Shown here: positions 1 through 64,000 of the stretch, in pieces
How the letters are laid out: each line of letters opens with the position of its first letter
Position numbering within the stretch: position 1 is the first letter of the stretch
IMG/VR virus record: IMGVR_UViG_3300037067_007633
Location: 96,178 to 160,177 of that record
Length of the DNA: 64,000 nucleotides
Source of the DNA: a virus
Lineage: Duplodnaviria > Caudoviricetes
Reading direction: 5' to 3' (one strand)
Program-made: the position numbers and the translations under genes
Notes under the pieces: model-generated
The model's input: only the letters and a program-made list of their open reading frames with translations
The model's database searches: none
Told to the model about the DNA's origin: nothing

Positions 1-1
1 T

Positions 2-661
2 ATCTTCCCATCTTTCTTCTAATAAATTTCCCAGTTTATTTTCTAGTGAATAGTCCATACAACAAAGATAAACATCACCATTCGGTAAAACAATATTATT
101 GTCTAGTTTTTGAAGATTGGAAACTGAACATCCTATTTTTCCCTTAACATAGTTACTATTAATATCATTTAAATTTCCAGCCCTACTATGAGGATTATGT
201 ATCGTTGTTCCAACGACGTTTGTAGGACCAAGAGCCATCAACTTGTGTGGAATTCGATATTGTTTGAACAAACTGTATTTTTCTTTCCACTTACTGTAAT
301 TGTAAACAAAATATTTATCGTCTGGGGCATGTATTACACAATCAACCAATTGTCTTTTAGATAATTTTTTATAATCATCTTCGTTACTTCCAATTAATGT
401 TGTATATAAACAAGTTGGATAGCCAGAGTCAATACTATATAATATAAGGTCGATAGCATGTTGGTTGAGAAAAATTTCACAAAATCCGGAAAACAAAATC
501 ATTACATTTTTGGGTACATGATTAAGAATTATTTTAAAGTCTTCTAATGATAAAGTTTTTTTACTATCACTATAGGTAGAGATTAATTTTAATTGAGGGC
601 AACATTTGCACCAATTTGAACATCCAATTTTTCCGGTAATTTCTAGTGCTGGTTGGGACAT
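2..661 (-). CDS. Radical SAM/SPASM(twitch) protein, truncated at window edge (missing from ORF track)
   Basis: Manual translation from ATG 661: MSQPALEITGKIGCSNWCKCCPQ (CxxxCxxC) ... GCSVSNLQKLDNNIVLPNGDVYLCCMDYSLENKLGNL (SPASM-type motif); open to position 2. Confidence 0.85.
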   Translation of the reverse strand, partial: MSQPALEITGKIGCSNWCKCCPQLKLISTYSDSKKTLSLEDFKIILNHVPKNVMILFSGFCEIFLNQHAIDLILYSIDSGYPTCLYTTLIGSNEDDYKKLSKRQLVDCVIHAPDDKYFVYNYSKWKEKYSLFKQYRIPHKLMALGPTNVVGTTIHNPHSRAGNLNDINSNYVKGKIGCSVSNLQKLDNNIVLPNGDVYLCCMDYSLENKLGNLLEERWED

Positions 662-1572
662 GATAAACTTTCTAAAGTTTTTACAATGTATTCCATTCTA
701 GCTTTCTCAGTATGCCATTGCAAGCAATAATTGAAATTATCTTCCGCTTTTTCTTTACAAAATTGTGGTTCATATAAATATTGTCTAAGTCTTTCTTCTA
801 ATTCTAACTCATTACCAACTGTATACTGAATTACATTTGAGAGCGGTTTTAAATAGGGAACAAATAGTTTGTCAACGAAAACCAGACAGCCATTAGCAAT
901 AGCTTCCCACAATCTTGAATCACCTTCCCATTGTGTTGGATTGCATGTAACAACAATTTTGGTCTTTTTAAGAAAACTTAAATATTTGGAATCAAAATAA
1001 GTATTTTCTTTTTTGCTTCTTGTTTCATTACTGACCGGTCCAATATGACAATGATAACCTTCCTTATTTAGTTTTTGGAAAATATTATAACAGGCGTTTA
1101 TTACCCACTTTCGATTTGCACAAGTATCTCTTAGATAACATCCAACATCAATAATTCTTTTTTGATTAGATTGATATTGAAATTCTTTCATTATTGAATA
1201 CCAAAAGGGAAACATATTTTTTGGTCTATCAATAGGGTATTTTTCTTTAACAATAAAAGACATATTTTTAGGAAAAACCCAACTTCGTTTAAAATAAGCG
1301 AAGTATTTATCATATAAAATATAGTCGGGTTCATCAGTCCAATCAATAATGACCAGCTTCGCTGGATCATAGCGAGAAATTATTTCCGAACTTTTTATCC
1401 CGTTAAAATGGGGTACATAAGAATGAATTATGAAATCGGCTTCGTCTGGATTGTCAACAATTTTAACTTCATTTATTAATCTAAGCCCCCTGTTAACAAT
1501 CTCTGTACCACGAGGACAACACCAAAAATAATTAAATCCTTTATCTGGATACGGGACTATAAATATATTCAT
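643..1572 (-). CDS. Glycosyltransferase, GT-B fold (CgeB/YkvP-like C-terminus)
   Basis: C-terminal KIVVTCNP..WEGDSRLWEAIANGCLVF...WHT..ARM pattern. Confidence 0.7.
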   Translation of the reverse strand: MNIFIVPYPDKGFNYFWCCPRGTEIVNRGLRLINEVKIVDNPDEADFIIHSYVPHFNGIKSSEIISRYDPAKLVIIDWTDEPDYILYDKYFAYFKRSWVFPKNMSFIVKEKYPIDRPKNMFPFWYSIMKEFQYQSNQKRIIDVGCYLRDTCANRKWVINACYNIFQKLNKEGYHCHIGPVSNETRSKKENTYFDSKYLSFLKKTKIVVTCNPTQWEGDSRLWEAIANGCLVFVDKLFVPYLKPLSNVIQYTVGNELELEERLRQYLYEPQFCKEKAEDNFNYCLQWHTEKARMEYIVKTLESLSCPNQH

Positions 1573-1817
1573 TTTTTTGATTCTTCTTCTAATTGTTCTA
1601 ATGCTTTACCTATAGCTTCTTCGCGTTCTTCTTCTGTGGTTGGGGTAAATGCCATACTAACAACTTTATTTAATGCCTTTTTTGTTTTTTCCCCAAGCGT
1701 TTGAAACCAACAAGAAGCACACGTTCCACGTTTAGCTTCAGAAACAGAAAGTAGTAATTTTCCACATTCACAAATATTCCACACTTCTATTGTTTCTTTT
1801 TTTCTTTCTATACTCAT
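1569..1817 (-). CDS. Small Zn-finger hypothetical protein
   Basis: CECG...CASC; ATGA overlap with next gene. Confidence 0.6.
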   Translation of the reverse strand: MSIERKKETIEVWNICECGKLLLSVSEAKRGTCASCWFQTLGEKTKKALNKVVSMAFTPTTEEEREEAIGKALEQLEEESKK

Positions 1818-2461
1818 TATTTTCTCCTAAAACATAACATGTGTGATATATCTTTACAGTCTTCTCGTATACAAATTTTCCCAAAAGGATTAATAAATTC
1901 TTCAAATCCATATTGTTTAAATTTATTTATCCACCAATGTTTATTTTGAATAGTTCTGTGTCCGTGCATTGGTAAAAAAGAAATTTGGTGAATTGCTAAT
2001 CCGTTATTGGATAAATTTCTAGACATATAATAAATTGTTCTATTTACTTCTTCTTCTTTTAAGTGTTCAAACATTTCTGATGATAATATTACGTCAAAGT
2101 ATACACGTTCCATTCTATAATAAAATTCATACGCTTGAGAAATATCCATTACAAAAAAATTATTTGGATACCAATTCCATCCAACTTGTTTAATACTGGT
2201 TGTATATTCTCTTGTTATATCTACTCCGATACCTATATGTCTATCTTTTATAATATCACAAATTAATCCACCATTTCCACATCCTAAATCTAATATTGTA
2301 AGTCTTTTATCAACAGGAAACAAAGAGTATAAAATTTCTAAAAATGGTTTATTCTTTATTATAGTTATAATATTGTTTGGTGGAGGTGGAAAAAATTTAT
2401 ATTGTGGAGTATTATACAAACTATTAGAAATAAGAGTTTTAAGTAAAACTATATCATTCAT
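1817..2461 (-). CDS. Class I SAM-dependent methyltransferase
   Basis: ILDLGCGNG motif I; FDVILSSEMFEHL. Confidence 0.85.
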   Translation of the reverse strand: MNDIVLLKTLISNSLYNTPQYKFFPPPPNNIITIIKNKPFLEILYSLFPVDKRLTILDLGCGNGGLICDIIKDRHIGIGVDITREYTTSIKQVGWNWYPNNFFVMDISQAYEFYYRMERVYFDVILSSEMFEHLKEEEVNRTIYYMSRNLSNNGLAIHQISFLPMHGHRTIQNKHWWINKFKQYGFEEFINPFGKICIREDCKDISHMLCFRRK

Positions 2462-3429
2462 TATGAAACTATATTGTGTTTAACCAACAATCTATATAAT
2501 TGTTTGTCAATAGTATTGTCTTTAGCCCACTGTTTTTGTGATTTTAAAATTGTTAAATATAATTTCTTTTCTTCTTTTAATATCTTAGCCAACTTTAATA
2601 TTTTCTCAAAATCTCCATATTCATAATTCGGAATTATATGTAGTGGAAAAAGTTCTTTAACATTTGGGTGATTATCATATATTAATAGGGAGTTTAAGAT
2701 GGGACCAATCCAATCCCTAAAGCCTTTCATAGTCCCCTCTTTTGTTAATTCCGGTCTATTGTGAGAAGTAGTACCAAGAGTAAACCAACTAGATATATAC
2801 TTTCTATATATTTTTTCTAGATTTCCATCATTATGTCCTGTTCCACCACCTTGACTAAAAGTATATCCATTATCTTTGATATATTTTATCATGTTGTTTC
2901 TATAAGACCCAACATTACTTATAGAACAGGGATGATAAACTCCAATAAAATCATTGTCTTTAATTGAGAAATCAAGTGGACCAGCTAAGACCATTAATTC
3001 ATCTATTAATTTGTCTGAAATTGTCCACATCCACAAATCATTTTTTATTCCCTTTTCATCAAACCAAAACCTACAATTAGAATTTAATTCAAGTGTTAAT
3101 TCTATTTCTTCTTTTTGATCTGGTAATTGTAAAGGAAGGTTGTTTTTAATATAATACATTGTGTCGCAACACAACGTAATAAATTTAGCGTTTGGAAACC
3201 ATTTGCGTAAATCTTTAGCGGTTAATCCAGCATGTTGAGGATAACCAATTTCAAATATAAATAATACATCATTACTTTCATCCCTATTAATTTTTCTTAA
3301 TTTCATATCGGAAAAAGAAATAGTATGAACTGCACAATCTTTAATATATTTAGATAGTCCTTCTATTCCATAGTTTACACTTACTACTTCAAAAGGAACA
3401 TCAAAATCCGTAACAGTGTAAATTTTCAA
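2461..3429 (-). CDS. Putative GT-B glycosyltransferase-like protein
   Basis: C-terminal pattern loosely resembles CgeB-like GTs; glycan-gene context; TTG start. Confidence 0.45.
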   Translation of the reverse strand: MKIYTVTDFDVPFEVVSVNYGIEGLSKYIKDCAVHTISFSDMKLRKINRDESNDVLFIFEIGYPQHAGLTAKDLRKWFPNAKFITLCCDTMYYIKNNLPLQLPDQKEEIELTLELNSNCRFWFDEKGIKNDLWMWTISDKLIDELMVLAGPLDFSIKDNDFIGVYHPCSISNVGSYRNNMIKYIKDNGYTFSQGGGTGHNDGNLEKIYRKYISSWFTLGTTSHNRPELTKEGTMKGFRDWIGPILNSLLIYDNHPNVKELFPLHIIPNYEYGDFEKILKLAKILKEEKKLYLTILKSQKQWAKDNTIDKQLYRLLVKHNIVS

Positions 3430-3999
3430 TTAAAATCCCTTTCCTAATATTTTCATGTATGAGGCACCATTAGATGATAAAGAAATATCATTGCCGAAAC
3501 ATTCTAATACGGCTTGTCTTACTCCACCAGAACTACTATAATCATGCCCAAATATATAGGAGTTTTCTTTCATTTTTGGTAAAAATGCCCTAATTTCATT
3601 TACTGTGTGGGGATAACAATGATCACCGTCTAAAAATAAAATATCTATTGAACTGTTACCAAACTGTTCGGCAAACTTTGTTGATTCTCCAATTAATGGT
3701 TTAACTATACGATCTACTCCAGCTTTTTGTAAGTTTTTAATAAATTCGTCAAAATATTCAGAATAACAATTAGCTTGTTGTTTTGACTCTGGAGAAATAT
3801 TTTCACATAACCAATTATCTATTCCATGAATTTTAACATCTATTCCCAACTCCTTTATTAATTGTCCTACTAAACTAATAGTACCACCAACCCAACAACC
3901 AACCTCAACATATGTCATACCATTAGTCATACGACGAACAGTATTTTCTAAAAATTCTCTTCGAGTTTCAATATCAACCAATGTTGGAATTTCAATCAT
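3430..3999 (-). CDS. Class I SAM methyltransferase (Methyltransf_24-like)
   Basis: VEVGCWVGGT, GIDNW, ILFLDGDH, GHDY motifs. Confidence 0.85.
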   Translation of the reverse strand: MIEIPTLVDIETRREFLENTVRRMTNGMTYVEVGCWVGGTISLVGQLIKELGIDVKIHGIDNWLCENISPESKQQANCYSEYFDEFIKNLQKAGVDRIVKPLIGESTKFAEQFGNSSIDILFLDGDHCYPHTVNEIRAFLPKMKENSYIFGHDYSSSGGVRQAVLECFGNDISLSSNGASYMKILGKGF

Positions 4000-4014
4000 A
4001 TAATTATTTCCTTA

Positions 4015-5076
4015 TTAATTTTTTATCTTTATATTATATTTCTGCTTACAAATTTCTATATAGAGTTGTGATATTTTTTTATGATCTGGTTTATCTCTCA
4101 ATTTTGAGTTTGTATACAAATTATTTAACCGCAAGTCTAAATTTTCCGCCACCTTTTCAATATCTTCATATTTCCATTCACCCCTTAGAATACCTTTTAA
4201 TTCTTCTGCATCTGGTCGTTTAACAATTACTTTACCATCACGTAATATTTCTTCTGACATTCTTATTAAACGAACTAAGTGCATAGCATGTTTAACATCA
4301 TATCCATATTTTCTTTCTAGTTCTTTTCTAAAAGGATTTCGTTCTTTATCCCATTTTTGATAGGATGACCATATTTGTAATGCAGAAGCGTATTGTTTTT
4401 CTTGTAATACTTGTTCTTTAATATTATCAGAAACAAATTCTATAGGCAAACTATGTATAATATTTTGATGTTCTTTTGATATTTTACTATTTTCAGATAA
4501 ACCAAAATCTTTACGACTCGGTTTACACTTTGGTGGATTTAATAGATATCCACGATGAATACGAATTCTTTTTAATTGTTGAATTGCATATCCTGAAAAT
4601 GTCCATCGTGCTTTTTTAGATAAAAACAAATGCCTATTTTCTTTAATTTTTTCCCATTCTGGTTTACAAATATCAATTAAATCATCAATATATAAGAATT
4701 CTATAATGTTTGGATTACAGTCTGCGGCTAATTTTAAAAATTTCCTTAATTCATGTAATTCTTCGTCACCTTCAGTAGAATGTACCGTTTCAACCGACAA
4801 AGATAAATCTCCGCGATCTGATTGTAATGCTGACTCAATACAATTTTTACACCCTGTTAAATCAGCATTATTAATACAATCTAGTGCAGAATGTAAATTT
4901 TGTTTTATTGTTCCGTGTCCGATGAAACTTGTTTTAAATAAATCAAACGCATAATTTAAAGGGGCAATAAACACACCTCTTATATCAATATCGCTATTTG
5001 GTCTATTGGTTCCGTATTGATGAGAACCGGAAGTAAATTTAAAAATACAATTATCAAGTGCTTCTTTGTAATTCAT
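4015..5076 (-). CDS. Pol-beta superfamily nucleotidyltransferase (RlaP/YcgL-like)
   Basis: SGSHQYGTNRPNSDIDIRG, NPNIIEFL, GYDVKHAMHLVRL. Confidence 0.88.
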   Translation of the reverse strand: MNYKEALDNCIFKFTSGSHQYGTNRPNSDIDIRGVFIAPLNYAFDLFKTSFIGHGTIKQNLHSALDCINNADLTGCKNCIESALQSDRGDLSLSVETVHSTEGDEELHELRKFLKLAADCNPNIIEFLYIDDLIDICKPEWEKIKENRHLFLSKKARWTFSGYAIQQLKRIRIHRGYLLNPPKCKPSRKDFGLSENSKISKEHQNIIHSLPIEFVSDNIKEQVLQEKQYASALQIWSSYQKWDKERNPFRKELERKYGYDVKHAMHLVRLIRMSEEILRDGKVIVKRPDAEELKGILRGEWKYEDIEKVAENLDLRLNNLYTNSKLRDKPDHKKISQLYIEICKQKYNIKIKN

Positions 5077-5719
5077 TGAGTTTTTCCAAATCTTTATAAT
5101 AAATACATTTTTTTAATCCTATAAATAGCTTCTTTATAGGGTCTTTTAGAAGTGGCTCTATTTTTGAAAATTCCACAATAGCTTTTACCACTCCTATATT
5201 ATACATCATATTTTCTAAATAGACAAGTATAACCAGTTGTTTATTTTGATTGTTTTTTAATAATGTGTCTTTGCCGCCACAAATATCTTTATTAGCGTTT
5301 TGAAACGTCCAACTATAGTCTTTACAAAAATCTAAAGTTTTTTTATTACAAGATTTAACGTGGATATCAATATTATCATATTGTAAATCACATTTCCACT
5401 TTTTAGCTTTTCCTTTTCTAATTTCTAAATCTGGCTCTAGTAGGGGTAAACCATATTGAAATAAAGCTTGTGCTGCTATAAACTCGGCTTTTTTACCTAA
5501 AAATATATCGTTAAAAATTTTCTCCTTTTGGGCATTTCTGTGTTTTTCATAATATTCAGCGGATTGATTTTTCCCGCTCATTGCTTTCACAAATTCTTCA
5601 CATTTACTATTTATTTTATCATTTTCTTCTTTACTAAAAGTTATAATAATATCATTTATGTATAATATATTCATTTTTTTCCATATATTCATGTAATTTA
5701 CAGGATACATGTATTTCAT
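5054..5719 (-). CDS. Hypothetical protein, possible PD-(D/E)xK nuclease fold
   Basis: GKKAEF...PDLE...CDL...IHVKS pattern; true start probably downstream of 5719. Confidence 0.4.
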   Translation of the reverse strand: MKYMYPVNYMNIWKKMNILYINDIIITFSKEENDKINSKCEEFVKAMSGKNQSAEYYEKHRNAQKEKIFNDIFLGKKAEFIAAQALFQYGLPLLEPDLEIRKGKAKKWKCDLQYDNIDIHVKSCNKKTLDFCKDYSWTFQNANKDICGGKDTLLKNNQNKQLVILVYLENMMYNIGVVKAIVEFSKIEPLLKDPIKKLFIGLKKCIYYKDLEKLNELQRST

Positions 5720-6485
5720 TTATTTTTGCCCATGAATACATAGATTTTACTTCTGGACAAATATCATAAGAAAGTACCCATTGTGATTTTAATTGGCTCA
5801 ATATTTGAGATAACTTTTTATGATTATCTGGTGTTAAATTTATTTGATATATTTTTTTTTGATTAATGTGTGGAGGGTCTAAATAAACAACGTCGTTTTC
5901 TTTTACATTTTTTAAAACATCCTCGAAAGATAGATTGGTAATTATTACGTTTTTATTTCTTAATGTTTTTTTAATTTTTCTTAATTTACTAAATACTCTA
6001 TGTGGATTCCAAATCATATTGATTTTATACATAGAATTTTGTCTTTTTCCACCTTGTGGAGAAGTCATATATTCACCATAACCTTTATACGACCATCTAT
6101 GTACGGCTATTTTTTGAAAACCAATATCAACTATTTCTTTGGTTGATGTTGGCATTCTTTTTAAATCTAATATGTTGTTTCTATATTTATAAAATAATTG
6201 AGGTGATGGTTTAACTACGTATAACATTTTTTGTAAATCTGATAAATGTTCAATAATAGCCTTCCACATACAAGTGACTGCTATATTTTTATCATTTATC
6301 CAGATATTATTTACTTTTATGCCATTGTTTTTATATCTTTTATCTAAATACTTTAATCCAACAGCTAAACTTCCAGCAAACGGTTCCACATATGTTGTGT
6401 TATCGTAAACGGGAAACTTATTTACATATGGCATTATTGTTTTGTAAAGATAAAATTTACTGCCTGGATATCTTATAAGTGTCAT
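5652..6485 (-). CDS. D12-class (Dam-like) DNA adenine methyltransferase
   Basis: YPGSK, YVEPFAGS, INDKN, YLDPPH, WVLSYD. Confidence 0.85.
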   Translation of the reverse strand: MTLIRYPGSKFYLYKTIMPYVNKFPVYDNTTYVEPFAGSLAVGLKYLDKRYKNNGIKVNNIWINDKNIAVTCMWKAIIEHLSDLQKMLYVVKPSPQLFYKYRNNILDLKRMPTSTKEIVDIGFQKIAVHRWSYKGYGEYMTSPQGGKRQNSMYKINMIWNPHRVFSKLRKIKKTLRNKNVIITNLSFEDVLKNVKENDVVYLDPPHINQKKIYQINLTPDNHKKLSQILSQLKSQWVLSYDICPEVKSMYSWAKINEIHVSCKLHEYMEKNEYIIHK

Positions 6486-7471
6486 TTTTCAATATAATCC
6501 ATTAACTCCGAAACTCTATTTTTATAAGTATGCTTTCTCATAACTACCGAATATGCTTTATTTATATATTCTTCGCGTTTTTCTGGATTTTTTAAGAAAT
6601 AGTCAATTAAACCAAAGAAATCTTGCGGGTCTTTTACCATTAACAATTCATTGTTTGTAAAAATATCTTTTTCTAGGCTTTCAACATAATCAGAAATACA
6701 AAAACCCTTACAAGCTATAATATTAAATATACGTGGGACAACATCAAATCCATACTTATTAGAATGTGGTTCGTGAATATTTGGGCATATAGTGGAAGAA
6801 CATATTAGATTTCTTATATTTTCATCTGAAGCAAAACCTAAATATTGAGGAACTGACCAATGTTGATTTCCAAAAATTTTAATCTTATATTTTCCAATTG
6901 GATAACAAAGCGGAACAATATACTTGTCTAAATTTTGTGCTTTATATTCCCAATAACCACCAATAAAAACAATATCACTTAATAATTCTTTATTAATAGG
7001 AACTTGATAATATACATTAGTGTCTACGGCAGGCAAAAAACCCCAAATTTTATATCCCAATTCTTTCCAGCCACCAATAACATAATCTTTACGATTTTCA
7101 TGACAATAATTAAATAAAACTATTCTATCTTTATTTTCTATTTGATCTACCAAGTTTTTTTCTTGGTCTGTTGCTATTAAAATTGGATATTTTTCTTTAT
7201 CATATTCTGATAAAAATTCTTTACTATCTATACCAACTTTTAAAACAACCTTAATATCTTTATTATTATTTAAACATTTAATAATAGATCTGTCAAGGTT
7301 ATACCCTTGCCCGATAAATACGTCTGGTTTTACTTGATTAAAAACATCAAAAGCACAGTTTTGATCTTTATCCCAAAAACCAAACTGATTTTCCCTTTCT
7401 ACTATAGCACTACCTAAACCCTGATAGATATAATGAGACGCCATTTTTTCATGTTGGCATATAAATTTCAT
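6482..7471 (-). CDS. CgeB/YkvP-like glycosyltransferase
   Basis: DIVFIGG, ICPNIHE, RIFNIIACKGFCISD, KHTYKNRV. Confidence 0.85.
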   Translation of the reverse strand: MKFICQHEKMASHYIYQGLGSAIVERENQFGFWDKDQNCAFDVFNQVKPDVFIGQGYNLDRSIIKCLNNNKDIKVVLKVGIDSKEFLSEYDKEKYPILIATDQEKNLVDQIENKDRIVLFNYCHENRKDYVIGGWKELGYKIWGFLPAVDTNVYYQVPINKELLSDIVFIGGYWEYKAQNLDKYIVPLCYPIGKYKIKIFGNQHWSVPQYLGFASDENIRNLICSSTICPNIHEPHSNKYGFDVVPRIFNIIACKGFCISDYVESLEKDIFTNNELLMVKDPQDFFGLIDYFLKNPEKREEYINKAYSVVMRKHTYKNRVSELMDYIEK

Positions 7472-8206
7472 TTAGTTAATTACTCCAGAAATTTTTTCAA
7501 TATCTTTTGGTGTATCTATTTCAACTATTTTCATTCCGGTGGGTTCTTCTGCAACAATATTACCACCTTTTTCTATTACCTTATTTAGTATTTCATATCC
7601 ATATAAATTGCTATAGTCTGAATTCATTACCATTTGTTCAAATAAGAATAATTCTTTGTTTTGTAAAGAAACAATTTGTCCCCACTTGTTTGGTATATCA
7701 TAAGCCAAACTTAAAACTTTATTGTCATTGTAAATTATTCCAACTGTATCTGTGTTTAATCTTTTATGGGTGTCTATTATTGTTTTTGATTCATTGACGG
7801 AAACAATATTGTTGATAGTTTCCCTATTAAAAACCAAATCTCCATATATAATAATTACGTTATCTCTTACGGATGAATATAGTCCTAACGCTATACTATA
7901 TACTACATTAGTATTTTCATATTGATTATTTAATACAAATCTAACAGGATATTTTCTTTTTAATAATTTATAAATTTTATCAGCGTAAAATCCAATAGTA
8001 ATAATAATTTCTGCATTAGGATATAATTCAAGAATTAATCTAATTTGTCGTTCTATGAGTGTTTCGTTTGTATTTGAAATATCTATAAGAGCTTTAGCAC
8101 CAACATATTTCATTCTTTTTCCTGCTCCAGCCGCAGGAATAATTACAGATATTTTTTCATTATGTATGTTATATATGGATTTAGCTGGTACTGTATAACT
8201 ATTCAT
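7472..8206 (-). CDS. NTP transferase (LicC/phosphocholine or phosphonate cytidylyltransferase-like)
   Basis: IIPAAGAGKRM...KAL, YGDLVF, EIDTPKD. Confidence 0.8.
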   Translation of the reverse strand: MNSYTVPAKSIYNIHNEKISVIIPAAGAGKRMKYVGAKALIDISNTNETLIERQIRLILELYPNAEIIITIGFYADKIYKLLKRKYPVRFVLNNQYENTNVVYSIALGLYSSVRDNVIIIYGDLVFNRETINNIVSVNESKTIIDTHKRLNTDTVGIIYNDNKVLSLAYDIPNKWGQIVSLQNKELFLFEQMVMNSDYSNLYGYEILNKVIEKGGNIVAEEPTGMKIVEIDTPKDIEKISGVIN

Positions 8207-8990
8207 TATTAGTTAGTTGTCCTGATAATTTTTGTCGAATTCTATTCCAATTTTTATTCCACACAGCCTTGTCAACCGTAAAAGAAGAATTAAAGCCTGT
8301 AACTGTATAAATATGTAGTGGTTCTGGAATATGAATTGCTATAAATTGTCCAGTAATTCTTAACCACAAATCCCAATCTTCACAAGTTCTCATTTCTTCA
8401 TCATACAAACCTACAGCTTGAAGAGCTTTTTTATTAATGATAGATGCACTTGGAATAATATCTTCTTGTTCTAATCTCAACCTATTAAAAGGTTCTCTAA
8501 GTTCTAAAATAGTTTTTCCACTTCTCGAATCATTAATTAGCACATCATTATATACTATACCAATATGAGTTAAATCTGTCTTCATCATTTCTACACAATA
8601 ACTAAGTTTATTAGGTAGAAAACGATCATCTGCGTCTAAAATAGCAAATATGTCTGTAATTTCAAATGTGGTTTTAATTGCTTTGTTTCTAGCTGCCGAT
8701 GGACCCATTGGTTTATCATTATTTAAAATCATAACTGATAAATTGCCAAAAGTTCCAATAATAATATCTCTGTTTTCTTCTTCTATTTTAATAAGAGATT
8801 TAATTATTTCTAAAGAATTATCTGTAGATCCATCATTAACAATAACGGCAGACTTAAAAGGATATGTCTGTGTTTGTACTGACTCAAGACATTCTTTAAT
8901 CATATTACCGTGATTATGACAAGCAATTACAACGGTAACTTTTATGTCATTAATACTTTTAGTGGTATTTTTTGTGATTGTTTGTTGCAT
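8199..8990 (-). CDS. Family 2 glycosyltransferase
   Basis: VVIACHN, VNDGSTD, GPSAARN, LDADD, EDWDLWLR. Confidence 0.92.
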   Translation of the reverse strand: MQQTITKNTTKSINDIKVTVVIACHNHGNMIKECLESVQTQTYPFKSAVIVNDGSTDNSLEIIKSLIKIEEENRDIIIGTFGNLSVMILNNDKPMGPSAARNKAIKTTFEITDIFAILDADDRFLPNKLSYCVEMMKTDLTHIGIVYNDVLINDSRSGKTILELREPFNRLRLEQEDIIPSASIINKKALQAVGLYDEEMRTCEDWDLWLRITGQFIAIHIPEPLHIYTVTGFNSSFTVDKAVWNKNWNRIRQKLSGQLTNNE

Positions 8991-9688
8991 TCTTTTTCCA
9001 TAAATTTAATGTTGTTATTACATAATTTAAACATTACTTTTTGTGCTATAAGAATATAATTTAAATCACCAGATAATAACAATATCTTCATTAAGTCATT
9101 AATATAGAAATTAATATTACTGATCAAATTATGATTAAGATATATTCCAGCATTTATAAAAATAAAATATTGACCATTTAACCTGTTTGTGATTAAGGAT
9201 AAACAGTCCTTTCTATCTAGATTTTCTTCTATTATTATTTCTAAAGTCCACTTATTTGTAAAATTAATATTAGCTATTGTTTGAATTTCACTAGGTTTAA
9301 TGTTAGCTTTATTATTAATAATAATTACTTTATTAGCAGTAATTTCAGAATAATTTATTGAAGATATTGTTTTCTCTAAATCATATTTAGTGTTTTTACT
9401 ATCTAAATATACAATTACGTCGCATTTTAATTTTGTTTCTTCTTTTAATTTTTCTAAAATTTTATCAGAATATAATTTAGCCCATTCTTTAGTTCTATGG
9501 CAAACGCATGTTTTAGATTTAATAACAAAAAATTCTTTTTCATTATCATAAGCTTCTAAAATTTCTATATTTGCTTTGCGAAATTTGCTTAGTTTATCTA
9601 AGTTGCAATCTATTTGCGTATTTTTATCGTATTCCGCAAAACAACAATCTTTACAGGATGTATCCATTTTCTTTTCCTCTATATTCAT
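8942..9688 (-). CDS. Hypothetical protein, Cys-rich N-terminus plus degenerate GT-A-like region
   Basis: CKDCCF..C N-terminus; GT2-like strand/helix pattern without DxD. Confidence 0.4.
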   Translation of the reverse strand: MNIEEKKMDTSCKDCCFAEYDKNTQIDCNLDKLSKFRKANIEILEAYDNEKEFFVIKSKTCVCHRTKEWAKLYSDKILEKLKEETKLKCDVIVYLDSKNTKYDLEKTISSINYSEITANKVIIINNKANIKPSEIQTIANINFTNKWTLEIIIEENLDRKDCLSLITNRLNGQYFIFINAGIYLNHNLISNINFYINDLMKILLLSGDLNYILIAQKVMFKLCNNNIKFMEKECNKQSQKIPLKVLMT

Positions 9689-9878
9689 CTAAAAATTCTA
9701 ATGCTTCAGTCCAATAACCAAAGGTATAAAACCATTGAAAGTTGGTTAAATTATTTGTTGTTCCCAAATTTTTCATATTTTCTGAAAATTCATCTAATGC
9801 TGCTTTAGTTTCTTTAACAAACTCATCAATCGTTAATGGTCCATGTTCAAACCATTCTCTTGGTCCTGGTTTTCCCAT
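9651..9878 (-). CDS. Hypothetical protein
   Basis: ORF packed in operon. Confidence 0.55.
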   Translation of the reverse strand: MGKPGPREWFEHGPLTIDEFVKETKAALDEFSENMKNLGTTNNLTNFQWFYTFGYWTEALEFLDEYRGKENGYIL

Positions 9879-10345
9879 TATATTCTTTGAGCCTCTACAA
9901 TTACACTAGTATTATCAATCTTTTGTTTTAGTATTTTTAAGCCCTTAGATCTTAGAAATTCAATTATGGCAAACATTGACGGACACGAGGATTTATGAAT
10001 AATTTCGTTTATAGAGAACAATCTCTTGTTTATTTCATCGTTATTTATTCGCCCACTACTATATTCATTTAATAGGATGTTGATATCATCTTCTATTATT
10101 ATAATTTTCCCCCCAATACTCAACTTAGCCAACCACTTATCAATTACTGAATATAACATAGTATAAGGAAAACATGGTAGAATATCCTCTATTAATATTT
10201 CTTCCGCTTCACCATTATCTACATATTTATCTAGATTTAATGGATCACATTGTTTTGTATTTGCGGTTTCTATCTTAACTAATGGAAGCAAATTAAGATA
10301 GTTGTCTAGAATTTTTGCTGAATTTGTTGTTAAATGAATTTTCAT
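9878..10345 (-). CDS. Degenerate methyltransferase-like protein
   Basis: W..KLSIGGKIII pattern typical of the class I MTase C-half; no intact motif I. Confidence 0.45.
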   Translation of the reverse strand: MKIHLTTNSAKILDNYLNLLPLVKIETANTKQCDPLNLDKYVDNGEAEEILIEDILPCFPYTMLYSVIDKWLAKLSIGGKIIIIEDDINILLNEYSSGRINNDEINKRLFSINEIIHKSSCPSMFAIIEFLRSKGLKILKQKIDNTSVIVEAQRI

Positions 10346-10360
10346 ACTTTGTACTCCTTG

Positions 10361-10558
10361 TTATAATTTTTTATACCACAAACCGCACATATGTTTATTT
10401 TCAGTCTTACAAACAGGGCATTCTATAATTATATAATTATATTTATTATCACATAAGTTTGCTTCTTTTCCTTGAAATTCAAACTTTGTTCCACATGTTT
10501 CACATCGATGTTCAAATGTCATTTCTTCTCTATTCAACGCCTTTTTAATAATCTTCAT
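10361..10558 (-). CDS. Zn-ribbon protein
   Basis: CETC...CPVC. Confidence 0.65.
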   Translation of the reverse strand: MKIIKKALNREEMTFEHRCETCGTKFEFQGKEANLCDNKYNYIIIECPVCKTENKHMCGLWYKKL

Positions 10559-10931
10559 TTTTTGGGAGTCCTATTATATTTTTTCCTCGTTGTATTGATT
10601 TTCCTAATATCCAAATATATCCTGGGTTATTTTTTATATGTTGATATATATTAATATATCCAAGCGTATATGTTTCTTCATTTTCGTTTGTTAATAAAAT
10701 ACAAAGATTTTCATTTTTTGTAATATTTAAAATTGTTATTTGACCTGGAGAATATTTTCCAAGTGTGTAAGGTTTACCGTCTTTTAAATAACGAATTAAC
10801 AATGTATGATTCGTATCATTATATATACCACATTTTTGATATTCCACTGGATAATAAATATAAAATATGGTGGCGACCGCAATACATGACAAAATAGCTG
10901 GAGATATTTTCAACAAAGTTTTCATTTTCAA
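10545..10931 (-). CDS. Membrane-anchored hypothetical protein
   Basis: N-terminal hydrophobic segment. Confidence 0.55.
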   Translation of the reverse strand: MKMKTLLKISPAILSCIAVATIFYIYYPVEYQKCGIYNDTNHTLLIRYLKDGKPYTLGKYSPGQITILNITKNENLCILLTNENEETYTLGYINIYQHIKNNPGYIWILGKSIQRGKNIIGLPKNEDY

Positions 10932-11029
10932 AATCCTTTATTTAAACAGATATACCAAAAACATAAATATAAGAATAATTTTTAACATTATTATTGTCGC
11001 AAAGTCAACTTCATCCATTTTACACATAT

Positions 11030-12043
11030 TTATTTAATAACCAACTTTAGAAGGTTATCCCATTCTTTTGTAAATCTTTCTTTAGAAAAGTCCGTCAACA
11101 TTGTTTTTCTAGCATTTTCTCCAAGATGTTTATACTTGTTTGGATTTTTTAGAATGTCTACTAACATTTCTCTTGCTTCTCCAGGTCTATCTGGATTAAA
11201 TAACAAACCATTTTCACCGTGTTTAATTACTTCTGGCAACATACATGTATTTGTGCTAACTACTATATTTCCACACGCCATTGCTTCCAAAACCACTGTA
11301 GGTATTGGGGAAATTAGAGAAGTGTTTAAAAATATTAAAGATTCATTGTAGGAATCTCTTAATTCTTCAATGTTTTTTGCCGCTTTGGATAAACCAGGAG
11401 TATTACCTAATACCTTAAACGGCAACTGTTCTTTAGATTGTGGTCTAATAATATTTGCCCATAACTGGAAACCACAAGGAATATTTCTATTTATCCAATC
11501 ATTACACACTGATAATATTTGCGGTTTTCTTTCTATGTTTGATGGTCGAAAAAAATCGCTGTCAACACAATGTTTTATAACTTTAGCATTTGTATTATCC
11601 CATCCCCATTCTTTCCTATTAAAATCCGATATAAATACTTGTTGCTTAATAACACTATCTAATTGTTCTCGATTTTTACGAAGTATATTTGGCGGAATTT
11701 TTTGTAATGGTAAAACGTGGAATAAATTAATAATGGGAATATTATATTGTTGTTTTAGTTGTACGCATAGATTTATATGGGCAATATTTTGACATAAGAT
11801 AGCGTCAAAATCTATATGTTTTGGAAGTTCGTTGCTGGGTAATAGGTAGTGATTGGTTGGCACTTTTCCATATTCATGATTCCATGGTTTAATATTATCT
11901 TTACTGTGGAACATATAAAAATTAGCATTTATATTATCCATACCCCCCTGATAGCGTTCGTGGATCGCCATAGTGAGTATATTATATGCTTCGTCATCTT
12001 GTTTTGTGGTTTTGCGAAGTATTGTACTAACGTGTTTATTCAT
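11030..12043 (-). CDS. Family 4 glycosyltransferase
   Basis: FLNTS..SPIPTVVLEAMACGNIVVST...IKHGENGLLF. Confidence 0.9.
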   Translation of the reverse strand: MNKHVSTILRKTTKQDDEAYNILTMAIHERYQGGMDNINANFYMFHSKDNIKPWNHEYGKVPTNHYLLPSNELPKHIDFDAILCQNIAHINLCVQLKQQYNIPIINLFHVLPLQKIPPNILRKNREQLDSVIKQQVFISDFNRKEWGWDNTNAKVIKHCVDSDFFRPSNIERKPQILSVCNDWINRNIPCGFQLWANIIRPQSKEQLPFKVLGNTPGLSKAAKNIEELRDSYNESLIFLNTSLISPIPTVVLEAMACGNIVVSTNTCMLPEVIKHGENGLLFNPDRPGEAREMLVDILKNPNKYKHLGENARKTMLTDFSKERFTKEWDNLLKLVIK

Positions 12044-12356
12044 TAATTTTCCCTATATTTATCATATCATTTTTTATTAATATAGAAGTTTTTAGTGGTA
12101 TATAAATAAAAATACCGAGATAAGCATTATTATATGTATTTTCATCAACAATCCATTTATTATAATTACCCAAATGGTCTATAACTAATATATATTGTGT
12201 TGGTTTATTTATTGTTATTTCGTTATTTATTATTTTAAAAGTATTTACTGTAGTATTAATTTTTATTTTTGATTTTACAAAACCTTCATTGAGATTATAA
12301 TAATTAGAACAACCAATTAATAAAGATGTTAACAATAATAATATAAAATATTTCAT
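12036..12356 (-). CDS. Putative lipoprotein
   Basis: Signal peptide with lipobox LIGC. Confidence 0.6.
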   Translation of the reverse strand: MKYFILLLLTSLLIGCSNYYNLNEGFVKSKIKINTTVNTFKIINNEITINKPTQYILVIDHLGNYNKWIVDENTYNNAYLGIFIYIPLKTSILIKNDMINIGKINE

Positions 12357-12529
12357 TTTCTTTTTCCTATTTCATAAAATAAATTATCTTCAACATTTAC
12401 TTTGTAATGTCTATATCCAACCAATTTGCTAGACTTAAATTCATGTATTTCAATTTCTTTTTGGTCTTGATAATTATTACAACCGACAGTTAATGAAAAT
12501 GTCAACAATAAAAACATAAAATGCTTCAT
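12353..12529 (-). CDS. Small putative lipoprotein (58 aa, below ORF-track cutoff)
   Basis: MKHFMFLLLTFSLTVGC...; ATGA overlaps with both neighbours. Confidence 0.55.
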   Translation of the reverse strand: MKHFMFLLLTFSLTVGCNNYQDQKEIEIHEFKSSKLVGYRHYKVNVEDNLFYEIGKRK

Positions 12530-12771
12530 TGTGGTAATGAATCTCCAGTATTTTTCCTATGTTGTCGTCTACTTTTTTGAATATCTGGTATTTCACAAAT
12601 TGTAGAATATATTTTAGCTACAACCCATCCGTCTACCCAACATCCATTTTCTGATTTAATTTTTAGTACAGTATTTAGTATAGCAAGTTTAGTTGGAATA
12701 TAACAGGTTTGTGCAACTAAGCCAGATTGTAATCGTTGTTCTAATGTACACTGAGTATAAGTTTGCAACAT
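12526..12771 (-). CDS. Hypothetical protein
   Basis: ORF packed in operon. Confidence 0.55.
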   Translation of the reverse strand: MLQTYTQCTLEQRLQSGLVAQTCYIPTKLAILNTVLKIKSENGCWVDGWVVAKIYSTICEIPDIQKSRRQHRKNTGDSLPQ

Positions 12772-12772
12772 T

Positions 12773-13321
12773 TTAAATCTCCGTTTTGTTATTTCTTATT
12801 ACTTGTCCTCTTAATATATCTATAGCGTTTTTTGAACAATTTTTCCACGAATTTAACTGTTTCGACATTCTATCAATTACTGGTAATAGATCGCTCTGAT
12901 TTGTAGCTATTGCACGTTCTTTGCAAACTTCTGGTGGAGTATCAACGATTAGATAATCCGCATTCGGATCAATATAAAGAAGTTCTTTAATATGTTCTAA
13001 TAATGTGTTAGTTCCGTCTACTATTACATCAAATCCTCTATTTAATAGGGATTTAATCATAACTTTTTGAATTGCGTGAATAAAACCCTCAGTATTAATA
13101 TTAAATCGTTCACCAGTAAGAGCTAGGCGAATATCGTCAGAACAAACAATTACCCTTGGCGATTCTGAAAATATTTTAGTTAAACCTTTTCTATTATATG
13201 TGGAATTATTTGCAATATCTATTTTATAGTTTATCCAATCATTACAAATAGTTGACTTACCACTTCTTGGTGGTCCAATAGCAATTATTAATTTTCCTTT
13301 ATTCATAATATTTAATTTCAA
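12773..13321 (-). CDS. P-loop kinase, polynucleotide-kinase-like (AAA_33)
   Basis: GPPRSGKST, SDDIR, VIVDGTN, CKERA. Confidence 0.8.
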   Translation of the reverse strand: MKLNIMNKGKLIIAIGPPRSGKSTICNDWINYKIDIANNSTYNRKGLTKIFSESPRVIVCSDDIRLALTGERFNINTEGFIHAIQKVMIKSLLNRGFDVIVDGTNTLLEHIKELLYIDPNADYLIVDTPPEVCKERAIATNQSDLLPVIDRMSKQLNSWKNCSKNAIDILRGQVIRNNKTEI

Positions 13322-13502
13322 GTCCTATATTCAACATTATTAGTTCCCAATAATACTTTTAATCTGTTTTGCAATTCTATTATTCTAGAACAATAAGTAC
13401 AACATTTACTTTCTGATATATTTCCAACTACTAATCTACCATTACAGTAATGATTTTGTAAATCAAATAATTCGGCTTTTATTTTAGTTATTTCATCTAT
13501 AT

Positions 13503-14618
13503 TCATACTAATAAGTCTTTCATAATTTGTCCAACTTTCGCGTAAGCGAAATCATATCTACGATTAATACATGCTTCTCTTTTTTGTTGATATAACTCTT
13601 TATTTTCATAAGCTTGTCTCATTGCATTACGTAGCAAATTAATATCAATAGAAGCCCACTTTTCATTTCCGCAATATAGTTGAGGAAATTGTTGGGTCAT
13701 TCCATAAACTGGCTCTAATTGATAATCTATTAACCAACCACAATCATTAGATTTAAAACCGTTTATTAAAAAATCGTATGGACCACCTATTCGTGTAGCA
13801 ATAACAGGATTACCAAATCCCATACTATCAAAAGCTTCCAAGTTCCAACTTTCCCCATAAGAAGGGGAAACAAAACAATTACAAGATTGGTGCAAAGCAC
13901 TTAATTGTTCTTCTGATAGAAACGCGGAAATTATTACTTCTCGACTTTTTTGATTTAACTTTAGATTTTTTCTTACATCGTTACAAAATTCCAACATGTT
14001 TTTTCCAGCTTGTTCTGGACTACATCCAGGTTGATTAATTTTTAACAATAAAGAAACTGGATCACTGATGTTAAATTCTAAATAGAAAGCTTCTACTAAT
14101 GCTTTCAAGTTTTTCCTTGGTTGATTTTCTCCTATAAAATAAAATACGAATTTATCTTGTATTTCGGGAATTTTTAGTTTAGGATAAGTTTTTTCATACT
14201 TTGTTGTATCACACGGAATAGGAACAATTTTAATAGGAACTTTTACTTGGGATTTGATTGCGGCGTCTTTCATTTGATCACAAGTTACCCAGACTTCATC
14301 CATTAAGTTAAGGTGATACTGCCAATTAGAATTTCTAAAATGGTCGGTTTCTGAATAATAAATTCCAATATTCTTTTTGAAGTTCCCATTGTATTCCATT
14401 TGCCAGGGGAGAACGTGTTGAATTACAACATTACAATCTTTCTCTGATTGTTTTTCAAGCTCTAAAATTCTTTGTGGAACTTCTGCTTGAATATTGTTTA
14501 ATTTAATAAAACGAGGAACTACGGAAATTCCTACGGAGTCTAAAGCTAGTATGTTATGAATACTAGAATTTCCCCAACCGGTCCCGTCTTTTCCGTTGCA
14601 CACATAAAGTATTTTCAT
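13503..14618 (-). CDS. Family 4 glycosyltransferase
   Basis: PRKNL, FVSPSYGESWNLEAFDSMGFGNPVIAT. Confidence 0.9.
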   Translation of the reverse strand: MKILYVCNGKDGTGWGNSSIHNILALDSVGISVVPRFIKLNNIQAEVPQRILELEKQSEKDCNVVIQHVLPWQMEYNGNFKKNIGIYYSETDHFRNSNWQYHLNLMDEVWVTCDQMKDAAIKSQVKVPIKIVPIPCDTTKYEKTYPKLKIPEIQDKFVFYFIGENQPRKNLKALVEAFYLEFNISDPVSLLLKINQPGCSPEQAGKNMLEFCNDVRKNLKLNQKSREVIISAFLSEEQLSALHQSCNCFVSPSYGESWNLEAFDSMGFGNPVIATRIGGPYDFLINGFKSNDCGWLIDYQLEPVYGMTQQFPQLYCGNEKWASIDINLLRNAMRQAYENKELYQQKREACINRRYDFAYAKVGQIMKDLLV

Positions 14619-15404
14619 TTAATTTAATATGCTCTTTAAATTTGAATAAAGTGTATGAGGATTATTTTCCGATAAACCGCTCATTGATCCATCATTAATT
14701 TCAATTAATATCCATTTACCTTCTACGGTTTCTGCAACATCTAAAACAAAAAAGTTAGTATATTGAGATGCTATTTTAGCTATTTTTTGTGCAAATTCTA
14801 TTGCTTTTGGTGAAATCTGATTAGGAATATATTCTGATATTGACCAGTAATATCCATATGAAAGTAAATGGTTTTTGTAAAAGAAAAATCTCCACTCGTT
14901 AGCAAAAGGTAATCCATTTAAACCAACTTCATATGTTAATAACGGATAATATTTACGATATAAAACTCCTTGAGTTGCTATTAGTTCATCATTCATTAAT
15001 TCACAACCAATTTTTAAAGCATCAATTTTGGTTTTTGCAAACATATGAGTATTCCATCTATATTTGCGTGAATTAGTTTTTCCTTTAACTACAAATGGTC
15101 CATCATATTTACAATAACGAATTGTTTCATCATCCCATGTTTCTGGTGTGTATTCTTTAAGTACATTATAATATTCAAAATCAGCAATCCACTTGTGTTG
15201 TTTATATGAATTTAATAAATAGGCGAGATTTTTATCTAAATCATATACTAATTCTTTATAAAATGGTAAAGTAGAATATCTTCCTATTACTGTAGAGTGC
15301 CGTGGTATATCACTACGTTGGGTATATACATCAAAGTATTTTTGTGCTATTTCGTATTCGCCGTCATCAGCTAACGATTTTCTAAATAATATACAAGTGT
15401 TCAT
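14619..15404 (-). CDS. ATP-grasp protein (R2K/DUF4343-like)
   Basis: FVVKG, NEWRFF, FFVLDVA, LIEINDG.MSG. Confidence 0.8.
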   Translation of the reverse strand: MNTCILFRKSLADDGEYEIAQKYFDVYTQRSDIPRHSTVIGRYSTLPFYKELVYDLDKNLAYLLNSYKQHKWIADFEYYNVLKEYTPETWDDETIRYCKYDGPFVVKGKTNSRKYRWNTHMFAKTKIDALKIGCELMNDELIATQGVLYRKYYPLLTYEVGLNGLPFANEWRFFFYKNHLLSYGYYWSISEYIPNQISPKAIEFAQKIAKIASQYTNFFVLDVAETVEGKWILIEINDGSMSGLSENNPHTLYSNLKSILN

Positions 15405-15745
15405 TTATCAAAACAACTTTTGGGTTTTACTATTTGTATATAGTTACATACTTTTGATAATTCTGTTTCATCTAAGTATTCATAACATCCATCTGTATCA
15501 TTTTTATTACTTTTATAGTCTGTACATACCACATCAATACAATTTGTTCCAGCTTGTACAATTATATTTGGAAATATTGCTTTTCCATATTTTTTTGTAA
15601 TTTCTTCTTGTTCTTCTATTATTTTTTGATCAAATGATACCGATATCCAATAACTTCTTTTAAAACAATCTCTTTGTTTCCAAAAACACAAATTATTTTT
15701 ACATTGTTCTGTTAAGTGACACTGAAACTGAAACAATAAAGCCAT
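15401..15745 (-). CDS. Cys-rich hypothetical protein
   Basis: ORF packed in operon. Confidence 0.5.
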   Translation of the reverse strand: MALLFQFQCHLTEQCKNNLCFWKQRDCFKRSYWISVSFDQKIIEEQEEITKKYGKAIFPNIIVQAGTNCIDVVCTDYKSNKNDTDGCYEYLDETELSKVCNYIQIVKPKSCFDK

Positions 15746-15824
15746 TTTTACAACCTATTTATAATTCTTCGTTTATTTTTATTACTTTTGTTTTTAAATT
15801 AATATTTTCATCATCGTTTGAATA

Positions 15825-16592
15825 TCATATTTTCTTTCCAAATAAATAGTAAACTTTAGTGGGATAAAACACCTTATTTAATCTTTCATTCTCTATTAAT
15901 TGCCACTCCACATTCTTTTTGTGATACATTAATTCTTGAAAGTAATCATAGTTGTGAATAATATCTTCAAACGACGAAGAAAAACCAATTAAATACCTTT
16001 CAGCGTCAACTTTGTCAAAAATTTCATTACGTTCATCATAAGGCATTTCACTAATAGACCATGTTCCTATTAATAAATCTACTTTTGTAGTTTCTATCTT
16101 GGTGTGCCACTTGACTCTGTTATCTAACTTATGATAACCTAAGTAATATTTTGATATTTCGCAAACTTGTGGTAGATCTAAAATATGATATTGTCCTGGA
16201 ATTCCAAGTTTACTTAAAATAATTCTAGCTAAATTTCCATATCCGGCACCTACTTCATAAATATCATAAATATCTTTAAATAAATCGCAATGTTTTATAA
16301 ACTGATAAAGATGATAGGCATTATGAACGGTATTACCACTTGTAAACTCAAACTTTGGAAGTAGTAAGTGTTCTGGTAAAAATGTTGTTTCTAAAATTCT
16401 GTTATGCCAACCGTCTTTTTCTAACTCTTCAAGTTCTTCATAAACAAAAGATTGGGTTCCGGTAAACATGGTCATGTGAATAGAATTCCATTCTAGAAAT
16501 CTTTCTATTCCATATGTATTTTTACAAATTTCTATATCGTTAGATATTGATTTCCAAAATTTATGCATTTTAAAATTCCTCCCTTTTCGCAA
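15825..16592 (-). CDS. Putative sugar O-methyltransferase (NanM-like)
   Basis: EVGAGYGNLAR, ILDLP, DLLIGTWSISE. Confidence 0.75.
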   Translation of the reverse strand: MRKGRNFKMHKFWKSISNDIEICKNTYGIERFLEWNSIHMTMFTGTQSFVYEELEELEKDGWHNRILETTFLPEHLLLPKFEFTSGNTVHNAYHLYQFIKHCDLFKDIYDIYEVGAGYGNLARIILSKLGIPGQYHILDLPQVCEISKYYLGYHKLDNRVKWHTKIETTKVDLLIGTWSISEMPYDERNEIFDKVDAERYLIGFSSSFEDIIHNYDYFQELMYHKKNVEWQLIENERLNKVFYPTKVYYLFGKKI

Positions 16593-18252
16593 AACGAATA
16601 ATAGGTTTAACTTCCTCTTGTATTAACCCACATCTTCTTTTTTCCCAATAATTAATTTTTTGTCGCATATCGTATAAGTGATTAAACAAGTCCTTCGGAC
16701 TAAATGGTCTATAACGCGGCTGAGAGCCTAACATAGAATCTTCGTTAATGTAGTTGCCACCATGCACTATTTGAGAAGCCCCATAATTTAAGTCACGAAT
16801 TAAACGTAGGGCAAAATAAGAATTAAGTTTTTCCGGTTGTCCTAATATGTTTATAATTGCCCATTCAACCAGTTTACTTGGTGGAAGATTTTGTGGTGGT
16901 TCTGTTACGGGATTAAAAATTTGAGGGGGAATATTCCATAAGTTTTTGTGTTGTGTTTTGTCAAAATATTTCATCCAACTATTAACTGTATAATCCCACA
17001 AATAATGTTTTTGAACACCAATTAAAGCTTCTCTTCCCTTTTTAGCTCTAAGGCTTGGTGGAAGATTACAGAATTTTGTTAGCTTATCAGCTAAATCTTT
17101 ATTGTCCGGATAAGCTCTAAGTGTTCCTGTTTCTGCTTCTCTAAAAAATCTTTCTACTTTAATAGGGTAACCATTTAAATTTTTTACTATATCAGACATA
17201 GCAGAATAATCAACAGACATAATTGGAACGCTACAAGCACCAGCTTCTAATTGAGAAATTCCGCAGGCTTCGCAAATTGCGTATTGTACGTAAACATCCA
17301 TCAAATTATATATTTCACATAGTACGTTTTCAGAAACTCCGTTTTGTGTACTTGGAAATCCAGCCGATAACTTTTTACATTTAGGACATAGTGTTTTACT
17401 ATCTCTAAAAAAGTTAACATGAACGTGTTTACATTCAGAACATATATATGTTAGTAAAATATTATTTGCTATACCAGACTCTTTAATTAGCCGAGGAATG
17501 TTCCAGCCCATGTCTGGATATGAAGTGTGTAAATAGAGAAAACATTTATGTCTAATATTAGGATTTTGATCTAAAAATAACTTAAAGGCTTGAATTAGGT
17601 CTGGAAATAGTTTGCGTTTTTGATTACGCATAACTGTTCCAACTATAATAACATCACTTGGTAAATTATATTTCTTCCTTAATTCAATCTTGTTATTAAT
17701 AGGGAAGAAAACCTTGTTATTTACACACGGGGAAGCAAGACCTTGAAAATTAATTTTATTTTCAGATTGTTTTCGTAATGTATCTTCACAAAATTGCGAA
17801 TAACATAATATTCCATCGCAACCCATATACATATCAATCCAACTACTTTGTTGTGGGGCACTATCTACGGTAGGCATTAGAAGTAAATTAAAATATTTAC
17901 GTAAATGAGATTCTGGCTCAAACGTCATCCATGCATCTCTTATATCACAAACAATATCAGGTTTCCAGTCTAATACAACTTCCTCGAACCGCCACGCCCC
18001 AAATTGGTTAATCGGATTACTGCCATATTCTTTTTCTTCAGCTTCATTAGTGGGAAAATTAGAATAAATAGTCCATGGAAATTGTTGAATTGCCGGATTA
18101 TCGAATTTGTTATAACAAGCCAATTCTGCTATATGATATTTACCCGTACTATGTAGTCTACTTAATAATTCTCTACCATAAAGGGAATATCCAGTAAAAA
18201 GGTTTGAGGATTCATTAACAAATAATAATCTCTTTTTATTCTCTGGCATCAA
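16570..18252 (-). CDS. Family 4 glycosyltransferase with Zn-ribbon insertion
   Basis: RNQKRK, CSEC...CPKC insert, EACGISQLEAGACSVP. Confidence 0.88.
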   Translation of the reverse strand: MMPENKKRLLFVNESSNLFTGYSLYGRELLSRLHSTGKYHIAELACYNKFDNPAIQQFPWTIYSNFPTNEAEEKEYGSNPINQFGAWRFEEVVLDWKPDIVCDIRDAWMTFEPESHLRKYFNLLLMPTVDSAPQQSSWIDMYMGCDGILCYSQFCEDTLRKQSENKINFQGLASPCVNNKVFFPINNKIELRKKYNLPSDVIIVGTVMRNQKRKLFPDLIQAFKLFLDQNPNIRHKCFLYLHTSYPDMGWNIPRLIKESGIANNILLTYICSECKHVHVNFFRDSKTLCPKCKKLSAGFPSTQNGVSENVLCEIYNLMDVYVQYAICEACGISQLEAGACSVPIMSVDYSAMSDIVKNLNGYPIKVERFFREAETGTLRAYPDNKDLADKLTKFCNLPPSLRAKKGREALIGVQKHYLWDYTVNSWMKYFDKTQHKNLWNIPPQIFNPVTEPPQNLPPSKLVEWAIINILGQPEKLNSYFALRLIRDLNYGASQIVHGGNYINEDSMLGSQPRYRPFSPKDLFNHLYDMRQKINYWEKRRCGLIQEEVKPIIRFAKREEF

Positions 18253-18452
18253 TCACAATCTCCCCATTTAAATTTTTGAAAGCTATTTTTCATTTCTTCA
18301 TTGCACGGATGACATTTATGACAATGCCAATAGTTTGGTTTATATGGAATACCCCATTCTTTAGCTTGTTCTGGTCCCCATACAGTTGGGTAACATCTAT
18401 ATTTATAATGTATCCAACTACAAAACAACCATTTATATAAAAACTTAAACAC
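18249..18452 (-). CDS. Small Cys/His-rich hypothetical protein
   Basis: HCHKCHPC. Confidence 0.5.
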   Translation of the reverse strand: MFKFLYKWLFCSWIHYKYRCYPTVWGPEQAKEWGIPYKPNYWHCHKCHPCNEEMKNSFQKFKWGDCD

Positions 18453-18456
18453 TCTA

Positions 18457-19227
18457 TTATAATTCCTTTATATTTACACGTTCTTGAATCCTATTATTTA
18501 TTATATCAAAATATTCTTGTTCTTTTTCTATTAAAATATAATTGCGTTTTGTATTTATACATGCAATTGCTGTTGTTCCAGAACCAGCACAATTATCTAA
18601 AACTATGTCGTTTTCTTTTGTATATGTTTTTATCAAGTATTCAAATAAATCAACAGGTTTTTGATTTGGGTGATTTAATTTTTCTTTACTGCGATTAAAA
18701 ACTGTTTTAAATGTTAATACATTGTTTGGATATTTTAATTTTTGATCTTCTCTATTAGGTGTTTTATTCCATTTCCTATTATCAATTTCTGTACATGTTG
18801 TATAAACTGATTTTTTTGAAAATCTTTTTAATTCTTCTTCTGTTCGTTCTGTCATTATTGGATAATATTGTGGAGTATTTTTATAAAATACACTAATAGT
18901 TTCTATAGATCTTAATGGTTGTTTTTTAGCTAACATTGTCCCGCTTGGTCTATTTTTATACCAATAAAAATCGTACTTGTAATTTTTGTTACTCAATCTT
19001 AAATAACTACTAAATTTTTCACTTCCAAATAATAAAATTACTGCGTTATTTTTACAAATTCTATTGTATTGTTTCCATAATTTATCTAATGGTATAATAA
19101 TATCCCATTCGCATGACGTTATACCATAAGGTAAATCACATAATATTAAATCTATAGACTTATCGTCTATATCTTTCATTACCTCTAGACAATCTCCTTT
19201 ATAGACATTGTTAATAAGAAGTGTCAT
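18457..19227 (-). CDS. N6/N4 DNA methyltransferase (beta class)
   Basis: GDCLE, ILCDLPYG, HPNQKP, VLDNCAGSGTT. Confidence 0.92.
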   Translation of the reverse strand: MTLLINNVYKGDCLEVMKDIDDKSIDLILCDLPYGITSCEWDIIIPLDKLWKQYNRICKNNAVILLFGSEKFSSYLRLSNKNYKYDFYWYKNRPSGTMLAKKQPLRSIETISVFYKNTPQYYPIMTERTEEELKRFSKKSVYTTCTEIDNRKWNKTPNREDQKLKYPNNVLTFKTVFNRSKEKLNHPNQKPVDLFEYLIKTYTKENDIVLDNCAGSGTTAIACINTKRNYILIEKEQEYFDIINNRIQERVNIKEL

Positions 19228-19562
19228 GATGGAAACTCAAACTTTTCAACACGAAAACGTATAAGATTAAATTTACGCCCAGTTTCAACGTCTTCATAAA
19301 ATTCATTGCGTGCCGACGCATTAGTAATAATAATGGTGTCGTTTTTACGAAAGTTATTAGCTACTACTTCTGCCGCAGTATCCCAAACTTCAAAATCTAA
19401 AAAGTTGGTCTGTGTTCCAGATTCACCAGAATTTTTCTTAAATTTTCGGGAAATTGCTAGACGAAAATTAACAACACTTGTTTCTGGTTCGCCATCAACA
19501 CGCGGAACCTTCTTTAATTCTGGATCGTGTACAAATTTTCCAATAAAATGGCATGTATTCAT
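19224..19562 (-). CDS. ssb: Single-stranded DNA-binding protein, lacking acidic tail
   Basis: MN...IGK..DPELK, FRLAISR, FLDFEVW. Confidence 0.8.
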   Translation of the reverse strand: MNTCHFIGKFVHDPELKKVPRVDGEPETSVVNFRLAISRKFKKNSGESGTQTNFLDFEVWDTAAEVVANNFRKNDTIIITNASARNEFYEDVETGRKFNLIRFRVEKFEFPS

Positions 19563-19570
19563 AATTTTTG

Positions 19571-20068
19571 TTATTCCTTAAAAGTGTAAGTTTGAAAACA
19601 TAAGTCGAACATCTCATAAACACCCTTTTCTTTAGCTTGTTTTTTTAATTTTTTCAAATCTATATTATTATCTTTTAAATATTCGTGGATTAAAAATTCT
19701 AAAGATTCTTTTTTGCCTCCTTCTTCTTTTGTTAATTGTGTTAATTTAGCAACTTGCTCAAAAAACGTATCAAAATCAACATCTTTGTTTTTATACATCC
19801 ACACAATAAAATTTGGATTATAATATCTTATAAGACATTGTTTCATTATATATAGAAACAAAAATTCTTTTATAGCATAATTTTCTACAAAATACTCAAT
19901 ATCATTTATAATAACTTTTGAATTATAAATAGTGATTTTGATTGTTGTTTGTTGTAATTTTGGATATTCTAATTTCTCTGGTAGTTGTAATTCTACAGTA
20001 TTGTGTTTTATTGTTGCTATAATTAAATATTCGTGCTCAATCAATAATTTTTTTATATTTGAAAACAT
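19571..20068 (-). CDS. Hypothetical protein
   Basis: ORF packed in operon. Confidence 0.5.
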   Translation of the reverse strand: MFSNIKKLLIEHEYLIIATIKHNTVELQLPEKLEYPKLQQTTIKITIYNSKVIINDIEYFVENYAIKEFLFLYIMKQCLIRYYNPNFIVWMYKNKDVDFDTFFEQVAKLTQLTKEEGGKKESLEFLIHEYLKDNNIDLKKLKKQAKEKGVYEMFDLCFQTYTFKE

Positions 20069-21651
20069 TGTTTAATGATATATCCTTGTCTTCCTCTTGC
20101 TTTTTCTAATTGAATTAACGCCGTGTTTCCTGGATATAAAATAGCCTTCATTTCAACCCATTGGTTTGGAAAACATATAATATTCTCTATTGCTGATGTT
20201 CCGTCTGATATTACTAAAAACGCCATTTTTTGTCCATTTTTTGTTGTTATTTCTCTGGCGGCAAAAATCTCCACAGCAACTACAATATATCCACTTTTCC
20301 CATCCACTACTTCTTTACATGTACAAGTAGCTGATATTGAATTATTGCACCCATCAACTTTACTGCATGATATTGGGGCTCCTAAATATTCTTTCTCTGT
20401 CCACGAAATCCAATCTGGAGTATCATTTAGTAAATGTGGGGGGTTGTTAAGTGAAGAGACAAAAGACAACAGTTTCTCTTTACGCTTTATTATACAACCA
20501 TTTTCAGAACAGTCAAGTATAGAATCTTTTAAATTTTTATCTTTGTGTTCTTGAATATATTTTTTCTCTTTTGGTGTTAATTTATTCCAAATATCAAACT
20601 CAAAGAGCATGATATTACGATTTAACAAGAAATAATCTAAAGCCCCAGATGAAATAAATGCGGTGTTTGGTCTAGACCCAATATTATCACTAAAGAATAT
20701 TAAATAATCTAGCCATACCCAATCCTTTATTTTCTTCCCTATTAATATTTCCGCTTTAATTCGTGCTTCTATTATTTTATTTAAAGAAGATTCTCCAACA
20801 TTTTTAAGATTTGAAATTCCAAATCTAATATATTTATTATCAACTATATGAATATTAAGTTTTTCAGATCTAAAATCTGGAACCATAACACTAATATCTT
20901 GTTGTTTAGCGTCTGTTACTAATTCAAATATTTCCTCGTGTGGTTTTTGTTTGGATTTGGCAAATTGTAAATAGGAACAGTAAAATTGTAGGGGAAAATG
21001 GGCTTTACAATAGGCGGAATAATAGGCGTCGATTGCATAACAAACGGCGTGACTTTTATTGAAGCTGTAACGCTGACTTTCTTGTATCCATCCAAATATT
21101 TCTTCAGCTTTTTTATCATCAACAATTCCTGTCTTTTTACATCCTTCTAAAAATTCAATCTTAACTTTTGCCATTACTTCTGGTAGCTTTTTTCCAATAG
21201 CTTTTCTGAGTGAATCCCCCTGTTCGAGGGAGAAGCCGGCAATCTCTTTAGCAATTAAAATGGCGTTCTCTTGATACACCATGATCTGATATGTATCTTT
21301 AAGAATAACATCTAAAGATGGATGTAAAGATTCAACTTTTTCAATACCATTTTTTCTATCACAATATCTAGCAGTCATGCTTTTAGGTGGACTACCAGAG
21401 AGGGATTTCAAACACCCCGGACGGAGGATACTAACTAAAGCTGCTAGGTGTTCTATGTTCTCTGGCTTCAACTTATTTGCCCACACTTTTCCTAATGGAC
21501 TTTCAAGTTGGAAAACTCCCTTTGTTCTTCCGCTTGATAATAAATCCCATGTCTTTTTACATGTAAGTGGAATATTATCAAAATCCAATAGAATATGACC
21601 CTTTTCATCTAATTGAAATTCACAACCACAATCTAATAACTTTGTTGTCAT
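20053..21651 (-). CDS. dnaE: DNA polymerase III alpha, C-terminal part (fingers, HhH, OB)
   Basis: GVFQLES, LRPG, VYQE, LRKAIGKK, YSFNKSHA, FGISNLKNVG, KMAFL. Confidence 0.93.
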   Translation of the reverse strand: MTTKLLDCGCEFQLDEKGHILLDFDNIPLTCKKTWDLLSSGRTKGVFQLESPLGKVWANKLKPENIEHLAALVSILRPGCLKSLSGSPPKSMTARYCDRKNGIEKVESLHPSLDVILKDTYQIMVYQENAILIAKEIAGFSLEQGDSLRKAIGKKLPEVMAKVKIEFLEGCKKTGIVDDKKAEEIFGWIQESQRYSFNKSHAVCYAIDAYYSAYCKAHFPLQFYCSYLQFAKSKQKPHEEIFELVTDAKQQDISVMVPDFRSEKLNIHIVDNKYIRFGISNLKNVGESSLNKIIEARIKAEILIGKKIKDWVWLDYLIFFSDNIGSRPNTAFISSGALDYFLLNRNIMLFEFDIWNKLTPKEKKYIQEHKDKNLKDSILDCSENGCIIKRKEKLLSFVSSLNNPPHLLNDTPDWISWTEKEYLGAPISCSKVDGCNNSISATCTCKEVVDGKSGYIVVAVEIFAAREITTKNGQKMAFLVISDGTSAIENIICFPNQWVEMKAILYPGNTALIQLEKARGRQGYIIKQCFQI

Positions 21652-21917
21652 ATTATTTTAGTCAATTCAATTAAACATTGTTTGCATATATGTGTTCCAG
21701 TTTCATCATTTAGAAGCAAACACGGTTTTATTATATTTTTAAAAAATTCTTGATAAATTCTACTATATTCCTTATATTTTTCTTCTGTATAATCACCGAC
21801 CCAATCGTTTTTGGTATAAATATGAGAAACAAGTTTGTTGAATTCTTTAGTGTATTTTGGATCATAACAAAAATCACAAATATCGTCTTCTACAATCAAA
21901 TCATTTTTTATATTCAT
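21648..21917 (-). CDS. Hypothetical Zn-finger protein
   Basis: CDFC...ICKQC. Confidence 0.55.
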   Translation of the reverse strand: MNIKNDLIVEDDICDFCYDPKYTKEFNKLVSHIYTKNDWVGDYTEEKYKEYSRIYQEFFKNIIKPCLLLNDETGTHICKQCLIELTKII

Positions 21918-22141
21918 ATTTTCAAATATCCTAAATTAATAAGGATTTTAATTCCAGTAGGAGTTATAAAATTCCATCCATTTACTTGTTTGACATATCG
22001 ACATTTTACCAAATTGTTTCTTGCGGACTTTGAGATTAAATTTCCATCCCATGTGACTTTAGTTAATTGTATTAATTGTTCTATGTTATTTTTTAATATA
22101 TATTCTGCTACTATTTGGTTTGCTAACTTTTTATTATCCAT
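21914..22141 (-). CDS. Hypothetical protein (winged-helix-like)
   Basis: WDGNLISKSAR..LV...ITPTG. Confidence 0.5.
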   Translation of the reverse strand: MDNKKLANQIVAEYILKNNIEQLIQLTKVTWDGNLISKSARNNLVKCRYVKQVNGWNFITPTGIKILINLGYLKI

Positions 22142-22145
22142 TATA

Positions 22146-22397
22146 TTATTCCTTCCATTCTAAAGATGTTTTTCCGGTTTTGCTATCTACTACGTAATGC
22201 ATAACATCATTATTAACCAAAAAATTATTAAAACCATGCATATCTGCCATTACAATAAAAAGAAACATTGTACAACACAAAAGAATTAAAGTAATAAATA
22301 TTGAGAAACGAATTTTGTCATTAAAATATAAGCTGAGTAATGTTAAGTGAATTAAAAATAGAGACGTAATAGCAATACTCGCACATAACAAAGTCAT
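22146..22397 (-). CDS. Small two-TM membrane protein
   Basis: Two hydrophobic segments. Confidence 0.55.
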   Translation of the reverse strand: MTLLCASIAITSLFLIHLTLLSLYFNDKIRFSIFITLILLCCTMFLFIVMADMHGFNNFLVNNDVMHYVVDSKTGKTSLEWKE

Positions 22398-23077
22398 TAT
22401 TTTTCCTCCTTATTTCGTAGACAATTTTTAAATTGTAATCTTGCAGTTCCAGTTTCTTCTCGTGTTTTTGTGAGATACCTTGATGCTGTAAATAGTTTTA
22501 CTAACATTTGATGACACATTTTACAATCAAAAAGTGCATCGTGTGAATTTTCTAGGGTCGCTGTACTCATTCCCATATATTCTAATACTATAGATAATTT
22601 TAATTTAGGTAATTCTGGATTATTTTCATTCCAATATAACATTAAATAATAAAGATCAAAGAAATTTACTTGATTAAATAATTTTTGTCTACCAGATTTA
22701 GCATCCCAAGGTCCAAATCTTTCACAGAACCTAGAAATTATAGGTAAATCAAACCCTAAAATATTATATCCAGACATTATTGGAGCAGTATATGTGGAAT
22801 TACCACGATTATATTTCCCAACCCAAGCACAAAATTGTTGAAAAACAAGTTTGATATCAGGAGCATTGTCTAATATTTCATGATTAAGTTTATTTACAGC
22901 TAACGCTCCAGGTTCAACAGTGTCCCAATTTTCTGGTTTTATGTAAGAACAAAACCCATCTTTGATTTCTAAAGTTCTAGGATCTAACATTAAACCAGCT
23001 ATCTGTAAAATTTGTGCTGTTGAAATGCTAGCACTCGAAGTTTCAATATCCACAATGCAAATATGATTGTAATTCAC
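22397..23077 (-). CDS. DEDDh 3'-5' exonuclease (DnaQ/epsilon-like)
   Basis: VDIETS, GYNILGFD, HDALFD. Confidence 0.9.
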   Translation of the reverse strand: MNYNHICIVDIETSSASISTAQILQIAGLMLDPRTLEIKDGFCSYIKPENWDTVEPGALAVNKLNHEILDNAPDIKLVFQQFCAWVGKYNRGNSTYTAPIMSGYNILGFDLPIISRFCERFGPWDAKSGRQKLFNQVNFFDLYYLMLYWNENNPELPKLKLSIVLEYMGMSTATLENSHDALFDCKMCHQMLVKLFTASRYLTKTREETGTARLQFKNCLRNKEEK

Positions 23078-23283
23078 TTTTGATCTCCATTGTTTAATTT
23101 ATCCATAGCGTCTGCAATTCTACGAAGTTGTTCAGAAGTAAAATATCCATCTAAACACGATATAGTTTTGTCTAATGAAAAATATTGTTGTTCTCTAATA
23201 TCAGATAATTCTTCATTTAATTCTATATTATTTTCCATTTTGATTTCCTTATTCATAATTGTTAACCAATCTACAAACTTCAT
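23074..23283 (-). CDS. Hypothetical protein
   Basis: ORF packed in operon. Confidence 0.45.
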   Translation of the reverse strand: MKFVDWLTIMNKEIKMENNIELNEELSDIREQQYFSLDKTISCLDGYFTSEQLRRIADAMDKLNNGDQK

Positions 23284-25155
23284 GTAATTTATCTAGTAAT
23301 GATATACCAAGTATATCCAATTTTATTACTCCAAGTGCCTCCAAATCTTTAAATTCCATATCACATATTAAAGATTCGGTTCCCTTATCATAAGCCATAG
23401 GACAAAGTTCGTTTAACGGAATGTGAGAGATAGCTATTCCAGAAGCATGGCGGCTTTTATTACGTCTCGTTCCTTCTAAACGTATTGATTGGGAAAACTT
23501 TTTACACAAAGGTCCATCAAGTTCCCCATCTTCTCTAATAAAACACCATTGTTTTAATTCTTCTTTATGATTTTCTAGTGCCCATTGCACTATCGAGGCA
23601 TCACCAGTTTCTTCACGCATTTCTTGTAATTGATCAATTATTTCAGCTTCGTCTGGAATATATTGACTTATTAAGTTCATTTCTTCAAACGATATTCCGC
23701 CATGTACCCTTAGCACATCTTTGATCGTTGAACGCCCTTGCATTCTACTAAACGTACTAATCTGTGCTACCTTATCTTTTCCAAACTTTTCTTTAATATA
23801 AGAAATAATATTATCTCTAAAGTCTGATTCAAAATCCATATCAATATCAGGTAAAGATATATTATCTTTTGTATTTCTTCCTTTATTGTAAAATCTTGAA
23901 AATAGTAAATTGTATTGTAATGGATCAGCTTTTGTAATACCAAGCAAATATAGTATTAATGATCCCCCAGCACTTCCACGCCCTACTCCAGTTAATTTAT
24001 TATTTCTTCTTACATAGTTAATAATATCATAAACAATAAGAAAATAATCTTCTAATCCAACCTCTTTTAATATTTGGTATTCCTCATTAAATCTATCAAC
24101 ATATTCTTTAATAGGAATTCCAGTAGACTCAATTTTACTTTTAAGTTTTTTCCAACCCTCCCTACATAGTTTTCTTAAATACTCAATAGAAGAGGAACCA
24201 TCGGGGGTAATATATTTGGGTAATTGGGGTTGGTTGGTAATGTCATATTCCTCACAAAGTTCGGAAATTTTAACAGTGTTATCTAATTCCTCTTTGGTGT
24301 GAATTAGTTGCATTTCTTCGTTAGAAGGAATATGGTAAGAATCAGATATAAAAAATTGTTTTAACGCAATATCTTCCCCATTTAATTGTTTTTTCTGCAA
24401 TTCTTGAAAAGTTGTTTGTAAACTAGAACATAAAACCACCCTTTGATCTTCCGCATCTTCCCTACGGCAATAATGGGCATCTGGAGTAGCCACAAGTGGT
24501 ATATTATATTTCCTCCCAATTCCCCTCATTATTTCCGCTATCTGTTTTGCTTTTGGATTCTTATCTTGGTCAATTAATTGGACTTCAAGGAAAAAGTTTT
24601 CCTTTCCAAATGTGTCCCACAAATCATTAATAAGAGATAGGCAATTAAGTTCGTAAGCATCCTTTAAAGTGTCATCATCGTTGAAAATCCTGGAAGTAAA
24701 TAGGGAACCTAAATGTCCGCAAATAGCTATGATATTTCCCCTATTAATTTTCGCTATTTCCACTAGATTTAATCTTGGCTTATAATAGAAGTTTTCCGGC
24801 TTATTTGACGTGCTAACAATCTTTATTAAATCTTTCCAACCCTCTTTATTCTTCGCAAGAAGAACAATGTGTTGAAGTTTACGTTGTTGTTTTAACTTAG
24901 GATCTTCCTCACAACAATACGCTTCAATTCCCAAGATGGGTTTTATCTTAGCTTTTTTCATTTCCTTGAAGAAACTTACAGCACCAGAAATATTTCCATG
25001 GTCTGTTATGGCACACGAGGTCATTCCTAATTCTTTACAGCGTTTTGCAATATCTTTAGGTTTAGATATGCCATCCAACAAACTATAGGTAGTCCACACC
25101 ACCCTTAAGTATGGACGTGAGTGGGTATATACAATGATTTATTCTCTACGTCCAT
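23249..25155 (-). CDS. dnaE: DNA polymerase III alpha, N-terminal part (PHP + palm); frame interrupted by 17-nt insert at 25091-25107
   Basis: MDVENKSLYIPTHVHT (25155-25108) + TYSLLDG...TDHG...DAH...GRGSAGGS...PDIDMDF...HASG...KLDILG; removing 17 nt restores HVHTTYSLLDG. Confidence 0.9.
25091..25116 (-). promoter_or_regulatory. Candidate programmed translational bypass element (take-off ACT, stop TAA, 17-nt gap, landing ACT, hairpin)
   Basis: mRNA CAU ACU UAA GGGUGGUGUGG ACU ACC UAU; stem GUCCAUAC/GUGUGGAC. Confidence 0.65.
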
Positions 25156-26201
25156 AATTTTAGGTGGTCCTCCTTTCCAGCTACTAATGCTGCTAAAAAT
25201 TTATAATATTGCATATCTAAATTTTTCCTTGATTGATTGACAGTTTTATGAACCCATTGTAGATTGTTTTCAACATATTCTAAATTATTATCTATGCGAT
25301 CTAATGATGCTGTATTTATACATTTTATATATTCTTGAGAATTGTTTGGTAATATAATTTTTTGTCCTGTTATAGCACAACACCCATTTTGTTTTATAAA
25401 TAATTCTAAAGCATATTCTTTATCAATTTCAAAATTAATTTTCCGTTTTTTAGCATTATATATAATATCTTTCCAAAAACTTTTATATATAATTAAATTA
25501 TTGGTGTTAACACTATTTTGTTCTATTAGCGGATTTTGTATTAATTTACATAAATTGATAAAATCTTTTATTGATAATGAAGCTTTTATTTTGTTTATAT
25601 CTTTATGTAACCACTGAACATTATCTAAAGAATATCCTAAAGAACTATCTTTTCTATCTAATGAAGCTGTTTTAAAATTTTGTTCTAATGATATTGGTAA
25701 ATCACTTAAAGCACATTCATTATTTTGTTTTTCAAATAAATCCCAAGCTTCCTTTATAGTAATATTAAAATTTATATTTCTATTTTTAGCACAACATTTT
25801 ATACTAGACCATAAATTTCCACTTATACCACCGTGCCCCTTCCATAAATGATTTTCTATGCCGTATTTATATGTACATTTACCACAAGATTTTACATTAC
25901 CATTTTTTAATAAAGATACATGAACATTTCTTTTTTTGCCACATTCACATTCACACTCCCAAATTGTTGTACCATTTTTACTTTTACCAACTTTTTTTAT
26001 TACAGTAAGTTTATTAAATTTTTGTCCAGCGACATCTAAAGCAGAACCAAAATCTATTCTAGGTATATTATATTTATCTATGTAATTATATATAGTGTGT
26101 ACAGTAGCACCAACCATTTTAGCAATATAATATGGTCCCTTTTTATTTTTAGTATATTCTTCTTCTAAAAATTCTTTAGTTAATATTTTATCAAACTTCA
26201 T
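25146..26201 (-). mobile_element. Free-standing homing endonuclease with two tandem His-Me-finger-like (HNH-type) domains
   Basis: GQKFNKLTVI..WECECECG..KSCG domain; repeated SLDR.D...Y...N.QW.HK..N; GGAG RBS favours ATG 26201 over 26216. Confidence 0.8.
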
Positions 26202-26219
26202 TTGATTAATCTCCATGAT

Positions 26220-26256
26220 AATGTAATGGTAATATTTACATATACACCACTACATT
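26220..26256 (-). promoter_or_regulatory. Hairpin containing TGGTGTATA motif upstream of endonuclease RBS
   Basis: AATGTAGTGGT pairs with ACCATTACATT (11 bp, one G-U). Confidence 0.5.
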
Positions 26257-26266
26257 GGCATATAAT

Positions 26267-26452
26267 TTATTCTCTACAAAAATTAACTAACTTTTCAAAA
26301 TCCCAAAATACTTCTGACCAACAATCAGAAAAATTTTCCGTACATACTTCTTCCCACCAATACTTTTCTTTACAGTTTGGGCATTCTCCATATTCCCATT
26401 CTTTAGCTTCAAATTCCGTATTACAAAAAGGGCATATAATATCTATCATCAT
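26267..26452 (-). CDS. Zn-ribbon protein
   Basis: CPFC...CPNC. Confidence 0.65.
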   Translation of the reverse strand: MMIDIICPFCNTEFEAKEWEYGECPNCKEKYWWEEVCTENFSDCWSEVFWDFEKLVNFCRE

Positions 26453-26901
26453 ATTTTAATATATTTAGTATTTGGTTTTATATTTTTGTCGAAGACAACT
26501 ATTGCTGATGGAAAAGGAGCGGGAACTTTTGATTGGGAAAATTTTAATCTCCCCTTAATAAATCTAATTTCCCCCTTAATACAATATTCGTGCCACCATT
26601 TAGTATCTACTCTAGCGGGAATTAGAAATACACAGACGGTTCCTTTTAGAGATTCTTTATATCCTTTTTGTATAAACTTCCCTATTAATCTTCCATATGG
26701 AGGATTACAAAATACTACTTTATATTTTGACCAATCTTGAATTAATGAGTTATCATCTTTGGTGTAAAAATTATCACATAAGTTGTTCTCTGTGGTTGCG
26801 GCTGCATCTAATTCAAAGCAAAATTCCGCGTGTAATATGTCAAAAATATGTGGTGGAGTTTCCCATTCATTTGATTTAGAACTTAATAATGAATTATTCA
26901 T
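26449..26901 (-). CDS. Phage N6-adenine DNA methyltransferase
   Basis: EWETP, ELDAAA, VFCNPPY, LIPARVDT, IRFIKGRLKF, APFPS. Confidence 0.92.
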   Translation of the reverse strand: MNNSLLSSKSNEWETPPHIFDILHAEFCFELDAAATTENNLCDNFYTKDDNSLIQDWSKYKVVFCNPPYGRLIGKFIQKGYKESLKGTVCVFLIPARVDTKWWHEYCIKGEIRFIKGRLKFSQSKVPAPFPSAIVVFDKNIKPNTKYIKI

Positions 26902-27323
26902 ATTGTTGAAACTTTTTCTGCAACTTTAAGAACTGCTAATAATTTTTTGTCAAAATTCAAACTTCTAAACTTATATTTGTTTAAAAATTTTATAAGTAAT
27001 TCTTCTGAATTTGTATAAAAATTTAGTTTATGTGGTGGTTCACCATTAATATATGATTTTCCTAATATTAAACTTTCTATAAAAGATGTTGAATTACCCA
27101 TTATTGTTATATTACCTTTTGCATAATTCGGAATTACACCAACTGGAAATATTCTGTATTTTGGAGCATTATCATAATCATATAGAGTATGAATTAATAT
27201 TGTTGCATCACAATCTTTTGTCCATTCTAAAACTTTAGATATTGTTTTATTTTCTTCTACAATATTTTTTCTTTGTTCTTTAAGTTTTAAGATTTCTTCA
27301 TCAATTTCTTTAATTGTTTTCAT
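26898..27323 (-). CDS. Hypothetical protein
   Basis: ORF packed in operon. Confidence 0.5.
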   Translation of the reverse strand: MKTIKEIDEEILKLKEQRKNIVEENKTISKVLEWTKDCDATILIHTLYDYDNAPKYRIFPVGVIPNYAKGNITIMGNSTSFIESLILGKSYINGEPPHKLNFYTNSEELLIKFLNKYKFRSLNFDKKLLAVLKVAEKVSTI

Positions 27324-27808
27324 TTTATTGTTTCTTCCTCTATTTTTACATTAGAAAACGATTGATAATATCCGCCATACCACATTAAATACCAATCTGA
27401 TTCAAAAGTGTTTTGATTATATAAATATTTTGATACTATTTTATAAGCCATTTTATCAACACCTTCTTCAGTATATTTTTCATAATTTCTATGTTGTTTC
27501 CAATGTATTAATTCGTGAGTAATTGTATGTAAAACATATGGAATATTATCCCTAGCCGCAACAACTATGCATATTTTATGTTGTTTATTATAAGCACTTC
27601 CATGAGTAGTAAAAAATCCACCTATAGAATATTTGCGACAATCACGAAATTTTAATAATGGATATGTATGTTTACTTAGTGTCGCAGTGTTAACAAAATA
27701 TAACCCTAAATCTCCCTTAATATTAAAATAAGATTCACAATATTTTAAAAATTTTCCTATTTTTCTTTGAAGTGTTATATCAACATATTTTTCTATATAT
27801 ACATTCAC
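27320..27808 (-). CDS. Putative zincin-like metallopeptidase domain protein
   Basis: TITHELIHWKQ (HExxH) followed by E. Confidence 0.6.
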   Translation of the reverse strand: MNVYIEKYVDITLQRKIGKFLKYCESYFNIKGDLGLYFVNTATLSKHTYPLLKFRDCRKYSIGGFFTTHGSAYNKQHKICIVVAARDNIPYVLHTITHELIHWKQHRNYEKYTEEGVDKMAYKIVSKYLYNQNTFESDWYLMWYGGYYQSFSNVKIEEETIK

Positions 27809-27810
27809 TT

Positions 27811-28782
27811 TTATGCCCCAGGGTTTTGATAATAACTTACACTATGACCTGATACTGTTTCTTCTTCAATTGTTTTTTCAATACCATCTTTCTTAATTTT
27901 TTCGTGTATTCTTTTACAATCCCCACTACGGGAGTAGCTACATACGGATTTACAAAACCAATGCTTTCCCCCACCTTTCAAAGTTGGATTTTTACAACCT
28001 TTAATATCCTCAAATGTTTTCTTCAACATCAACTTGGTGTCTCCAACATCATTATTACTTAAAGGTATCGTAAACGGTCCCCCATCATTACAATAAAATA
28101 TTGTTGGGAAAAACTGCTTAACGTGTGGATATAATCTCATCATAGCCATATGGTAAATTCTAAGTTGTGGATCAACCATAAATTTATCAACAGTTTTTTC
28201 TTCACCTGTTGACCAACTTATTCTTCGTCCAGTTTTCCAATCTATTCCCTCATAAATCCCCTCTCTAACTTGCGTTATTAAGTCTATGGTTCCTTTTAGT
28301 CTTAGTTGTCCTAAATCATTCTCTCCATAGTCATATTGTGCCCATCTATCTTCTACTTCAAAGTTAAACGGTGCCTCCACTTCAACAATAACCCTTTTAC
28401 GAGGATCAAATAAACCATTGTTAAAGTTAAGTGTTTTGTATACCCATTCTCCAATATTTTTTAAATCCGCATTTGTAAAAACATGGTCGGATTTATCTTT
28501 ATAATGTATAAAAACTTCCCCTATAATTCTTCCTATTAATTCTGGATTGAACATTTCGGAAGCTTGTACTTTACCGCAAATATCATCATCATAAATAGAT
28601 AGGTTGTTTTGTAGTGTTTTTTTGCATTGTGCGAGAATTTCTAAAACTTTATGGGTCATTGTGCCCAAAATAGCCTTGCGTCCAGTCTTTTGGGGGATGC
28701 CTAATACGTAATTAAGAGTATATTGCATTTCGCATAAATCAAAACAATTTAAACTAGAACTACGAATATAAGTAATTTTCAT
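27811..28782 (-). CDS. Cas4/RecB-like PD-(D/E)xK exonuclease
   Basis: SSLNCFDLC, GTMTH, KGTIDL, IDWKTG, QLRIY, C-terminal CKSVC..C. Confidence 0.85.
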   Translation of the reverse strand: MKITYIRSSSLNCFDLCEMQYTLNYVLGIPQKTGRKAILGTMTHKVLEILAQCKKTLQNNLSIYDDDICGKVQASEMFNPELIGRIIGEVFIHYKDKSDHVFTNADLKNIGEWVYKTLNFNNGLFDPRKRVIVEVEAPFNFEVEDRWAQYDYGENDLGQLRLKGTIDLITQVREGIYEGIDWKTGRRISWSTGEEKTVDKFMVDPQLRIYHMAMMRLYPHVKQFFPTIFYCNDGGPFTIPLSNNDVGDTKLMLKKTFEDIKGCKNPTLKGGGKHWFCKSVCSYSRSGDCKRIHEKIKKDGIEKTIEEETVSGHSVSYYQNPGA

Positions 28783-29592
28783 TTAGTTTTTGTACCATTC
28801 CCATTCTATTAATTTTTTCATAATAGCCTCACTCTGTTCAACAATCGTCATATTAGAGTTATCAATTATGGCATCGAATTTTGTTTGATCAAAGTTTGAT
28901 GGATCTAATGCTGTTTCACTAATATGATTATCTTCAATTGGTTTTCTTAATAATTTTATGACTTTAGCACCAATCTCTTTAGATAATAATACTTCGTTGT
29001 CGAATCTACAATCTGTAATTATAGCTAACGCTGGATTATCGTCCTTAATTTTCTTTAAAGTAGCCAAAACCCAGCAATCACTATACATTTTACGACAAAT
29101 GTTTGTTCCAAAGAATTGTAATAATTCGCGGGCAGATAAATATCCTGGTAAGTGTCCTGTTAATTTATCCGAAAATCTTGGTGGAACTTTAATTTCGGCG
29201 TCTACAATAGTAGGCATATCTTCCCACTTTAACTTCGTTAAAGAGTTTTTATCTTCATCAGACCCATAACATTGAGCATAGCTCAATCCAAACACATTAA
29301 TACAAAACTTTTTAAGTTCGTCAGCATAACTATATGGTTTAATAAAAGGATATAAAGTTTCTTCGAGAAATTTTTGTTTAGTTGGAGATTGATCATCTAA
29401 ATCTAAAACGCCAAATTTGTATTCAGATTCTCCTTTGTCGTTTTTAAATTCTGCTTTAACTACAATTTTTCCAAATTCATTTACATATGCATCGTAACCT
29501 AAATTACAAAGCTCATTTATGATTAATACGTTAGCTGCGGAATTTTTTCCAGAATTTTTACGACCAGAAAATACTAATATATGATTATTCAT
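28783..29592 (-). CDS. Deoxynucleoside monophosphate kinase
   Basis: SGRKNSGK, YADELK, RELLQFFGT, ITDCRFDNE, HISE. Confidence 0.88.
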   Translation of the reverse strand: MNNHILVFSGRKNSGKNSAANVLIINELCNLGYDAYVNEFGKIVVKAEFKNDKGESEYKFGVLDLDDQSPTKQKFLEETLYPFIKPYSYADELKKFCINVFGLSYAQCYGSDEDKNSLTKLKWEDMPTIVDAEIKVPPRFSDKLTGHLPGYLSARELLQFFGTNICRKMYSDCWVLATLKKIKDDNPALAIITDCRFDNEVLLSKEIGAKVIKLLRKPIEDNHISETALDPSNFDQTKFDAIIDNSNMTIVEQSEAIMKKLIEWEWYKN

Positions 29593-30139
29593 TATAAAAT
29601 TTCTCCTTTAAACAACCTTTACATACTATTTTACCATCTACTCTAAATAAGTCATAATAACTATGTTTATCACATAAATTTTCATTTTTCTTTTGTGTAG
29701 CGTAATCAATTTCTTCACCAAAAACCCCTAATTCGGGATACCAAAAAGAAAATTCTTCTGGTAAATTAAATTCACAATAAAATCTTTCATCATATTCATA
29801 TCCAGCATTCTTTGCTTTTTCTTTAATTTTTTTGGGATAATCATAACTAATTTCTATGAAATTTCCGAAGGAATGATTATTACATGTACTAACTACATAA
29901 TAATCTTCTATGCGACAAATATAAGTATCAAAGTTGCACGTAGAGAAACAAACATTACTATTCGGATCTATTCCATCCACCTTGTCTTTGTCTATTTTCT
30001 CTATTAATTTATCGTCACTATCCCAACCACGGCAAGTAATCATGTGTTGTGCTAATTCAAACACGTCTTTGTATGCTGTAGTTGGTACTGTAAAACTTGT
30101 AGAAGACGAATTACTTACAAATCCTGTTCTTATTTTCAT
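29585..30139 (-). CDS. Conserved phage protein (MKIRxGFVSNSSS family), function unknown
   Basis: MKIRTGFVSNSSSTSF N-terminus. Confidence 0.75.
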   Translation of the reverse strand: MKIRTGFVSNSSSTSFTVPTTAYKDVFELAQHMITCRGWDSDDKLIEKIDKDKVDGIDPNSNVCFSTCNFDTYICRIEDYYVVSTCNNHSFGNFIEISYDYPKKIKEKAKNAGYEYDERFYCEFNLPEEFSFWYPELGVFGEEIDYATQKKNENLCDKHSYYDLFRVDGKIVCKGCLKEKFYNE

Positions 30140-30618
30140 TTTGTAAAAACAAAAAACCTTTCATCTAAAAATTTGTTAATAGAAGGTTTAACAACATTAT
30201 CCCAACTTAATCCACCTAGATCACATCCGGGTCTAGGAAGATAAATTCTATTCCACTCTAAAGCATTAGCTATAACAATTAATTGTTTTATTGATTTTAT
30301 AATTAATTGGATATCAGAAGGATCTTTGAAGTGATACTTTGTAGGAAGACTTACCAAATTATCAAATTTGGAAAAACTATCCATAGCGTTTACTAAAACA
30401 CAAGAGCTATTTTCACCATACCTATCTTTATTCTTTTGCACTCTGTATCCCCAATCTTCTGGAATATGTGGATATTTGAGAGCAAATGTTTTTGCAATTC
30501 CTGCCCCCATTACCAAATTTCCGTTAGGTTTTATTATAGTATTTGTAGTTATACATAAAGCATCTACATGAGAAACTTCATCTAATAAATCAAAAATATC
30601 TCCTCTCAACTCGTTCAT
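30136..30618 (-). CDS. Macrodomain (ADP-ribose binding/hydrolase)
   Basis: GDIF, ITTN, VMGAGIA, LPTK, PRPGCDLGGLSW. Confidence 0.88.
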   Translation of the reverse strand: MNELRGDIFDLLDEVSHVDALCITTNTIIKPNGNLVMGAGIAKTFALKYPHIPEDWGYRVQKNKDRYGENSSCVLVNAMDSFSKFDNLVSLPTKYHFKDPSDIQLIIKSIKQLIVIANALEWNRIYLPRPGCDLGGLSWDNVVKPSINKFLDERFFVFTK

Positions 30619-30863
30619 TAGAACATTATCTCCTTAAAATAATTAAATATATACTCTATTAAATCTAGAAGTAAAAAAATACAATTTAAAATTAATGAGA
30701 GTGGAGATAATAGCCATATTACCATCATATCAGTTCTTACATCTCCAAATTGGAGTTCATAGTATGGATTATTTATTAATTGTGGCATTAATATATATTT
30801 AAGTATGAAATAATTTATAATATATGATATAATAATATAAATAATAAATATTGTTAAAATCAT
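30618..30863 (-). CDS. Small membrane protein
   Basis: Two hydrophobic segments. Confidence 0.5.
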   Translation of the reverse strand: MILTIFIIYIIISYIINYFILKYILMPQLINNPYYELQFGDVRTDMMVIWLLSPLSLILNCIFLLLDLIEYIFNYFKEIMF

Positions 30864-31969
30864 AATAATGGTATTATCCTTTCTTTCAAATATTCTGGCG
30901 TCATATCGCCCAGATCATTATATTTATCAAAATCTACGACCTTAATGTTATATTGTCGTTTCAATAGTTTATAAATGTTTTCATTTGCTTGTCTTCCAGC
31001 TTCGTCATTATCCATAATTAAAGTAATATAATTAATAGACAAAGTAAGAAGTAATAATCTTTGATTATCTGTTAGATTACTACCATATAAAGCTAAACAA
31101 TTTGTTATCCCACATTCGACTAAACGCCATAAATTACCCGGAGATTCTACTAAGATAACTCTTCCAGTCTTTTTTATTTCTTCTTTTGCAAACCAGTAAT
31201 TATATAGGCTGTCACCTATATTAAAATTTGGGGAATGATTCCATTTGTAATATTCTCTAGCGGGACTTGGACATAATACATTATGGTTGTGAAACAACCC
31301 GCACTTTTCACACTTTTCAAAAATACTTCTTCCCGTAAAACCTACAATAAATTTATACTCGTTATCATAAACAGGAACGACAATCCTATTCTTTTTATTA
31401 TACAAGCCAACATCATATTTGTCTAGTATATCTTTAGAGTATCCTCTTTTAAAATAATATTCGGCTGGAATTTCTAATTTTTGACGTATAGAATATCTAT
31501 TCCAACCGCTCGGTTTATCTTTAGGAATAACAGACAGCGAGTTATATTGTTTAAATAATTCGCGTTTTTTTAGCGTATTCTCGTCTGGAATACGAATATC
31601 ATTAATGTTTTTAAATCCACAAAATTTGCAGAGCCAATTTACAGCTTCGCCAAACCCAACGTCTTGATTTTTTTCCTTTGACAAAACTCCTCTTACAAGT
31701 CCTATTAATGTTTTTTTATATTTATTTTCGCAATGATGCGTTCTACAATACCACAAACATTTCGGCTCACTTTCTGGATATAAATTAAATGCTGTTGAAT
31801 TATCAGCACCGTCATGTATTGGGCAAGTTCCATATAGTAATTTCCCGTTTTTGTTGTAAACTATATTTAATTTAAACAATAACTCTTCTATATTATTTGC
31901 AGCTATTTCATTAAGTTCATTCAGACGAAATTGGTATATCTCCGTCGTCTTGTTCGTATTTTTTATCAT
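30860..31969 (-). CDS. dnaG: DNA primase (Zn-binding + TOPRIM)
   Basis: CPIH...WYC...C, RIVVP, GFTGR, LVES, MDNDEAG, NDLGD. Confidence 0.88.
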   Translation of the reverse strand: MIKNTNKTTEIYQFRLNELNEIAANNIEELLFKLNIVYNKNGKLLYGTCPIHDGADNSTAFNLYPESEPKCLWYCRTHHCENKYKKTLIGLVRGVLSKEKNQDVGFGEAVNWLCKFCGFKNINDIRIPDENTLKKRELFKQYNSLSVIPKDKPSGWNRYSIRQKLEIPAEYYFKRGYSKDILDKYDVGLYNKKNRIVVPVYDNEYKFIVGFTGRSIFEKCEKCGLFHNHNVLCPSPAREYYKWNHSPNFNIGDSLYNYWFAKEEIKKTGRVILVESPGNLWRLVECGITNCLALYGSNLTDNQRLLLLTLSINYITLIMDNDEAGRQANENIYKLLKRQYNIKVVDFDKYNDLGDMTPEYLKERIIPLL

Positions 31970-33398
31970 TGTTTATTTTTTGTTGAGAATCTCTAATCAT
32001 ATATCTAGTTCGTCCTTCAATAATTTTTCCAAATTCTCCTTTCATTATTACATTTATGTAGTCACCATTAGCAATTCCTGATCCGTGACGACTTTTTAAA
32101 ACCACCATTTTCTTATTACCCTCGGTTGGAGTATCCATAGCAATTTCGTCTGGTGATTTATCTTTAAAGATTGTAAAATTTGTAGTTAACCAAACAATTC
32201 TGTCAGAACCTGCAATTGCATCTGTCGCTTCTTTATCTATTCCATCTCTATTTAATTGAATAAATGATAATATGGGAATATCATGTTTAACAGTAAAATT
32301 ATGTAAAGAAGTCATTAAAAATCCTAACATCTGGAATTCTGCTAAATTTCCGTTAAGATTTTCTGCACTCATTAATTTTAAATAATCATAAATAATAATA
32401 CACGGTTTAGTTTTTCCATTATCATCAATTCCAACATATTTGCAAATCCATCTTCTCATTATTGACAAAATACTTTCAAAGCTTTTACCAGAAATATTCA
32501 TATAATGAAAAGGAAGTTTTTTTAATTGTTCTTTTGCTTGTCTAATTTTCTTCTTATTAAATTCAGATCTTGAATATTTACCAGACTCTATATCATTAAT
32601 AGTAATTTTCCCGCCATTTGAGAATACTAAGTTTGCTAATATTCTAGGGTAATGATCTAGTTCGTTCATTTCAGTGTCTAAGTATAATACAGGAATGTCA
32701 TTTTTAGATATGTTAAGACCTATATTAATAGACTCAAAAGACTTTCCTTGTCCGGGGCGAGCCCCTATTAAGCTAACTGTTTTTCTCCTAAATCCTCCCC
32801 CTATAGCTATATCATACAAGGGGTAGCCTGAACTTATACCGATAATATTAGTCGGATTATTTTCTACATATTCAATCCACTCATCAATATTTTCCCCAAA
32901 TAATTGCGGTTTTTCATCCTTGTTCGTAAGTAATAATTCTGTAAAATCTAATATACTATTTTCGGCAATTCCTAAGATTTGCTCTATACTTTCATTACCA
33001 GAGATATCAGCCAAACTTTTATTTGCTAGTGATAATTGTTTTCGTAGCAACCTTGTAATTTCAAGTTTGCGTATTTTTACAGCCCAAGTAGTTATATTAA
33101 CCTGTAAAATATCGGTATTAATAATGGATTTTATATGTTGGGTTTCATCTTTTTTATTTAACAAATATCCGAACCCAAGATTGTTGATTACTGTATGAAT
33201 AGAACTAATATCAGGCTTTTCTATTCCTTGTTCAAACAAACTTATTAAACATTTAAAAAATATCTTATTTGTTTCATCAGTAAAAGTTTTTTCTGTAATA
33301 AATTCTTGAACTTCGTAATAAGCATCTTGACCGTATTGGTATAATCCAGCTAAAACATTTCTTTCAGCCGCTAAATCGTAAAGATTGTCTTCTGACAA
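31917..33398 (-). CDS. dnaB: Replicative DNA helicase
   Basis: AERNVL, GARPGQGKS, LDTEM, IIYDYL, QLNR, LKSRHG. Confidence 0.93.
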   Translation of the reverse strand: MSEDNLYDLAAERNVLAGLYQYGQDAYYEVQEFITEKTFTDETNKIFFKCLISLFEQGIEKPDISSIHTVINNLGFGYLLNKKDETQHIKSIINTDILQVNITTWAVKIRKLEITRLLRKQLSLANKSLADISGNESIEQILGIAENSILDFTELLLTNKDEKPQLFGENIDEWIEYVENNPTNIIGISSGYPLYDIAIGGGFRRKTVSLIGARPGQGKSFESINIGLNISKNDIPVLYLDTEMNELDHYPRILANLVFSNGGKITINDIESGKYSRSEFNKKKIRQAKEQLKKLPFHYMNISGKSFESILSIMRRWICKYVGIDDNGKTKPCIIIYDYLKLMSAENLNGNLAEFQMLGFLMTSLHNFTVKHDIPILSFIQLNRDGIDKEATDAIAGSDRIVWLTTNFTIFKDKSPDEIAMDTPTEGNKKMVVLKSRHGSGIANGDYINVIMKGEFGKIIEGRTRYMIRDSQQKINNDKKYEQDDGDIPISSE

Positions 33399-33402
33399 AA
33401 CA

Positions 33403-33942
33403 CTATCTCCTTTTAACTATACAATTATCACATTTAAAAGAGTTTTCACTTGGATCTGGATCGTATGTTGTTGCCAATACTGAAGAAACCTCCAAAGTTT
33501 TTCCACAAATCGAACATTCTACCTTTACAAGATTATTTGATCTATTACGCTCTCTTGGTGAAACATACATTTTAGCTAGTGTTTGATTGTTTTCTGTTAA
33601 ATCATCTACTGCCTCAGTTCGATCGTCTGTAAATAATTGTGGGCGGATTTTATGTTTTATAAAAGGGGTTTTTCTAGCAATTTTCTTACCATCATAATCG
33701 TCATCATTTGATGATTCTTCTTTTTTAGTAGTGGCTATAAAATTAGCTTTTTCTTCACGTTTAATTTTAATATCTGGTTCTAAATCTAAATCTTTTAATA
33801 TTTCTTCTTCGGTTTTTTCTTTTTCAATTATAGTTGGTTTTGGTGGTGAAATTTCTTCCCCGGTAATTGCAGTGTATATAAAACAAACCTTTTCCCAATT
33901 ACCTTCTATAATTGCTTCTTTTAGTAAAACTGGTAACTTCAT
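33403..33942 (-). CDS. Hypothetical protein with C-terminal Zn finger
   Basis: CSIC...CDNC. Confidence 0.6.
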   Translation of the reverse strand: MKLPVLLKEAIIEGNWEKVCFIYTAITGEEISPPKPTIIEKEKTEEEILKDLDLEPDIKIKREEKANFIATTKKEESSNDDDYDGKKIARKTPFIKHKIRPQLFTDDRTEAVDDLTENNQTLAKMYVSPRERNRSNNLVKVECSICGKTLEVSSVLATTYDPDPSENSFKCDNCIVKRR

Positions 33943-34424
33943 TATTTCTGGCTCCTTTTACTTCTTGATAATTCAATAAAAGTATCACTTTGTTTATTAA
34001 TCATTCCTGGTAAATAACTTATAGATGCTAATTTAATATGTAGTTGTATAAGTAGATTGTCTATTTTTTTTGCATATTCATTTTCTGCTATAACTAAAGA
34101 TTTTTTTTGTTCATAAGAAATAAATTTATCGTAACTACTTAACTTAGGACTTATTATCCTATTTAAAGATGCTTCTAAAAATAATATTTTACTATTTATC
34201 TTATTTATTTCTGTCTGTATAAATCTAGCTTCTCTACTTAATAGGACGGCAATATTAGCACATTCATCTGGTGGTAAACCCCTAATTTCCTCTATAGACG
34301 GACTTAACCATTTAGTTACGTCATTATCACTTTTTTCTTCAACCGGTAATCCTAATCTTTTTAAAAAATTAGTTGTTGACTCTACTAATTTATCTATTTT
34401 TAATTCAATATCATTGTTTTCCAT
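33942..34424 (-). CDS. Helical hypothetical protein (possible recombination mediator)
   Basis: Coiled-coil character; located between recA and dnaB. Confidence 0.4.
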   Translation of the reverse strand: MENNDIELKIDKLVESTTNFLKRLGLPVEEKSDNDVTKWLSPSIEEIRGLPPDECANIAVLLSREARFIQTEINKINSKILFLEASLNRIISPKLSSYDKFISYEQKKSLVIAENEYAKKIDNLLIQLHIKLASISYLPGMINKQSDTFIELSRSKRSQK

Positions 34425-34801
34425 TCATCATCCGTTTTATCAAAAGGTAACTCTATAAGTTTTAAATTATTGTTTTCACACCATTCTCTTTTTTGTTGGT
34501 CGTTTTGTTGTGCTCTTGCCCAACTTAATTTATCTTTAAAGAAAAAAGAATTAAAAGTATAGTGTTGGTCACCGTGAACTTCTATACATAATTTATGACG
34601 AATAATAACAAAATCAAAAAATAAGCCAATTTCTGGAATTGGAACTTCTTCTAATATCATATCTATAGGATATAATTCTTTTAGAAGTTTTCTAGCCCTA
34701 AGATGATATTGACTACGAACTCTAGTATCATTTAAAGATGGCTGATAACCAACAGGTGGAAAATTATATACTTTATTTCCTATTAATGATCTTACTTTCA
34801 T
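34400..34801 (-). CDS. Vsr/DUF559-like endonuclease
   Basis: EE...FFDF...IEVHGDQH...ND..K..WC. Confidence 0.75.
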   Translation of the reverse strand: MKVRSLIGNKVYNFPPVGYQPSLNDTRVRSQYHLRARKLLKELYPIDMILEEVPIPEIGLFFDFVIIRHKLCIEVHGDQHYTFNSFFFKDKLSWARAQQNDQQKREWCENNNLKLIELPFDKTDDEWKTMILN

Positions 34802-36813
34802 GCAATTAACATACTCCTAATTTGATTATTCAACTTATCTGATAACTCTTTGTTTTCATCAAGAGCAATAACCAATTTTTCTAATCCTTGAAATTGTCCA
34901 TCTATTCCATCAACCTTATACCAAGCTCCACTTTTCTTAATTAATCCAAGGTTTATTGATAAACTAGCAATCTCAGCAGATTCATCAATACCAATTCCAT
35001 AGCGAATGTAAGACTGCATTTTACGACCGGGGGCTATAGTGTTCGTACTTTCCGACTCCCAGTAAGTAAGTTGTCCTATAGGATCTGTAGTAGCCGCTCC
35101 AGCCCTCCAATCTTCTACTTTTTTAGCTTTAAGTTTTACATCTACTGCATATGCAATTTTACGACCGCCACTTTCATTTAATGCAGCACCAAAACCAGAA
35201 GTGTTGGCAATTTGATGAGTAATACATATAACAATGTTCCTATTAACTGGAATTATATTAGAGGTTTTACGACAAAAAGAAGCCATTAATAAAGCAGAAG
35301 GATTACGACCAGTGTCTCCAATTTCAGATCCTAATTCTTTTTCAGGGCAAAGTTGAGATACACTATCAACGATTATAACCGATCCGGGTTCATCACGAAT
35401 AATTTCTTCAGCTATTCTTAAGTATTCTTCTCCAGTAAGAATTTTCCCTAAAATTGACCCAATTACTTTTACTTTATCTGGTTGTAATTTTTTAATTCCC
35501 TTTAAATCTCTAGCTTTAAGTCTTCCTTCAATATTTAAGTAATATACGGTTCTTCCTAATTGTTGACAATTTGCAGAGAAGTGTAATGCAGAAACGGTGT
35601 TATGAGTAATAATAAAACTGTCTGTTAAATATAATCCTTTTGGATTATCTAATGCAATACATTGACATTCTTCGTCACCAACATACTCTATTTTCTCTAT
35701 ATATCTTTGTAGTGTTCTAATTTTATTTTTGTGTCTTATTTTTTTATAACTTGTTCTAAAAGGTATAATATCATTTTTAAATCTAATTCTTAATCTAAAA
35801 GATTTAAACGGTTTATTATTTTTATAAGTTATTCTAGGAACAATTCTACATAATCCGCCTAACGAATTTACTATTTCTTTTACGTCATTTGCTAGTTGTA
35901 TAGAAACTGATGTATATGAAATGTTTCCATTTTTATCAATATCTCCATCTGTATCTAAAAGACCTTGTAATATAGATAATCTAGTGTAAACATTATTATA
36001 TTTATATTCATTAGGGATAAATTTTGTGTGAGAATTACATCCCCATAATTTATATGCTTTTAATTTACGTATATAAGTATTATAATTACACTTATAAATA
36101 CTATTTACAAGATAATGTTGATATCTAACACTTTTTGATGTATTAATAATATAATTTTCTTCTAAATTTTGTTTAAGACTTTCTATTAATTCTTTATCAT
36201 CTGAAGTAATTTGTAAATGACCATTTGTTCCAGTAATACAGCCATTTCCTAAAATAACGCCAAGTAAATATGGATCTAAGGTAGTTGGTTGAGAATTAAA
36301 AAATACCGGATTCGGTAATTTTACAGACCATATATGTTGATCACAAAGTTTTACACCTTCGTTTAAAATCTCTTGTGTTGTTAAAATGTAATCTAAACGT
36401 GTTCTTTTCCAATTTCTTATTCTACATCTTGACACATTCCATAAATGATCCAAACAAGCTTCACAACTATCACCATCTGCAAAAGTAATCCTATATATTG
36501 GTTTTATACCCTGTTTATATATTGCTTTTACTATAGCAACTCCGCCATTTTCTGTACAAACTATATCCCCAATTTTAATATCACCCATTTTTTTAGGACC
36601 GTCTGGTGTCCAAATAATAGACGATAAATTTTGAGCTTTACCAGATTTTGGTGGTCCGGTCAGAATAACGAATGATCCTTCCATAATTCCCCCACCTAAT
36701 CCAATATCCATAGCGGGACTGAAAGGAATTGTTATTCTTGGTTTATCAATAAAAACTTTACCATCATTAATTACATTTCCATATTTTTCTATAATATCTT
36801 CTAATACTGGCAT
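34798..36813 (-). CDS. recA: RecA recombinase with intein (spliced product about 325 aa)
   Basis: GPPKSGK|T P-loop, VDSV, HQ, SGG, KSGAWY, FQG. Confidence 0.92.
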   Translation of the reverse strand: MPVLEDIIEKYGNVINDGKVFIDKPRITIPFSPAMDIGLGGGIMEGSFVILTGPPKSGKAQNLSSIIWTPDGPKKMGDIKIGDIVCTENGGVAIVKAIYKQGIKPIYRITFADGDSCEACLDHLWNVSRCRIRNWKRTRLDYILTTQEILNEGVKLCDQHIWSVKLPNPVFFNSQPTTLDPYLLGVILGNGCITGTNGHLQITSDDKELIESLKQNLEENYIINTSKSVRYQHYLVNSIYKCNYNTYIRKLKAYKLWGCNSHTKFIPNEYKYNNVYTRLSILQGLLDTDGDIDKNGNISYTSVSIQLANDVKEIVNSLGGLCRIVPRITYKNNKPFKSFRLRIRFKNDIIPFRTSYKKIRHKNKIRTLQRYIEKIEYVGDEECQCIALDNPKGLYLTDSFIITHNTVSALHFSANCQQLGRTVYYLNIEGRLKARDLKGIKKLQPDKVKVIGSILGKILTGEEYLRIAEEIIRDEPGSVIIVDSVSQLCPEKELGSEIGDTGRNPSALLMASFCRKTSNIIPVNRNIVICITHQIANTSGFGAALNESGGRKIAYAVDVKLKAKKVEDWRAGAATTDPIGQLTYWESESTNTIAPGRKMQSYIRYGIGIDESAEIASLSINLGLIKKSGAWYKVDGIDGQFQGLEKLVIALDENKELSDKLNNQIRSMLIA
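35599..36636 (-). mobile_element. Class 3 (Ala1, WCT) intein with LAGLIDADG domain, 346 aa
   Basis: Starts AQNL, block B DHLW, block F CQC, block G YLTD..THN, +1 Thr; LLGVILGNG and LQGLLDTDG. Confidence 0.88.
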
Positions 36814-37030
36814 TTAATCGTTATCCGCCTTACCAAATTCTGTTAAAATATTTAATTCACGTTCTTTTAATTGTTCTTTAGCTTTAGCTAATTCTTCTTC
36901 TAACTGTTTGATTCGCTTGTCTTTCTCATCTGAATTAGGAATTGGAGTCGAATCTAAATCTCCATTGCTCGCATAAAAAACATAAGCTAATTCTCTATTT
37001 AAATCGTCTTCTATCATATTTTTACCTTTC

Positions 37031-37471
37031 TTATAAATTTTTCAATTTTGATATTGATGTTTGTTTACCGAAAGATGGTCGTAAACTATCGCTTACTTTA
37101 TCTTCTAAGTTATCAATAACAGGAAATTTAATAGTAGTGGAAATAGACTCTGCCATTATTATTTTATATTTTTCTAACAGTTTTTTAAAAGGTGGAAAAC
37201 AAAAGGAAGTCATATTCCAAACCATTTTATCCTTTAAAGCTGCTAAAATAACATTAATTTCGTAGTTTTTTAACAATTTGTTGGCTTCTACAATATGACG
37301 GCGAAACAACTTGTTCCACTCGGGCAATTCCCAAAAATGGTCTGGTAAATCTTTCTTTTGCAACCTAGCTATTCTTACACATAATTTTTCAGTTAAATAT
37401 TGGGCGGGAGAAATAAAACCTGCACCATATTGTGATGGAAAACCACTTTTTTCTGTATATTCTTTAGCCAT
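37031..37471 (-). CDS. Hypothetical protein
   Basis: ORF packed in operon. Confidence 0.6.
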   Translation of the reverse strand: MAKEYTEKSGFPSQYGAGFISPAQYLTEKLCVRIARLQKKDLPDHFWELPEWNKLFRRHIVEANKLLKNYEINVILAALKDKMVWNMTSFCFPPFKKLLEKYKIIMAESISTTIKFPVIDNLEDKVSDSLRPSFGKQTSISKLKNL

Positions 37472-37704
37472 TATTTATATAATTTTTTACTGTTTTTACT
37501 AATTTTAACATATTTGTCTAAAACTGTCTTTATTTCATTTGCACACTCACAACACAGATCGTCAAATTTTATATGTCCTGATATTCTTAATGATCCACCC
37601 AAATCAGAATAAAAATGTATTGATCCAAAACCGCTAAGTTTTTCAGAATCTACTTCTCTCAATTCTCTCATACAAATATCGCAAACTTTTACTTTTAATT
37701 CCAT
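37471..37704 (-). CDS. Zn-finger hypothetical protein
   Basis: CDIC...LCCEC. Confidence 0.55.
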   Translation of the reverse strand: MELKVKVCDICMRELREVDSEKLSGFGSIHFYSDLGGSLRISGHIKFDDLCCECANEIKTVLDKYVKISKNSKKLYK

Positions 37705-37872
37705 ATTACGACTTCCTTATTAATTCAATAAGTTTATCTAAATTTTTATCTCTTATTTTATTACATGCTTCACACCCTTTACCATTATTACATTTTGGGG
37801 GTCTAACACCTTTATATTTTTTAGAATTTCCGCAATCTTTCATTTTTTTAATCTCCTTTATATTTTTCTAAT

Positions 37873-38853
37873 TTAAACATCAAATGGTCTTGTTCCACTT
37901 AAAATAGCATTTCCACATGTAATACGTCCTTCGTCCTCTTCTTTAGAAGCAATAAATACTAAAACATCGTATCCAACACCTTTAAGCTTTTCTTCTATTT
38001 CTTTATAAGGAGTATAAGTTGTATAATCTCCGTGGGTTTTAATATTATTAGCTATTGCTTCTGGTGTTTTATGCATAGGTGTTAGTTTAATAATATAGTT
38101 TGACGGATCAAAATATGTAAGTAAAACTTTTGGGTTAATTTCGTAATTTGCTAAAGCAAAATTTAATGTCCACTTTCTACCTTTTGGTTGATCTAAATAC
38201 CTCATAATCTCAGAAATTCCAAACAAACTAGTTGCTCTACCATTAAACATTGTTTCTCGTTCGCGTTCGTTTGTAGAATTAATACTTAATTGTAGTCCAG
38301 CATTTCCATGACATAATTTATTTTTAATAACATCGTTCCATTCCATAAGAAATTTTAATAAATTTTTATTTCTATATGGCATCATAGTTGAAATTACTGG
38401 ATGTATATTATACCTAAAATTTAATTCTCCATATAATTGATATGTGGCATCTAAAACATTAAAATTCCAAGTTGGCTCACCCATTCTGGCATAGTGAATA
38501 TTTAATCTTTTACTATAAGTTAATTCTGGGTGAAGTGATAAGCAAGTATATACTTGGTTTAATATATCATTGTATGTAGCGTTTCTACCACTACCAACTT
38601 TTGGTACAGAACAAAATTGGCATTGTTCCATACAACCATATTGGGTAGAAATAGTACACACAATTTTTTCTGTCAATGGTAATAATTGTTGATGTTTAAC
38701 TTGATCTAGTTCTCTATTTACTCCCAAAAAATCTGCCTTAACATTAACATCTTTCCCGTAATCACCTAAAGAAAGACACTCAAGTTTTCCACATTCGCCT
38801 TCAACAATCAAAATATTCCCTGTTGGAACTTTAATATTTTCTAAAATTTGCAT
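37873..38853 (-). CDS. Radical SAM enzyme, RlmN/Cfr-related
   Basis: STQYGCMEQCQFC, RMGEP, LQLSINS, C-terminal TCGN; GGAG RBS supports ATG 38853. Confidence 0.82.
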   Translation of the reverse strand: MQILENIKVPTGNILIVEGECGKLECLSLGDYGKDVNVKADFLGVNRELDQVKHQQLLPLTEKIVCTISTQYGCMEQCQFCSVPKVGSGRNATYNDILNQVYTCLSLHPELTYSKRLNIHYARMGEPTWNFNVLDATYQLYGELNFRYNIHPVISTMMPYRNKNLLKFLMEWNDVIKNKLCHGNAGLQLSINSTNERERETMFNGRATSLFGISEIMRYLDQPKGRKWTLNFALANYEINPKVLLTYFDPSNYIIKLTPMHKTPEAIANNIKTHGDYTTYTPYKEIEEKLKGVGYDVLVFIASKEEDEGRITCGNAILSGTRPFDV

Positions 38854-38860
38854 AATATAA

Positions 38861-39268
38861 TTAACTCCTGTTAATAATAATAAAAGGTTCCTTGATTTCC
38901 TCAATTAATTTATTTTCCTTTTTCATTGGCTCTAATTCCGGTATAGAAAACCAAATACATTCTACAACCCCTTTATTTAAAATTCCTACAATATTACAAT
39001 TCTTTGAACTATTCAAACTAGCAATTATACCATTTGCAAAATAATATCCTTCGGCTTTTTCTGGAAGATCAATAATATGACTTCTAAAACGAAGCTGCAT
39101 ATTGATAATTTTTAAACCACTTTCTTTAAGATATTTTTTTAATCTTATCCAAGCTGGTGGTTGATCATTATCTGAAAAATATATATTACCATCAGATAAT
39201 TTAACAACAAAAACTACTGAATTTTCATATATATCAGAACTAACGCTTTGCTTTAGTTGTACAATCAT
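38861..39268 (-). CDS. Hypothetical protein
   Basis: ORF packed in operon. Confidence 0.6.
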   Translation of the reverse strand: MIVQLKQSVSSDIYENSVVFVVKLSDGNIYFSDNDQPPAWIRLKKYLKESGLKIINMQLRFRSHIIDLPEKAEGYYFANGIIASLNSSKNCNIVGILNKGVVECIWFSIPELEPMKKENKLIEEIKEPFIIINRS

Positions 39269-39536
39269 TAAAATGTTTCTTTTGTGGCTGTTTGTGTTTT
39301 TTTAATTCTTCAGACAACGCACTAGCATTTTCGGTCATTATAGTAGCACCAGACTTTTTAATCATTAATTCTTCAGTTGTTGGCATTTTTGGTTCGTTAA
39401 TAGGATGATCGTCAAGATATTTTTGTATAACATTTTTACTTATTGTTCCTATTTCTTCTGTTAATTGTTCTAAATTCATATTATTTCTATGTAATTCTAT
39501 AAATGCTTCTTCAAATTTTGTAAGTTTATTACGCAT
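39240..39536 (-). CDS. Hypothetical protein (HTH-like N-terminus)
   Basis: KLTKFEEAFI...LTEEIG..SKNVIQKYL. Confidence 0.5.
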   Translation of the reverse strand: MRNKLTKFEEAFIELHRNNMNLEQLTEEIGTISKNVIQKYLDDHPINEPKMPTTEELMIKKSGATIMTENASALSEELKKHKQPQKKHFNDCTTKAKR

Positions 39537-39915
39537 CTTTTGTTTCCCTTTCAGCTATTAGTAAATGAGATTCATTTTTTGTTTCTAAAAATCTCATATA
39601 TCTATTAAATGTTGTTTCTGCCACTTCTTTAAATGCCCAAAAACTTTTTCCTGTTTTTGACATATAATTCTTTAGCTTCCCACTATTATACATCCCCCAC
39701 GGATTATATAAATGAAAATCTAGACTAAATATTAAATAATATTTGTTTTTTTTGTCTTTAATTTTTATTTTTTTTACTAAACAATTTTTATTGTTAATAT
39801 CTATCTCTATAATTTTTGCTAATTTTTCGTCATAAGTATAGCCAATACCTTCTTGTGTTCCATCTAATAATTCTACTATTGTTTTATCAGTTTGTTTAAT
39901 TTTTGATATACACAT
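39529..39915 (-). CDS. Hypothetical protein
   Basis: ORF packed in operon. Confidence 0.55.
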   Translation of the reverse strand: MCISKIKQTDKTIVELLDGTQEGIGYTYDEKLAKIIEIDINNKNCLVKKIKIKDKKNKYYLIFSLDFHLYNPWGMYNSGKLKNYMSKTGKSFWAFKEVAETTFNRYMRFLETKNESHLLIAERETKDA

Positions 39916-39916
39916 T

Positions 39917-40201
39917 TTATTTACCTGTAAAAATAGTTAATTCTTGTATCATCGTCATATTTGGTTCTTCTATTATGTTTGTATCCATGTTAATTATTTT
40001 AACTTTGTCAGTTCCACTAATATATACAACCCCATCTATTTCTTTTCTAAAAGATTGATCGTTACAAAACGGACACTTAAAAATTATTTTATTTTTTATT
40101 TTTGCGGTTGGTTGGGTAACAACTACAACACCTAGTTGTTGATGGCAAGAAGAACAAAAGATATCAATATCTCCGCACTCTTCAACTTTATATTTCATCA
40201 C
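39917..40201 (-). CDS. Zn-ribbon protein
   Basis: CSSC...CPFC. Confidence 0.6.
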   Translation of the reverse strand: MMKYKVEECGDIDIFCSSCHQQLGVVVVTQPTAKIKNKIIFKCPFCNDQSFRKEIDGVVYISGTDKVKIINMDTNIIEEPNMTMIQELTIFTGK

Positions 40202-40378
40202 ACACCCCTCTTATTTTCATTAACTTGTTTTTGATAGCAGAAGTAATAGCAACATCATTATCTGCGTCAACATTAATTGTAAATGATAGTTGTTCGGTTC
40301 CCAATGGAATAAAAGAATTTTGTGAACTGTTTGTTTCTTTTAAAGTTGTCGCATTAATAGAAAACATTATAGCGTATT

Positions 40379-40699
40379 TCATGGAACTATTCCAGTATCA
40401 ATATATGTCTTTTGTTGTTCTTTAGTCATCTTGTTAATTTTTTTATCAAGCTTTTTTTGTTCATTTTCTTTTGGTAAAGTCCCCATTTTATCCATTTCTT
40501 CTGTATTTCTATGTGCTAAATGTCCTAATGTTTTAATATCTGATTTTCCAAGTCTTACTGCAACATACATAGGAACAGTTATTATTTTATGGAAATTTGT
40601 ACTATTACATTTTGGACAAATAGTAATAACTGGGTCGCTCATACGTTGAGTAATATCAAAATGTTCTTTACAGTCATTGCACTCATATTCATAAATCAT
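40379..40699 (-). CDS. FmdB-family Zn-ribbon protein
   Basis: YEYECNDC...CPKC. Confidence 0.78.
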   Translation of the reverse strand: MIYEYECNDCKEHFDITQRMSDPVITICPKCNSTNFHKIITVPMYVAVRLGKSDIKTLGHLAHRNTEEMDKMGTLPKENEQKKLDKKINKMTKEQQKTYIDTGIVP

Positions 40700-40907
40700 C
40701 TTCTATTTCCCCTATATTTATATCACATTCTTTTTGTATTTCTATTTGAAAACCAGATATTGTTATTTTTACTTTAAATTCTCTATTACAATGTTTACAC
40801 TGTAATTTATTCCAACCACTATTGATATAATTATCATCCCATTTATACCCCCATTTACAATGAGGGCATTCAATCCTTAAATTTAATTGCATTTTGAAAA
40901 TCCACAT
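40689..40907 (-). CDS. Zn-ribbon protein
   Basis: CPHC...CKHC. Confidence 0.6.
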   Translation of the reverse strand: MWIFKMQLNLRIECPHCKWGYKWDDNYINSGWNKLQCKHCNREFKVKITISGFQIEIQKECDINIGEIEDDL

Positions 40908-43711
40908 TGTTTACAAACAACACAGCCATTTTCCCTTACTAGTTTAGACTTACAGGTTTCACATAATTCTTCTACTTCTGTACCATCAGGAATATAATGT
41001 TTTAATGTTCTAGCAACACATTTTGCAAATCCCGTCATATCTCCACCGACCTTTTCTAATTGTTCAACAACCAAATTAATTTTAGCGTTGCTTCGCAACA
41101 ATGTGGATACTAATCTCGTAATAGTATTTTCCGTATCAGAAGTAGATGCAGTAATAGGAGATAGTTCCGTTTCTTCTTTATCATCAAAAATTGCCTTGTA
41201 ATAATCTTTACGTTTTCGGATTATTTTTCCTGTTTTAATTCTCTTATTTAGAAATCCGTTTTTGCCAGCAAAAACCTCATATGGTTTATCGTCTTTCTTT
41301 CCTACTAATACAAAATATGCTTGTCCCCTTACAATTACATGGTGAACATCGCAAGATAATTCTCGTGGTCTTTTTTCATCTATAGGTGTAGTTATTCTAT
41401 TTAACACACCGTCTTTACTTTTATCTCTATATACTGTTATTCCTTTTAGTTTAGCTTTCCAGGCTTCTAAATAAATATCGCTTATTTCATCCTCTGTAAT
41501 ATTAGTAGGAACATTTAAAGTATTAGAAATTGAATGGTCTATATGTTGTTGTAAAGTTGCTTGAAGTTTAATTTTATCCTTCCAATTTATATCATTTGCA
41601 CAACTACCATTCCACGGAGATTTTGTAATATCGGTTTCTCCAGTAATTTTCATCCATTCTATTAATTTTGGATGTAAAATGTTAAACTTCATCCAATTAT
41701 CACCAACTTTATCTACATAATCAACTCTAAAATGTTCATCATTTGGATTTCCTTTTTTCATTCTTTCATAAGATAATTCAAATACTGGTTCAAAGCCAGA
41801 ACTAGTTTTTGTTAAATTACTCATTGTTCCCGCTGGGCTTAACGTAAGACACATTATATTGCGTCTTCCATAGATTTTCATATCTTCTACTATATCACTT
41901 CCAACTATTAGTGTGCCATCACCAAAACAAAAACTTTCAGAAGATATTCTATTTATAAAATCGCTATCTTTCTCTTTTTCCCAACTCCAAATAGGAAATG
42001 ATCCTAGTTCTTTAGCCATATCAACAGATGAACGATAACAACCAAACTTAATACAAGTTCCAATATCGTTAGCTATTTTAATAGAATCTGGACTACCATA
42101 TCTAATATTTAATGCTGCAAATACGTCAGCTAAGCCTGTAAATCCAACCCCTGTTCTTCTACCTTTTTCACATACCTCTTTAATATTTTTCCACAAAGTA
42201 AGTTCGCGGAATTTTGTAAACTCATCTTCTGGATCTTCTTTAATTTTATTGATAATTCTATCAATACACTCTAGTTCTAAATCAATAAAATCGTCTATTA
42301 ATCTTTGTGTAATTCTTGCGTGTTTATATAATAAATCATAATTAAATGAAGCATGATTAGTAAACGGATTTTGTACATAACTAAATAGGTTGAGTAATAT
42401 TAGGCGACAGGAATCATTGGCTGATAAAGTTATCTCGCCACAATTACAAATATCAAAACCGTTACACTCAAAAGTATGTGATTTGTTATCTACAGTAATA
42501 TCAAAAACTTCTTCTTCTCCGATATATTCTACTTTTTTAATTTTACAAGTAATTGCCGATTGTATACCAACGTCACCAATAAATATATCAGCATATTGAC
42601 AGTTTTGTATTTCACGTTTTTTACCGTCAGATATAATGTTATGATTAGGCGTACAAACCAGACAAGAAGTATCTGTTGAGTATTTATATATCTTTTTAAC
42701 ACCCCTATTTATTTTATTAATTACCGTTGTCCACCCATCTTTTGACCAAATTTGTTCACCAATATTAATTTTATTTACCAATTTTGAATAACCGGTTCTA
42801 TCTATTACATAACATTGTGTTCCACTAATACATGGGTTACACCCAATACTCTCGAATCCATCTTCAAAATAATATTTCCCAATATCTTCTTTAACTATAT
42901 TATCCCAAAATAATAATCCAGGATCACCAACAGACCAAACGCTTTTAATTATTTCTTTCCATATTTTTTTAGCAGAAATTAAATTACTTATTTTTTTATA
43001 TTTGTCTTTAATAGGAAATCTTTGTTCATAATTTTTGTCGTCAACTACAGCTTGTAAAAACTCGTCAGTTACCTTTAGGGAAATATTTGCTCCAACTACT
43101 CGTTTTTTATCCCTCTTAATTGTAATAAAGTCTAATGCTTGAGGATGATGTATATTTAAACTTAATAACATTGCTCCCCTACGCGAATTTTGTCCTACTT
43201 CTCGAATACTATTAGAGTATCTTTCAACAAAAGGAATAATTCCCGTACTTGTTCTAGCGGCGTTTTTAGTTGGACTATTATTAGGTCTTAATTTTGATAT
43301 ATCTATACCAACACCACCACCTCTTTTTGATATATTAACTAAATCTTCATCTGCTCGTAAAATTCCAGCATAGCTATCCTGGGGGGGGTGAAGAAAATAA
43401 CAATTCGATAAAGTTACGTATTGTTCTTTGTTGCCACATCCGTATAAAATACGACCTTGTGGAACTATGTATTTAAAATGATCTAATAAACTATATATTT
43501 GATCTTTAGTTAGTGGATCTTTAAACTTATTTTTTTCTATTCTGTATAGTTCGTTAGCGATTCTATCAAACATTTGTGCTGGTGTTTTTTCTAATAATTC
43601 ACCGTTATTATTCCTAAGTGCATATTTATCTACAAAGATTTTGGCAGCAAAATCATCACCTGAAAAATATTCTAAAGATTGTTTTAATGCTTCATCATAT
43701 GTGTATGTCAT
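40883..43711 (-). CDS. nrdJ: Class II (AdoCbl-dependent) ribonucleotide reductase with mini-intein
   Basis: LSNC, RRGA, NP|CGE, SCRL, RRTGVG, PAGT, SSGFEP, ISNT, KGITVYR, C-terminal Zn ribbon; no small subunit seen. Confidence 0.88.
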   Translation of the reverse strand: MTYTYDEALKQSLEYFSGDDFAAKIFVDKYALRNNNGELLEKTPAQMFDRIANELYRIEKNKFKDPLTKDQIYSLLDHFKYIVPQGRILYGCGNKEQYVTLSNCYFLHPPQDSYAGILRADEDLVNISKRGGGVGIDISKLRPNNSPTKNAARTSTGIIPFVERYSNSIREVGQNSRRGAMLLSLNIHHPQALDFITIKRDKKRVVGANISLKVTDEFLQAVVDDKNYEQRFPIKDKYKKISNLISAKKIWKEIIKSVWSVGDPGLLFWDNIVKEDIGKYYFEDGFESIGCNPCISGTQCYVIDRTGYSKLVNKINIGEQIWSKDGWTTVINKINRGVKKIYKYSTDTSCLVCTPNHNIISDGKKREIQNCQYADIFIGDVGIQSAITCKIKKVEYIGEEEVFDITVDNKSHTFECNGFDICNCGEITLSANDSCRLILLNLFSYVQNPFTNHASFNYDLLYKHARITQRLIDDFIDLELECIDRIINKIKEDPEDEFTKFRELTLWKNIKEVCEKGRRTGVGFTGLADVFAALNIRYGSPDSIKIANDIGTCIKFGCYRSSVDMAKELGSFPIWSWEKEKDSDFINRISSESFCFGDGTLIVGSDIVEDMKIYGRRNIMCLTLSPAGTMSNLTKTSSGFEPVFELSYERMKKGNPNDEHFRVDYVDKVGDNWMKFNILHPKLIEWMKITGETDITKSPWNGSCANDINWKDKIKLQATLQQHIDHSISNTLNVPTNITEDEISDIYLEAWKAKLKGITVYRDKSKDGVLNRITTPIDEKRPRELSCDVHHVIVRGQAYFVLVGKKDDKPYEVFAGKNGFLNKRIKTGKIIRKRKDYYKAIFDDKEETELSPITASTSDTENTITRLVSTLLRSNAKINLVVEQLEKVGGDMTGFAKCVARTLKHYIPDGTEVEELCETCKSKLVRENGCVVCKQCGFSKCN
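42443..42832 (-). mobile_element. Mini-intein (130 aa) at RNR catalytic Cys
   Basis: CISG start, CTPNH block B, VFDITV block F, ends DICN, +1 Cys. Confidence 0.88.
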
Positions 43712-44237
43712 TTATTTCTCTTATAATTAATTTATCTTTTGTAAGATATTTGAATATTGTGTAGAAATCTTTTGTCTCTTGATTATTCAACATTTTTGAT
43801 AATCCATTAGAATCATAAACTATTTCCTCAACCCCGCTTTGAAAAAGCGACTGTATACAATGTGGGCATGGTAAACCCGTAACATAAGCAATACAACCTT
43901 TAGTCGAATGTCCACTTCTACAACAATTTAATAGGGAATTTAATTCTGCGTGAATTACGACATTATACTTCTCGTTCCTGACATTTGGTAAAACACTATC
44001 GTCCACATTTCTAATAAAAGAATTATAACCAAAAGCAATAGGAGTATGGTCTTTAGTTGTAATAACACAACCATGTTTAGTTTGGGAATCTAAACTTCTT
44101 AATTTTATTACGTGTGCTAATTTGATAAAATATTCATCCCAAGAAGGTCTAGTAACCTTCACAATCTTCTGGTTCTTCTTCCATTCTTCTATTATTTGTT
44201 CGGCTGTTTTGTGAGTTTCCGCTATGTTTGTTGTCAT
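43695..44237 (-). CDS. dCMP deaminase
   Basis: RPSWDEYF, HAE, PCPHC. Confidence 0.9.
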   Translation of the reverse strand: MTTNIAETHKTAEQIIEEWKKNQKIVKVTRPSWDEYFIKLAHVIKLRSLDSQTKHGCVITTKDHTPIAFGYNSFIRNVDDSVLPNVRNEKYNVVIHAELNSLLNCCRSGHSTKGCIAYVTGLPCPHCIQSLFQSGVEEIVYDSNGLSKMLNNQETKDFYTIFKYLTKDKLIIREINDIHI

Positions 44238-44323
44238 TATTAATTGTTCGTTTAGCTTTTCTAAACTTCCTAAACTCCTTTCCTTTTTTTCTTAATTGTT
44301 CTTTATATGCACCCCTAAATGTT

Positions 44324-44557
44324 CTACCCAAGTTTCTCAATCTCCTTTTTCAAATTTTTAATAACACAATTACATAAAACAAGACTAGTAATATAATTGA
44401 TAGTTCCCAACCCCTTACAATGTTTACACCCAACTTTTGCATAACTTTCTCTAATAATTTTATCTTCTCTTATTGCTTTAATTTGAGTTTGATAATATGC
44501 GTACTTAGCTTCTTTATCCATGATTACAGCATCTTTCTCCAGGTATTGGTTGTGCAA
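44324..44557 (-). CDS. Zn-finger hypothetical protein
   Basis: CKHCKGLG...CNC. Confidence 0.55.
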   Translation of the reverse strand: MHNQYLEKDAVIMDKEAKYAYYQTQIKAIREDKIIRESYAKVGCKHCKGLGTINYITSLVLCNCVIKNLKKEIEKLG

Positions 44558-44804
44558 ATTCGTTACTTATAAACTCTATAATATCTTTAGGAATATTTAT
44601 ACATATACCTTTAATTTTTTCTAACTCTCCAAAATCTATAGTATATCCATATTGTCCCTCTTCTATTAATTTTGTTGGTATTAGTTCTCCAAATCTACCA
44701 TTATATATTAGATTTTCTATTTCTATTTTACCGTCTTGTAAATGACTAAAAATAGTATTAATAGCATAATCTTTCAGTAATCTAATTCTCATATTTGATT
44801 CCAA
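44514..44804 (-). CDS. Hypothetical protein
   Basis: ORF packed in operon. Confidence 0.5.
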   Translation of the reverse strand: MESNMRIRLLKDYAINTIFSHLQDGKIEIENLIYNGRFGELIPTKLIEEGQYGYTIDFGELEKIKGICINIPKDIIEFISNEFAQPIPGERCCNHG

Positions 44805-45042
44805 TTAAAATTCCAACGATTATAAAGTTTAATAGATAATTAATTACTAATGGGATTGAAAATAAATTTGGGGTTAATAATATATATACCAACATTAAAA
44901 TTTCACCAATAAACCATGTAGATAGAAAAAGACCAGAAAAGTCATCAACTCTTTTGGTCTTTATACTTTTTAATAATTGTGGTATTGCACATCCAGCCAA
45001 TAAAAATGAGCCAACAAATCCTACCCACTCAATAATATACAT
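44782..45042 (-). CDS. PQ-loop/SemiSWEET-like three-TM transporter
   Basis: IPQLLKSIKTK..DDFS, three hydrophobic helices, 86 aa. Confidence 0.78.
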   Translation of the reverse strand: MYIIEWVGFVGSFLLAGCAIPQLLKSIKTKRVDDFSGLFLSTWFIGEILMLVYILLTPNLFSIPLVINYLLNFIIVGILIGIKYEN

Positions 45043-45062
45043 TATATACTGTCTTTGTCAAC

Positions 45063-45449
45063 CTAATTTTTATTTGTTTTTAACCAATCAATAAATTTAT
45101 TTGAATCCTTAAATCCATATCCCCATCTATAAAATTTTTTAGTATGAGGGTTAATCATATAATAAGATGGAATTAAACCCTGTTGATTAAAATTTGTTTG
45201 TGAAAATAATTGTTTAAATAAATTATATATTGTTCTATCGTTACTGATATTAATCTCTAGATAAATATATTGAGATAATTCTTTGTTGATAGTATGTTCA
45301 CTAAATGTTTCATTTTTTAGTTTAACACAATATGGACAATCGTTAGAAGTAAAATAAACAAAAACCCATTTATTGTTTATTTTTCCGTGTTCTAATGCTT
45401 CTCCAAAATTCATTCCTAATAATGAAGTTAAAACTAATCCTAAAAACAT
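45063..45449 (-). CDS. Thioredoxin-family protein with signal peptide
   Basis: VYFTSNDCPYC, cis-Pro LIP. Confidence 0.78.
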   Translation of the reverse strand: MFLGLVLTSLLGMNFGEALEHGKINNKWVFVYFTSNDCPYCVKLKNETFSEHTINKELSQYIYLEINISNDRTIYNLFKQLFSQTNFNQQGLIPSYYMINPHTKKFYRWGYGFKDSNKFIDWLKTNKN

Positions 45450-45977
45450 TTATTTTTCCTTGTTAAAATATCTTTTTTCAAATTGTTTTAAAAATTCTAT
45501 TTCAGCCATTATTTTTCCTTTTATTTCTGCGTCTCTTTCAATGTGAAGCATTTTCCACTGTTGTATATCTACAATTTCTTTATGAAAATCTTCTGTTTGT
45601 TTTACTATGTTTTCTTTCCACGCAAAATTAACCCCATCTTGAAATTTACCATCTATTAATTCTTGTCTTGTTTTATCTACAATTTGCTCTAATTTTATAG
45701 TTGCGGCAGATTGCCCATTCATAACAATAGCCATAATTCCACCTATTAAAGTAAATATAGCTACTATTAACGATCCTAGACTAATTATCATTGACCATTT
45801 AGGTGTTTTTGTTTCTCCTAACGCTGTTATTACTTCTTTTTGAAAAGAATTTAAATTTCCCGTTAAAGAATCCATACCATTAACTATATCTTTAACATCT
45901 GCAACTAATCCTTGAACAGCACCTTCTAGCCTACCAACACGCAATTCTAAGTTTGTACCTTTACCTTCTGTTGCCAT
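45450..45977 (-). CDS. Single-TM coiled-coil protein
   Basis: Heptad N-terminus, central TM helix. Confidence 0.55.
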   Translation of the reverse strand: MATEGKGTNLELRVGRLEGAVQGLVADVKDIVNGMDSLTGNLNSFQKEVITALGETKTPKWSMIISLGSLIVAIFTLIGGIMAIVMNGQSAATIKLEQIVDKTRQELIDGKFQDGVNFAWKENIVKQTEDFHKEIVDIQQWKMLHIERDAEIKGKIMAEIEFLKQFEKRYFNKEK

Positions 45978-46007
45978 TTCAGTTAACCTTTCGTGTTGTA
46001 ATATTAT

Positions 46008-46044
46008 AAAAGAAAAGGGGGTATAGAGTATATCTTATACCCCC
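46008..46044 (-). terminator. Rho-independent terminator
   Basis: GGGGGTATA-loop-TATACCCCC then TTTTCTTTT. Confidence 0.85.
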
Positions 46045-46063
46045 TAATCATTTTACTTAAAGA

Positions 46064-46621
46064 TTAATCTGTCTTTTTACTATAATCTTTATAGGAAGGG
46101 GTCGTTCCGGTTTCCATTATTACAAATTCGCCTGGAATAGCTCGTGTTGGACGTGCAGCATGATCTGTAGTTCCGCTTTGACCAGCATAATCTGTTTCGG
46201 CAGTTTTTGTTGATGGTTGTCCAGTTATCCAATTCCATGTAGCTTCATGAGTTCTGCGGAATTGTTCAATCTTCATAATTGATTTTCGTGTTCCAAAATC
46301 TGAAGCTCCAGATTGAAGAACAGTGTTAGCTACACCAGAAATGGTAGTTGTATAACCACGAATTAAATATTTACCAGCAACTTGGTAAGCATAAGTTCCG
46401 CTTGAAAACGGTTTGTATAAACCGGTTGTTCCTGTACCAGCAGCAATAGTTTCATCCGTTTCCGCATTAGGAATTTTTGATCCGCCAAATCTATTCTCAA
46501 AATTTAAAGTTGTAAATCCAACTTGTGAAAGTGGACCGCTAGCACTAACATTTCCCCCATAAGCAATTGTTCCTCCGTTATTTTTTTTAACACCGGAACC
46601 TTTAGCAGTAGTCGTAGCCAT
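46064..46621 (-). CDS. Gly/Thr/Ala-rich protein, possibly virion structural
   Basis: Composition unlike neighbours; own terminator and structured leader. Confidence 0.5.
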   Translation of the reverse strand: MATTTAKGSGVKKNNGGTIAYGGNVSASGPLSQVGFTTLNFENRFGGSKIPNAETDETIAAGTGTTGLYKPFSSGTYAYQVAGKYLIRGYTTTISGVANTVLQSGASDFGTRKSIMKIEQFRRTHEATWNWITGQPSTKTAETDYAGQSGTTDHAARPTRAIPGEFVIMETGTTPSYKDYSKKTD

Positions 46622-46693
46622 ATTTTAATTCCTTATTAATAAGGAGATTATATAATCCTATTATTTCCTATAAAAATCCAAAATCCAATGTAA

Positions 46694-47185
46694 TTATACA
46701 CCATTCTTAATATTTAACAATATTTTATTTAATCTTGTTCTTATCTTTTGTTTTGTACAATTATTTTCTTGACTTATCTCTTTAAGTGTTTTCCTTTCTA
46801 TAAATCGTGAAATTAATATTTGTTTATCATCTTCTGGTATCATACATAATATTTTAGTTAATAAATCTTTTTTAGTTTGTATTGTTTTGCTTTTTTCATA
46901 TTCTGATATAAACAATATGTTTTTGTTAATATGCTTTTGTTCTTTTTGGCACGCTTGTATACAATACCATCGAACAAATCTATATAAAGAAGATGTAAAT
47001 TTAGCATTAAAACTATTATCGTATTTTTCTAAACATTTCCATAAAGCGTAATAACAACAAGACTCAATATCATTATAAGACAATGTTCCCCTAAAAGACT
47101 TTGCTGCCGCATTCATTATTTTTTTATTATCTATCAAATTATAAGCTTTTTCATATTCTTCATTACTAATTATTTTTTTATCCAT
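46694..47185 (-). CDS. Sigma-70-family (ECF-like) sigma factor
   Basis: ALWKCLEKYD...KFTSSLYRFVR (region 2); RF..RKTLKEIS...IRTRL (region 4). Confidence 0.78.
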   Translation of the reverse strand: MDKKIISNEEYEKAYNLIDNKKIMNAAAKSFRGTLSYNDIESCCYYALWKCLEKYDNSFNAKFTSSLYRFVRWYCIQACQKEQKHINKNILFISEYEKSKTIQTKKDLLTKILCMIPEDDKQILISRFIERKTLKEISQENNCTKQKIRTRLNKILLNIKNGV

Positions 47186-47828
47186 ATTTTTTTATAGTTT
47201 CTATATTTTCATATCCCATGTCTCCTAGAACGGCATCCATAAATCCATATTCAACAGATTGCCTTGGTGTTAAATACCATTCCTCAAAATCTTTTAGCTG
47301 ATTATTGATAAAAGACTTGATTTTATCCTGTTTCCAATTTTTAAACTTTTCTCCTATTAAACATCTGTTTGCATAAATATCCAACATTGTAGAATCAGCA
47401 ACTTTATTAAATTCTACAAAAGATCTAACAGTTTTTTCGGTTCCTTCAATTCCAAGTGTTCCTTCGTGAATCATAAAATAGGCGTTTGGCATTATAATTC
47501 TTAAATCGGCAGCTTGAGGAATGATAGACGACATTGATCTTGCATGAGCATAAGATAAAGTAATTACTTTGTTTCTACATGCTTTAATCATATCATACAT
47601 CGACATTCCATATGACCATTCACCGCCACAAGTATTAAAATGAATTAAAATATTTCCATCTGTTTTATCTAATAATCTAAGATTAATAATAAATGTTGAT
47701 GATAGAATGTGATTAATTTCATCTATATCATTTCCTCCAACATATATTTCTCTACCATCAAAATCAACTCCAAAATTGTGTACATCATTTATTAATTCAC
47801 TTCGTTGGCTTTTTGTTAATTTTGCCAT
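47178..47828 (-). CDS. ClpP-like protease
   Basis: FNTCGG, ARSMSS, NAYFMIHE, WYLTPRQSVEYGFMD. Confidence 0.85.
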   Translation of the reverse strand: MAKLTKSQRSELINDVHNFGVDFDGREIYVGGNDIDEINHILSSTFIINLRLLDKTDGNILIHFNTCGGEWSYGMSMYDMIKACRNKVITLSYAHARSMSSIIPQAADLRIIMPNAYFMIHEGTLGIEGTEKTVRSFVEFNKVADSTMLDIYANRCLIGEKFKNWKQDKIKSFINNQLKDFEEWYLTPRQSVEYGFMDAVLGDMGYENIETIKKYG

Positions 47829-47836
47829 ATATAATA

Positions 47837-48475
47837 TTACCTGTAGTCTTTATATGAAATAATATAACCTCCTACACTACCTACCGCAATATTATATACA
47901 TTCAATTTATTATTAAAGTCTTGAAATTCTTCACAAACAAAAATGTCTAACTTTCCATTAGGAAGTACATAAATAATCCAATATTCATTATATCTATTGA
48001 TACTTTTTATAGTATCATTTACAAAATTAACTATTGAGTTATTAAATTTTGAATTAAGTATACTATTAATAATAATATTGTTTTTATAATCAAATTCTAA
48101 AATAACTTTTTGTATATTTAGTTTAATAGATTGGGAATTAAATAGCCCACCCAGTTTTGGAAAACCTATTCTTACACGATATCTAGTTAGTATATCTAAT
48201 GTTTCTACACCACATATTTGTTCTATTTTTCTTATTATTTTCGATGTAATATTAAAATTGGTGTGCAATACCCAAAAATCAAATTGTTTTGAAGCAAATT
48301 GTTTTTCGCTTAATGGTAAAAATCCAAAAGGAGTACTTAAAATTTTTGTTGATTGAATTTGTGGTAATTCGTATTCGTCATTATATTCGTCGTTTTCGTT
48401 TTTTTGTGGTGGTAATTCTTTGGTATCCACTTCCAATGGATCTTCATACTTTTCCCACACTATTTTGCGTTTCAT
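47837..48475 (-). CDS. Hypothetical protein
   Basis: ORF packed in operon. Confidence 0.6.
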   Translation of the reverse strand: MKRKIVWEKYEDPLEVDTKELPPQKNENDEYNDEYELPQIQSTKILSTPFGFLPLSEKQFASKQFDFWVLHTNFNITSKIIRKIEQICGVETLDILTRYRVRIGFPKLGGLFNSQSIKLNIQKVILEFDYKNNIIINSILNSKFNNSIVNFVNDTIKSINRYNEYWIIYVLPNGKLDIFVCEEFQDFNNKLNVYNIAVGSVGGYIISYKDYR

Positions 48476-48670
48476 TTATTACCTATTTAATAAAAATATT
48501 TATATTACCAGTTAATAAACCAATACCAACAGTAATTGATAGTATAATTACCATTATAATTAAAATTCCTGGTACCATACTTGAATCACCCACAAAGCCA
48601 CCATTTAATTCTAACGAAGCAACAACTAGAGATAAAACTAAAAAGAAAATTAATATTGATACTATGATTG

Positions 48671-49324
48671 TTAACATGATAAAATATCATCAAAAATGAT
48701 TGGAATTTTAGTTTTTAGTTCACTTAATAAAGGTTTCATAATCTCTTGAATTTGTATGTGAGCAGTTGATGCAGTTCTAAGTTTAAAAATATGTCTCCAT
48801 TCGCGTAAGTTTACTGTTGTTACTATTTCTGTTTTTAAAGAATTTGGGAGAACAGAACGAGCTTGTTGTGGTTGCCAGCCACTAGTAATTAAATCCAAAT
48901 AATAAAACTCAGCTCCCCATAATGCTTTTACCCATTTTATAGAGTTTATATCTTTAGTGTTTAATGGTTGATTATATTCATAATCTCCTGGATTAATATC
49001 ACACCACGGAGGAATAATAAAGGTCAATCCTTTTTGTTTGTATGAAACATAGCGTGTACTTTCAACCGAATAAGATGCAAGTCTGTGTCTTGTAAGTTCT
49101 GCTAACACACCTCTATCAGTAATAAATTTTACACTAATATTTATATGTTCAATTACAGACTCGTGATTTCTATTAAGAATATTTTTACAAAATCTAACGC
49201 AAGACTCATCAGTAATAGTTGACTCTGACTTGTAACACGTTTTACCAGCTTTTTCCAAAAATGATAATATTTCCATCCCGTTAATAGGAGTTAATATTTC
49301 ATAAGACGGTTTAATCAATCTCAT
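48671..49324 (-). CDS. thyX: FAD-dependent thymidylate synthase
   Basis: HESVIEH, ELTRHRLASYSVESTRY, ARSVLP, NLREWRH..LR. Confidence 0.95.
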   Translation of the reverse strand: MRLIKPSYEILTPINGMEILSFLEKAGKTCYKSESTITDESCVRFCKNILNRNHESVIEHINISVKFITDRGVLAELTRHRLASYSVESTRYVSYKQKGLTFIIPPWCDINPGDYEYNQPLNTKDINSIKWVKALWGAEFYYLDLITSGWQPQQARSVLPNSLKTEIVTTVNLREWRHIFKLRTASTAHIQIQEIMKPLLSELKTKIPIIFDDILSC

Positions 49325-49552
49325 ATTTGGAAATCCCCTATATAAATACCATCTATCAATCTAAATATTTCACTTAAAGATTGTGATAATTGCATAGCTT
49401 GTTGTTCTGACGCACATCTTAATTCTAAATTCTTTCCACACATTTTTTGTTCGTGAACTTCTGTATGACAAAATCTAGAAGTTATTACTATTGACGATGG
49501 TTTATTATTTTTTATAATAGCCAAAACTTCTATTGGAATATCAATTTTCATG

Positions 49553-49927
49553 TTATTGCTTTGTATTATCTTGTCTAAAATATTGCCCGAAAACCTCTGT
49601 TGGTCTTACCGAGTCATCCTTATAATCATCTGGAATGTTTTCGTTTTCGTCATTAATCAAACTCTTCCAATATGACAATATCTGATTAACCTCCTTATTT
49701 AATGCGTGTTTATTACCAAATTCTGTTAAAATATTACAAAACTCTAAAGTCATTGATTGCGATTGAATATAAAAAAATAGTTTAGATATATCGTCTACAA
49801 AAATTGATTTCTCAGTATGATTTGGTGGCACTATGTCAACATAATACTTAATACTTCCGTCACTTTCTACTTCAAAAACCACTCTATGTTTTAAATTTTT
49901 TTTCTTTTTAAAAAAGTTAAATTTCAT
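49553..49927 (-). CDS. Hypothetical protein
   Basis: ORF packed in operon. Confidence 0.5.
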   Translation of the reverse strand: MKFNFFKKKKNLKHRVVFEVESDGSIKYYVDIVPPNHTEKSIFVDDISKLFFYIQSQSMTLEFCNILTEFGNKHALNKEVNQILSYWKSLINDENENIPDDYKDDSVRPTEVFGQYFRQDNTKQ

Positions 49928-50522
49928 ATTTTCTTATTTTCCTTAGTCCATTATTAATATGTTGCCCAACGGCTTGTCTAGTAATATTTAGACTTCTTGC
50001 TATTTTCGCTTTATTAAATCTATCTACATAATACATTAATAAACATTCTTTTTGTCTAGCATTTATACCATTAACATTAATAATCTTATTAACTATTTTT
50101 TCTGAACTTTCTTCATCAAAATCTGATGGGTTAATAGCTTTTTTATCAACAATTAAAGAATAAAATACCGATCCATCTTCTTTTATAGAATTTAGTGAAA
50201 GGTTTTTTGATATTTTGTTATGTAAATATATCCATCTTTTTACTGCAAATTTTGCTCTTGAAGCTAAATAGCCGTATAAATTACCGTATCCATTAAATTT
50301 TGCAGTTGCTAATATTAATTCTTCTGCTACATATGATATTGCGTCTTCGTCTTTTAACATTATATATGACATTTGCTTTCCAGCAAAAGCATTAATACAT
50401 TTTTTTGATATTTTCAAATATTCTGACAATTCTAAGTATTCAACACTTTCTAATTTATTATTAAATGGGGAAATATGTGTTTTTTTAGTTTTGCAGGTGT
50501 GTGTCAAAGTTATTAATACCAT
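49917..50522 (-). CDS. Second sigma-70-family sigma factor
   Basis: ATAKF..GNLYGY, SLN, RQKECLLMYY..KAKIARSLNITRQAVGQH. Confidence 0.72.
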   Translation of the reverse strand: MVLITLTHTCKTKKTHISPFNNKLESVEYLELSEYLKISKKCINAFAGKQMSYIMLKDEDAISYVAEELILATAKFNGYGNLYGYLASRAKFAVKRWIYLHNKISKNLSLNSIKEDGSVFYSLIVDKKAINPSDFDEESSEKIVNKIINVNGINARQKECLLMYYVDRFNKAKIARSLNITRQAVGQHINNGLRKIRKYEI

Positions 50523-51481
50523 TATAGTTTTGATTTCTCCTTATTGAAACAATTACGCCAATAAGACAATTTAGTTTTTTCACAATGTTCAATAGTAGAT
50601 AAATTTTCAGCCATAATCCTAAAACTTTCATAATTATGAAATTTTAGATTGTGTGCATATAACAATGGAAAATCATTGAATTGACCCATAATACAACCAT
50701 ATTCAACAATTGGAATAGCCCCACAATATATACTTTCCATGGTCCTATAACAATCTACTCCATTTCCATTAGGGCATAACACATATTTGTAAGTACACAA
50801 ATCTTCTATATACTCATCAAAAGGAATATTTTCTTTAATAACTACCCAATCAAAATTTTGTTGTTTATACCATTCTCGTAATTGCACTCTTTCAAAAGTG
50901 CTATCTCCAAAGTTAATATACAGTTTTTCAATTCTGTTATTATTTCTATATTTAGTAGATAGCTCAAAAAAATGGTCTACATCTTCCGGTTTACTACCCC
51001 CAATTCCAAAAGGAATACTCTCAACTTTCCTATTATCGTAAATTCCGTTATTAACTACAAACCAATGAATAACATTATCGGGAATTTTATTAAACGTGGC
51101 TTTTGTCCAACTATGCATCTTAATAGAGTATTTATCGTTGATATTACATTTCTCTAAATCGCATCGTGGGGCAATGTTGAGTCCATGGTATTTAATTCCT
51201 GGATCATTAACTAACATATTAGTTATTTTTAACAAATCTAATGATGGCGGATAATCTTTTTGATAGAATAATCCAAAATCACTACGAGGAGAAACTATAA
51301 CATATTTCTCTGTTTTTCCATCTATTAATTTAAAAAAATCAACAATCTCATCTAAAGCAACACAAACAATTCCTTCTGGAGGAACTATTTTTTGAGAAGT
51401 AAATCCTGCTCCATATATGTAATCACACAACCAACGATATGATTCACATAAAATTATATCTTCTTTATTAATGTGTGGCAA
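50522..51481 (-). CDS. Exostosin-like (GT47-related) glycosyltransferase
   Basis: KYVLCPNGNGVDCYRTMESIYCGAIPIV. Confidence 0.75.
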   Translation of the reverse strand: MPHINKEDIILCESYRWLCDYIYGAGFTSQKIVPPEGIVCVALDEIVDFFKLIDGKTEKYVIVSPRSDFGLFYQKDYPPSLDLLKITNMLVNDPGIKYHGLNIAPRCDLEKCNINDKYSIKMHSWTKATFNKIPDNVIHWFVVNNGIYDNRKVESIPFGIGGSKPEDVDHFFELSTKYRNNNRIEKLYINFGDSTFERVQLREWYKQQNFDWVVIKENIPFDEYIEDLCTYKYVLCPNGNGVDCYRTMESIYCGAIPIVEYGCIMGQFNDFPLLYAHNLKFHNYESFRIMAENLSTIEHCEKTKLSYWRNCFNKEKSKL

Positions 51482-51890
51482 CTTTTATTTCCTCTAAAAG
51501 CTTCATTTCTTTTGCGACTATTACTGTTTCTGCATCTTGTTTGTTTTGACATAATGTGGGATCTTGTGCTCCAACAACAACTATCTTTCTATATTTCACC
51601 TTAAATATACAATAGCTATCTATATAAGATTTTGAATAAATACCTAATTGTTTAATAGCTGATTCCAATCTATGGTAAATATGAAAACCAGGCTGATATC
51701 TTATTTTCATATCTAGTGGTTTCCAAATTACTACTTCATTACTGTCGGTAATCCATCGTTTGATAGGATAATGTTCACCACTCATTGGATTTTCATATAA
51801 ACATCCGTGTATTTTCTTGTTTCGTTTTCTAAAAACCTTATATCCTATTTGATCTTGTAAGTCGTTTACAAAAATTATATCCAAACACAT
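51468..51890 (-). CDS. Hypothetical phage protein
   Basis: GYKVFR...Y.PGFH pattern. Confidence 0.55.
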   Translation of the reverse strand: MCLDIIFVNDLQDQIGYKVFRKRNKKIHGCLYENPMSGEHYPIKRWITDSNEVVIWKPLDMKIRYQPGFHIYHRLESAIKQLGIYSKSYIDSYCIFKVKYRKIVVVGAQDPTLCQNKQDAETVIVAKEMKLLEEIKVATH

Positions 51891-51892
51891 AT

Positions 51893-52267
51893 TTATAACT
51901 CCAATATTTTAATTGATTTAACAATAACACCTTTAGTATAACTAAGTCGTTGTACTTCTTTAAAATTTAAATCATTAAGATGTTTTTTTACTTCACATAT
52001 TTCGTCAGAACCATTTATATAGCAATAATCACTATTCATACTAATACTTCCCATGAAAGCTCTGTGTGGAATTTGGGCACAATTAATAATATCTTTAAAT
52101 TGTACTAATATATATTTATCTTTACTAGAGTCTAAAATATAACTTTTATCCACCACAACAAAAAACCCATCTTCTTTATCAATCCAAAAATTCTTTTGAT
52201 CTGATGTATAATATATACTTTTTTTAAGTAGCCATCCAACATTTAAAATTTCATGTTCAGTATTCAT
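51893..52267 (-). CDS. Hypothetical protein
   Basis: ORF packed in operon. Confidence 0.5.
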   Translation of the reverse strand: MNTEHEILNVGWLLKKSIYYTSDQKNFWIDKEDGFFVVVDKSYILDSSKDKYILVQFKDIINCAQIPHRAFMGSISMNSDYCYINGSDEICEVKKHLNDLNFKEVQRLSYTKGVIVKSIKILEL

Positions 52268-52295
52268 ACTTTATTCAATCCTCCTTTGTAAAAAA

Positions 52296-52547
52296 TTACT
52301 TTCCAAACCTAAAATCAAAATCAAATCTAAAACCCTTTTTTGGTTCTTCTCGTTTACGGTTGTAATCAAAACGAAAATCATAGTGCCTATACGGCATATA
52401 ATAAGGATAAGGGTAATAGTGATATGGAGGTAAATAGCGATGGTTATAATGGTGACCTCTATCACGATTGTAATCTTTATCTGCTAAACAAACAGTGGCA
52501 AAACCGAATAACATTACTAACGATACTAAAAATAACTTAATTTTCAT
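52296..52547 (-). CDS. Secreted Tyr/Pro/His/Arg-rich small protein
   Basis: Start at ATG 52547 (ATGA overlap); signal peptide ending VCLA; YYPYPYY and FRFDFDFRF. Confidence 0.6.
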   Translation of the reverse strand: MKIKLFLVSLVMLFGFATVCLADKDYNRDRGHHYNHRYLPPYHYYPYPYYMPYRHYDFRFDYNRKREEPKKGFRFDFDFRFGK

Positions 52548-53641
52548 ACTTTTATTCCTTCTATTAAACACTTGACTGAATTTGACCACGAAAACTTTTG
52601 TGCCGTTTTAATACCTTCTACATTTTGTTGTAACCTCCCGCTCTTATGAAGGTCATATACTTTACGAAAATAAGACACACAATATTCAAACTCTGTTTCT
52701 CCTATTGATGTCCACTCTCCATGACCATTAAACCATATACCATCATAAGCTGTTTCCAATTCATTAATATAAATTAAATAGGAGTTTTTAGAATTACAAT
52801 ATTCAGTATGTGCAGAGTAAAGAGTAGTAATAACCGGTTTACCACAAGCCATCATTTCTAATAATTCTAAATTCCAACCCTCAGCCCGACTAGGAAACAC
52901 TCCGCAAGTTGCATTGTTCATTATAGAAGCAACTTCAGAATGTGTTTGTACTCTTTTTAATATTTCTATTTTTCCAGCTTGACCCAAAGGACTATTTAGA
53001 TATTTTCCTTCCCAATATGATGAATCTGATTTGCTTAGAAAAGGATTATCACACATCATTTGTAACTTAACATTATCATGAACAGTAAATGCACTATTAA
53101 ACGCATCTATTAAAATATCATGACCTTTTCTTATTTCCCATTTTCCAATGTTTAAAAAAATTGTTGGGTTGTTTTTTGGAATATCTTGACTATTTTCATA
53201 AGTGGGTTTAAATATATCTGTGTCAACACCTAACGGAACAACAATAATATTAGATGGATTATAAGCTATTTCGTTTATTAATATATGTTTTGCCCAGCTA
53301 CTACAAACAAACAATTTATCTTGCGATAGTAAATGATGTTTTTCTCTTTTGGTAAACTTGTTAAGTTCAAAGATAGGAAATCCACAGTGTAATCCTTTAC
53401 CAACGTGTTCCGCTAAAGAATGTTGATGCCAAATTAATACAGAAGGTGCCTCATAGTCAAAATCGTCTTGGTTTTTGATAGCTTGTTGAACAAAAGAAAC
53501 CTCTTCTTGACTTTCTAGTTGTGGTTGACCTATGGGGAAATATGCTACTTTGTGTTGTTGTTTTAATAATTCTTTTAGAATGTTTTTACAACTAATTCCA
53601 TAACCAAGCGAATTAAAACTAGATCTAAGATTTAAATTCAT
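52544..53641 (-). CDS. Family 4 glycosyltransferase
   Basis: GKWEIRKG, FPSRAEGWNLELLEMMACGKPVITT. Confidence 0.92.
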   Translation of the reverse strand: MNLNLRSSFNSLGYGISCKNILKELLKQQHKVAYFPIGQPQLESQEEVSFVQQAIKNQDDFDYEAPSVLIWHQHSLAEHVGKGLHCGFPIFELNKFTKREKHHLLSQDKLFVCSSWAKHILINEIAYNPSNIIVVPLGVDTDIFKPTYENSQDIPKNNPTIFLNIGKWEIRKGHDILIDAFNSAFTVHDNVKLQMMCDNPFLSKSDSSYWEGKYLNSPLGQAGKIEILKRVQTHSEVASIMNNATCGVFPSRAEGWNLELLEMMACGKPVITTLYSAHTEYCNSKNSYLIYINELETAYDGIWFNGHGEWTSIGETEFEYCVSYFRKVYDLHKSGRLQQNVEGIKTAQKFSWSNSVKCLIEGIKV

Positions 53642-53855
53642 TTTTTTTACTTTAACGCATCATATTTAAGTAGTTAAAAATTAATACATATATTGTAGAT
53701 AGTGATGATATAATATAAGTTAATAATATACAGTTAAACACAGATATTTTGTTTTCTTCTGTTTTATTTTGTATAATTGTTAATATTACACCAGATAATA
53801 ATGCTAAAATTAATAATACAAATATATTCATTTACCAATTTCCTCCATATTAATC

Positions 53856-54620
53856 TTAAATATTTCCTATAATTACTTTTGATGAATCTGTACATACCAT
53901 TCCCATTTTCCCAGACGTATATAAAGTATATATAGAAACTGGTAATTCGTTCTTTTTAATACAACGGGCAAAATATGGTTTAATTTTAAACTCATAACCA
54001 ATTGGGTTATATGCAGCAAAATTAGTTGGATTACTTGCATTAACTCCAATAATTTTATCTTCATCACACACATTATTTTCAACTATTTTAACGTGTCTAT
54101 AAAAATGAGTAACTAATAAACTTTTTCGTTTATTTAATTTTTGGGTATTAATAGGATTTACAAGAATATGTGTTATACAATTAAGATCAAAGACAAAACC
54201 AGCTTCTTGATAATTATATGTTGTTTTTGATAAATCAAATTCTGCAACATCTTTTAATAAATTATATGCATCTTGATCTAATTGATTTAATATTTGTTGT
54301 TTTGATACTTGATATGCTCTGTTTATAATAGAAATTCGTCTATCATCCACAAATCTAGCTAAAAAATCAACATAATCAGAATATTTACATACAGGAATCA
54401 TAAAATCATTTTGTGTATTAAAAGTCTTTAAATTTTTATATTGATATGTAGTAAATATTCCTCCTAGAATATTATTAGTTTTAATTTCTATTTCTGGTAA
54501 TTCTAATATAGGTAATTTCTTATTATTATTTGCAGTTTGTTTTCCAAAACATATAGATGGTATACATCCTATTAATGATGACGACCCAAACAATTTAATA
54601 AAATTCCTTCTATTTATCAT
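53856..54620 (-). CDS. Tat-signal protein with possible capsid-protein-derived domain
   Basis: MINRRNFIK twin-arginine leader; body resembles HK97-fold MCP segments (from memory). Confidence 0.5.
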   Translation of the reverse strand: MINRRNFIKLFGSSSLIGCIPSICFGKQTANNNKKLPILELPEIEIKTNNILGGIFTTYQYKNLKTFNTQNDFMIPVCKYSDYVDFLARFVDDRRISIINRAYQVSKQQILNQLDQDAYNLLKDVAEFDLSKTTYNYQEAGFVFDLNCITHILVNPINTQKLNKRKSLLVTHFYRHVKIVENNVCDEDKIIGVNASNPTNFAAYNPIGYEFKIKPYFARCIKKNELPVSIYTLYTSGKMGMVCTDSSKVIIGNI

Positions 54621-54624
54621 AACG

Positions 54625-55080
54625 CTAACCCTTAAGGTATTTTCGTAAAATAAAATCTAATACTATTGGGGCAATAATTCCCACAACGAGATTACGAATA
54701 CTTCCAGAAAATGGCTTTAACCATAATGGTAAAGTCATCATACTATCATACAATTTTGAGAAAGAATCAATAATAGAATCTTTAATCGACTTTTGTTCTA
54801 ATACAATAGGATCTGTAGAGCTTTCATTATATTCCGCTACATTTTCTTGAGTGAAAAGTTTTTTATTATTTTCAATTACTATGGCGATAAAATCGTCAAG
54901 AGATTCCAACAAATATCTAATTATGTTTGCAAATTCTTCTTTACGTTTTGGATCATTGATCCAAGTATTCCACCATGTTTTTACATTGTCAACAAAAGAC
55001 ACTGGTTGTAAAACTGTTTGGTGTGGGTTTTCCCAATTTAGAATTAAATAATTAGTGTGTTGTCTTAAAAGTTCGTTCAT
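54625..55080 (-). CDS. Hypothetical protein
   Basis: ORF packed in operon. Confidence 0.55.
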   Translation of the reverse strand: MNELLRQHTNYLILNWENPHQTVLQPVSFVDNVKTWWNTWINDPKRKEEFANIIRYLLESLDDFIAIVIENNKKLFTQENVAEYNESSTDPIVLEQKSIKDSIIDSFSKLYDSMMTLPLWLKPFSGSIRNLVVGIIAPIVLDFILRKYLKG

Positions 55081-55335
55081 ATTATTCTTCCTTTATTAAT
55101 TTATATTTAATCTTATCAATTATTGTATACATTGTACTATCTACTTTATCAATCATTACAGGTTGAGGTAAAATAATTTCGATATTTGCTATAGCAGAAC
55201 TATCTACACTTTCAAAAATATTTATTGACCTAATGTGTGTTAAAAAATATTCACCATCTTTTAATACATAGTCTTGATTAGTTATGGTAACCTTACCATC
55301 TTTATTAACAATTACTTTAGTATATTTATGTTCAT

Positions 55336-55680
55336 TTAACATGGTTGTGGAAAAACAATTGATGGAGGAGGGGGTGGTGATAAAGTTGGAGAGTGAGTAT
55401 ATGGATCTTTCCAAGGACTTACTTTAAAAATTCCTTCTATCTTATCTTCTGAAACACTTACCTTTTGACCATTTGATAACAATACTTCATATACCCAAAT
55501 TCTAGAAATATAACTATCACTAACACAATGATAATCGTTTTTTATTATAATTCCTGGTTCGCCATAGCCGGGATTAATAATTACAGAATCTCCAAGTGAA
55601 TATTTTGGAGGTGTTTGTATAACAGCATTAGAACATCCACATAATAGAATTAAAACGGTTAATAATAACAACTTTTTCAT
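55336..55680 (-). CDS. Putative lipoprotein
   Basis: Lipobox LCGC; Pro-rich tail. Confidence 0.6.
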   Translation of the reverse strand: MKKLLLLTVLILLCGCSNAVIQTPPKYSLGDSVIINPGYGEPGIIIKNDYHCVSDSYISRIWVYEVLLSNGQKVSVSEDKIEGIFKVSPWKDPYTHSPTLSPPPPPSIVFPQPC

Positions 55681-56063
55681 AATAAATTTCCTTTCTTTAA
55701 TCCAAATAAATATCTTCCTAGTAATTTTCTTTTTTGTCTATTGGATAATCTATCAAATACACCATTCATTAAAGATAACATAATGACATTATTAATATCA
55801 CATAATTTCCACTTACGTCTATCATTTAAGCTTTGTTTTTCTTCAAAATGATGACCTCCTCCTGGCTCTATAATACACAATATTTTATTATTACGTCTTA
55901 CTACTAAGTCAGCACTACCATATTGCCAAATATGGCGAAGTCCATTATTTCCTGGTTCACTAAATAAATTTTTAAGTGGAACTTCTAATTCAGTTTGGAA
56001 AAAATCCCATTGTGAATGAATATAATTTTCCAGCTTTAATACTTCGTCTGTAATTAATTGCAT
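55677..56063 (-). CDS. Vsr/DUF559-like PD-(D/E)xK nuclease-fold protein (128 aa)
   Basis: TELEVP...SADLVV...IIEPGGGHH...NDRRK..LC; the ORF-track extension to 56162 is only the repeat array. Confidence 0.6.
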   Translation of the reverse strand: MQLITDEVLKLENYIHSQWDFFQTELEVPLKNLFSEPGNNGLRHIWQYGSADLVVRRNNKILCIIEPGGGHHFEEKQSLNDRRKWKLCDINNVIMLSLMNGVFDRLSNRQKRKLLGRYLFGLKKGNLL

Positions 56064-56095
56064 TTTAAAAAATATAACAAAAGTTTTAAGTTTTT

Positions 56096-56170
56096 GTACC
56101 AAACAGTACATAGCCATACAGTACAGAACCGAACAGAACCGGATATTACAGCACAGTACCAAACCACATA
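56096..56170 (-). repeat. Array of 15 in-phase pentamers (conserved KGY/TAT + variable NN); putative guide ncRNA
   Basis: TATGT GGTTT GGTAC TGTGC TGTAA TATCC GGTTC TGTTC GGTTC TGTAC TGTAT GGCTA TGTAC TGTTT GGTAC. Confidence 0.85.
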
Positions 56171-56695
56171 TTAAACAATTTCTTCAAATTCTTCTACTTT
56201 AAATCTACCAAATTTTGGACGATAATCACCAATCGCCTTAATTTGCCCGGCTTCATCTAAAATAGACCTTAAAGTTGCGGCAGTAACACGATTTTCATCA
56301 TAAGTAATATTAAAAGATAATTCCCAGTCATTATAACGTGGGCGACTCTTAATAATACCTTGTCGTTGAATACGAGCAAAACGAGAATCAATTTCATCAT
56401 AAATTCGTTTATTTAGTGGAACTTTATCTGGCTCTACAAAAACCGAACTAAGAATAATTGGTTTATAATTGCCTTTTCCTTTTTTGAAATTTTTAGCCGC
56501 CTCTCTCATTGATGCTTCTAATTGTGTCGATGGAACATAACAACCAATAGTTTCATCAAAATAATTAACTGTATTTGCTTCGGTTGTTGAATCGTACTCT
56601 TTATCCTTCTTTTTTGCTTCATCGTCATTTCTTTTATTAAAACGATTTAAAAGCAGAGGTGCAGTTCCCTTAATCCTTACCTTAATCTGTTTCAT
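56171..56695 (-). CDS. Minimal RAMP/Cas7-like RNA-binding protein
   Basis: IKVRIKGTAPLLL, YVPSTQLEASMREAA, RPRYNDWELSF, Gly-rich C-terminal loop AIGDYRPKFGRF. Confidence 0.7.
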   Translation of the reverse strand: MKQIKVRIKGTAPLLLNRFNKRNDDEAKKKDKEYDSTTEANTVNYFDETIGCYVPSTQLEASMREAAKNFKKGKGNYKPIILSSVFVEPDKVPLNKRIYDEIDSRFARIQRQGIIKSRPRYNDWELSFNITYDENRVTAATLRSILDEAGQIKAIGDYRPKFGRFKVEEFEEIV

Positions 56696-56718
56696 TCTAA
56701 AAACCCTTTATTAAAAAA

Positions 56719-57114
56719 TTAAATAGGAATATCATTATCATCTGAACTATTGATTGGTGGCGATGAATTATCACTAGCTGTAGAATCTTCACTCTTTTTT
56801 CCATTACCAATAAATTGAATTTTGTCTACGTTAACCTTTAACTTAACGTGTTTCACATTATCCTTTTCCCAGGTGTCCATTTTTAATCTTCCTTCTACTA
56901 AAATAGGACTACCTTTAGAACAATATTTTGATAAATTTTCGGCGGTTTTACCCCAAGCTGTACAATCAACAAAACAAACCTCATTAGAATCTTTACCAAT
57001 ATAAGTGTTTAACCCTAAACTAAAATCACAAACCCCCATTCCACTCGGAATATATCGTAATTCTGGGTCTCGTGTTAAATTTCCAATTAAAATTACCTTG
57101 TTATAACTAGCCAT
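56719..57114 (-). CDS. ssb: Single-stranded DNA-binding protein
   Basis: NKVILIGNLTRDPELRY, VEGRL, acidic tail DDNDIPI. Confidence 0.95.
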   Translation of the reverse strand: MASYNKVILIGNLTRDPELRYIPSGMGVCDFSLGLNTYIGKDSNEVCFVDCTAWGKTAENLSKYCSKGSPILVEGRLKMDTWEKDNVKHVKLKVNVDKIQFIGNGKKSEDSTASDNSSPPINSSDDNDIPI

Positions 57115-57128
57115 TATTTTTTCTCCTA

Positions 57129-57443
57129 TTAAATACCATTAATCTTGTTAAATACAGCTAAACACTTCTTACAAACATCTGTTTGTGTTTGTAAATATTC
57201 ATTATCAATATCTACATTTTCAATATCATTAATAGCAGAATATCCACATAATGTTTTACCAAAATATGCAGAATTTTCATTTACAACAGTCAAGTGAAAA
57301 CTGTTGCTTTTTTTACCGTTGGCACAAAATCTATAATCTTGATATACTTTTAATTTCTTTTGTTTTGGTCCTAGCGGAGAAACCCTTTCTAACCCAAAAA
57401 TTGTTTCAGTTAACCAAGCGAACACATTAAAAATCATAATCAT
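57129..57443 (-). CDS. Hypothetical protein
   Basis: H...LCG...CKKC. Confidence 0.5.
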   Translation of the reverse strand: MIMIFNVFAWLTETIFGLERVSPLGPKQKKLKVYQDYRFCANGKKSNSFHLTVVNENSAYFGKTLCGYSAINDIENVDIDNEYLQTQTDVCKKCLAVFNKINGI

Positions 57444-57456
57444 TTAAAAATCTCCT

Positions 57457-57930
57457 TTAATAAGTGTTTTTAGATAAAACGTATTCAATTCCTATATCTT
57501 CATTAGACCACCACATTAATTGTATTTTCGTTAATGTTTTATATTTATACCCTGTTTTTGTTGTTCTGCGAATATAAAACTTACGTATATTGTGTGGAAT
57601 CATATTTTTATTACAATAATTTTTAAAATTCCATTCTTTCCTAGAATACAAACAATCTGAATCAATTTTTAAAATATAAATATGTTTTTGACCACGACCG
57701 TAAAAACTATATTGTTTTCTTTCTTTTGATCGTTTTTTCCAATTGTTTTGAACATTGTGTTGTTTTTCATTTGTCCATGAATCTAAAGACTTTTTATTTC
57801 TTCTTGCTCTGCCAAACTTTTCTCTTCCGTGTTCATCCTTAATTTCCTGATTAGCTGCAATTTCTTGTCGTGTTCTTATTGCTCTATAACCACAACTTAT
57901 TGATCTATTTTTCTTTTTGTGTTTTTTCAT
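57457..57930 (-). CDS. Basic hypothetical protein
   Basis: Lys/Arg-rich ORF. Confidence 0.5.
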   Translation of the reverse strand: MKKHKKKNRSISCGYRAIRTRQEIAANQEIKDEHGREKFGRARRNKKSLDSWTNEKQHNVQNNWKKRSKERKQYSFYGRGQKHIYILKIDSDCLYSRKEWNFKNYCNKNMIPHNIRKFYIRRTTKTGYKYKTLTKIQLMWWSNEDIGIEYVLSKNTY

Positions 57931-58525
57931 AGTTGAATTTATTAATTGGGGGCTTAATAGAAATTGTATGAAGTTGGATGCTATTTAATATTATTTTGTT
58001 GTAAAAATTAAAAAATAGTTTATTAAACTCTTCGTAAGTTAAACCGTTTTCATAATGTTCAAATTTTGGTATAGCTGAAACAAAAACTCCACCGGGTTTT
58101 AATACTTGATATACTTCCTCTATATATTTTTGTTGTTGTTCTTTAGTACAATGAATAAATACTTGTTCTGTTAATACTATATCAACACTTTCTTTTTCTA
58201 TTATACTTAAATTATCTGAACAAACAAACTCTGTATTAGATAAATCTTTGTTATATTCTATTGCTTTTTCTACCATTGTATAAGCAAAATCTACACCAAT
58301 ATATTTTTTAACTTTTGGGGCAACAAATTTTGCTATACGCCCAATTCCACATCCAAGATCTAATAAAACCGCATTCTGTGTATTATCTAAATTACTAAAA
58401 ATACTATCAAATTCATTTTCAAATCGTTCTTTGGTTATACCTGCATAAATAGCTTGATAAACTTTGTCTGTTAATGCTATATCTTCCCAATATTTTTTAT
58501 GAACAACAAATTGATATTTAAGCAT
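57905..58525 (-). CDS. Class I SAM methyltransferase
   Basis: LLDLGCGIGR, GVDF, VFIH, VLKPGG. Confidence 0.9.
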   Translation of the reverse strand: MLKYQFVVHKKYWEDIALTDKVYQAIYAGITKERFENEFDSIFSNLDNTQNAVLLDLGCGIGRIAKFVAPKVKKYIGVDFAYTMVEKAIEYNKDLSNTEFVCSDNLSIIEKESVDIVLTEQVFIHCTKEQQQKYIEEVYQVLKPGGVFVSAIPKFEHYENGLTYEEFNKLFFNFYNKIILNSIQLHTISIKPPINKFNYEKTQKEK

Positions 58526-60268
58526 TTATTTATATCTATCCATAAATGGTTTTAATGATTTACATTGACTTTTAATATAAAATAATATAGCATTATATTT
58601 TTCTATAATTTCTTGTCTTCTAATTTTTGTATTATCGTGTTTACTTTCCTGTCCTTTATATGACCACCTATATTCTGTAAAATAATTAGGAAGAATTACA
58701 GTTTCTACATTGTTTAACCACATTCTTGACCACAAATCAAAATCTTGACAAAATCCAGGAATATATCCACCCATTTTTAATACTAGGTGTCTCTTAAATG
58801 CCACTGTTGGATGAGCAATTCCGTTAGTATTCCAATCTTGTAGCCAATACGGTTTTGTTTTATCATAAGTTTTATATTGACAACCACTCCATGATTCTCT
58901 AATTCCTTCATTGTTTATCATATGAAGTTGTCCCGCTGTAACACCAACACTTGGATGTTCTCTATGAAAATTAACTTGTGTAGACAATCTTCCTGGTAAC
59001 ATAATATCATCAGAATCATGTCTAATTATTAGATCGCTGTTTGCCGCTTTAATTCCGTCATTAATAGCCGGTCCACATCCTATAATTTCGGTATGTTCTC
59101 TATTAATAATTCTTATTTTATTACTATACAAATTTAATGCGGTTAATGTATCTTCATTTGTACTCTCGTCATTAACAACAATAATTTCAAAATTAACACC
59201 CTCTTGTTGTATAACAGAAAGAATTGACGGTAATAAAAATTTTGGAGGAGTATTATAAACGGGAATTACAACAGAACAATCTAATTCTCTTTGAGGACAC
59301 CTAACAATACCATTGCTAAACTTTCTATAAATATCATTATATTCTTTAAACATTCTGTTGATATTATAACGGGTTTCTGCAAGTTTTCTTCCTGCTTGCC
59401 CCATTACATTTCTTAGTTCTGGATTTTTAGCTAACTGTTTAATTTGTATAAATAATTCTTCGTCCGTATTTCCAGAAAGACCCGCATACTGAATAATATC
59501 ATTTAAAGCTTCAACATTACGATAAACTATCGGAATACCGGAAGCCATTGCTTCTAACGCAACATATGAGCAACTTTCCTTCAAACTGGGTATTAGTAAA
59601 ATGTCTATTTGTGCATATTGTTCTGGCAATTCATTAATAGGTAAATCTCCTATTAATTCTACGTTTGCTATCTTAGATAATTGTTCTGTTATTTCTTTAG
59701 ATGTTATACGACCACCATTGCCTATAACGCGAAGCGTCATATTCTTTGGAAGTCCGTTTTTTTGTAAATATTCAATAAAACATGGTGGAATTTTTTCTCC
59801 AGAACGTCTTGCAATTAATCCAATAATTACATTATCATTTTTATTGTGTGTATAAACTCTAGGTGTAAACTTTGTTATATCTATTCCATGAATAATTTTA
59901 TTTTTGAAACTTCCACATATCGGAATAATCCAATTGTCGTTTTCTGGAATATTCATTGTGTCTAAGTAGCCATGGCACGTTCCTACGTGTGGATATTGAC
60001 TAACTACATTCATTAACCATCCATGTAAAGGATAATGGTGATGAATTAAATCTGGATCTAAATCCTTTATTAATGATTCACCATCTAAATCATTTTCAAT
60101 ATCGTGAATTTCAGCATTAACTTTCCAAAAATGATTATGACTTTTACAAAGTATATGAATTTCTGCAAATTCCGATGCCCAATTTGCTAAATCAACAATG
60201 AATCTTTGTGCTCCCCCCATAGCAAAATCCCACGGAAGAAGATGTAAAATCTTGGGTTTATATTTCAT
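58526..60268 (-). CDS. Bifunctional GT4 + GT2 glycosyltransferase
   Basis: GGAQR...ESCSYVALEAMASGIP; SVVIPVYN, VNDES, HDSDD, QDFDLW. Confidence 0.9.
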   Translation of the reverse strand: MKYKPKILHLLPWDFAMGGAQRFIVDLANWASEFAEIHILCKSHNHFWKVNAEIHDIENDLDGESLIKDLDPDLIHHHYPLHGWLMNVVSQYPHVGTCHGYLDTMNIPENDNWIIPICGSFKNKIIHGIDITKFTPRVYTHNKNDNVIIGLIARRSGEKIPPCFIEYLQKNGLPKNMTLRVIGNGGRITSKEITEQLSKIANVELIGDLPINELPEQYAQIDILLIPSLKESCSYVALEAMASGIPIVYRNVEALNDIIQYAGLSGNTDEELFIQIKQLAKNPELRNVMGQAGRKLAETRYNINRMFKEYNDIYRKFSNGIVRCPQRELDCSVVIPVYNTPPKFLLPSILSVIQQEGVNFEIIVVNDESTNEDTLTALNLYSNKIRIINREHTEIIGCGPAINDGIKAANSDLIIRHDSDDIMLPGRLSTQVNFHREHPSVGVTAGQLHMINNEGIRESWSGCQYKTYDKTKPYWLQDWNTNGIAHPTVAFKRHLVLKMGGYIPGFCQDFDLWSRMWLNNVETVILPNYFTEYRWSYKGQESKHDNTKIRRQEIIEKYNAILFYIKSQCKSLKPFMDRYK

Positions 60269-60507
60269 TTGTTAATATAATCTTTAATTTGCTTTAACCA
60301 AACTTCCTCATTACCACAAACACTATCATCTTGTCCGTTTAATTGTACAAGTCTTTTATTTAACTTTTTAAAAGTAATATAAATTTCTTCTATTTGTTTT
60401 AAAGCTTGTTCTTTATCTTTTAGTAGTATTGTAGTAGAAGAATATATAGAGAAATATAATTCCCTAATAGTTTGACAAATTGTTTTTTGATTGGATTGAA
60501 ATGTCAT
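60265..60507 (-). CDS. Hypothetical protein
   Basis: ORF packed in operon. Confidence 0.5.
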   Translation of the reverse strand: MTFQSNQKTICQTIRELYFSIYSSTTILLKDKEQALKQIEEIYITFKKLNKRLVQLNGQDDSVCGNEEVWLKQIKDYINK

Positions 60508-61553
60508 GATCTAACAATAATTTTACTACCCCGTGGTAAAATACGATTGTTAGAATGAGATTGAACATAAATGTCATAACAACTATGGTTATATGGTTCT
60601 ACCTTAGCGTCAGCATTTTCCGGTAAACCAATTAACTGACGTGCTTTACTACCACTCCAAATTTCTGGTTCTCCCTTCTTATTAACTAAAACTTCCTTCT
60701 TATATGAAACCTTTTCCTTTTTAACTAATTGATAAAAAGTAGAACCAACAACATACGGTTTTCCCGTCTTACTTTCTACAAAAGGCTTAATATCAGCTTC
60801 CTTTTGTAATTCGTAAATCTTACATGAACTTGAAATATCATCAAGTGATTTTGCAATCTTTGAAGTAGTTAACTTTGAGAGATCTGTTTTTACAAAGAAA
60901 CTTGCAACAGCAGCTTTTCCAATGGAACGTGAGGTATAATAATTATCAAGTGCGTCATTAGTATTTACATCTGCGTTCTTTAATCCCTCCTTTGTGGTTT
61001 CCCACTCTTGAATATTTTCTGAATTAATACCATATCTACTTGATAATTGTGAACCATATCCACGAGGTAATAGAAATGCTATAGTCCATCTTCCTGTTCG
61101 TAACTTACCAGTAATTATATTACTAATACGATTGGTGTCCTTACTAAAACTACGATTTTCATTACCGTCTGTAATAACTAAAAGTAAGAACGAACACCTT
61201 CCATCGTCTTGCTTTTCCAATTCTTCAATCATTTCACGAGTAGCTGTAAATAAAGCTGTCATTCCATCACGAGGACGATAATCAACAAATTTATTAAGAT
61301 TGCTACTTGGAACATTAGAGAAGATTAAACGGCTATTATCAGAAAAATTACTAAGAGTAACAAAAGAGTTTTGTTTCTTAATCTTGTCTTCATTGCGAAT
61401 TTTATCCAACCAATTGTTTACGGTTGTCTTTACTCCATTAGCTAAACCATAAGTAACAATTGAACCCGACTCATCAACAACAAAACCAACCTTAGTTAGA
61501 GTTGGGGATTTCTTATTACTAATAAACCTACCATCTGGACCGTGCATTGTCAT
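60504..61553 (-). CDS. von Willebrand A domain protein
   Basis: MIDAS VVDESGS, GMTALF, VITDGNEN. Confidence 0.85.
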   Translation of the reverse strand: MTMHGPDGRFISNKKSPTLTKVGFVVDESGSIVTYGLANGVKTTVNNWLDKIRNEDKIKKQNSFVTLSNFSDNSRLIFSNVPSSNLNKFVDYRPRDGMTALFTATREMIEELEKQDDGRCSFLLLVITDGNENRSFSKDTNRISNIITGKLRTGRWTIAFLLPRGYGSQLSSRYGINSENIQEWETTKEGLKNADVNTNDALDNYYTSRSIGKAAVASFFVKTDLSKLTTSKIAKSLDDISSSCKIYELQKEADIKPFVESKTGKPYVVGSTFYQLVKKEKVSYKKEVLVNKKGEPEIWSGSKARQLIGLPENADAKVEPYNHSCYDIYVQSHSNNRILPRGSKIIVRS

Positions 61554-61610
61554 AATTCAATTTCTCCTTTTCAATTAAAACTAAATATTTTTATCGCTCC
61601 TGATTACCCT

Positions 61611-61638
61611 ATTATACTATTAATTTTTAAAATGTCAA
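61611..61638 (-). promoter_or_regulatory. Sigma70-consensus promoter
   Basis: TTGACA-16 nt-TATAAT in the intergenic gap, immediately after a terminator. Confidence 0.75.
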
Positions 61639-61642
61639 GTAT

Positions 61643-61681
61643 AAAAAATAAGCGGAACTGAAAAAAATCAATTCCGCTTAT
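61643..61681 (-). terminator. Rho-independent terminator
   Basis: ATAAGCGGAATTG-loop-CAGTTCCGCTTAT then T-run. Confidence 0.85.
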
Positions 61682-61700
61682 CACTTTTAACATCTTTAAA

Positions 61701-61925
61701 TTAACTATTTTTAGATCTAGTAAATAACGACCCTATTAATACAATTAAAGCCAAAACTAATAAGATACTAAATATTCCAGCTACAGGAATCCATAGCGGA
61801 GCGGTAACCCAAATCCAAGACCAACTAATATAGTTAGTCATTTTAAGAACAAAGAAAACAATAAATAGGAAACCAAGAAAACCTATTCCAGTACTACTTA
61901 CAACAATCTTTGGATTATTATTCAT
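61701..61925 (-). CDS. Small two-TM phage membrane protein
   Basis: GIGFLGFL..VF.VLK...I.WSW.WV.APLWIP. Confidence 0.7.
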   Translation of the reverse strand: MNNNPKIVVSSTGIGFLGFLFIVFFVLKMTNYISWSWIWVTAPLWIPVAGIFSILLVLALIVLIGSLFTRSKNS

Positions 61926-61927
61926 TA

Positions 61928-63850
61928 TTATTTTACCTCAACTTTAGATTCTTTTATTTGTGCAATCTGATTTTCTAAATCTTTAATTTTTGCTAAAACG
62001 CCTGTATCGTTCTCCTTGGATTCGTGGTCTTTAACTGCTTTAACGATAGCTTCATACTGTTCTGTAGTTGGGCTAGGCATTCCCTTTAAATCAGTTATAA
62101 GCTTGTCAATCAAAGCGGTTCCAGAAATATCTTTTTCTGCTACTTCGGTAGCTTTTGAACTTTGTAAAAGATCTTCTAACTTTTCTTTTAATGTCGAAAT
62201 ATCAGGCTTACTATCCTTAAACAATTGCTCCATAGCTTTGCTACGTTGGTTTTCAAAGATAGAACGCTCGATATTTTTATTAATTTTATTGGCGTAACGG
62301 CGTTCCTCAAGAAAGGTGTCAGCCCAATCTAACAACAGGGTATCTAATCCATCCATTGTTTCCCTTGCTTGCTTTCCGGCATCTTCGCCCCATTTTTCTG
62401 TAATCTTTTTCTGTAATAAATCTTCAACTTTATCAACTTGTTTAACCACAATATTTTTAATAACTCTCTTCCATAAGAAATATAATAATATACCCGCTAA
62501 ACCAAAACCAACAACTGAACTTGTAGGATTATTTTGGACAACTTGACTAACTTTGGTAGTAATGGGAATATTAGCATCAGCCAACTTATCCTGTAGTTCC
62601 TTATTTAGTTTTTCCAGATTTTCTTTTTCTACAGCTAAAGATTGCATTTTATTTGCAACATCACGTAGCTGTTCAGCTAACGCATTATCTTTTGGAACTG
62701 GTTGTAATTCTTCTGGTGTTTTTGGAATTGGCTTATCTTCAACCTTTGGAGTAGAAGGAATATTACCACCCAAACCAGGAATATCAGGAGGTTCTATACC
62801 GTAAGGATTTCCTCCACCTCCACCGTTAGGTGGTTGTTGTGGTTGTGGTTGTGGTTGTCTACGACGAAATAATCCATCAGGATCACCATAATATGGCATT
62901 GTTGGTCCACCTTGTCCAGGTTGACAATTACCATTTGGACCACACTGGGTTTCATATAAATTAATTATTTCTGTATTATTGGCACTCCAATACTTAATAT
63001 TTTCATTGCGTGGTAATCCAACAATATATTTATTTCCAGTTTCTCTTGTTGTATTTACACAATAAAATTTTCCGTCTGTAGCAAGAGCATGATCATATAA
63101 TGATTTACCACAATGGATACAATTAGGAGTACTAACGTGTTTATATGAAGTAGGTATTGGATTAGCTTTTTTAGATCCATTTTCAAAAGCATCATATAAA
63201 TTAGAAATCATAATGCCACCACCAACGACACTATCTTGTCCTAATGGCTGCTCTATCCGCCAAGTTACAATAGCACCAATTCTAGATTCTAACTCTCCGT
63301 TTTCATTTTGTATTAAAGTTAAAATACCGGAACCACTTTGACCTCCAACTGGTGCAGGAATAAATACAATACGATTATTCTCTGAAACTCTAACGTGCCC
63401 CTCCCAAGCTGATGGACCAATACCCTGTGGACAACCTGCGGCACTAATATAATTTCCAGGTTTCATTTTGTGGTTACGAGGAACTAACGGAATTACGCGG
63501 GGTCTTTTGTTTCCAAACTTCTTTTTCGGAACACGAACAACGCAAAAATCTACATCTGTATTTTGCTGATAAGCTTTCCATACAACTTCAGCACCCAATT
63601 TATTACTTTTCCAACCTCTTGCATAAAATTCTAAATCAACATTTTTATTTGTACCAACAACATGATAATTAGTAAGAACAAAATAATAATTTTCATCTTC
63701 GCTAAAAACCGTTCCACTTCCAGCACCAACACCGCTTGTAACTTTACAAGTAGCGTCAATAATTTCATTAAGATTCAATGGTTTACAATCACCATAATTA
63801 TATAAGAGACAAAACACTAAAGATACAGATAACAAAAATTTTTTTAACAT
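61928..63850 (-). CDS. Exported, membrane-anchored trypsin-like serine protease
   Basis: Signal peptide; LTNYHV, DVDF, GGQSGSG triad; Pro/Gln/Gly linker; TM helix; coiled-coil tail. Confidence 0.82.
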   Translation of the reverse strand: MLKKFLLSVSLVFCLLYNYGDCKPLNLNEIIDATCKVTSGVGAGSGTVFSEDENYYFVLTNYHVVGTNKNVDLEFYARGWKSNKLGAEVVWKAYQQNTDVDFCVVRVPKKKFGNKRPRVIPLVPRNHKMKPGNYISAAGCPQGIGPSAWEGHVRVSENNRIVFIPAPVGGQSGSGILTLIQNENGELESRIGAIVTWRIEQPLGQDSVVGGGIMISNLYDAFENGSKKANPIPTSYKHVSTPNCIHCGKSLYDHALATDGKFYCVNTTRETGNKYIVGLPRNENIKYWSANNTEIINLYETQCGPNGNCQPGQGGPTMPYYGDPDGLFRRRQPQPQPQQPPNGGGGGNPYGIEPPDIPGLGGNIPSTPKVEDKPIPKTPEELQPVPKDNALAEQLRDVANKMQSLAVEKENLEKLNKELQDKLADANIPITTKVSQVVQNNPTSSVVGFGLAGILLYFLWKRVIKNIVVKQVDKVEDLLQKKITEKWGEDAGKQARETMDGLDTLLLDWADTFLEERRYANKINKNIERSIFENQRSKAMEQLFKDSKPDISTLKEKLEDLLQSSKATEVAEKDISGTALIDKLITDLKGMPSPTTEQYEAIVKAVKDHESKENDTGVLAKIKDLENQIAQIKESKVEVK

Positions 63851-64000
63851 ATTACATCTCCACTATTTAAACGATTTGACTTTGAACGTATCTTTTAATA
63901 TTTTAATAAAATCCTTTGGTAATTGATAATATTCCGCTTCTAACACAGCCATTACTGGATAATCAGGTAAAAAATTTAAAACTGCATTTAATTTTGATAC

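Follow-up and report, generated by a model that had tools for sequence, protein, structure and literature searches.

We report that the segment 25091–26216 (minus strand) of an uncultured phage genome is likely, at a probability of roughly 0.75, to be a mobile cassette made up of an HNH endonuclease gene and a replacement dnaE 5′ end that carries a programmed translational bypass. The segment lies in a 64 000-nt stretch of DNA (hereafter the window, whose numbering is used throughout) that belongs to a 160-kb record, with dnaE on the minus strand; the features at the junction were read directly from the sequence (Table 1). A mini-ORF that opens with an ATG at 25155–25153 closes with a Thr codon and a stop codon, a second copy of the Thr codon lies 17 nt downstream, and the sequence then continues as ACC TAT AGT TTG TTG GAT GGC from 25090, such that deletion of the 17 nt up to the second ACU restores the DnaE PHP motif exactly. 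The original prediction, made without comparative data, had described the mini-ORF, its UAA, the second ACU and the restored motif, all of which held; it had also proposed that the ribosome hops from one ACU to the other to make an intact PHP domain, which is supported, no other reading being compatible with the comparative data, although the hop is still inferred. What it missed is that the gap forms the 3′ end of what is likely a mobile HNH homing-endonuclease cassette.

Table 1. Features of the dnaE locus and its putative bypass cassette, in window coordinates
Feature	Positions	Strand	Remarks
HNH / endonuclease VII-like homing endonuclease gene	26216–25146	−	Free-standing; 356 aa; directly upstream of dnaE
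Shine–Dalgarno (SD) sequence AGGAGG of the mini-ORF	25174–25169	−	Direct reading
Spacer ACCACC, SD to start codon	25168–25163	−	Predicted to pair with the G-rich half of the gap (25104–25098)
Mini-ORF	25155–25108	−	16 sense codons, in our reading the true DnaE N-terminus; ends Pro-Thr-His-Val-His-Thr; direct reading
Conserved hairpin, 5′ arm	25155–25148	−	Start codon plus 5 nt; pairs with 25118–25111
Conserved hairpin, 3′ arm	25118–25111	−	His-Val-His codons, immediately before the take-off codon; pairs with 25155–25148
Local 8-bp stem-loop	25116–25092	−	Arms 25116–25109 / 25099–25092; stop in loop; window-specific
Take-off codon ACU (Thr)	25110–25108	−	Direct reading
UAA stop codon	25107–25105	−	Immediately 3′ of the take-off codon; direct reading
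Coding gap	25107–25091	−	17 nt, stop codon through landing triplet; first 11 nt SD-like
Landing triplet ACU	25093–25091	−	Same as the take-off codon; direct reading
Resumed dnaE N-part frame	25090–23249	−	PHP from profile position 7 on, plus Pol III alpha catalytic domain
DnaQ / RNase T-like 3′–5′ exonuclease	23077–22397	−	Between the two dnaE halves; Pfam RNase_T 2e-11
dnaE C-part	21651–20053	−	Separate gene; finger and HhH domains; Pfam DNA_pol3_finger 2e-40

The downstream frame is open from a GTG at 25102 to 23249 (617 aa) and contains both the PHP and the DNA_pol3_alpha domains, for which Pfam gave 8e-36 and 3e-66, respectively, on the resumed frame. This long ORF lacks PHP profile positions 2–5 (L-H-x-H), which are supplied by the mini-ORF, and the Pfam alignment assigns position 6 to the landing-codon Thr, the same position that is taken in an uninterrupted relative by the Ser following HxH. 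The HxH-to-Asp (LLDG) spacing of the PHP domain is correct only if a hop is assumed. In an alignment of 118 family members, the other PHP metal ligands show no or almost no variation. The resumed frame is also the sole match to PF07733 in the 160-kb record, in which we found no family A or B polymerase. As in the window, where a DnaQ-like gene separates the two halves, dnaE is split into two genes in the relatives L002, L082 and L083.

Aligning related dnaE genes, the check that the original prediction had suggested, yielded 52 interrupted loci from independent assemblies, which represent 24 distinct cassette types and are all broken at the same dnaE codon; their dnaE genes are 52–75% identical to that of the window. 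The take-off codon is followed by UAA or UAG in all 24 types; in 17 of them the take-off and landing codons are synonymous, and the second base of the landing triplet is C in every type. At the motif-restoring offset 0 this synonymous match is far more frequent than expected by chance, as compared to 0–2 of the 24 types at neighboring offsets, with the exception of one out-of-frame offset that reaches 9. The remaining seven types show agreement at two of the three bases and no more (landing ACU or GCY versus take-off UCY), and in five of these an AUG comes right after the landing triplet. The landing frame has no start codon in 13 types and contains a stop in 8. Gap lengths are 7, 8, 9, 10, 11, 12 and 17 nt (for instance 7 nt in L144, 10 nt in L140 and 12 nt in L258); five types have lengths divisible by three, nine leave a remainder of 1 and ten a remainder of 2. 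Because the gaps thus fall in all three frames, no single frameshift or readthrough event accounts for the cassettes, and only a hop restores the invariant HxH-to-Asp (LLDG) spacing every time.

On either flank of the gap, the codons show selection at the protein level. Upstream, the last eight residues of the mini-ORF are conserved in 31 distinct cassettes with synonymous variation in their codons (six for Leu, three for Pro, and two for His); downstream, the Ser that follows the landing site is encoded variously by TCA, TCG, TCT, and AGT. The take-off codon itself is ACU in the window and in the locus L082, and a Ser codon of the form UCN in all other cassettes. L082, the only close relative of the window, likewise has a 17-nt gap, in which 7 of the 17 bases differ while the stop, the G-rich run and the landing ACU are kept. 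In L082 a UAA immediately precedes the landing ACU and no start codon is present, so that neither can a frameshift join the protein nor can reinitiation start it. Only these two members of the Thr-type 17-nt clade are known: neither an exact-pattern scan around the junction in viral contigs nor megablast against GenBank phages retrieved a near-identical relative of the window, a Thr-specific pattern applied to IMG/VR gave 81 matches with none in dnaE, and a pattern combining hairpin and Thr gave 12 chance matches in JGI metagenomes, again with none in dnaE.

The conserved RNA signal of the cassettes is a hairpin formed between the start-codon region and the HVH codons, and not a stem at the take-off site; its role as the driver of the hop is inferred. 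Over 35 cassettes, 98.4% of the cells in the hairpin alignment are paired, and one pair covaries, being G-C in 20 cassettes and A-U in 15 and broken in none, with two other pairs changing only to G-U. The outer pairs number 8–9 of 9 in interrupted alleles, as compared to a mean of 4.9 in uninterrupted ones, and the mean minimum free energy (MFE) is −17.5 kcal/mol (z −5.3) in 29 cassettes versus −0.45 (z +0.3) in 49 uninterrupted alleles. Within the 3′ arm, all 31 interrupted alleles have GTC for Val and CAT for the second His, whereas uninterrupted alleles vary freely at both codons.

The original prediction had placed its emphasis instead on an 8-bp stem with the stop codon in its loop, and on the resemblance of the site to T4 gene 60. 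The stem exists in the window, but the emphasis on it failed. Its folding energy there (−13 kcal/mol) is only marginally better than that of shuffled sequences (z −1.9), and the equivalent in L082 (−5.4 kcal/mol, z −0.5) amounts to absence of the stem; moreover, it competes with the conserved hairpin, the two being mutually exclusive, and is not selected in MFE folds of 95–106 nt. Among the gene 60 hallmarks that had been invoked, the matched codons and the stop are present, whereas a conserved take-off stem-loop holding the take-off and stop codons is not, being absent in L082 and in most cassettes. A structure 5′ of the take-off site that could form while the mRNA exits the ribosome is supplied by the conserved hairpin. 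The SD-like element that had been noted before the landing codon is present in the window, at 25106–25097, and ends 5 nt before that codon; in contrast to this spacing, the purine-rich run of the short-gap relatives abuts the landing triplet (the anti-SD of the host is unknown). The SD sequence that serves the mini-ORF has an AAGGAG-type counterpart at the equivalent place in 35 of 35 aligned cassettes. When the window and L082 are folded, the MFE structures extend the hairpin by pairing the SD-to-start spacer with the gap, with compensating differences between the two, though this rests on two sequences only.

Linkage of the interruption to the upstream endonuclease gene is also shown. The predicted protein matches PHROG 3322 (endonuclease, E 1e-31), PHROG 1035 (endonuclease VII, 3e-25), and PHROG 374 (HNH, 8e-25), a second internal match indicating that its C-terminal nuclease module is duplicated, and the stop codon of its gene (25148–25146) overlaps the first codons of the mini-ORF. 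It is 44–45% identical (E 1e-52) to the products of genes lying directly upstream of the cassettes in L118 and L261, and in relatives the endonuclease ORF is positioned between a PD-(D/E)XK gene and dnaE. Of the interrupted loci, 6 (the window among them) have a full upstream HNH copy, 8 have remnants and 34 have none, as compared to a full copy in 0 of 68 uninterrupted loci.

The interrupted state requires 8–9 changes on the polymerase tree, and a single clade of interrupted alleles is rejected (delta lnL 525, p-AU 1e-65); this scatter over the tree indicates that the cassette is mobile. We found no excess of protein identity downstream of the landing site among interrupted alleles, such as a co-conversion tract would leave, which places the cassette boundary at or near the landing codon. 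A tblastn search of the same genome found the endonuclease itself and no second copy. In a separate crude scan of the genome for hairpin mini-ORFs, the output was swamped by AT-rich chance matches. The gap probably also protects the dnaE that carries it from the endonuclease of the same phage; both this immunity and the cleavage specificity are inferred.

In the mechanism that we propose, the ribosome would start at the AUG at 25155, translate the 16 codons of the mini-ORF, and pause with peptidyl-tRNA-Thr on the take-off ACU and the UAA in its A site. The codon would then be released, and the ribosome would slide over 17 nt without decoding until the same tRNA re-pairs with the landing ACU; decoding again from the ACC at 25090 would yield one DnaE N-part in which the metal-binding motif, HVHT-TYSLLDG, is intact. 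The likely driver would be refolding of the conserved hairpin behind the ribosome, its arms being the start-codon region and the HVH codons next to the take-off codon; full closure would need forward movement by ∼10 or more nt. The SD-like run in the gap may position the P site. Published work on T4 gene 60 has put forward pairing of the mRNA on exit from the ribosome as the force behind forward bypassing (bioRxiv 10.1101/2024.12.09.627546). Both the hop and its driver, as well as the production of a single polypeptide from both ORFs, remain inferences, there being no cDNA, transcript, peptide or reporter data for any member. The peptide made before take-off has 16 residues, of which the conserved ones are also PHP motif residues, leaving any separate nascent-peptide signal unresolved. 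High efficiency of bypassing is not assured, because the T4 gene 60 signal is much longer than this peptide and because there is no conserved take-off stem-loop. No tRNA gene is found in the window; the whole record has four (Lys, Met, Leu-CAA, and Ile-UAU), none of them a Thr, Ser or suppressor tRNA.

A bolder reading, which we also consider likely, is that the cassettes constitute a second, independently evolved family of natural bypassing, in which a hairpin ORF of 13–16 codons would act as a mechanical ratchet that pulls the mRNA 7–17 nt past a stop to a matching Ser or Thr codon, and which would spread together with the homing endonuclease that it protects against. If this is true, the window has the longest hop among the compared cassettes, and the window and L082 are the only users of tRNA-Thr.

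The rival explanation that survives best, although we consider it unlikely, is termination at the UAA followed by restart at a GUG (25102 or 25099), which would produce a DnaE without its HxH ligands and leave the mini-ORF as a leader or as a peptide that complements the PHP domain non-covalently. In its favor are the two in-frame GUG codons 2–8 nt past the stop with an SD-like UAAGG just upstream, the gene-caller annotation (P0002), which takes this form, the AUG that follows the landing triplet in five cassette types, and the separate DnaQ-like exonuclease, which could make PHP activity dispensable. Against it, 13 of the 24 types, L082 included, have no landing-frame start before x-Tyr-Ser-Leu-Leu-Asp-Gly, yet these codons are still under purifying selection; the mini-ORF retains Tyr-x-Pro-Leu-His-Val-His-Ser/Thr despite many synonymous changes; the match of the landing triplet is left unexplained; all other PHP ligands stay invariant; and the spacing from the SD-like run to the GUG codons is merely 0–3 nt. 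A caveat particular to the window is that both landing-frame GUG codons lie just past the SD-like run, and reinitiation cannot be excluded here from sequence alone.

Lineage-specific recoding, with a −1 or +2 frameshift at ACU UAA that adds Arg-Val-Val-Trp-Thr in the window and a +1 frameshift or stop readthrough in relatives, is very unlikely. In the window, no stop closes the landing frame within the gap, and shifty stops with nearby SD-like sequences, as in prfB, stimulate frameshifting. However, homologous cassettes would need three different mechanisms, a UAA in L082 and a UGA in L101 and L140 block the needed frame, the extra residues would be unconserved and would alter the HxH-to-Asp spacing by 2–6 residues, and ACU-U offers no good re-pairing at −1 or +2. 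Separately, an alternation of TGG and TGA at one gap position had raised the possibility that TGA is read as Trp, opening the +1 frame in L101 and L140; we rejected this candidate, which leaves the in-frame gaps, the −1-frame gaps and the UAA of L082 all unexplained.

An assembly error, or a recent disabling scar of endonuclease-mediated repair with dnaE impaired, is also very unlikely. It is true that the record is a single metagenome assembly without a read check; nevertheless, the same architecture recurs, with its geometry preserved in widely diverged sequences, in the 52 independently assembled loci, and the sequence error that had been offered as an alternative therefore fails. Covariation and synonymous-only change further point to long-term selection, and this is the sole polymerase gene of the record. 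Removal of the 17 nt at the RNA level, by excision of a micro-intron or by editing before conventional translation, has nothing in its favor besides the precise restoration of frame and is very unlikely, in that no bacterial or phage splicing system is known to us that removes 7–17 nt and that such removal would have no need for a stop at the first position of the gap (24 of 24 types) or for a repeat of the take-off codon at the landing site.

Programmed bypassing is very rare; in bacteria and phages it has so far been represented by one homologous family, the T4 gene 60 cassettes, whose signals (nascent peptide, take-off stem-loop, 5′ structure, and internal SD) have been hard to separate. 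If our interpretation is true, the dnaE cassettes would supply a second, unrelated family with much shorter gaps, a minimal nascent peptide and a strongly conserved 5′ hairpin. Their dozens of natural variants in gap length, frame, landing codon and tRNA would then form a ready-made mutational series, and the driver of ribosome sliding could be tested directly in small reporters. Such polymerase genes would also be systematically mis-annotated by gene callers as N-terminally truncated.

We found no report of a dnaE bypass cassette in the literature searched. Short hops between matched codons that flank a stop or a slow codon have been seen with E. coli test constructs (references 5–8 in the introduction of bioRxiv 10.1101/2022.08.31.505936); they resemble the proposed event in covering a few nucleotides independently of frame, with re-pairing of the peptidyl-tRNA to a matching codon and a stop in the A site. 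Those hops are of low efficiency and occur in synthetic or mutant sequences, whereas the dnaE device is natural, conserved, structured and placed in an essential gene. The +1 frameshift of prfB (RF2) is a single-nucleotide shift with re-pairing to an overlapping codon and an upstream SD; it shares with the dnaE cassettes a stop in the A site and an SD-like positional signal near the P site, but a shift of this type cannot cover gaps in all three frames.

The closest parallel is the 50-nt bypass of T4 gene 60 within the mobA element, for which we used record NC_000866 and the survey of Manning and Atkins (bioRxiv 10.1101/2022.08.31.505936). Both systems have matched take-off and landing codons and a stop directly after take-off, and the window at least resembles gene 60 in having an SD-like element a few nucleotides 5′ of the landing site. 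Both have an HNH-type homing endonuclease directly upstream, whose ORF runs, in another frame, into the beginning of the recoded ORF, and both bring a replacement segment of the host gene, target an essential replication gene, and recur in related phages with loss of the endonuclease (“hit and run”). The endonuclease nonetheless shows no similarity by BLASTP to T4 gp60.1 (MobA), making the dnaE cassette an analogue of gene 60/mobA and not a homologue. Homologues of the gene 60 cassette are known from the published survey only in topoisomerase genes, as compared to dnaE here. The pairing of homing endonucleases with recoding devices that let an essential gene survive insertion would be a case of convergent evolution. 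The differences in the recoding signals are equally marked: the gap is 17 nt in the window and 7–12 nt in its short-gap relatives, versus 50 nt in T4 gene 60 (one gene 60 clade has ∼20 nt); the dnaE cassettes make a nascent peptide of only 13–16 residues, and their take-off tRNA is Thr or Ser versus Gly in gene 60. Finally, the dnaE cassettes conserve the 5′ hairpin that includes the start codon, whereas gene 60 homologues conserve the take-off stem-loop and not the 5′ stem-loop.

The break in dnaE that the original prediction had described, a mini-ORF closed by UAA, a second ACU 17 nt on and a resumed frame, was read directly from the sequence and held exactly. In terms of the Pfam PHP profile, the long ORF lacks positions 2–5, for which only the mini-ORF codes, while the landing-codon Thr corresponds to position 6, which in an uninterrupted relative is held by the Ser after HxH. 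We consider it likely (probability ∼0.75) that the ribosome hops from the take-off codon, the last before the stop, to the landing ACU, skipping the gap (stop through landing triplet); this is inferred, without RNA or protein data.

Features of the interrupted polymerase locus (window coordinates)
Feature	Position	Strand	Remarks
HNH/endonuclease VII-type homing endonuclease ORF	25146-26216	-	Directly upstream, overlaps mini-ORF start; phage homologues annotated as HNH endonucleases
Mini-ORF	AUG 25155	-	16 codons, ending His-Val-His-Thr; sequence read directly
Take-off codon ACU	25110-25108	-	UAA directly after
Landing ACU	25093-25091	-	17 nt downstream of take-off ACU
Resumed dnaE frame	ACC 25090 to 23249	-	PHP and catalytic domains of Pol III alpha
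DnaQ-like exonuclease	22397-23077	-	Between the two dnaE parts
dnaE finger/HhH part	20053-21651	-	Separate gene

The window is the final 64 kb of a 160,177-bp IMG/VR record estimated to be 85% complete; its G+C content is ∼29%, and the minus strand carries nearly all genes. Here dnaE (20053-25155, minus strand) is two separate genes, a PHP and catalytic N-part and a finger and HhH part, with a 69-aa ORF, the exonuclease, and three small ORFs between them; this split is common to relatives down to 47% identity. No second replicative polymerase was detectable in the whole record, and the N-part gene is therefore probably essential for the phage, an inference from that absence. The four tRNAs of the phage record (Lys-UUU, Met-CAU, Leu-CAA, and Ile-UAU; G000:C1:22342-33837) lie outside the window, and none of them reads a Thr, Ser, or stop codon.

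A protein search returned a large N-part protein family with 52–56% identity, plus one member at 73%; about 20 of the 120 listed have odd N-termini or start at or just before Tyr-Ser-Leu-Leu-Asp-Gly. The DNA of the 73% relative (Logan contig, L082), read directly, has the same layout of ACU take-off, stop, 17-nt gap, and ACU landing, with differences at 7 of the 17 gap bases; its landing frame has UAA immediately before the landing codon and no start codon. The Thr-type clade consists of the window and L082. Scanning IMG/VR with a family profile yielded 80 loci; of the 79 that could be scored, 12 carry the break at this codon, and a DNA pattern scan gave 37 further loci. In total, 52 interrupted and 68 uninterrupted loci were compared; they include 35 different junction sequences and 24 different types of cassette. 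Two relatives show other features: the dnaE C-part of L082 (L082:4397-5476) has weak intein-splicing and LAGLIDADG matches, from which an intein is inferred to interrupt that half of the polymerase there but not in the window, and a 47% relative with an uninterrupted PHP motif (L002) has an in-frame TAA followed at once by ATG (L002:3108-3113) in a ∼120-codon insert within the catalytic domain, which could mark another split in the gene or a site of readthrough.

The motif spacing, which is invariant, is recovered in every case by a hop that leaves the Ser/Thr codon following HxH and lands on the triplet just ahead of x-Tyr-Ser-Leu-Leu-Asp-Gly. Of the 24 cassette types, 17 have a landing triplet that encodes the same amino acid as the take-off codon; all 24 have C as its second base, and in seven types it matches the take-off codon at two of three positions. 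Junctions with UCC take-off and ACU landing, a two-of-three match (L179, L195, L201, L219, L254, L168, and L101), contain an out-of-frame cognate, the non-productive UCA, 2 nt beyond; how the productive site would win is unclear.

The rival that survives best is reinitiation, favored in the window by two GUG codons that follow the stop in frame. Against it, and against a shift into the landing frame, 13 of the 24 types, L082 among them, have no start codon in that frame, and eight types have a stop there; for the window itself, its exclusion rests solely on L082 and the other family members. A chance match of the landing triplet is disfavored, since other offsets are synonymous with the take-off codon in only 0–2 of 24 types, save one out-of-frame offset with nine. 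Decay of the gap flanks is opposed by synonymous variation on both sides, which shows protein-level selection there (six codons for the Leu before HxH, three for Pro; TCA, TCG, TCT, and AGT for the Ser after landing), and by the remaining PHP metal ligands, invariant or nearly so in 118 proteins. A single frameshift or readthrough mechanism is ruled out, because gap lengths (7, 8, 9, 10, 11, 12, and 17 nt) occupy all three residues modulo 3 (5, 9, and 10 types).

The interruption is accompanied by a conserved hairpin. Its arms are the nine opening bases of the mini-ORF and the His-Val-His codons that run up to the take-off codon, reverse-complementary to one another in all interrupted alleles; 8–9 of 9 pairs form, whereas uninterrupted alleles average 4.9. 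In an alignment of 35 sequences, paired cells make up 98.4%; one pair is never broken, being G-C in 20 sequences and A-U in 15, and two vary only to G-U. Codons 4–6 pair besides with the Pro-Leu codons, in a register that differs between lineages. The whole mini-ORF averages −17.5 kcal/mol when folded (z −5.3; 29 cassettes), as compared to −0.45 (z +0.3) for 49 uninterrupted alleles; the window's own hairpin is weaker (−12.5 kcal/mol, z −3.4). In the predicted fold, the window's SD-AUG spacer (25168-25163) is paired to the gap's G-rich portion (25104-25098), an extension that L082 shares with compensating changes. The 8-bp take-off stem-loop of the original prediction is not the conserved signal, being neither conserved nor preferred in longer folds; it shares its GUCCAU bases with the conserved hairpin.

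In the proposed mechanism, each step of which is inferred, the ribosome holds ACU in its P site and UAA in its A site; the hairpin 3′ arm would then lie inside it and the 5′ arm already outside. For the hairpin to close fully, the mRNA would have to advance by about 10 nt or more, a distance comparable to the observed gap lengths. Landing at 17 nt in the window would put an SD-like run 5–11 nt behind the P site, and because this spacing is normal for an SD, the run may fix the landing position. The model agrees with the proposal for T4 gene 60 that mRNA pairing on leaving the ribosome drives forward bypassing (bioRxiv 10.1101/2024.12.09.627546).

The window endonuclease is 44–45% identical to ∼240-aa ORFs in the same position at L118, L175, L216, and L261; it is ∼115 aa longer than relatives beside other cassettes because its C-terminal nuclease module is tandemly duplicated (residues ∼250–350 repeat ∼140–230). 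Beside interrupted loci, the gene is a full copy in 6, a remnant in 8, and absent in 34; no full copy adjoins any of the 68 uninterrupted loci. The polymerase tree needs 8–9 changes for the interrupted state, and a tree constrained to hold the interrupted alleles as a single clade is worse by 525 log-likelihood units (p-AU 1e-65); no shared conversion tract occurs downstream of the landing codon. From this distribution, scatter, and lack of a tract, we infer that the cassette is made up of the endonuclease gene and a substitute 5′ end of dnaE, is transferred between phages, and in many cases persists after its endonuclease is lost. Two interrupted alleles (L132:1384-1467 and L101 ∼1337-1465) retain only the last 27–40 endonuclease codons, decaying copies beside intact bypass cassettes. 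Two uninterrupted dnaE genes (L107:34-240 and L109 ∼1235-1471) are directly preceded by a remnant from this endonuclease family; the cassette may have been lost while the remnant stayed, or a related element may insert without a gap.

No account of bypassing in dnaE turned up in full-text literature searches, and BLASTP found no similarity between the window endonuclease and T4 gp60.1. The closest known system is T4 gene 60 with mobA, whose published bypass homologues are topoisomerase genes in every case (bioRxiv 10.1101/2022.08.31.505936). Those homologues conserve the take-off stem-loop but not the 5′ one, whereas in the dnaE cassettes the reverse holds.

What the first reader, a model, noticed from the sequence alone, without database searches (positions are those of the whole stretch)
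56096..56695. Minimal RAMP/Cas7-like gene followed by a KGY-NN pentamer array: candidate non-CRISPR RNA-guided system
Seen: directly after the stop codon of a 174-aa protein come 15 perfectly phased 5-mers. Their first three bases are constrained (GGT x5, GGC x1, TGT x7, TAT x2) and their last two vary (GT TT AC GC AA CC TC TC TC AC AT TA AC TT AC). A weak hairpin and T-run follow. The protein has RAMP-like hallmarks: an N-terminal strand with PLL, a YVPS..L..S.R helix and a Gly-rich C-terminal loop. No cas1/cas2 or CRISPR array is present. Known: Cas7-type RAMPs polymerise along guide RNA with fixed periodicity. Inference: each subunit grips a constant triplet and presents the variable dinucleotide, giving a non-contiguous targeting code, probably against competing phages or host genes. 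As I recall, this matches the recently reported phage VIPR architecture (GGY/NN repeats); that recollection needs verifying, and this copy is notably TGT-rich.
Basis: partly seen in the sequence, partly recalled or inferred. Interest (0 to 1): 0.95.

Follow-up and report, generated by a model that had tools for sequence, protein, structure and literature searches.

The report
Phage VIPR system with U-rich guide
This is a real example of the VIPR system described in 2026 (a small Cas7-like protein plus a guide RNA made of five-letter repeats), carried by an uncultured 160-kb phage; it is a known kind, unusual only in that more than half of its repeat units start with T instead of G and in its Vsr-type nuclease partner gene.

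Summary
On the minus strand, a 174-aa gene (56171-56695) is followed directly by 15 phased pentamers (56170-56096): GGT x5, GGC x1, TGT x7, TAT x2. No other such run exists in the 160,177-bp genome, and none arose in 100 random genomes.

The protein matches the solved SUSP1 Vipr protein (PDB 36pp, E 1.3e-19), and its model matches Csm3/Cas7. Of 171 loci scanned (170 related ones plus this one), 159 carry same-strand GGY/NN-type arrays next to the gene. The VIPR preprints exist and describe exactly this architecture.

So this is a member of a published family, and this scan has already noted VIPR on other DNA (253 findings in at least 207 genomes).

Local particulars:
- There is a single guide of 14-15 units, with a weak 3' hairpin in the family's register.
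- T at repeat position 1 is shared with the closest relative (70% identical protein, 63% T). Across relatives, position 1 is G in 88% of units.
- A conserved 128-aa accessory gene (55677-56063) has a Vsr-endonuclease fold (Z 10.3).

No convincing target was found. The best hit is a Nitrospirota multicopper-oxidase gene at 25 of 30 guide bases, which is within chance. Expression and activity are untested.

The parts
56171..56695 (-). vipr gene: a 174-aa minimal RAMP (RRM core, thumb, Gly-rich loop G150-F165)
   Evidence: ORF. PDB 36pp_D SUSP1 Vipr at E 1.3e-19. phrog_4652 at E 7e-28, no Pfam hit. Model pLDDT 92. Foldseek top hits are Csm3/Cas7. 147 homologues were found, and the GDYRPxFGRF motif is essentially invariant among them. 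It is the only copy in the genome.
56096..56170 (-). vrRNA repeat tract: 15 phased pentamers (14 firm; unit 1, TATGT, may be a linker). The scaffold is K-G-Y in 13 units and TAT in 2. The variable NN bases are GT TT AC GC AA CC TC TC TC AC AT TA AC TT AC.
   Evidence: The position directly 3' of vipr on the same strand, and the unit count (14-16), match relatives L003, L001, L002, L094 and L100.
56077..56097 (-). 3' tail hairpin: stem ACAAAA/TTTTGT with a 9-nt loop. It starts at the AC of the last unit.
   Evidence: -0.7 kcal/mol. It is in register with the family's consensus hairpin ACA....TGT. That consensus has 7 predicted pairs, 6 of them with compensatory changes across 17 tails.
56067..56076 (-). 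T-rich run (TATATTTTTT) after the tail; a possible 3' end of the roughly 100-nt RNA
   Evidence: Sequence. The consensus terminator scan did not call it because the stem has too few G-C pairs.
55677..56063 (-). vap: a 128-aa accessory gene with a Vsr-like PD-(D/E)xK nuclease fold
   Evidence: It is conserved beside vipr in 49 related loci at 51-67% identity, either after the arrays or directly upstream of vipr. D52, E66, G68, G69, H72, Q77, N80, D81, R83 and K84 are invariant. Model pLDDT 88. VIA-align top hit is Vsr endonuclease 1cw0_A (Z 10.3, rmsd 2.3 A, 103 residues), followed by I-Bth0305I and NGO0050.

Best explanation
The locus is a VIPR (Viral Interference Programmable Repeat) system of an uncultured, AT-rich 160-kb phage. 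It consists of a vipr gene, one vrRNA gene directly after its stop codon, and a Vsr-type nuclease accessory gene (vap).

By homology with the SUSP1 system, the roughly 100-nt RNA would be coated by one Vipr protomer per pentamer. Each protomer buries the three scaffold bases and presents the two variable bases. The filament then reads double-stranded DNA as NN-x-NN-x, skipping one base per unit, usually the codon wobble base. This blocks transcription of a gene in a competitor element or the host. Here the Vsr-like Vap may additionally nick or cut the bound DNA.

In this phage and its closest relative the first scaffold base is U more often than G. This subclade's Vipr therefore probably accepts U/G-G-Y.

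Shown here: homology, fold, the array and its statistics, conservation of the architecture, the tail register, and the Vap fold.

Inferred: expression, filament assembly, the 1-nt skip rule for this clade, tolerance of U at position 1, Vap cleavage, and the kind of target.
For: Protein:
- PDB match to SUSP1 Vipr, E 1.3e-19.
- Csm3/Cas7 fold.
- The SUSP1 residues reported to contact RNA and DNA are kept, from the alignment read against the text: D177->D157, W178->Y158, R179->R159, R138->R118, K33->K21.

Array:
- 14-15 phased units, unique in the genome, score 11 against a maximum of 5 in 100 random genomes.
- 159 of 171 loci scanned (170 related ones plus this one) carry same-strand arrays next to the gene.

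U-rich scaffold is shared, not a local accident:
- L081/L082 (70% identical Vipr) has 24 T in 38 units over four arrays with unrelated NN.
- L108 has 42% T and L126/127 have 32% T.

Tail:
- Consensus hairpin with compensatory changes in 6 of 7 pairs; the window's tail is in register with it.

Vap:
- Conserved synteny in 49 loci and a Vsr fold at Z 10.3.

Context:
- The genome is a virus record with no Cas1.
- There is no self-target (20 of 30 bases, equal to permuted guides), as the VIPR paper reports for its systems.
Against: - Only 6 of 15 units carry the canonical GGY. In SUSP1, perturbing GGY abolished silencing, and G1 is read by specific hydrogen bonds.
- The tail hairpin is very weak (-0.7 kcal/mol), and the whole RNA folds no better than shuffles (z -0.27).
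- No promoter or terminator stands out.
- No target above chance was found in the phage itself, in IMG/VR, or in 185,579 species genomes.
- The T fraction at position 1 rises as GC falls (Spearman -0.39, p 1e-5). Mutational drift towards A+T is therefore an alternative cause.
Confidence: 0.85

Rival explanations
1. The array is a decaying or weakened vrRNA. AT-biased mutation has eroded G1 in most units, so the guide no longer assembles a full Vipr filament and the system is on its way out.
For: - 9 of 15 units are not GGY.
- G is found at position 1 in 88% of 4,528 units in relatives.
- The T fraction correlates with low GC.
- GGY perturbation abolished SUSP1 activity.
- The tail is weak.
- No target was found.
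Against: - vipr and vap are intact and conserved.
- G2 is kept in 13 of 15 units and Y3 in 15 of 15. Erosion would therefore be confined to one position and go almost only to T, never to A or C in this phage.
- The same bias occurs in four arrays with different NN in a phage whose Vipr is only 70% identical. That is hard to reconcile with independent decay.
Confidence: 0.11
2. The pentamer tract is not an RNA gene. It is either the N-terminal coding extension of the downstream gene (a TTG-started 161-aa ORF, 55677..56162, spans it) or a chance or simple repeat.
For: the ORF listing reports an open frame across the tract. A gene caller placed a 98-aa ORF over the arrays of relative L081.
Against: - A 5-nt period is incompatible with coding periodicity.
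- Vap homologues start at the internal Met and often lie upstream of vipr with no tract attached.
- The run is far beyond chance.
- Equivalent arrays accompany the gene in 159 of 171 loci.
Confidence: 0.01
3. The RNA is made and bound but does not guide attack on a foreign element. Instead it acts as a decoy or regulator, for example by soaking up a rival phage's Vipr or tuning the phage's own genes.
For: Satellite and phage 'solo' vrRNAs that redirect or target other VIPR systems are reported (abstract, text). No external target was found here.
Against: - The guide sits in a complete vipr-vap locus, not alone.
- It has no match in its own genome above permuted controls.
- It has no match in 170 related vipr loci (best 23 of 30, and that in a locus fetched by a pattern scan).
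Confidence: 0.03

Closest known systems
VIPR systems (Vipr + vrRNA + Vap), with type II of Escherichia phage SUSP1 and the Pseudomonas fulva prophage as the experimental exemplars (bioRxiv 10.64898/2026.04.26.720920, .720927, 2026.10.15.759431)
   Same: - The Vipr protein is homologous (E 1.3e-19 to the solved SUSP1 protein).
- The G-loop and thumb contact residues are kept.
- A same-strand tract of phased pentamers with two variable bases lies next to vipr; 14-15 units falls within the reported range of 9-16.
- A structured 3' tail follows.
- A small accessory gene is present.
- The genome is a phage, with no cas1 or CRISPR array and no self-target.
   Different: - The protein is only about 30% identical to SUSP1-type proteins.
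- There is one guide instead of four.
- The scaffold is U/G-G-Y, with U in 7 of 13 G2-bearing units, rather than GGY. This fits the paper's 'YNNNG' alternative, but its strict YNNGG caller (at least 4 units) would not call it.
- The tail is a simple weak hairpin, not the SUSP1 pseudoknot.
- Vap is a Vsr-like nuclease, not the winged-helix/HTH Vap1.
- The VIPR type (I-VII) could not be assigned because the paper's tables are not held.
Cas7/Csm3 backbone subunits of class 1 CRISPR effector complexes (e.g. 6IFN, 9G9B, type VII 8Z4L)
   Same: RRM core, thumb and Gly-rich loop. These are the best structural matches in the PDB library dated before the Vipr structures. Both polymerise along a guide with a fixed period.
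   Different: - 10-15% identity.
- No second RRM or other elaborations.
- 5-nt rather than 6-nt period.
- No CRISPR array, cas1/2, Cas10 or large subunit.
- The guide information is non-contiguous.
It is not a CRISPR-Cas member.
Vsr (very short patch repair) endonuclease / DUF559-type PD-(D/E)xK nucleases, compared with the Vap protein
   Same: Fold match to 1cw0_A at Z 10.3, rmsd 2.3 A, over 103 of 128 residues. The invariant motif D52 ... E66-x-G-G-x-x-H72 resembles the D ... E-x-D-G-x-x-H motif that I recall for that family.
   Different: - 18% identity and no Pfam, NCBIfam or PADLOC hit.
- It occurs only beside vipr in this clade.
- Its substrate and activity are unknown.

Membership tests
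VIPR | Protein homologous to an experimentally characterised Vipr | tested here: met
   phmmer against PDB sequences finds 36pp_D 'SUSP1 Vipr protein' at E 1.3e-19, query residues 16-171 against chain residues 28-191.
VIPR | Minimal RAMP fold: one RRM core, a thumb and a Gly-rich loop | tested here: met
   AF2 model with pLDDT 92 and pTM 0.86. Foldseek top hits are all Csm3/Cas7 (E 5e-6 to 3e-4, TM 0.5-0.63). The motif G150...G156-D-Y-R-P-K-F-G-R-F165 is invariant or nearly so in 40 homologues.
VIPR | Residues that hold the scaffold bases and the target backbone in SUSP1 (D177, W178, R179, R138, K33; H17; E71/M72) | tested here: met
   The alignment, read against the text, gives D157, Y158, R159, R118 and K21, all conserved. 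H17 corresponds to N17; this rests on the shared N-terminus with P0120, and N is common in GGY-strict relatives too. E71/M72 correspond to T57/Q58.
VIPR | Adjacent tandem YNNGG (GGY/NN) repeats, at least 4 units by the published caller | tested here: not met
   Only 6 of 15 units are GGY, and the longest strict run is 2 units. The canonical consensus is not satisfied.
VIPR | Adjacent tandem pentamers of a 'related consensus' (the paper lists NNNGG, YNNNG and NNNNG) | tested here: met
   13 of 15 units are K-G-Y-N-N, which is YNNNG in the paper's register. They lie on the same strand directly after vipr. The run scores 11 against a maximum of 5 in random genomes.
VIPR | Invariable structured 3' tail after the repeat tract | tested here: inconclusive
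   The window's hairpin is in register with a clade consensus that shows covariation in 6 of 7 pairs. On its own, however, it is worth only -0.7 kcal/mol. The SUSP1 tail is a pseudoknot, so it is not the same structure.
VIPR | Conserved vipr-associated (vap) gene with a DNA-related predicted function | tested here: met
   The 128-aa gene lies beside vipr in 49 loci. It has a Vsr-like nuclease fold at Z 10.3.
VIPR | Viral or proviral context with no CRISPR array or adaptation genes | tested here: met
   G000 is a virus record of 160,177 bp, about 85% complete. The Cas1 family finds nothing there, while it is found in 7 of 14 control genomes. No other periodic array exists in the genome.
VIPR | vrRNA is expressed and co-purifies with Vipr | not testable with these tools
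   This needs small-RNA sequencing and a pull-down.
VIPR | The guide matches a natural target by the 1-nt skip rule (at least 80% NN match) | tested here: inconclusive
   Own genome: 20 of 30, equal to permuted guides. IMG/VR exact 9-unit windows: 23 of 30 or less. Species genomes: 25 of 30 in a multicopper-oxidase gene of two Nitrospirota MAGs, but about 1 chance hit was expected for the 20-base seed.
CRISPR-Cas class 1 (Cas7/Csm3) | Cas7-family subunit encoded with a CRISPR array and other cas genes | tested here: not met
   The fold is shared. There is no Cas1, no CRISPR-type repeat-spacer array, and only the single RAMP gene in the genome.

The most novel reading that the evidence does not exclude
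The window and its closest relative represent a VIPR subclade with three properties. First, its Vipr has evolved to hold U as well as G at scaffold position 1, which would be a functionally distinct U/G-G-Y code. Candidate linked changes are Q58 in place of W and A154 in place of G in the G-loop. Second, it is armed with a Vsr-type nuclease, so a phage-borne VIPR would cut rather than merely silence its target. Third, the single guide may be aimed at a host gene: the multicopper oxidase of Thermodesulfovibrionales-type Nitrospirota matches 11 contiguous units in codon register.
Probability: 0.12. Interest if true: 0.55.

Novelty: new member of a known kind. Interest (0 to 1): 0.3.

Why it matters
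It confirms that sequence reading alone can pick out VIPR loci even when the canonical GGY scaffold is mostly replaced. It also adds a natural example useful for defining how strict scaffold recognition is. If U at position 1 is tolerated, callers based on GG[CT]NN will miss AT-rich phage systems, and the design rules for engineered vrRNAs widen. The Vsr-like Vap on a phage is a candidate for target cleavage in a viral (not host-defence) VIPR, whereas the discovery paper ties nuclease accessory genes to host-defence types. None of this changes the known principle.

Tried and rejected
- **Single-protein scan of IMG/VR.** It found no relatives, and the 40-sequence alignment was too diverse to seed a scan. 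A 15-sequence alignment worked.
- **Whole-RNA folding.** It is uninformative (z -0.27). Only the tail was used afterwards.
- **Promoter and terminator consensus scans.** Nothing above shuffles.
- **Rfam.** No family, including no hammerhead, at 55500-57300.
- **Target in the phage itself.** Skip 0-3 on the own genome gave no self-target; the skip-3 hit is the array itself.
- **Target in IMG/VR.** Three exact 9-unit windows gave only chance-level extensions.
- **Target in species genomes.** One 10-unit window gave the multicopper-oxidase hit. I judge it not significant. The seed had about 1 expected chance hit, and the extension of 5 of 10 further bases has p about 0.08. The two hits are orthologues and so count as one event.
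- **Follow-up on that hit.** No better match was found in 301 genomes of that order. Those MAGs have no Vipr, and guides of the closest relative do not hit them.
- **Guides of 170 related loci against this phage.** Nothing above permuted controls.
- **Guides of relative L081 against IMG/VR.** No hit.
- **Protein determinants of U tolerance.** The G1-contacting positions (N17, D157) do not differ between U-rich and G-strict relatives. Q58, A154, Y121 and D123 are only candidate correlates from 2-4 sequences.
- **'relatives' search.** Not available for a virus record.
- **VIPR type assignment.** Not possible because the paper's supplementary tables are not held.
- **Vap family assignment.** Pfam, NCBIfam, PADLOC and a PDB sequence profile gave nothing for Vap. 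Foldseek was weak. Only VIA-align gave a clear Vsr match.

Full report
**What is there**

All features lie on the minus strand. An ORF at 56171..56695 encodes 174 aa. Its TAA stop is followed at once by 75 bases (56170 to 56096) that parse into 15 phased pentamers. The first three bases of the units are GGT x5, GGC x1, TGT x7 and TAT x2. The last two bases are GT TT AC GC AA CC TC TC TC AC AT TA AC TT AC.

The last unit's AC opens a small hairpin: ACAAAA at 56097-56092 pairs with TTTTGT at 56082-56077, with a 9-nt loop and -0.7 kcal/mol. A T-rich run follows at 56076-56067. The ATG of a 128-aa ORF (55677..56063) comes next.

The pentamer run is the only one in the 160,177-bp genome. With +1 for a K-G-Y unit and -2 for a miss it scores 11, against a maximum of 5 in 100 Markov-1 random genomes.

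Unit 1 (TATGT) may be a linker. Relatives leave 3-14 nt between the stop codon and the first unit.

**The protein**

Pfam has nothing, and PHROGs has an unannotated family (phrog_4652, E 7e-28). A sequence search of PDB chains gives 'SUSP1 Vipr protein' (36pp_D) at E 1.3e-19 over almost the full length.

An AlphaFold model built on 40 homologues has pLDDT 92. The Foldseek PDB copy predates the Vipr structures. In it, the best matches are all Csm3/Cas7 subunits of type III-A and type VII CRISPR complexes (E about 5e-6, TM about 0.6).

I read the alignment against the cryo-EM paper. The residues that hold the scaffold guanines, the pyrimidine and the target backbone in SUSP1 are kept:
- D177/W178/R179 correspond to D157/Y158/R159.
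- R138 corresponds to R118.
- K33 corresponds to K21.
- H17 corresponds to N17.
- E71/M72 correspond to T57/Q58.

The G-loop motif is essentially invariant in 40 homologues.

**Relatives**

147 homologues exist in the 5.8-billion-protein set, nearly all unnamed. I fetched 80 viral loci and 80 metagenome loci, plus 10 loci of the closest proteins.

Of 171 loci scanned (170 related ones plus this one), 159 carry phased pentamer arrays on the strand of the gene, upstream or downstream of it. Counts of 14-16 units are common in the closest clade.

The 3' tails of the closest clade form a hairpin ACA....TGT that starts at the last unit's AC. Of 7 consensus pairs, 6 show compensatory changes across 17 tails, and the window's tail is in register.

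**The literature**

Three preprints describe this architecture as VIPR:
- The discovery paper (10.64898/2026.04.26.720920) covers the Vipr protein, vrRNAs of 9-16 YNNGG units plus a tail, the 1-nt skip rule, seven types, vap1-6, and alternative NNNGG/YNNNG/NNNNG repeats.
- The structure paper (10.64898/2026.04.26.720927) shows one protomer per repeat, burying GGY and presenting NN.
- The competition paper (10.64898/2026.10.15.759431) was consulted.

This scan has already logged 253 VIPR-type findings in at least 207 genomes.

**What is particular here: the scaffold**

Over 4,528 units in 170 related loci, position 1 is G in 88% and T in 6.6%.

| Locus | T at position 1 |
|---|---|
| Window | 7 of 13 G2-bearing units |
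| L081/L082 (70% identical Vipr, GC 0.33) | 24 of 38 units, over four arrays with unrelated NN |
| L108 | 42% |
| L126/127 | 32% |

All four are from DNA with GC of 0.33 or less. Across 119 non-redundant loci, T at position 1 rises as GC falls (Spearman -0.39, p 1e-5). However, other equally AT-rich relatives (L084, L087, L004) keep 100% G.

In the window, G2 (13 of 15) and Y3 (15 of 15) are kept, and position 1 is never A or C. I read this as a subclade that tolerates U at position 1 rather than as decay. That is an inference. In SUSP1, perturbing GGY abolished activity.

The two G1-contacting positions do not distinguish U-rich from G-strict relatives. Q58 (W in 27 of 29 others) and A154 (G in 27 of 29) are only candidate correlates.

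In the paper's register the units are Y-NN-K-G, which is its 'YNNNG' class. Its strict YNNGG caller would not call this array.

**What is particular here: the accessory gene**

The 128-aa ORF is found beside vipr in 49 loci at 51-67% identity. It lies either after the arrays or directly upstream of vipr.

It has invariant D52, E66-x-G-G, H72, Q77 and N80-D-x-R-K. Its model has pLDDT 88. Its best structural match is Vsr endonuclease (1cw0_A, Z 10.3, rmsd 2.3 A, 103 residues), followed by I-Bth0305I and NGO0050. Foldseek alone was weak, and the family libraries gave nothing.

The discovery paper says types III-V carry nucleases or helicases. It links the nuclease-bearing types III and V to host defence islands. 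This locus and several relatives lie on viral contigs (L003 on 135 kb, L001 on 42 kb).

**What is particular here: a single guide**

There is one array and one vipr gene in the genome. The paper mentions systems with a single vrRNA.

**Target**

Using the published rule (GGY replaced by one wildcard, both strands), I searched several collections:
- **The phage's own genome:** at most 20 of 30 matches. Permuted guides give 20.3 +/- 0.8.
- **IMG/VR, exact 9-unit windows:** eight hits, none above 23 of 30.
- **One genome for each of 185,579 species, a 10-unit window:** three hits.

Two of those three are orthologous multicopper-oxidase genes of Nitrospirota MAGs. They match 25 of 30 bases, with 11 contiguous units in codon register, reading A-N-P-S-S-S-T-I-Y-T-L.

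About one chance hit was expected for that seed in 1.2e12 positions. The extra matches have p of about 0.08. No better copy exists in 301 genomes of the order. The MAGs lack Vipr, and the closest relative's guides do not hit them. I treat this as a weak lead.

No guide from the related loci (244 unique guides called) hits this phage above the null.

**Verdict**

This is a genuine VIPR locus: vipr, one vrRNA and a Vsr-like vap. It is a new member of a published kind, with a U-rich scaffold shared by its subclade. Expression, activity and target remain untested.

Noticed in passing
L180:2127-2170 and L181:2036-2079 (Nitrospirota / Thermodesulfovibrionales MAGs): A Tat-signal multicopper-oxidase gene matches the window's guide at 25 of 30 NN bases. 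Eleven contiguous units are in codon register. The two orthologues differ only at the skipped wobble bases. This is within chance for the size of the database.
   Followed up: partly
window 55677-56162 (-): A TTG-started 161-aa open frame runs through the whole pentamer tract into vap. Gene callers could annotate the guide RNA as coding. In relative L081 a 98-aa ORF was called on the opposite strand across the arrays (L081:2908-3204).
   Followed up: partly
window 56719-57114 (-): An SSB gene (PF00436, E 5e-30) ends 23 nt before vipr. This adjacency is not seen in the first 90 related loci (tblastn), so it is probably local context rather than part of the system.
   Followed up: partly
L085:3187-3833: An IS605 OrfB/TnpB-type gene (Cas12f1-like_TNB domain) lies about 1.3 kb from the vap gene of a 62%-identical VIPR locus.
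   Followed up: no
L087-L092 (P0007 loci): In these relatives vap lies directly upstream of vipr and overlaps its start. No array follows the vipr stop; the arrays lie elsewhere in the locus. Gene order within this clade is therefore fluid (vap-vipr-array versus vipr-array-vap).
   Followed up: partly
L094-L105, L111, L116, L119 tails: Many relatives share a nearly identical tail, ACAGCGGG-loop-CCCGCTGT, whose first bases (AGCGG) mimic a further repeat unit. Unit counts from simple pattern callers therefore overshoot by one.
   Followed up: no

What the first reader, a model, noticed from the sequence alone, without database searches (positions are those of the whole stretch)
56096..56170. Decoded array reads like a coding sequence with wobble positions skipped
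Seen: the reverse complement of the variable dinucleotides with 1-nt gaps is GTn AAn GTn TAn ATn GTn GAn GAn GAn GGn TTn GCn GTn AAn AC. As codons this is V-[KN]-V-Y-[IM]-V-[DE]-[DE]-[DE]-G-[FL]-A-V-[KN]-T, a natural-looking beta-hairpin peptide. Inference: the guide reads codon positions 1-2 and ignores position 3, so synonymous mutation cannot escape it. The 1-nt gap is assumed. I found no such peptide among this window's ORFs by eye, so the target is probably elsewhere.
Basis: inference. Interest (0 to 1): 0.75.

Follow-up and report, generated by a model that had tools for sequence, protein, structure and literature searches.

The report
Phage VIPR guide RNA, target unknown

Summary
On the minus strand, window 56170-56096 is 15 in-phase pentamers, K-G-Y plus two variable bases, and the listed dinucleotides are correct. 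It is the only such array in the 160-kb phage record.

It is a VIPR locus: a small Cas7-like Vipr gene (56171-56695), one vrRNA, and a conserved Vsr-fold accessory gene (55677-56063). Vipr is 29% identical over its full length to the tested phage SUSP1 Vipr. It keeps the G-loop D-Y/W-R and the thumb arginine. In 71 related loci, 109 pentamer arrays lie on the gene strand and none on the other.

The "1-nt gap, wobble skipped, no synonymous escape" idea is the rule published in three 2026 bioRxiv preprints. The decoded dinucleotides fit codon positions 1-2 of a target-strand gene (+5.0 bits; the other five phase and strand readings reach +1.4 at most; P about 0.003).

No credible target was found in the phage's own genome, IMG/VR, JGI metagenomes or GTDB genomes. 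The first decoded codon (GTn) belongs to the conserved 3' tail hairpin, not the guide.

Verdict: a new member of a known kind. This scan has flagged VIPR loci before on other DNA.

The parts
56171..56695 (-). vipr gene: 174-aa single-RRM RAMP (Cas7-like) protein, P0001
   Evidence: AF2 pLDDT 91.7. Foldseek top hits are Csm3 and type VII Cas7, E 5e-6, TM 0.5-0.6. It is 29% identical over 99% of its length to the phage SUSP1 Vipr, pairwise E 1e-28. The G-loop D157-Y158-R159 and R118 are kept in 76 loci. PHROG 4652, no Pfam hit.
56096..56170 (-). vrRNA repeat tract: 15 K-G-Y/NN pentamers (the finding). Units 2-14 (56165-56101) are the confident guide part
   Evidence: The same kind of array occurs on the gene strand in 45 of 71 related loci: 109 arrays against 0 on the opposite strand.
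56067..56097 (-). vrRNA 3' tail: hairpin ACAAAA (56097-56092), 9-nt loop, TTTTGT (56082-56077), then TATATTTTTT (56076-56067)
   Evidence: All four arrays of L088 end in an ACA...TGT hairpin with different interior bases, two of them followed by a T-rich stretch. The window hairpin alone is weak, -0.7 kcal/mol, and no consensus terminator was called.
55677..56063 (-). vap-like accessory gene: 128-aa Vsr/DUF559-type endonuclease fold, P0002
   Evidence: Homologues (50-67% identity) sit next to vipr in L088/89, L009, L011 and L090/91, on either side. AF2 pLDDT 85.6. VIA-align top hit is Vsr endonuclease 1cw0_A, Z 11.1, rmsd 2.4 A over 107 residues. It is not homologous to SUSP1 vap1.

Best explanation
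The array is the single guide RNA (vrRNA) of a phage-borne VIPR system.

Shown here: the sequence anatomy, the homology of the adjacent 174-aa protein to the SUSP1 Vipr, the conservation of the array-gene linkage, and the conserved Vsr-fold neighbour.

Inferred from the preprints on homologous systems: one Vipr protomer binds each pentamer. It buries the K-G-Y triplet in pockets formed by the G-loop (D157, Y158, R159) and the thumb (R118), and exposes the two variable bases. The filament then pairs these dinucleotides with double-stranded DNA of a competing mobile element. One target base is skipped per unit, so the target reads 5'-AAn GTn TAn ATn GTn GAn GAn GAn GGn TTn GCn GTn AAn (ACn)-3'. 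The skipped base falls on the codon wobble position, so synonymous mutations do not escape. The outcome is silencing, or possibly cleavage through the Vsr-like accessory protein.

The target gene is not identified.
For: 1. Array real and unique in the genome.
2. The protein is a RAMP/Cas7 fold and a full-length homologue of the experimentally characterised SUSP1 Vipr, with the GGY-holding residues aligned: D177/W178/R179 to D157/Y158/R159 and R138 to R118 (residues from 10.64898/2026.04.26.720927).
3. In 71 related IMG/VR loci there are 109 pentamer arrays on the gene strand and 0 on the other. The triplet is conserved and NN varies even between 70%-identical relatives.
4. The published 1-nt skip rule, wobble alignment and escape argument.
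5. Using this phage's own codon table, the decoded dinucleotides score +5.0 bits for 'target strand coding, skip = wobble'. The other five strand and phase readings score +1.4 or less. P(background) = 0.003.
6. A wobble-skip reading is the best of six in 14 of 19 arrays of AT-rich relatives.
7. No self-target: the best own-genome match is 20/30 bases, equal to the shuffled mean of 20.2, as the preprint reports for all its systems.
8. The tract RNA has no structure of its own (z = -0.27), as expected for a protein-held guide.
Against: No target was found. Every database hit is explained by the forced sub-pattern plus chance: the best is 12 of 15 units, in a hexokinase-like gene of a GC-rich Sedimentisphaerales MAG.

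The skip rule was shown at the bench only for type II systems (SUSP1, P. fulva). This Vipr is only 29% identical to SUSP1 Vipr and has a different accessory gene.

Position 1 of the triplet is U in 9 of 15 units. Two units are UAU and lack the G at position 2. The His that reads G1 in SUSP1 is Asn here.

The tail hairpin is weak. No expression data could be obtained.

The composition test rests on 14 dinucleotides. In the relatives it could be confounded by purine bias.
Confidence: 0.8

Rival explanations
1. The tract is a protein-binding platform without guide function. It would be a TRAP-like or autoregulatory operator in the vipr-vap intergenic RNA: the protein polymerises on the K-G-Y triplets to control translation or termination of the downstream gene, and the NN bases carry no information.
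For: Triplets spaced by 2 nt resemble the TRAP operator (own knowledge). The tract lies 33 nt before the vap start codon. No target was found.
Against: The neighbouring protein has a RAMP fold and is homologous to SUSP1 Vipr, not to TRAP. Relatives carry up to 9-10 tracts in tandem, each capped by a hairpin, which an operator does not need. NN composition is coding-like in one specific phase. In the homologous system, changing NN reprograms specificity.
Confidence: 0.05
2. It is a real vrRNA, but it is not aimed at a coding sequence in codon phase. It might bind a promoter, operator or other non-coding site, or use only a short footprint of about 6 units. The peptide reading would then be a coincidence of composition.
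For: SUSP1 vrRNA4 acts through an 18-bp, six-unit footprint. Satellites redirect VIPR to non-coding decoy sites in the host (abstract). No full-length target was found. The coding signal rests on only 14 dinucleotides.
Against: The composition favours wobble-skip on the target strand over the five other readings, P about 0.003. The preprint reports that skip bases overwhelmingly fall on wobble positions.
Confidence: 0.12
3. It is a decaying or orphan array. The relaxed triplets (7 UGU, 2 UAU) and the weak tail would mean the guide no longer assembles a functional filament.
For: G1 is lost in 9 of 15 units and G2 in 2 of 15. The tail hairpin is only -0.7 kcal/mol. No target was found.
Against: The 70%-identical relative L088 keeps four arrays with the same U-rich position 1 (63% U), so this is a clade trait and not decay. 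vipr and vap are intact ORFs with conserved key residues. The preprint lists YNNNG-type repeats as accepted variants.
Confidence: 0.03

Closest known systems
VIPR type II system of Escherichia phage SUSP1 (vipr, vap1, four vrRNAs; bioRxiv 10.64898/2026.04.26.720920, 10.64898/2026.04.26.720927, 10.64898/2026.10.15.759431)
   Same: Both have a small single-RRM RAMP protein (29% identity over the full length) with the same G-loop D-(W/Y)-R-P-x-F-G-R-F and thumb Arg. Both have pentamer guide tracts with a fixed triplet and free NN on the gene strand, a structured 3' tail, and one small accessory gene. Both are phage-borne and neither targets its own genome.
   Different: There is one vrRNA here instead of four, and it abuts the vipr stop codon. 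The triplet is K-G-U rather than G-G-Y. Asn replaces His17. The tail is a simple AT hairpin plus a U run, not a pseudoknot. The accessory protein is a Vsr-type nuclease fold unrelated to vap1. The preprint says phage-type systems carry DNA-binding vaps and that only host-borne types III and V carry nucleases.
Type III / type VII CRISPR-Cas backbone subunits (Csm3, Cmr4, Cas7)
   Same: They share the RAMP fold with G-loop and thumb (Foldseek E 5e-6), and one protomer binds per fixed number of guide bases.
   Different: The period is 5 nt with three bases buried, not 6 nt with one base flipped. No repeat-spacer array was seen by Tandem Repeats Finder in 54000-58000. No other cas-family hit was found among ten neighbouring proteins. 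The guide is gapped.
TRAP (trp RNA-binding attenuation protein) operator
   Same: Both are trinucleotide repeats separated by 2-nt spacers and bound by a homo-oligomer.
   Different: The triplet is KGY, not (G/U)AG. The adjacent protein has a RAMP fold, not the TRAP beta-sandwich ring. Relatives carry many tandem hairpin-capped tracts.

Membership tests
VIPR system | Vipr protein: a small single-RRM RAMP homologous to characterised Vipr | tested here: met
   tblastn hit to the phage SUSP1 Vipr locus. Pairwise 29% identity over 172 of 174 residues, E 1e-28. Csm3/Cas7 fold.
VIPR system | G-loop and thumb residues that hold G2 and Y3 (SUSP1 D177, W178, R179, R138) | tested here: met
   D157, Y158, R159 and R118 align to them. 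DYR is present in all 76 loci scored and R118 in all but one.
VIPR system | His17 reading G1 of the triplet | tested here: not met
   The position is Asn17 here, and H/N/T/S/Q across the family. G1 is U in 9 of 15 units here. N17 relatives mostly still keep G1, so there is no simple causal link.
VIPR system | vrRNA: at least 4 tandem pentamers with a conserved triplet and hypervariable NN, next to vipr on its strand | tested here: met
   15 units. NN strings are unrelated in the 70%-identical relative. The published variants include YNNNG.
VIPR system | Conserved structured 3' tail capping the tract | tested here: inconclusive
   An ACA...UGU hairpin follows the window array and all four L088 arrays, with varying interiors. 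The window stem is only 6 A-U/G-C pairs, -0.7 kcal/mol, and there was no formal covariation test.
VIPR system | Adjacent conserved accessory (vap) gene with a DNA-related function | tested here: met
   P0002 homologues flank vipr in six other loci. Vsr endonuclease fold, Z 11.1. Which of vap1-6 it is, if any, could not be checked because no supplement is held.
VIPR system | Natural target with at least 80% NN match under the 1-nt skip rule in a competing element | tested here: inconclusive
   No credible hit in the window, own genome, IMG/VR (7 pattern scans), JGI metagenomes, GTDB genomes or 5 related phage records. The collection scans required exact sub-patterns, so targets with scattered mismatches are missed.
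VIPR system | No self-targeting of the source contig | tested here: met
   The best own-genome match is 20/30 bases at gap 1, equal to the shuffled-order mean of 20.2.
VIPR system | vrRNA is expressed and co-purifies with Vipr | not testable with these tools
CRISPR-Cas (class 1) | Repeat-spacer array and a multi-gene cas operon | tested here: not met
   Tandem Repeats Finder found only the pentamer tract and short chance repeats in 54000-58000. The neighbouring genes are SSB, methyltransferase and glycosyltransferases, with no cas family hit.
TRAP-type attenuation operator | (G/U)AG triplets bound by a TRAP ring protein | tested here: not met
   The triplets are KGY. The adjacent protein has a RAMP fold.

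The most novel reading that the evidence does not exclude
The window, L088/89, L009, L011 and L090/91 may form a phage-borne VIPR clade whose accessory protein is a Vsr-type endonuclease. The preprints assign nucleases only to host-borne defence types III and V. If this clade is not among the seven published types, it would be a lytic-phage VIPR that cuts a rival's DNA rather than silencing it. Its triplet would be relaxed to U-G-U, and it would carry a single guide aimed at a conserved [KN]-V-Y-[IM]-V-[DE]-[DE]-[DE]-G-[FL]-A-V-[KN]-type peptide.
Probability: 0.25. Interest if true: 0.5.

Novelty: new member of a known kind. Interest (0 to 1): 0.3.

Why it matters
VIPR is a very recent discovery, proposed as an ancestor of CRISPR with a gapped guide code. 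Each further, divergent locus helps to define how far the code and the protein-RNA grammar can drift. This one comes from an AT-rich 160-kb uncultured phage. It has U-rich triplets, Asn in place of the G1-reading His, a single guide and a nuclease-fold partner.

Tried and rejected
1. My first hypothesis was a TRAP-like regulatory triplet array. I dropped it after the fold search and the tandem hairpin-capped arrays in relatives.

2. A two-quartet G-quadruplex reading of GGNNN was rejected, because GG is not kept here (UGU in 7 units).

3. Rfam gave no family in the window and none for the arrays or hairpins of five related loci, so no hammerhead.

4. Target searches:
- Full pattern in the window with up to 3 mismatches: 0 hits.
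- Own genome at gaps 0-3: only the array itself, at gap 3.
- 76 related loci: background.
- IMG/VR exact windows of units 4-12, 1-9 and 7-15 gave 4, 3 and 1 loci, none above 10 of 15 units.
- IMG/VR with units 7-9 or 10-12 left free: 0 hits.
- IMG/VR, G:U-wobble-tolerant full-length pattern: 0 hits.
- JGI metagenomes gave 68 loci and GTDB genomes 52 loci. The best was 12 of 15 units. The hits are mostly a 'YIVDDDGFA' motif of Methanothrix surface proteins plus unrelated genes.
- Five related phage records: 0 hits.

5. A single-protein locus search in IMG/VR failed and the 35-sequence alignment was too diverse. The 14-sequence alignment worked.

The preprint's supplements are not held.

7. Host inference: about 41% of genes have an SD-like motif, and no tRNA was found in the window. 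That is not enough to name a host, so I did no host-genome target scan.

8. Sequence-level searches for the accessory protein (PDB profile, Pfam) gave nothing significant. Only the fold comparison was informative.

Full report
**What is in the sequence**

The window is the last 64 kb of a 160,177-bp IMG/VR virus record. It has about 29% G+C, and the genes around the finding lie on the minus strand. Read on that strand, 56170-56096 is 15 pentamers in perfect phase: TATGT GGTTT GGTAC TGTGC TGTAA TATCC GGTTC TGTTC GGTTC TGTAC TGTAT GGCTA TGTAC TGTTT GGTAC.
- Position 3 is always a pyrimidine. Position 2 is G in 13 units. Position 1 is G or U. Positions 4-5 vary.
- The tract begins one base after the stop codon of a 174-aa gene (56171-56695).
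- It ends 33 nt before the ATG (56063) of a 128-aa gene.

The tract is far beyond chance:
- A 4-unit pattern is expected 0.04 times and occurs only here.
- A 5-unit pattern finds only this array in the 160 kb, and nothing with the reversed control.
- A periodicity scorer gives 11.4-12.4 here, against 5 or less anywhere else in the genome or in shuffles.
- Rfam has no match.
- The RNA has no structure of its own (z = -0.27).

**What it belongs to**

The 174-aa protein (P0001) has no Pfam family and one PHROG of unknown function. It has at least 147 homologues in metagenomes. Its AlphaFold model (pLDDT 91.7) matches Csm3 and type VII Cas7 backbone subunits (Foldseek E about 5e-6, TM 0.5-0.6).

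I fetched 71 IMG/VR loci that encode relatives and scanned them for 5-nt periodic GGT arrays.
- 45 loci carry them. In total there are 109 arrays on the gene's strand and none on the opposite strand.
- Some loci (L068-L076) carry up to nine or ten tracts in tandem. These are separated by 36-38-nt hairpin repeats, and the distances between repeats are always 5k+2 nt.

Literature search and this scan's notebook led to three 2026 bioRxiv preprints on VIPR (Viral Interference Programmable Repeat) systems. These describe:
- a small ancestral RAMP protein, Vipr;
- vrRNAs made of GGY/NN pentamers;
- a structured 3' tail;
- one accessory gene (vap);
- recognition of double-stranded DNA in which each NN pairs with two target bases and one target base is skipped.

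P0001 hits the type example directly. Its match in Escherichia phage SUSP1 is 29% identical over 172 of 174 residues, with pairwise E 1e-28. The residues that the cryo-EM preprint assigns to holding G2 and Y3 align as follows: SUSP1 D177, W178, R179 and R138 correspond to D157, Y158, R159 and R118. These are kept in essentially all 76 loci I scored. The His that reads G1 (H17) is Asn here.

**The accessory gene**

Homologues of the 128-aa protein (P0002; 50-67% identity) lie immediately beside vipr in L088/89, L009, L011 and L090/91, on either side. It is therefore the conserved partner in this clade. Its model (pLDDT 85.6) is closest to the Vsr endonuclease (1cw0_A, Z 11.1, rmsd 2.4 A over 107 residues). 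The next matches are other Vsr/DUF559-type nucleases. Foldseek gave only weak restriction-endonuclease-fold hits, and sequence profiles gave nothing significant. It is not related to SUSP1 vap1. The preprint states that only the host-borne types III and V carry predicted nucleases, so a phage-borne nuclease-fold partner may be a difference. I could not check the published vap list, because no supplement is held.

The assumed 1-nt gap, the wobble alignment and the 'no synonymous escape' argument are all stated in the preprints. They are supported there by pangenome searches, binding assays, reporter repression and structures for type II systems. For this array I could add three things.

(a) Guide boundaries. 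The closest relative (70% identical Vipr, L088/L089) has four arrays. Each ends '...KGT AC A...', where ACA opens a hairpin closed by TGT with a different interior; a T-rich stretch follows two of them. The window has the same arrangement: ACAAAA / TTTTGT, then TATATTTTTT. The first unit, TAT-GT, overlaps a TAATAT motif that recurs 5' of the relatives' arrays and is also uncertain.

(b) Coding likeness. I took dinucleotide frequencies at codon positions 1-2, 2-3 and 3-1 from 120 long ORFs of this phage. The 14 decoded dinucleotides score +5.0 bits for 'target strand is the coding strand and the skipped base is the wobble'. The other five strand and phase readings score +0.9 or less, or +1.4 or less with 15 units. 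Dinucleotides drawn from the genome background reach this score in 0.3% of trials. Among 19 arrays of AT-rich relatives, a wobble-skip reading wins in 14, where about 6 are expected. A purine bias of the tracts could contribute to that result.

(c) No self-target. The best match in the phage's own genome at gap 1 is 20/30 bases, the same as for shuffled unit orders (mean 20.2). At gap 3 the only perfect hit is the array itself.

**Target search**

Nothing credible was found.
- Window with up to 3 mismatches: none.
- IMG/VR with exact windows of units 4-12, 1-9 and 7-15: 4, 3 and 1 loci. Their remaining units match at chance level, and the best total is 10 of 15.
- IMG/VR with units 7-9 or 10-12 left free, which together with the above covers every single-unit mismatch in units 2-15: none.
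- IMG/VR with a full-length pattern tolerant of G:U pairs: none.
- JGI metagenomes (68 loci) and GTDB genomes (52 loci) with units 4-12: the best hit is 12 of 15 units, in a hexokinase-like gene of a GC-rich Sedimentisphaerales MAG. Most hits are a 'YIVDDDGFA' motif of Methanothrix surface proteins.
This shows that the pattern resembles a common peptide motif. It does not show that any of these genes is the target.
- Five related phage records: none.

These scans require exact sub-patterns. Natural footprints can be as short as six units. Absence here is therefore weak evidence.

**Assessment**

The array is real. Local peculiarities are a single vrRNA abutting the vipr stop codon, a U-rich position 1 shared only with L088 (54-63% U), Asn17, a simple hairpin tail and a Vsr-fold partner. 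These make it a divergent new member rather than a new kind. This scan has flagged VIPR-like loci repeatedly on other DNA, and two earlier follow-ups reached the same classification.

Noticed in passing
L068-L076 (e.g. L072:3077-4260): GC-rich relatives carry up to 9-10 vrRNA tracts in tandem. They are separated by 36-38-nt hairpin repeats (GGGCCGCA...GGTGCGGA, then TTTGC), and the hairpin interiors covary. Tract-plus-linker lengths are always 5k+2 nt. No Rfam family, and so no hammerhead, matches them.
   Followed up: partly
L090:2089-2571 (also L091): The called 160-aa gene upstream of vipr has a spurious N-terminal extension (MWFGKVRLGSVWFGKVWFG...). This is a translation of a 13-unit GGT-NN vrRNA tract at 2093-2157. 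The real product is the roughly 120-aa Vsr-fold partner.
   Followed up: partly
window 56166-56176 (- strand) and the 5' flanks of the four L088 arrays: A TAATAT-like motif sits directly 5' of the window array and of the four arrays of the closest relative. It could be a -10 promoter box or a processing signal. If so, the first unit (TAT-GT) is not part of the mature guide. AT-rich context makes this weak.
   Followed up: no
window 56645-56647 (Asn17 of the 174-aa protein): The residue aligned with the G1-reading His17 of SUSP1 Vipr varies across the family (H, N, T, S, Q). Only the window and L088 combine Asn17-Arg18 with U at triplet position 1 in over half the units. Other Asn17 loci keep G, so other residues must set this specificity.
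   Followed up: partly
window 55677-56063: The conserved partner gene has a Vsr/DUF559-type endonuclease fold with invariant D52, E66, H72, E74, D81 and K84. A nuclease-fold vap in a phage-borne VIPR is not what the preprint describes for phage-borne types.
   Followed up: partly
phage collection, GU169904.1 (Staphylococcus phage SA1) 91688-92263: A record labelled as a Staphylococcus phage carries a Vipr gene at the same identity as those of the Felixounavirus and Suspvirus coliphages. This suggests a mixed or mislabelled record.
   Followed up: no
L172:~3150-3190 and L208, L186 and similar: The decoded central motif Y-[IM]-V-[DE]3-G-[FL]-A occurs in codon phase in many unrelated genes: Methanothrix surface proteins, hexokinase-like genes of Planctomycetota, and short ORFs of Nitrospirota. 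It is a common peptide pattern and cannot by itself identify a target family.
   Followed up: yes
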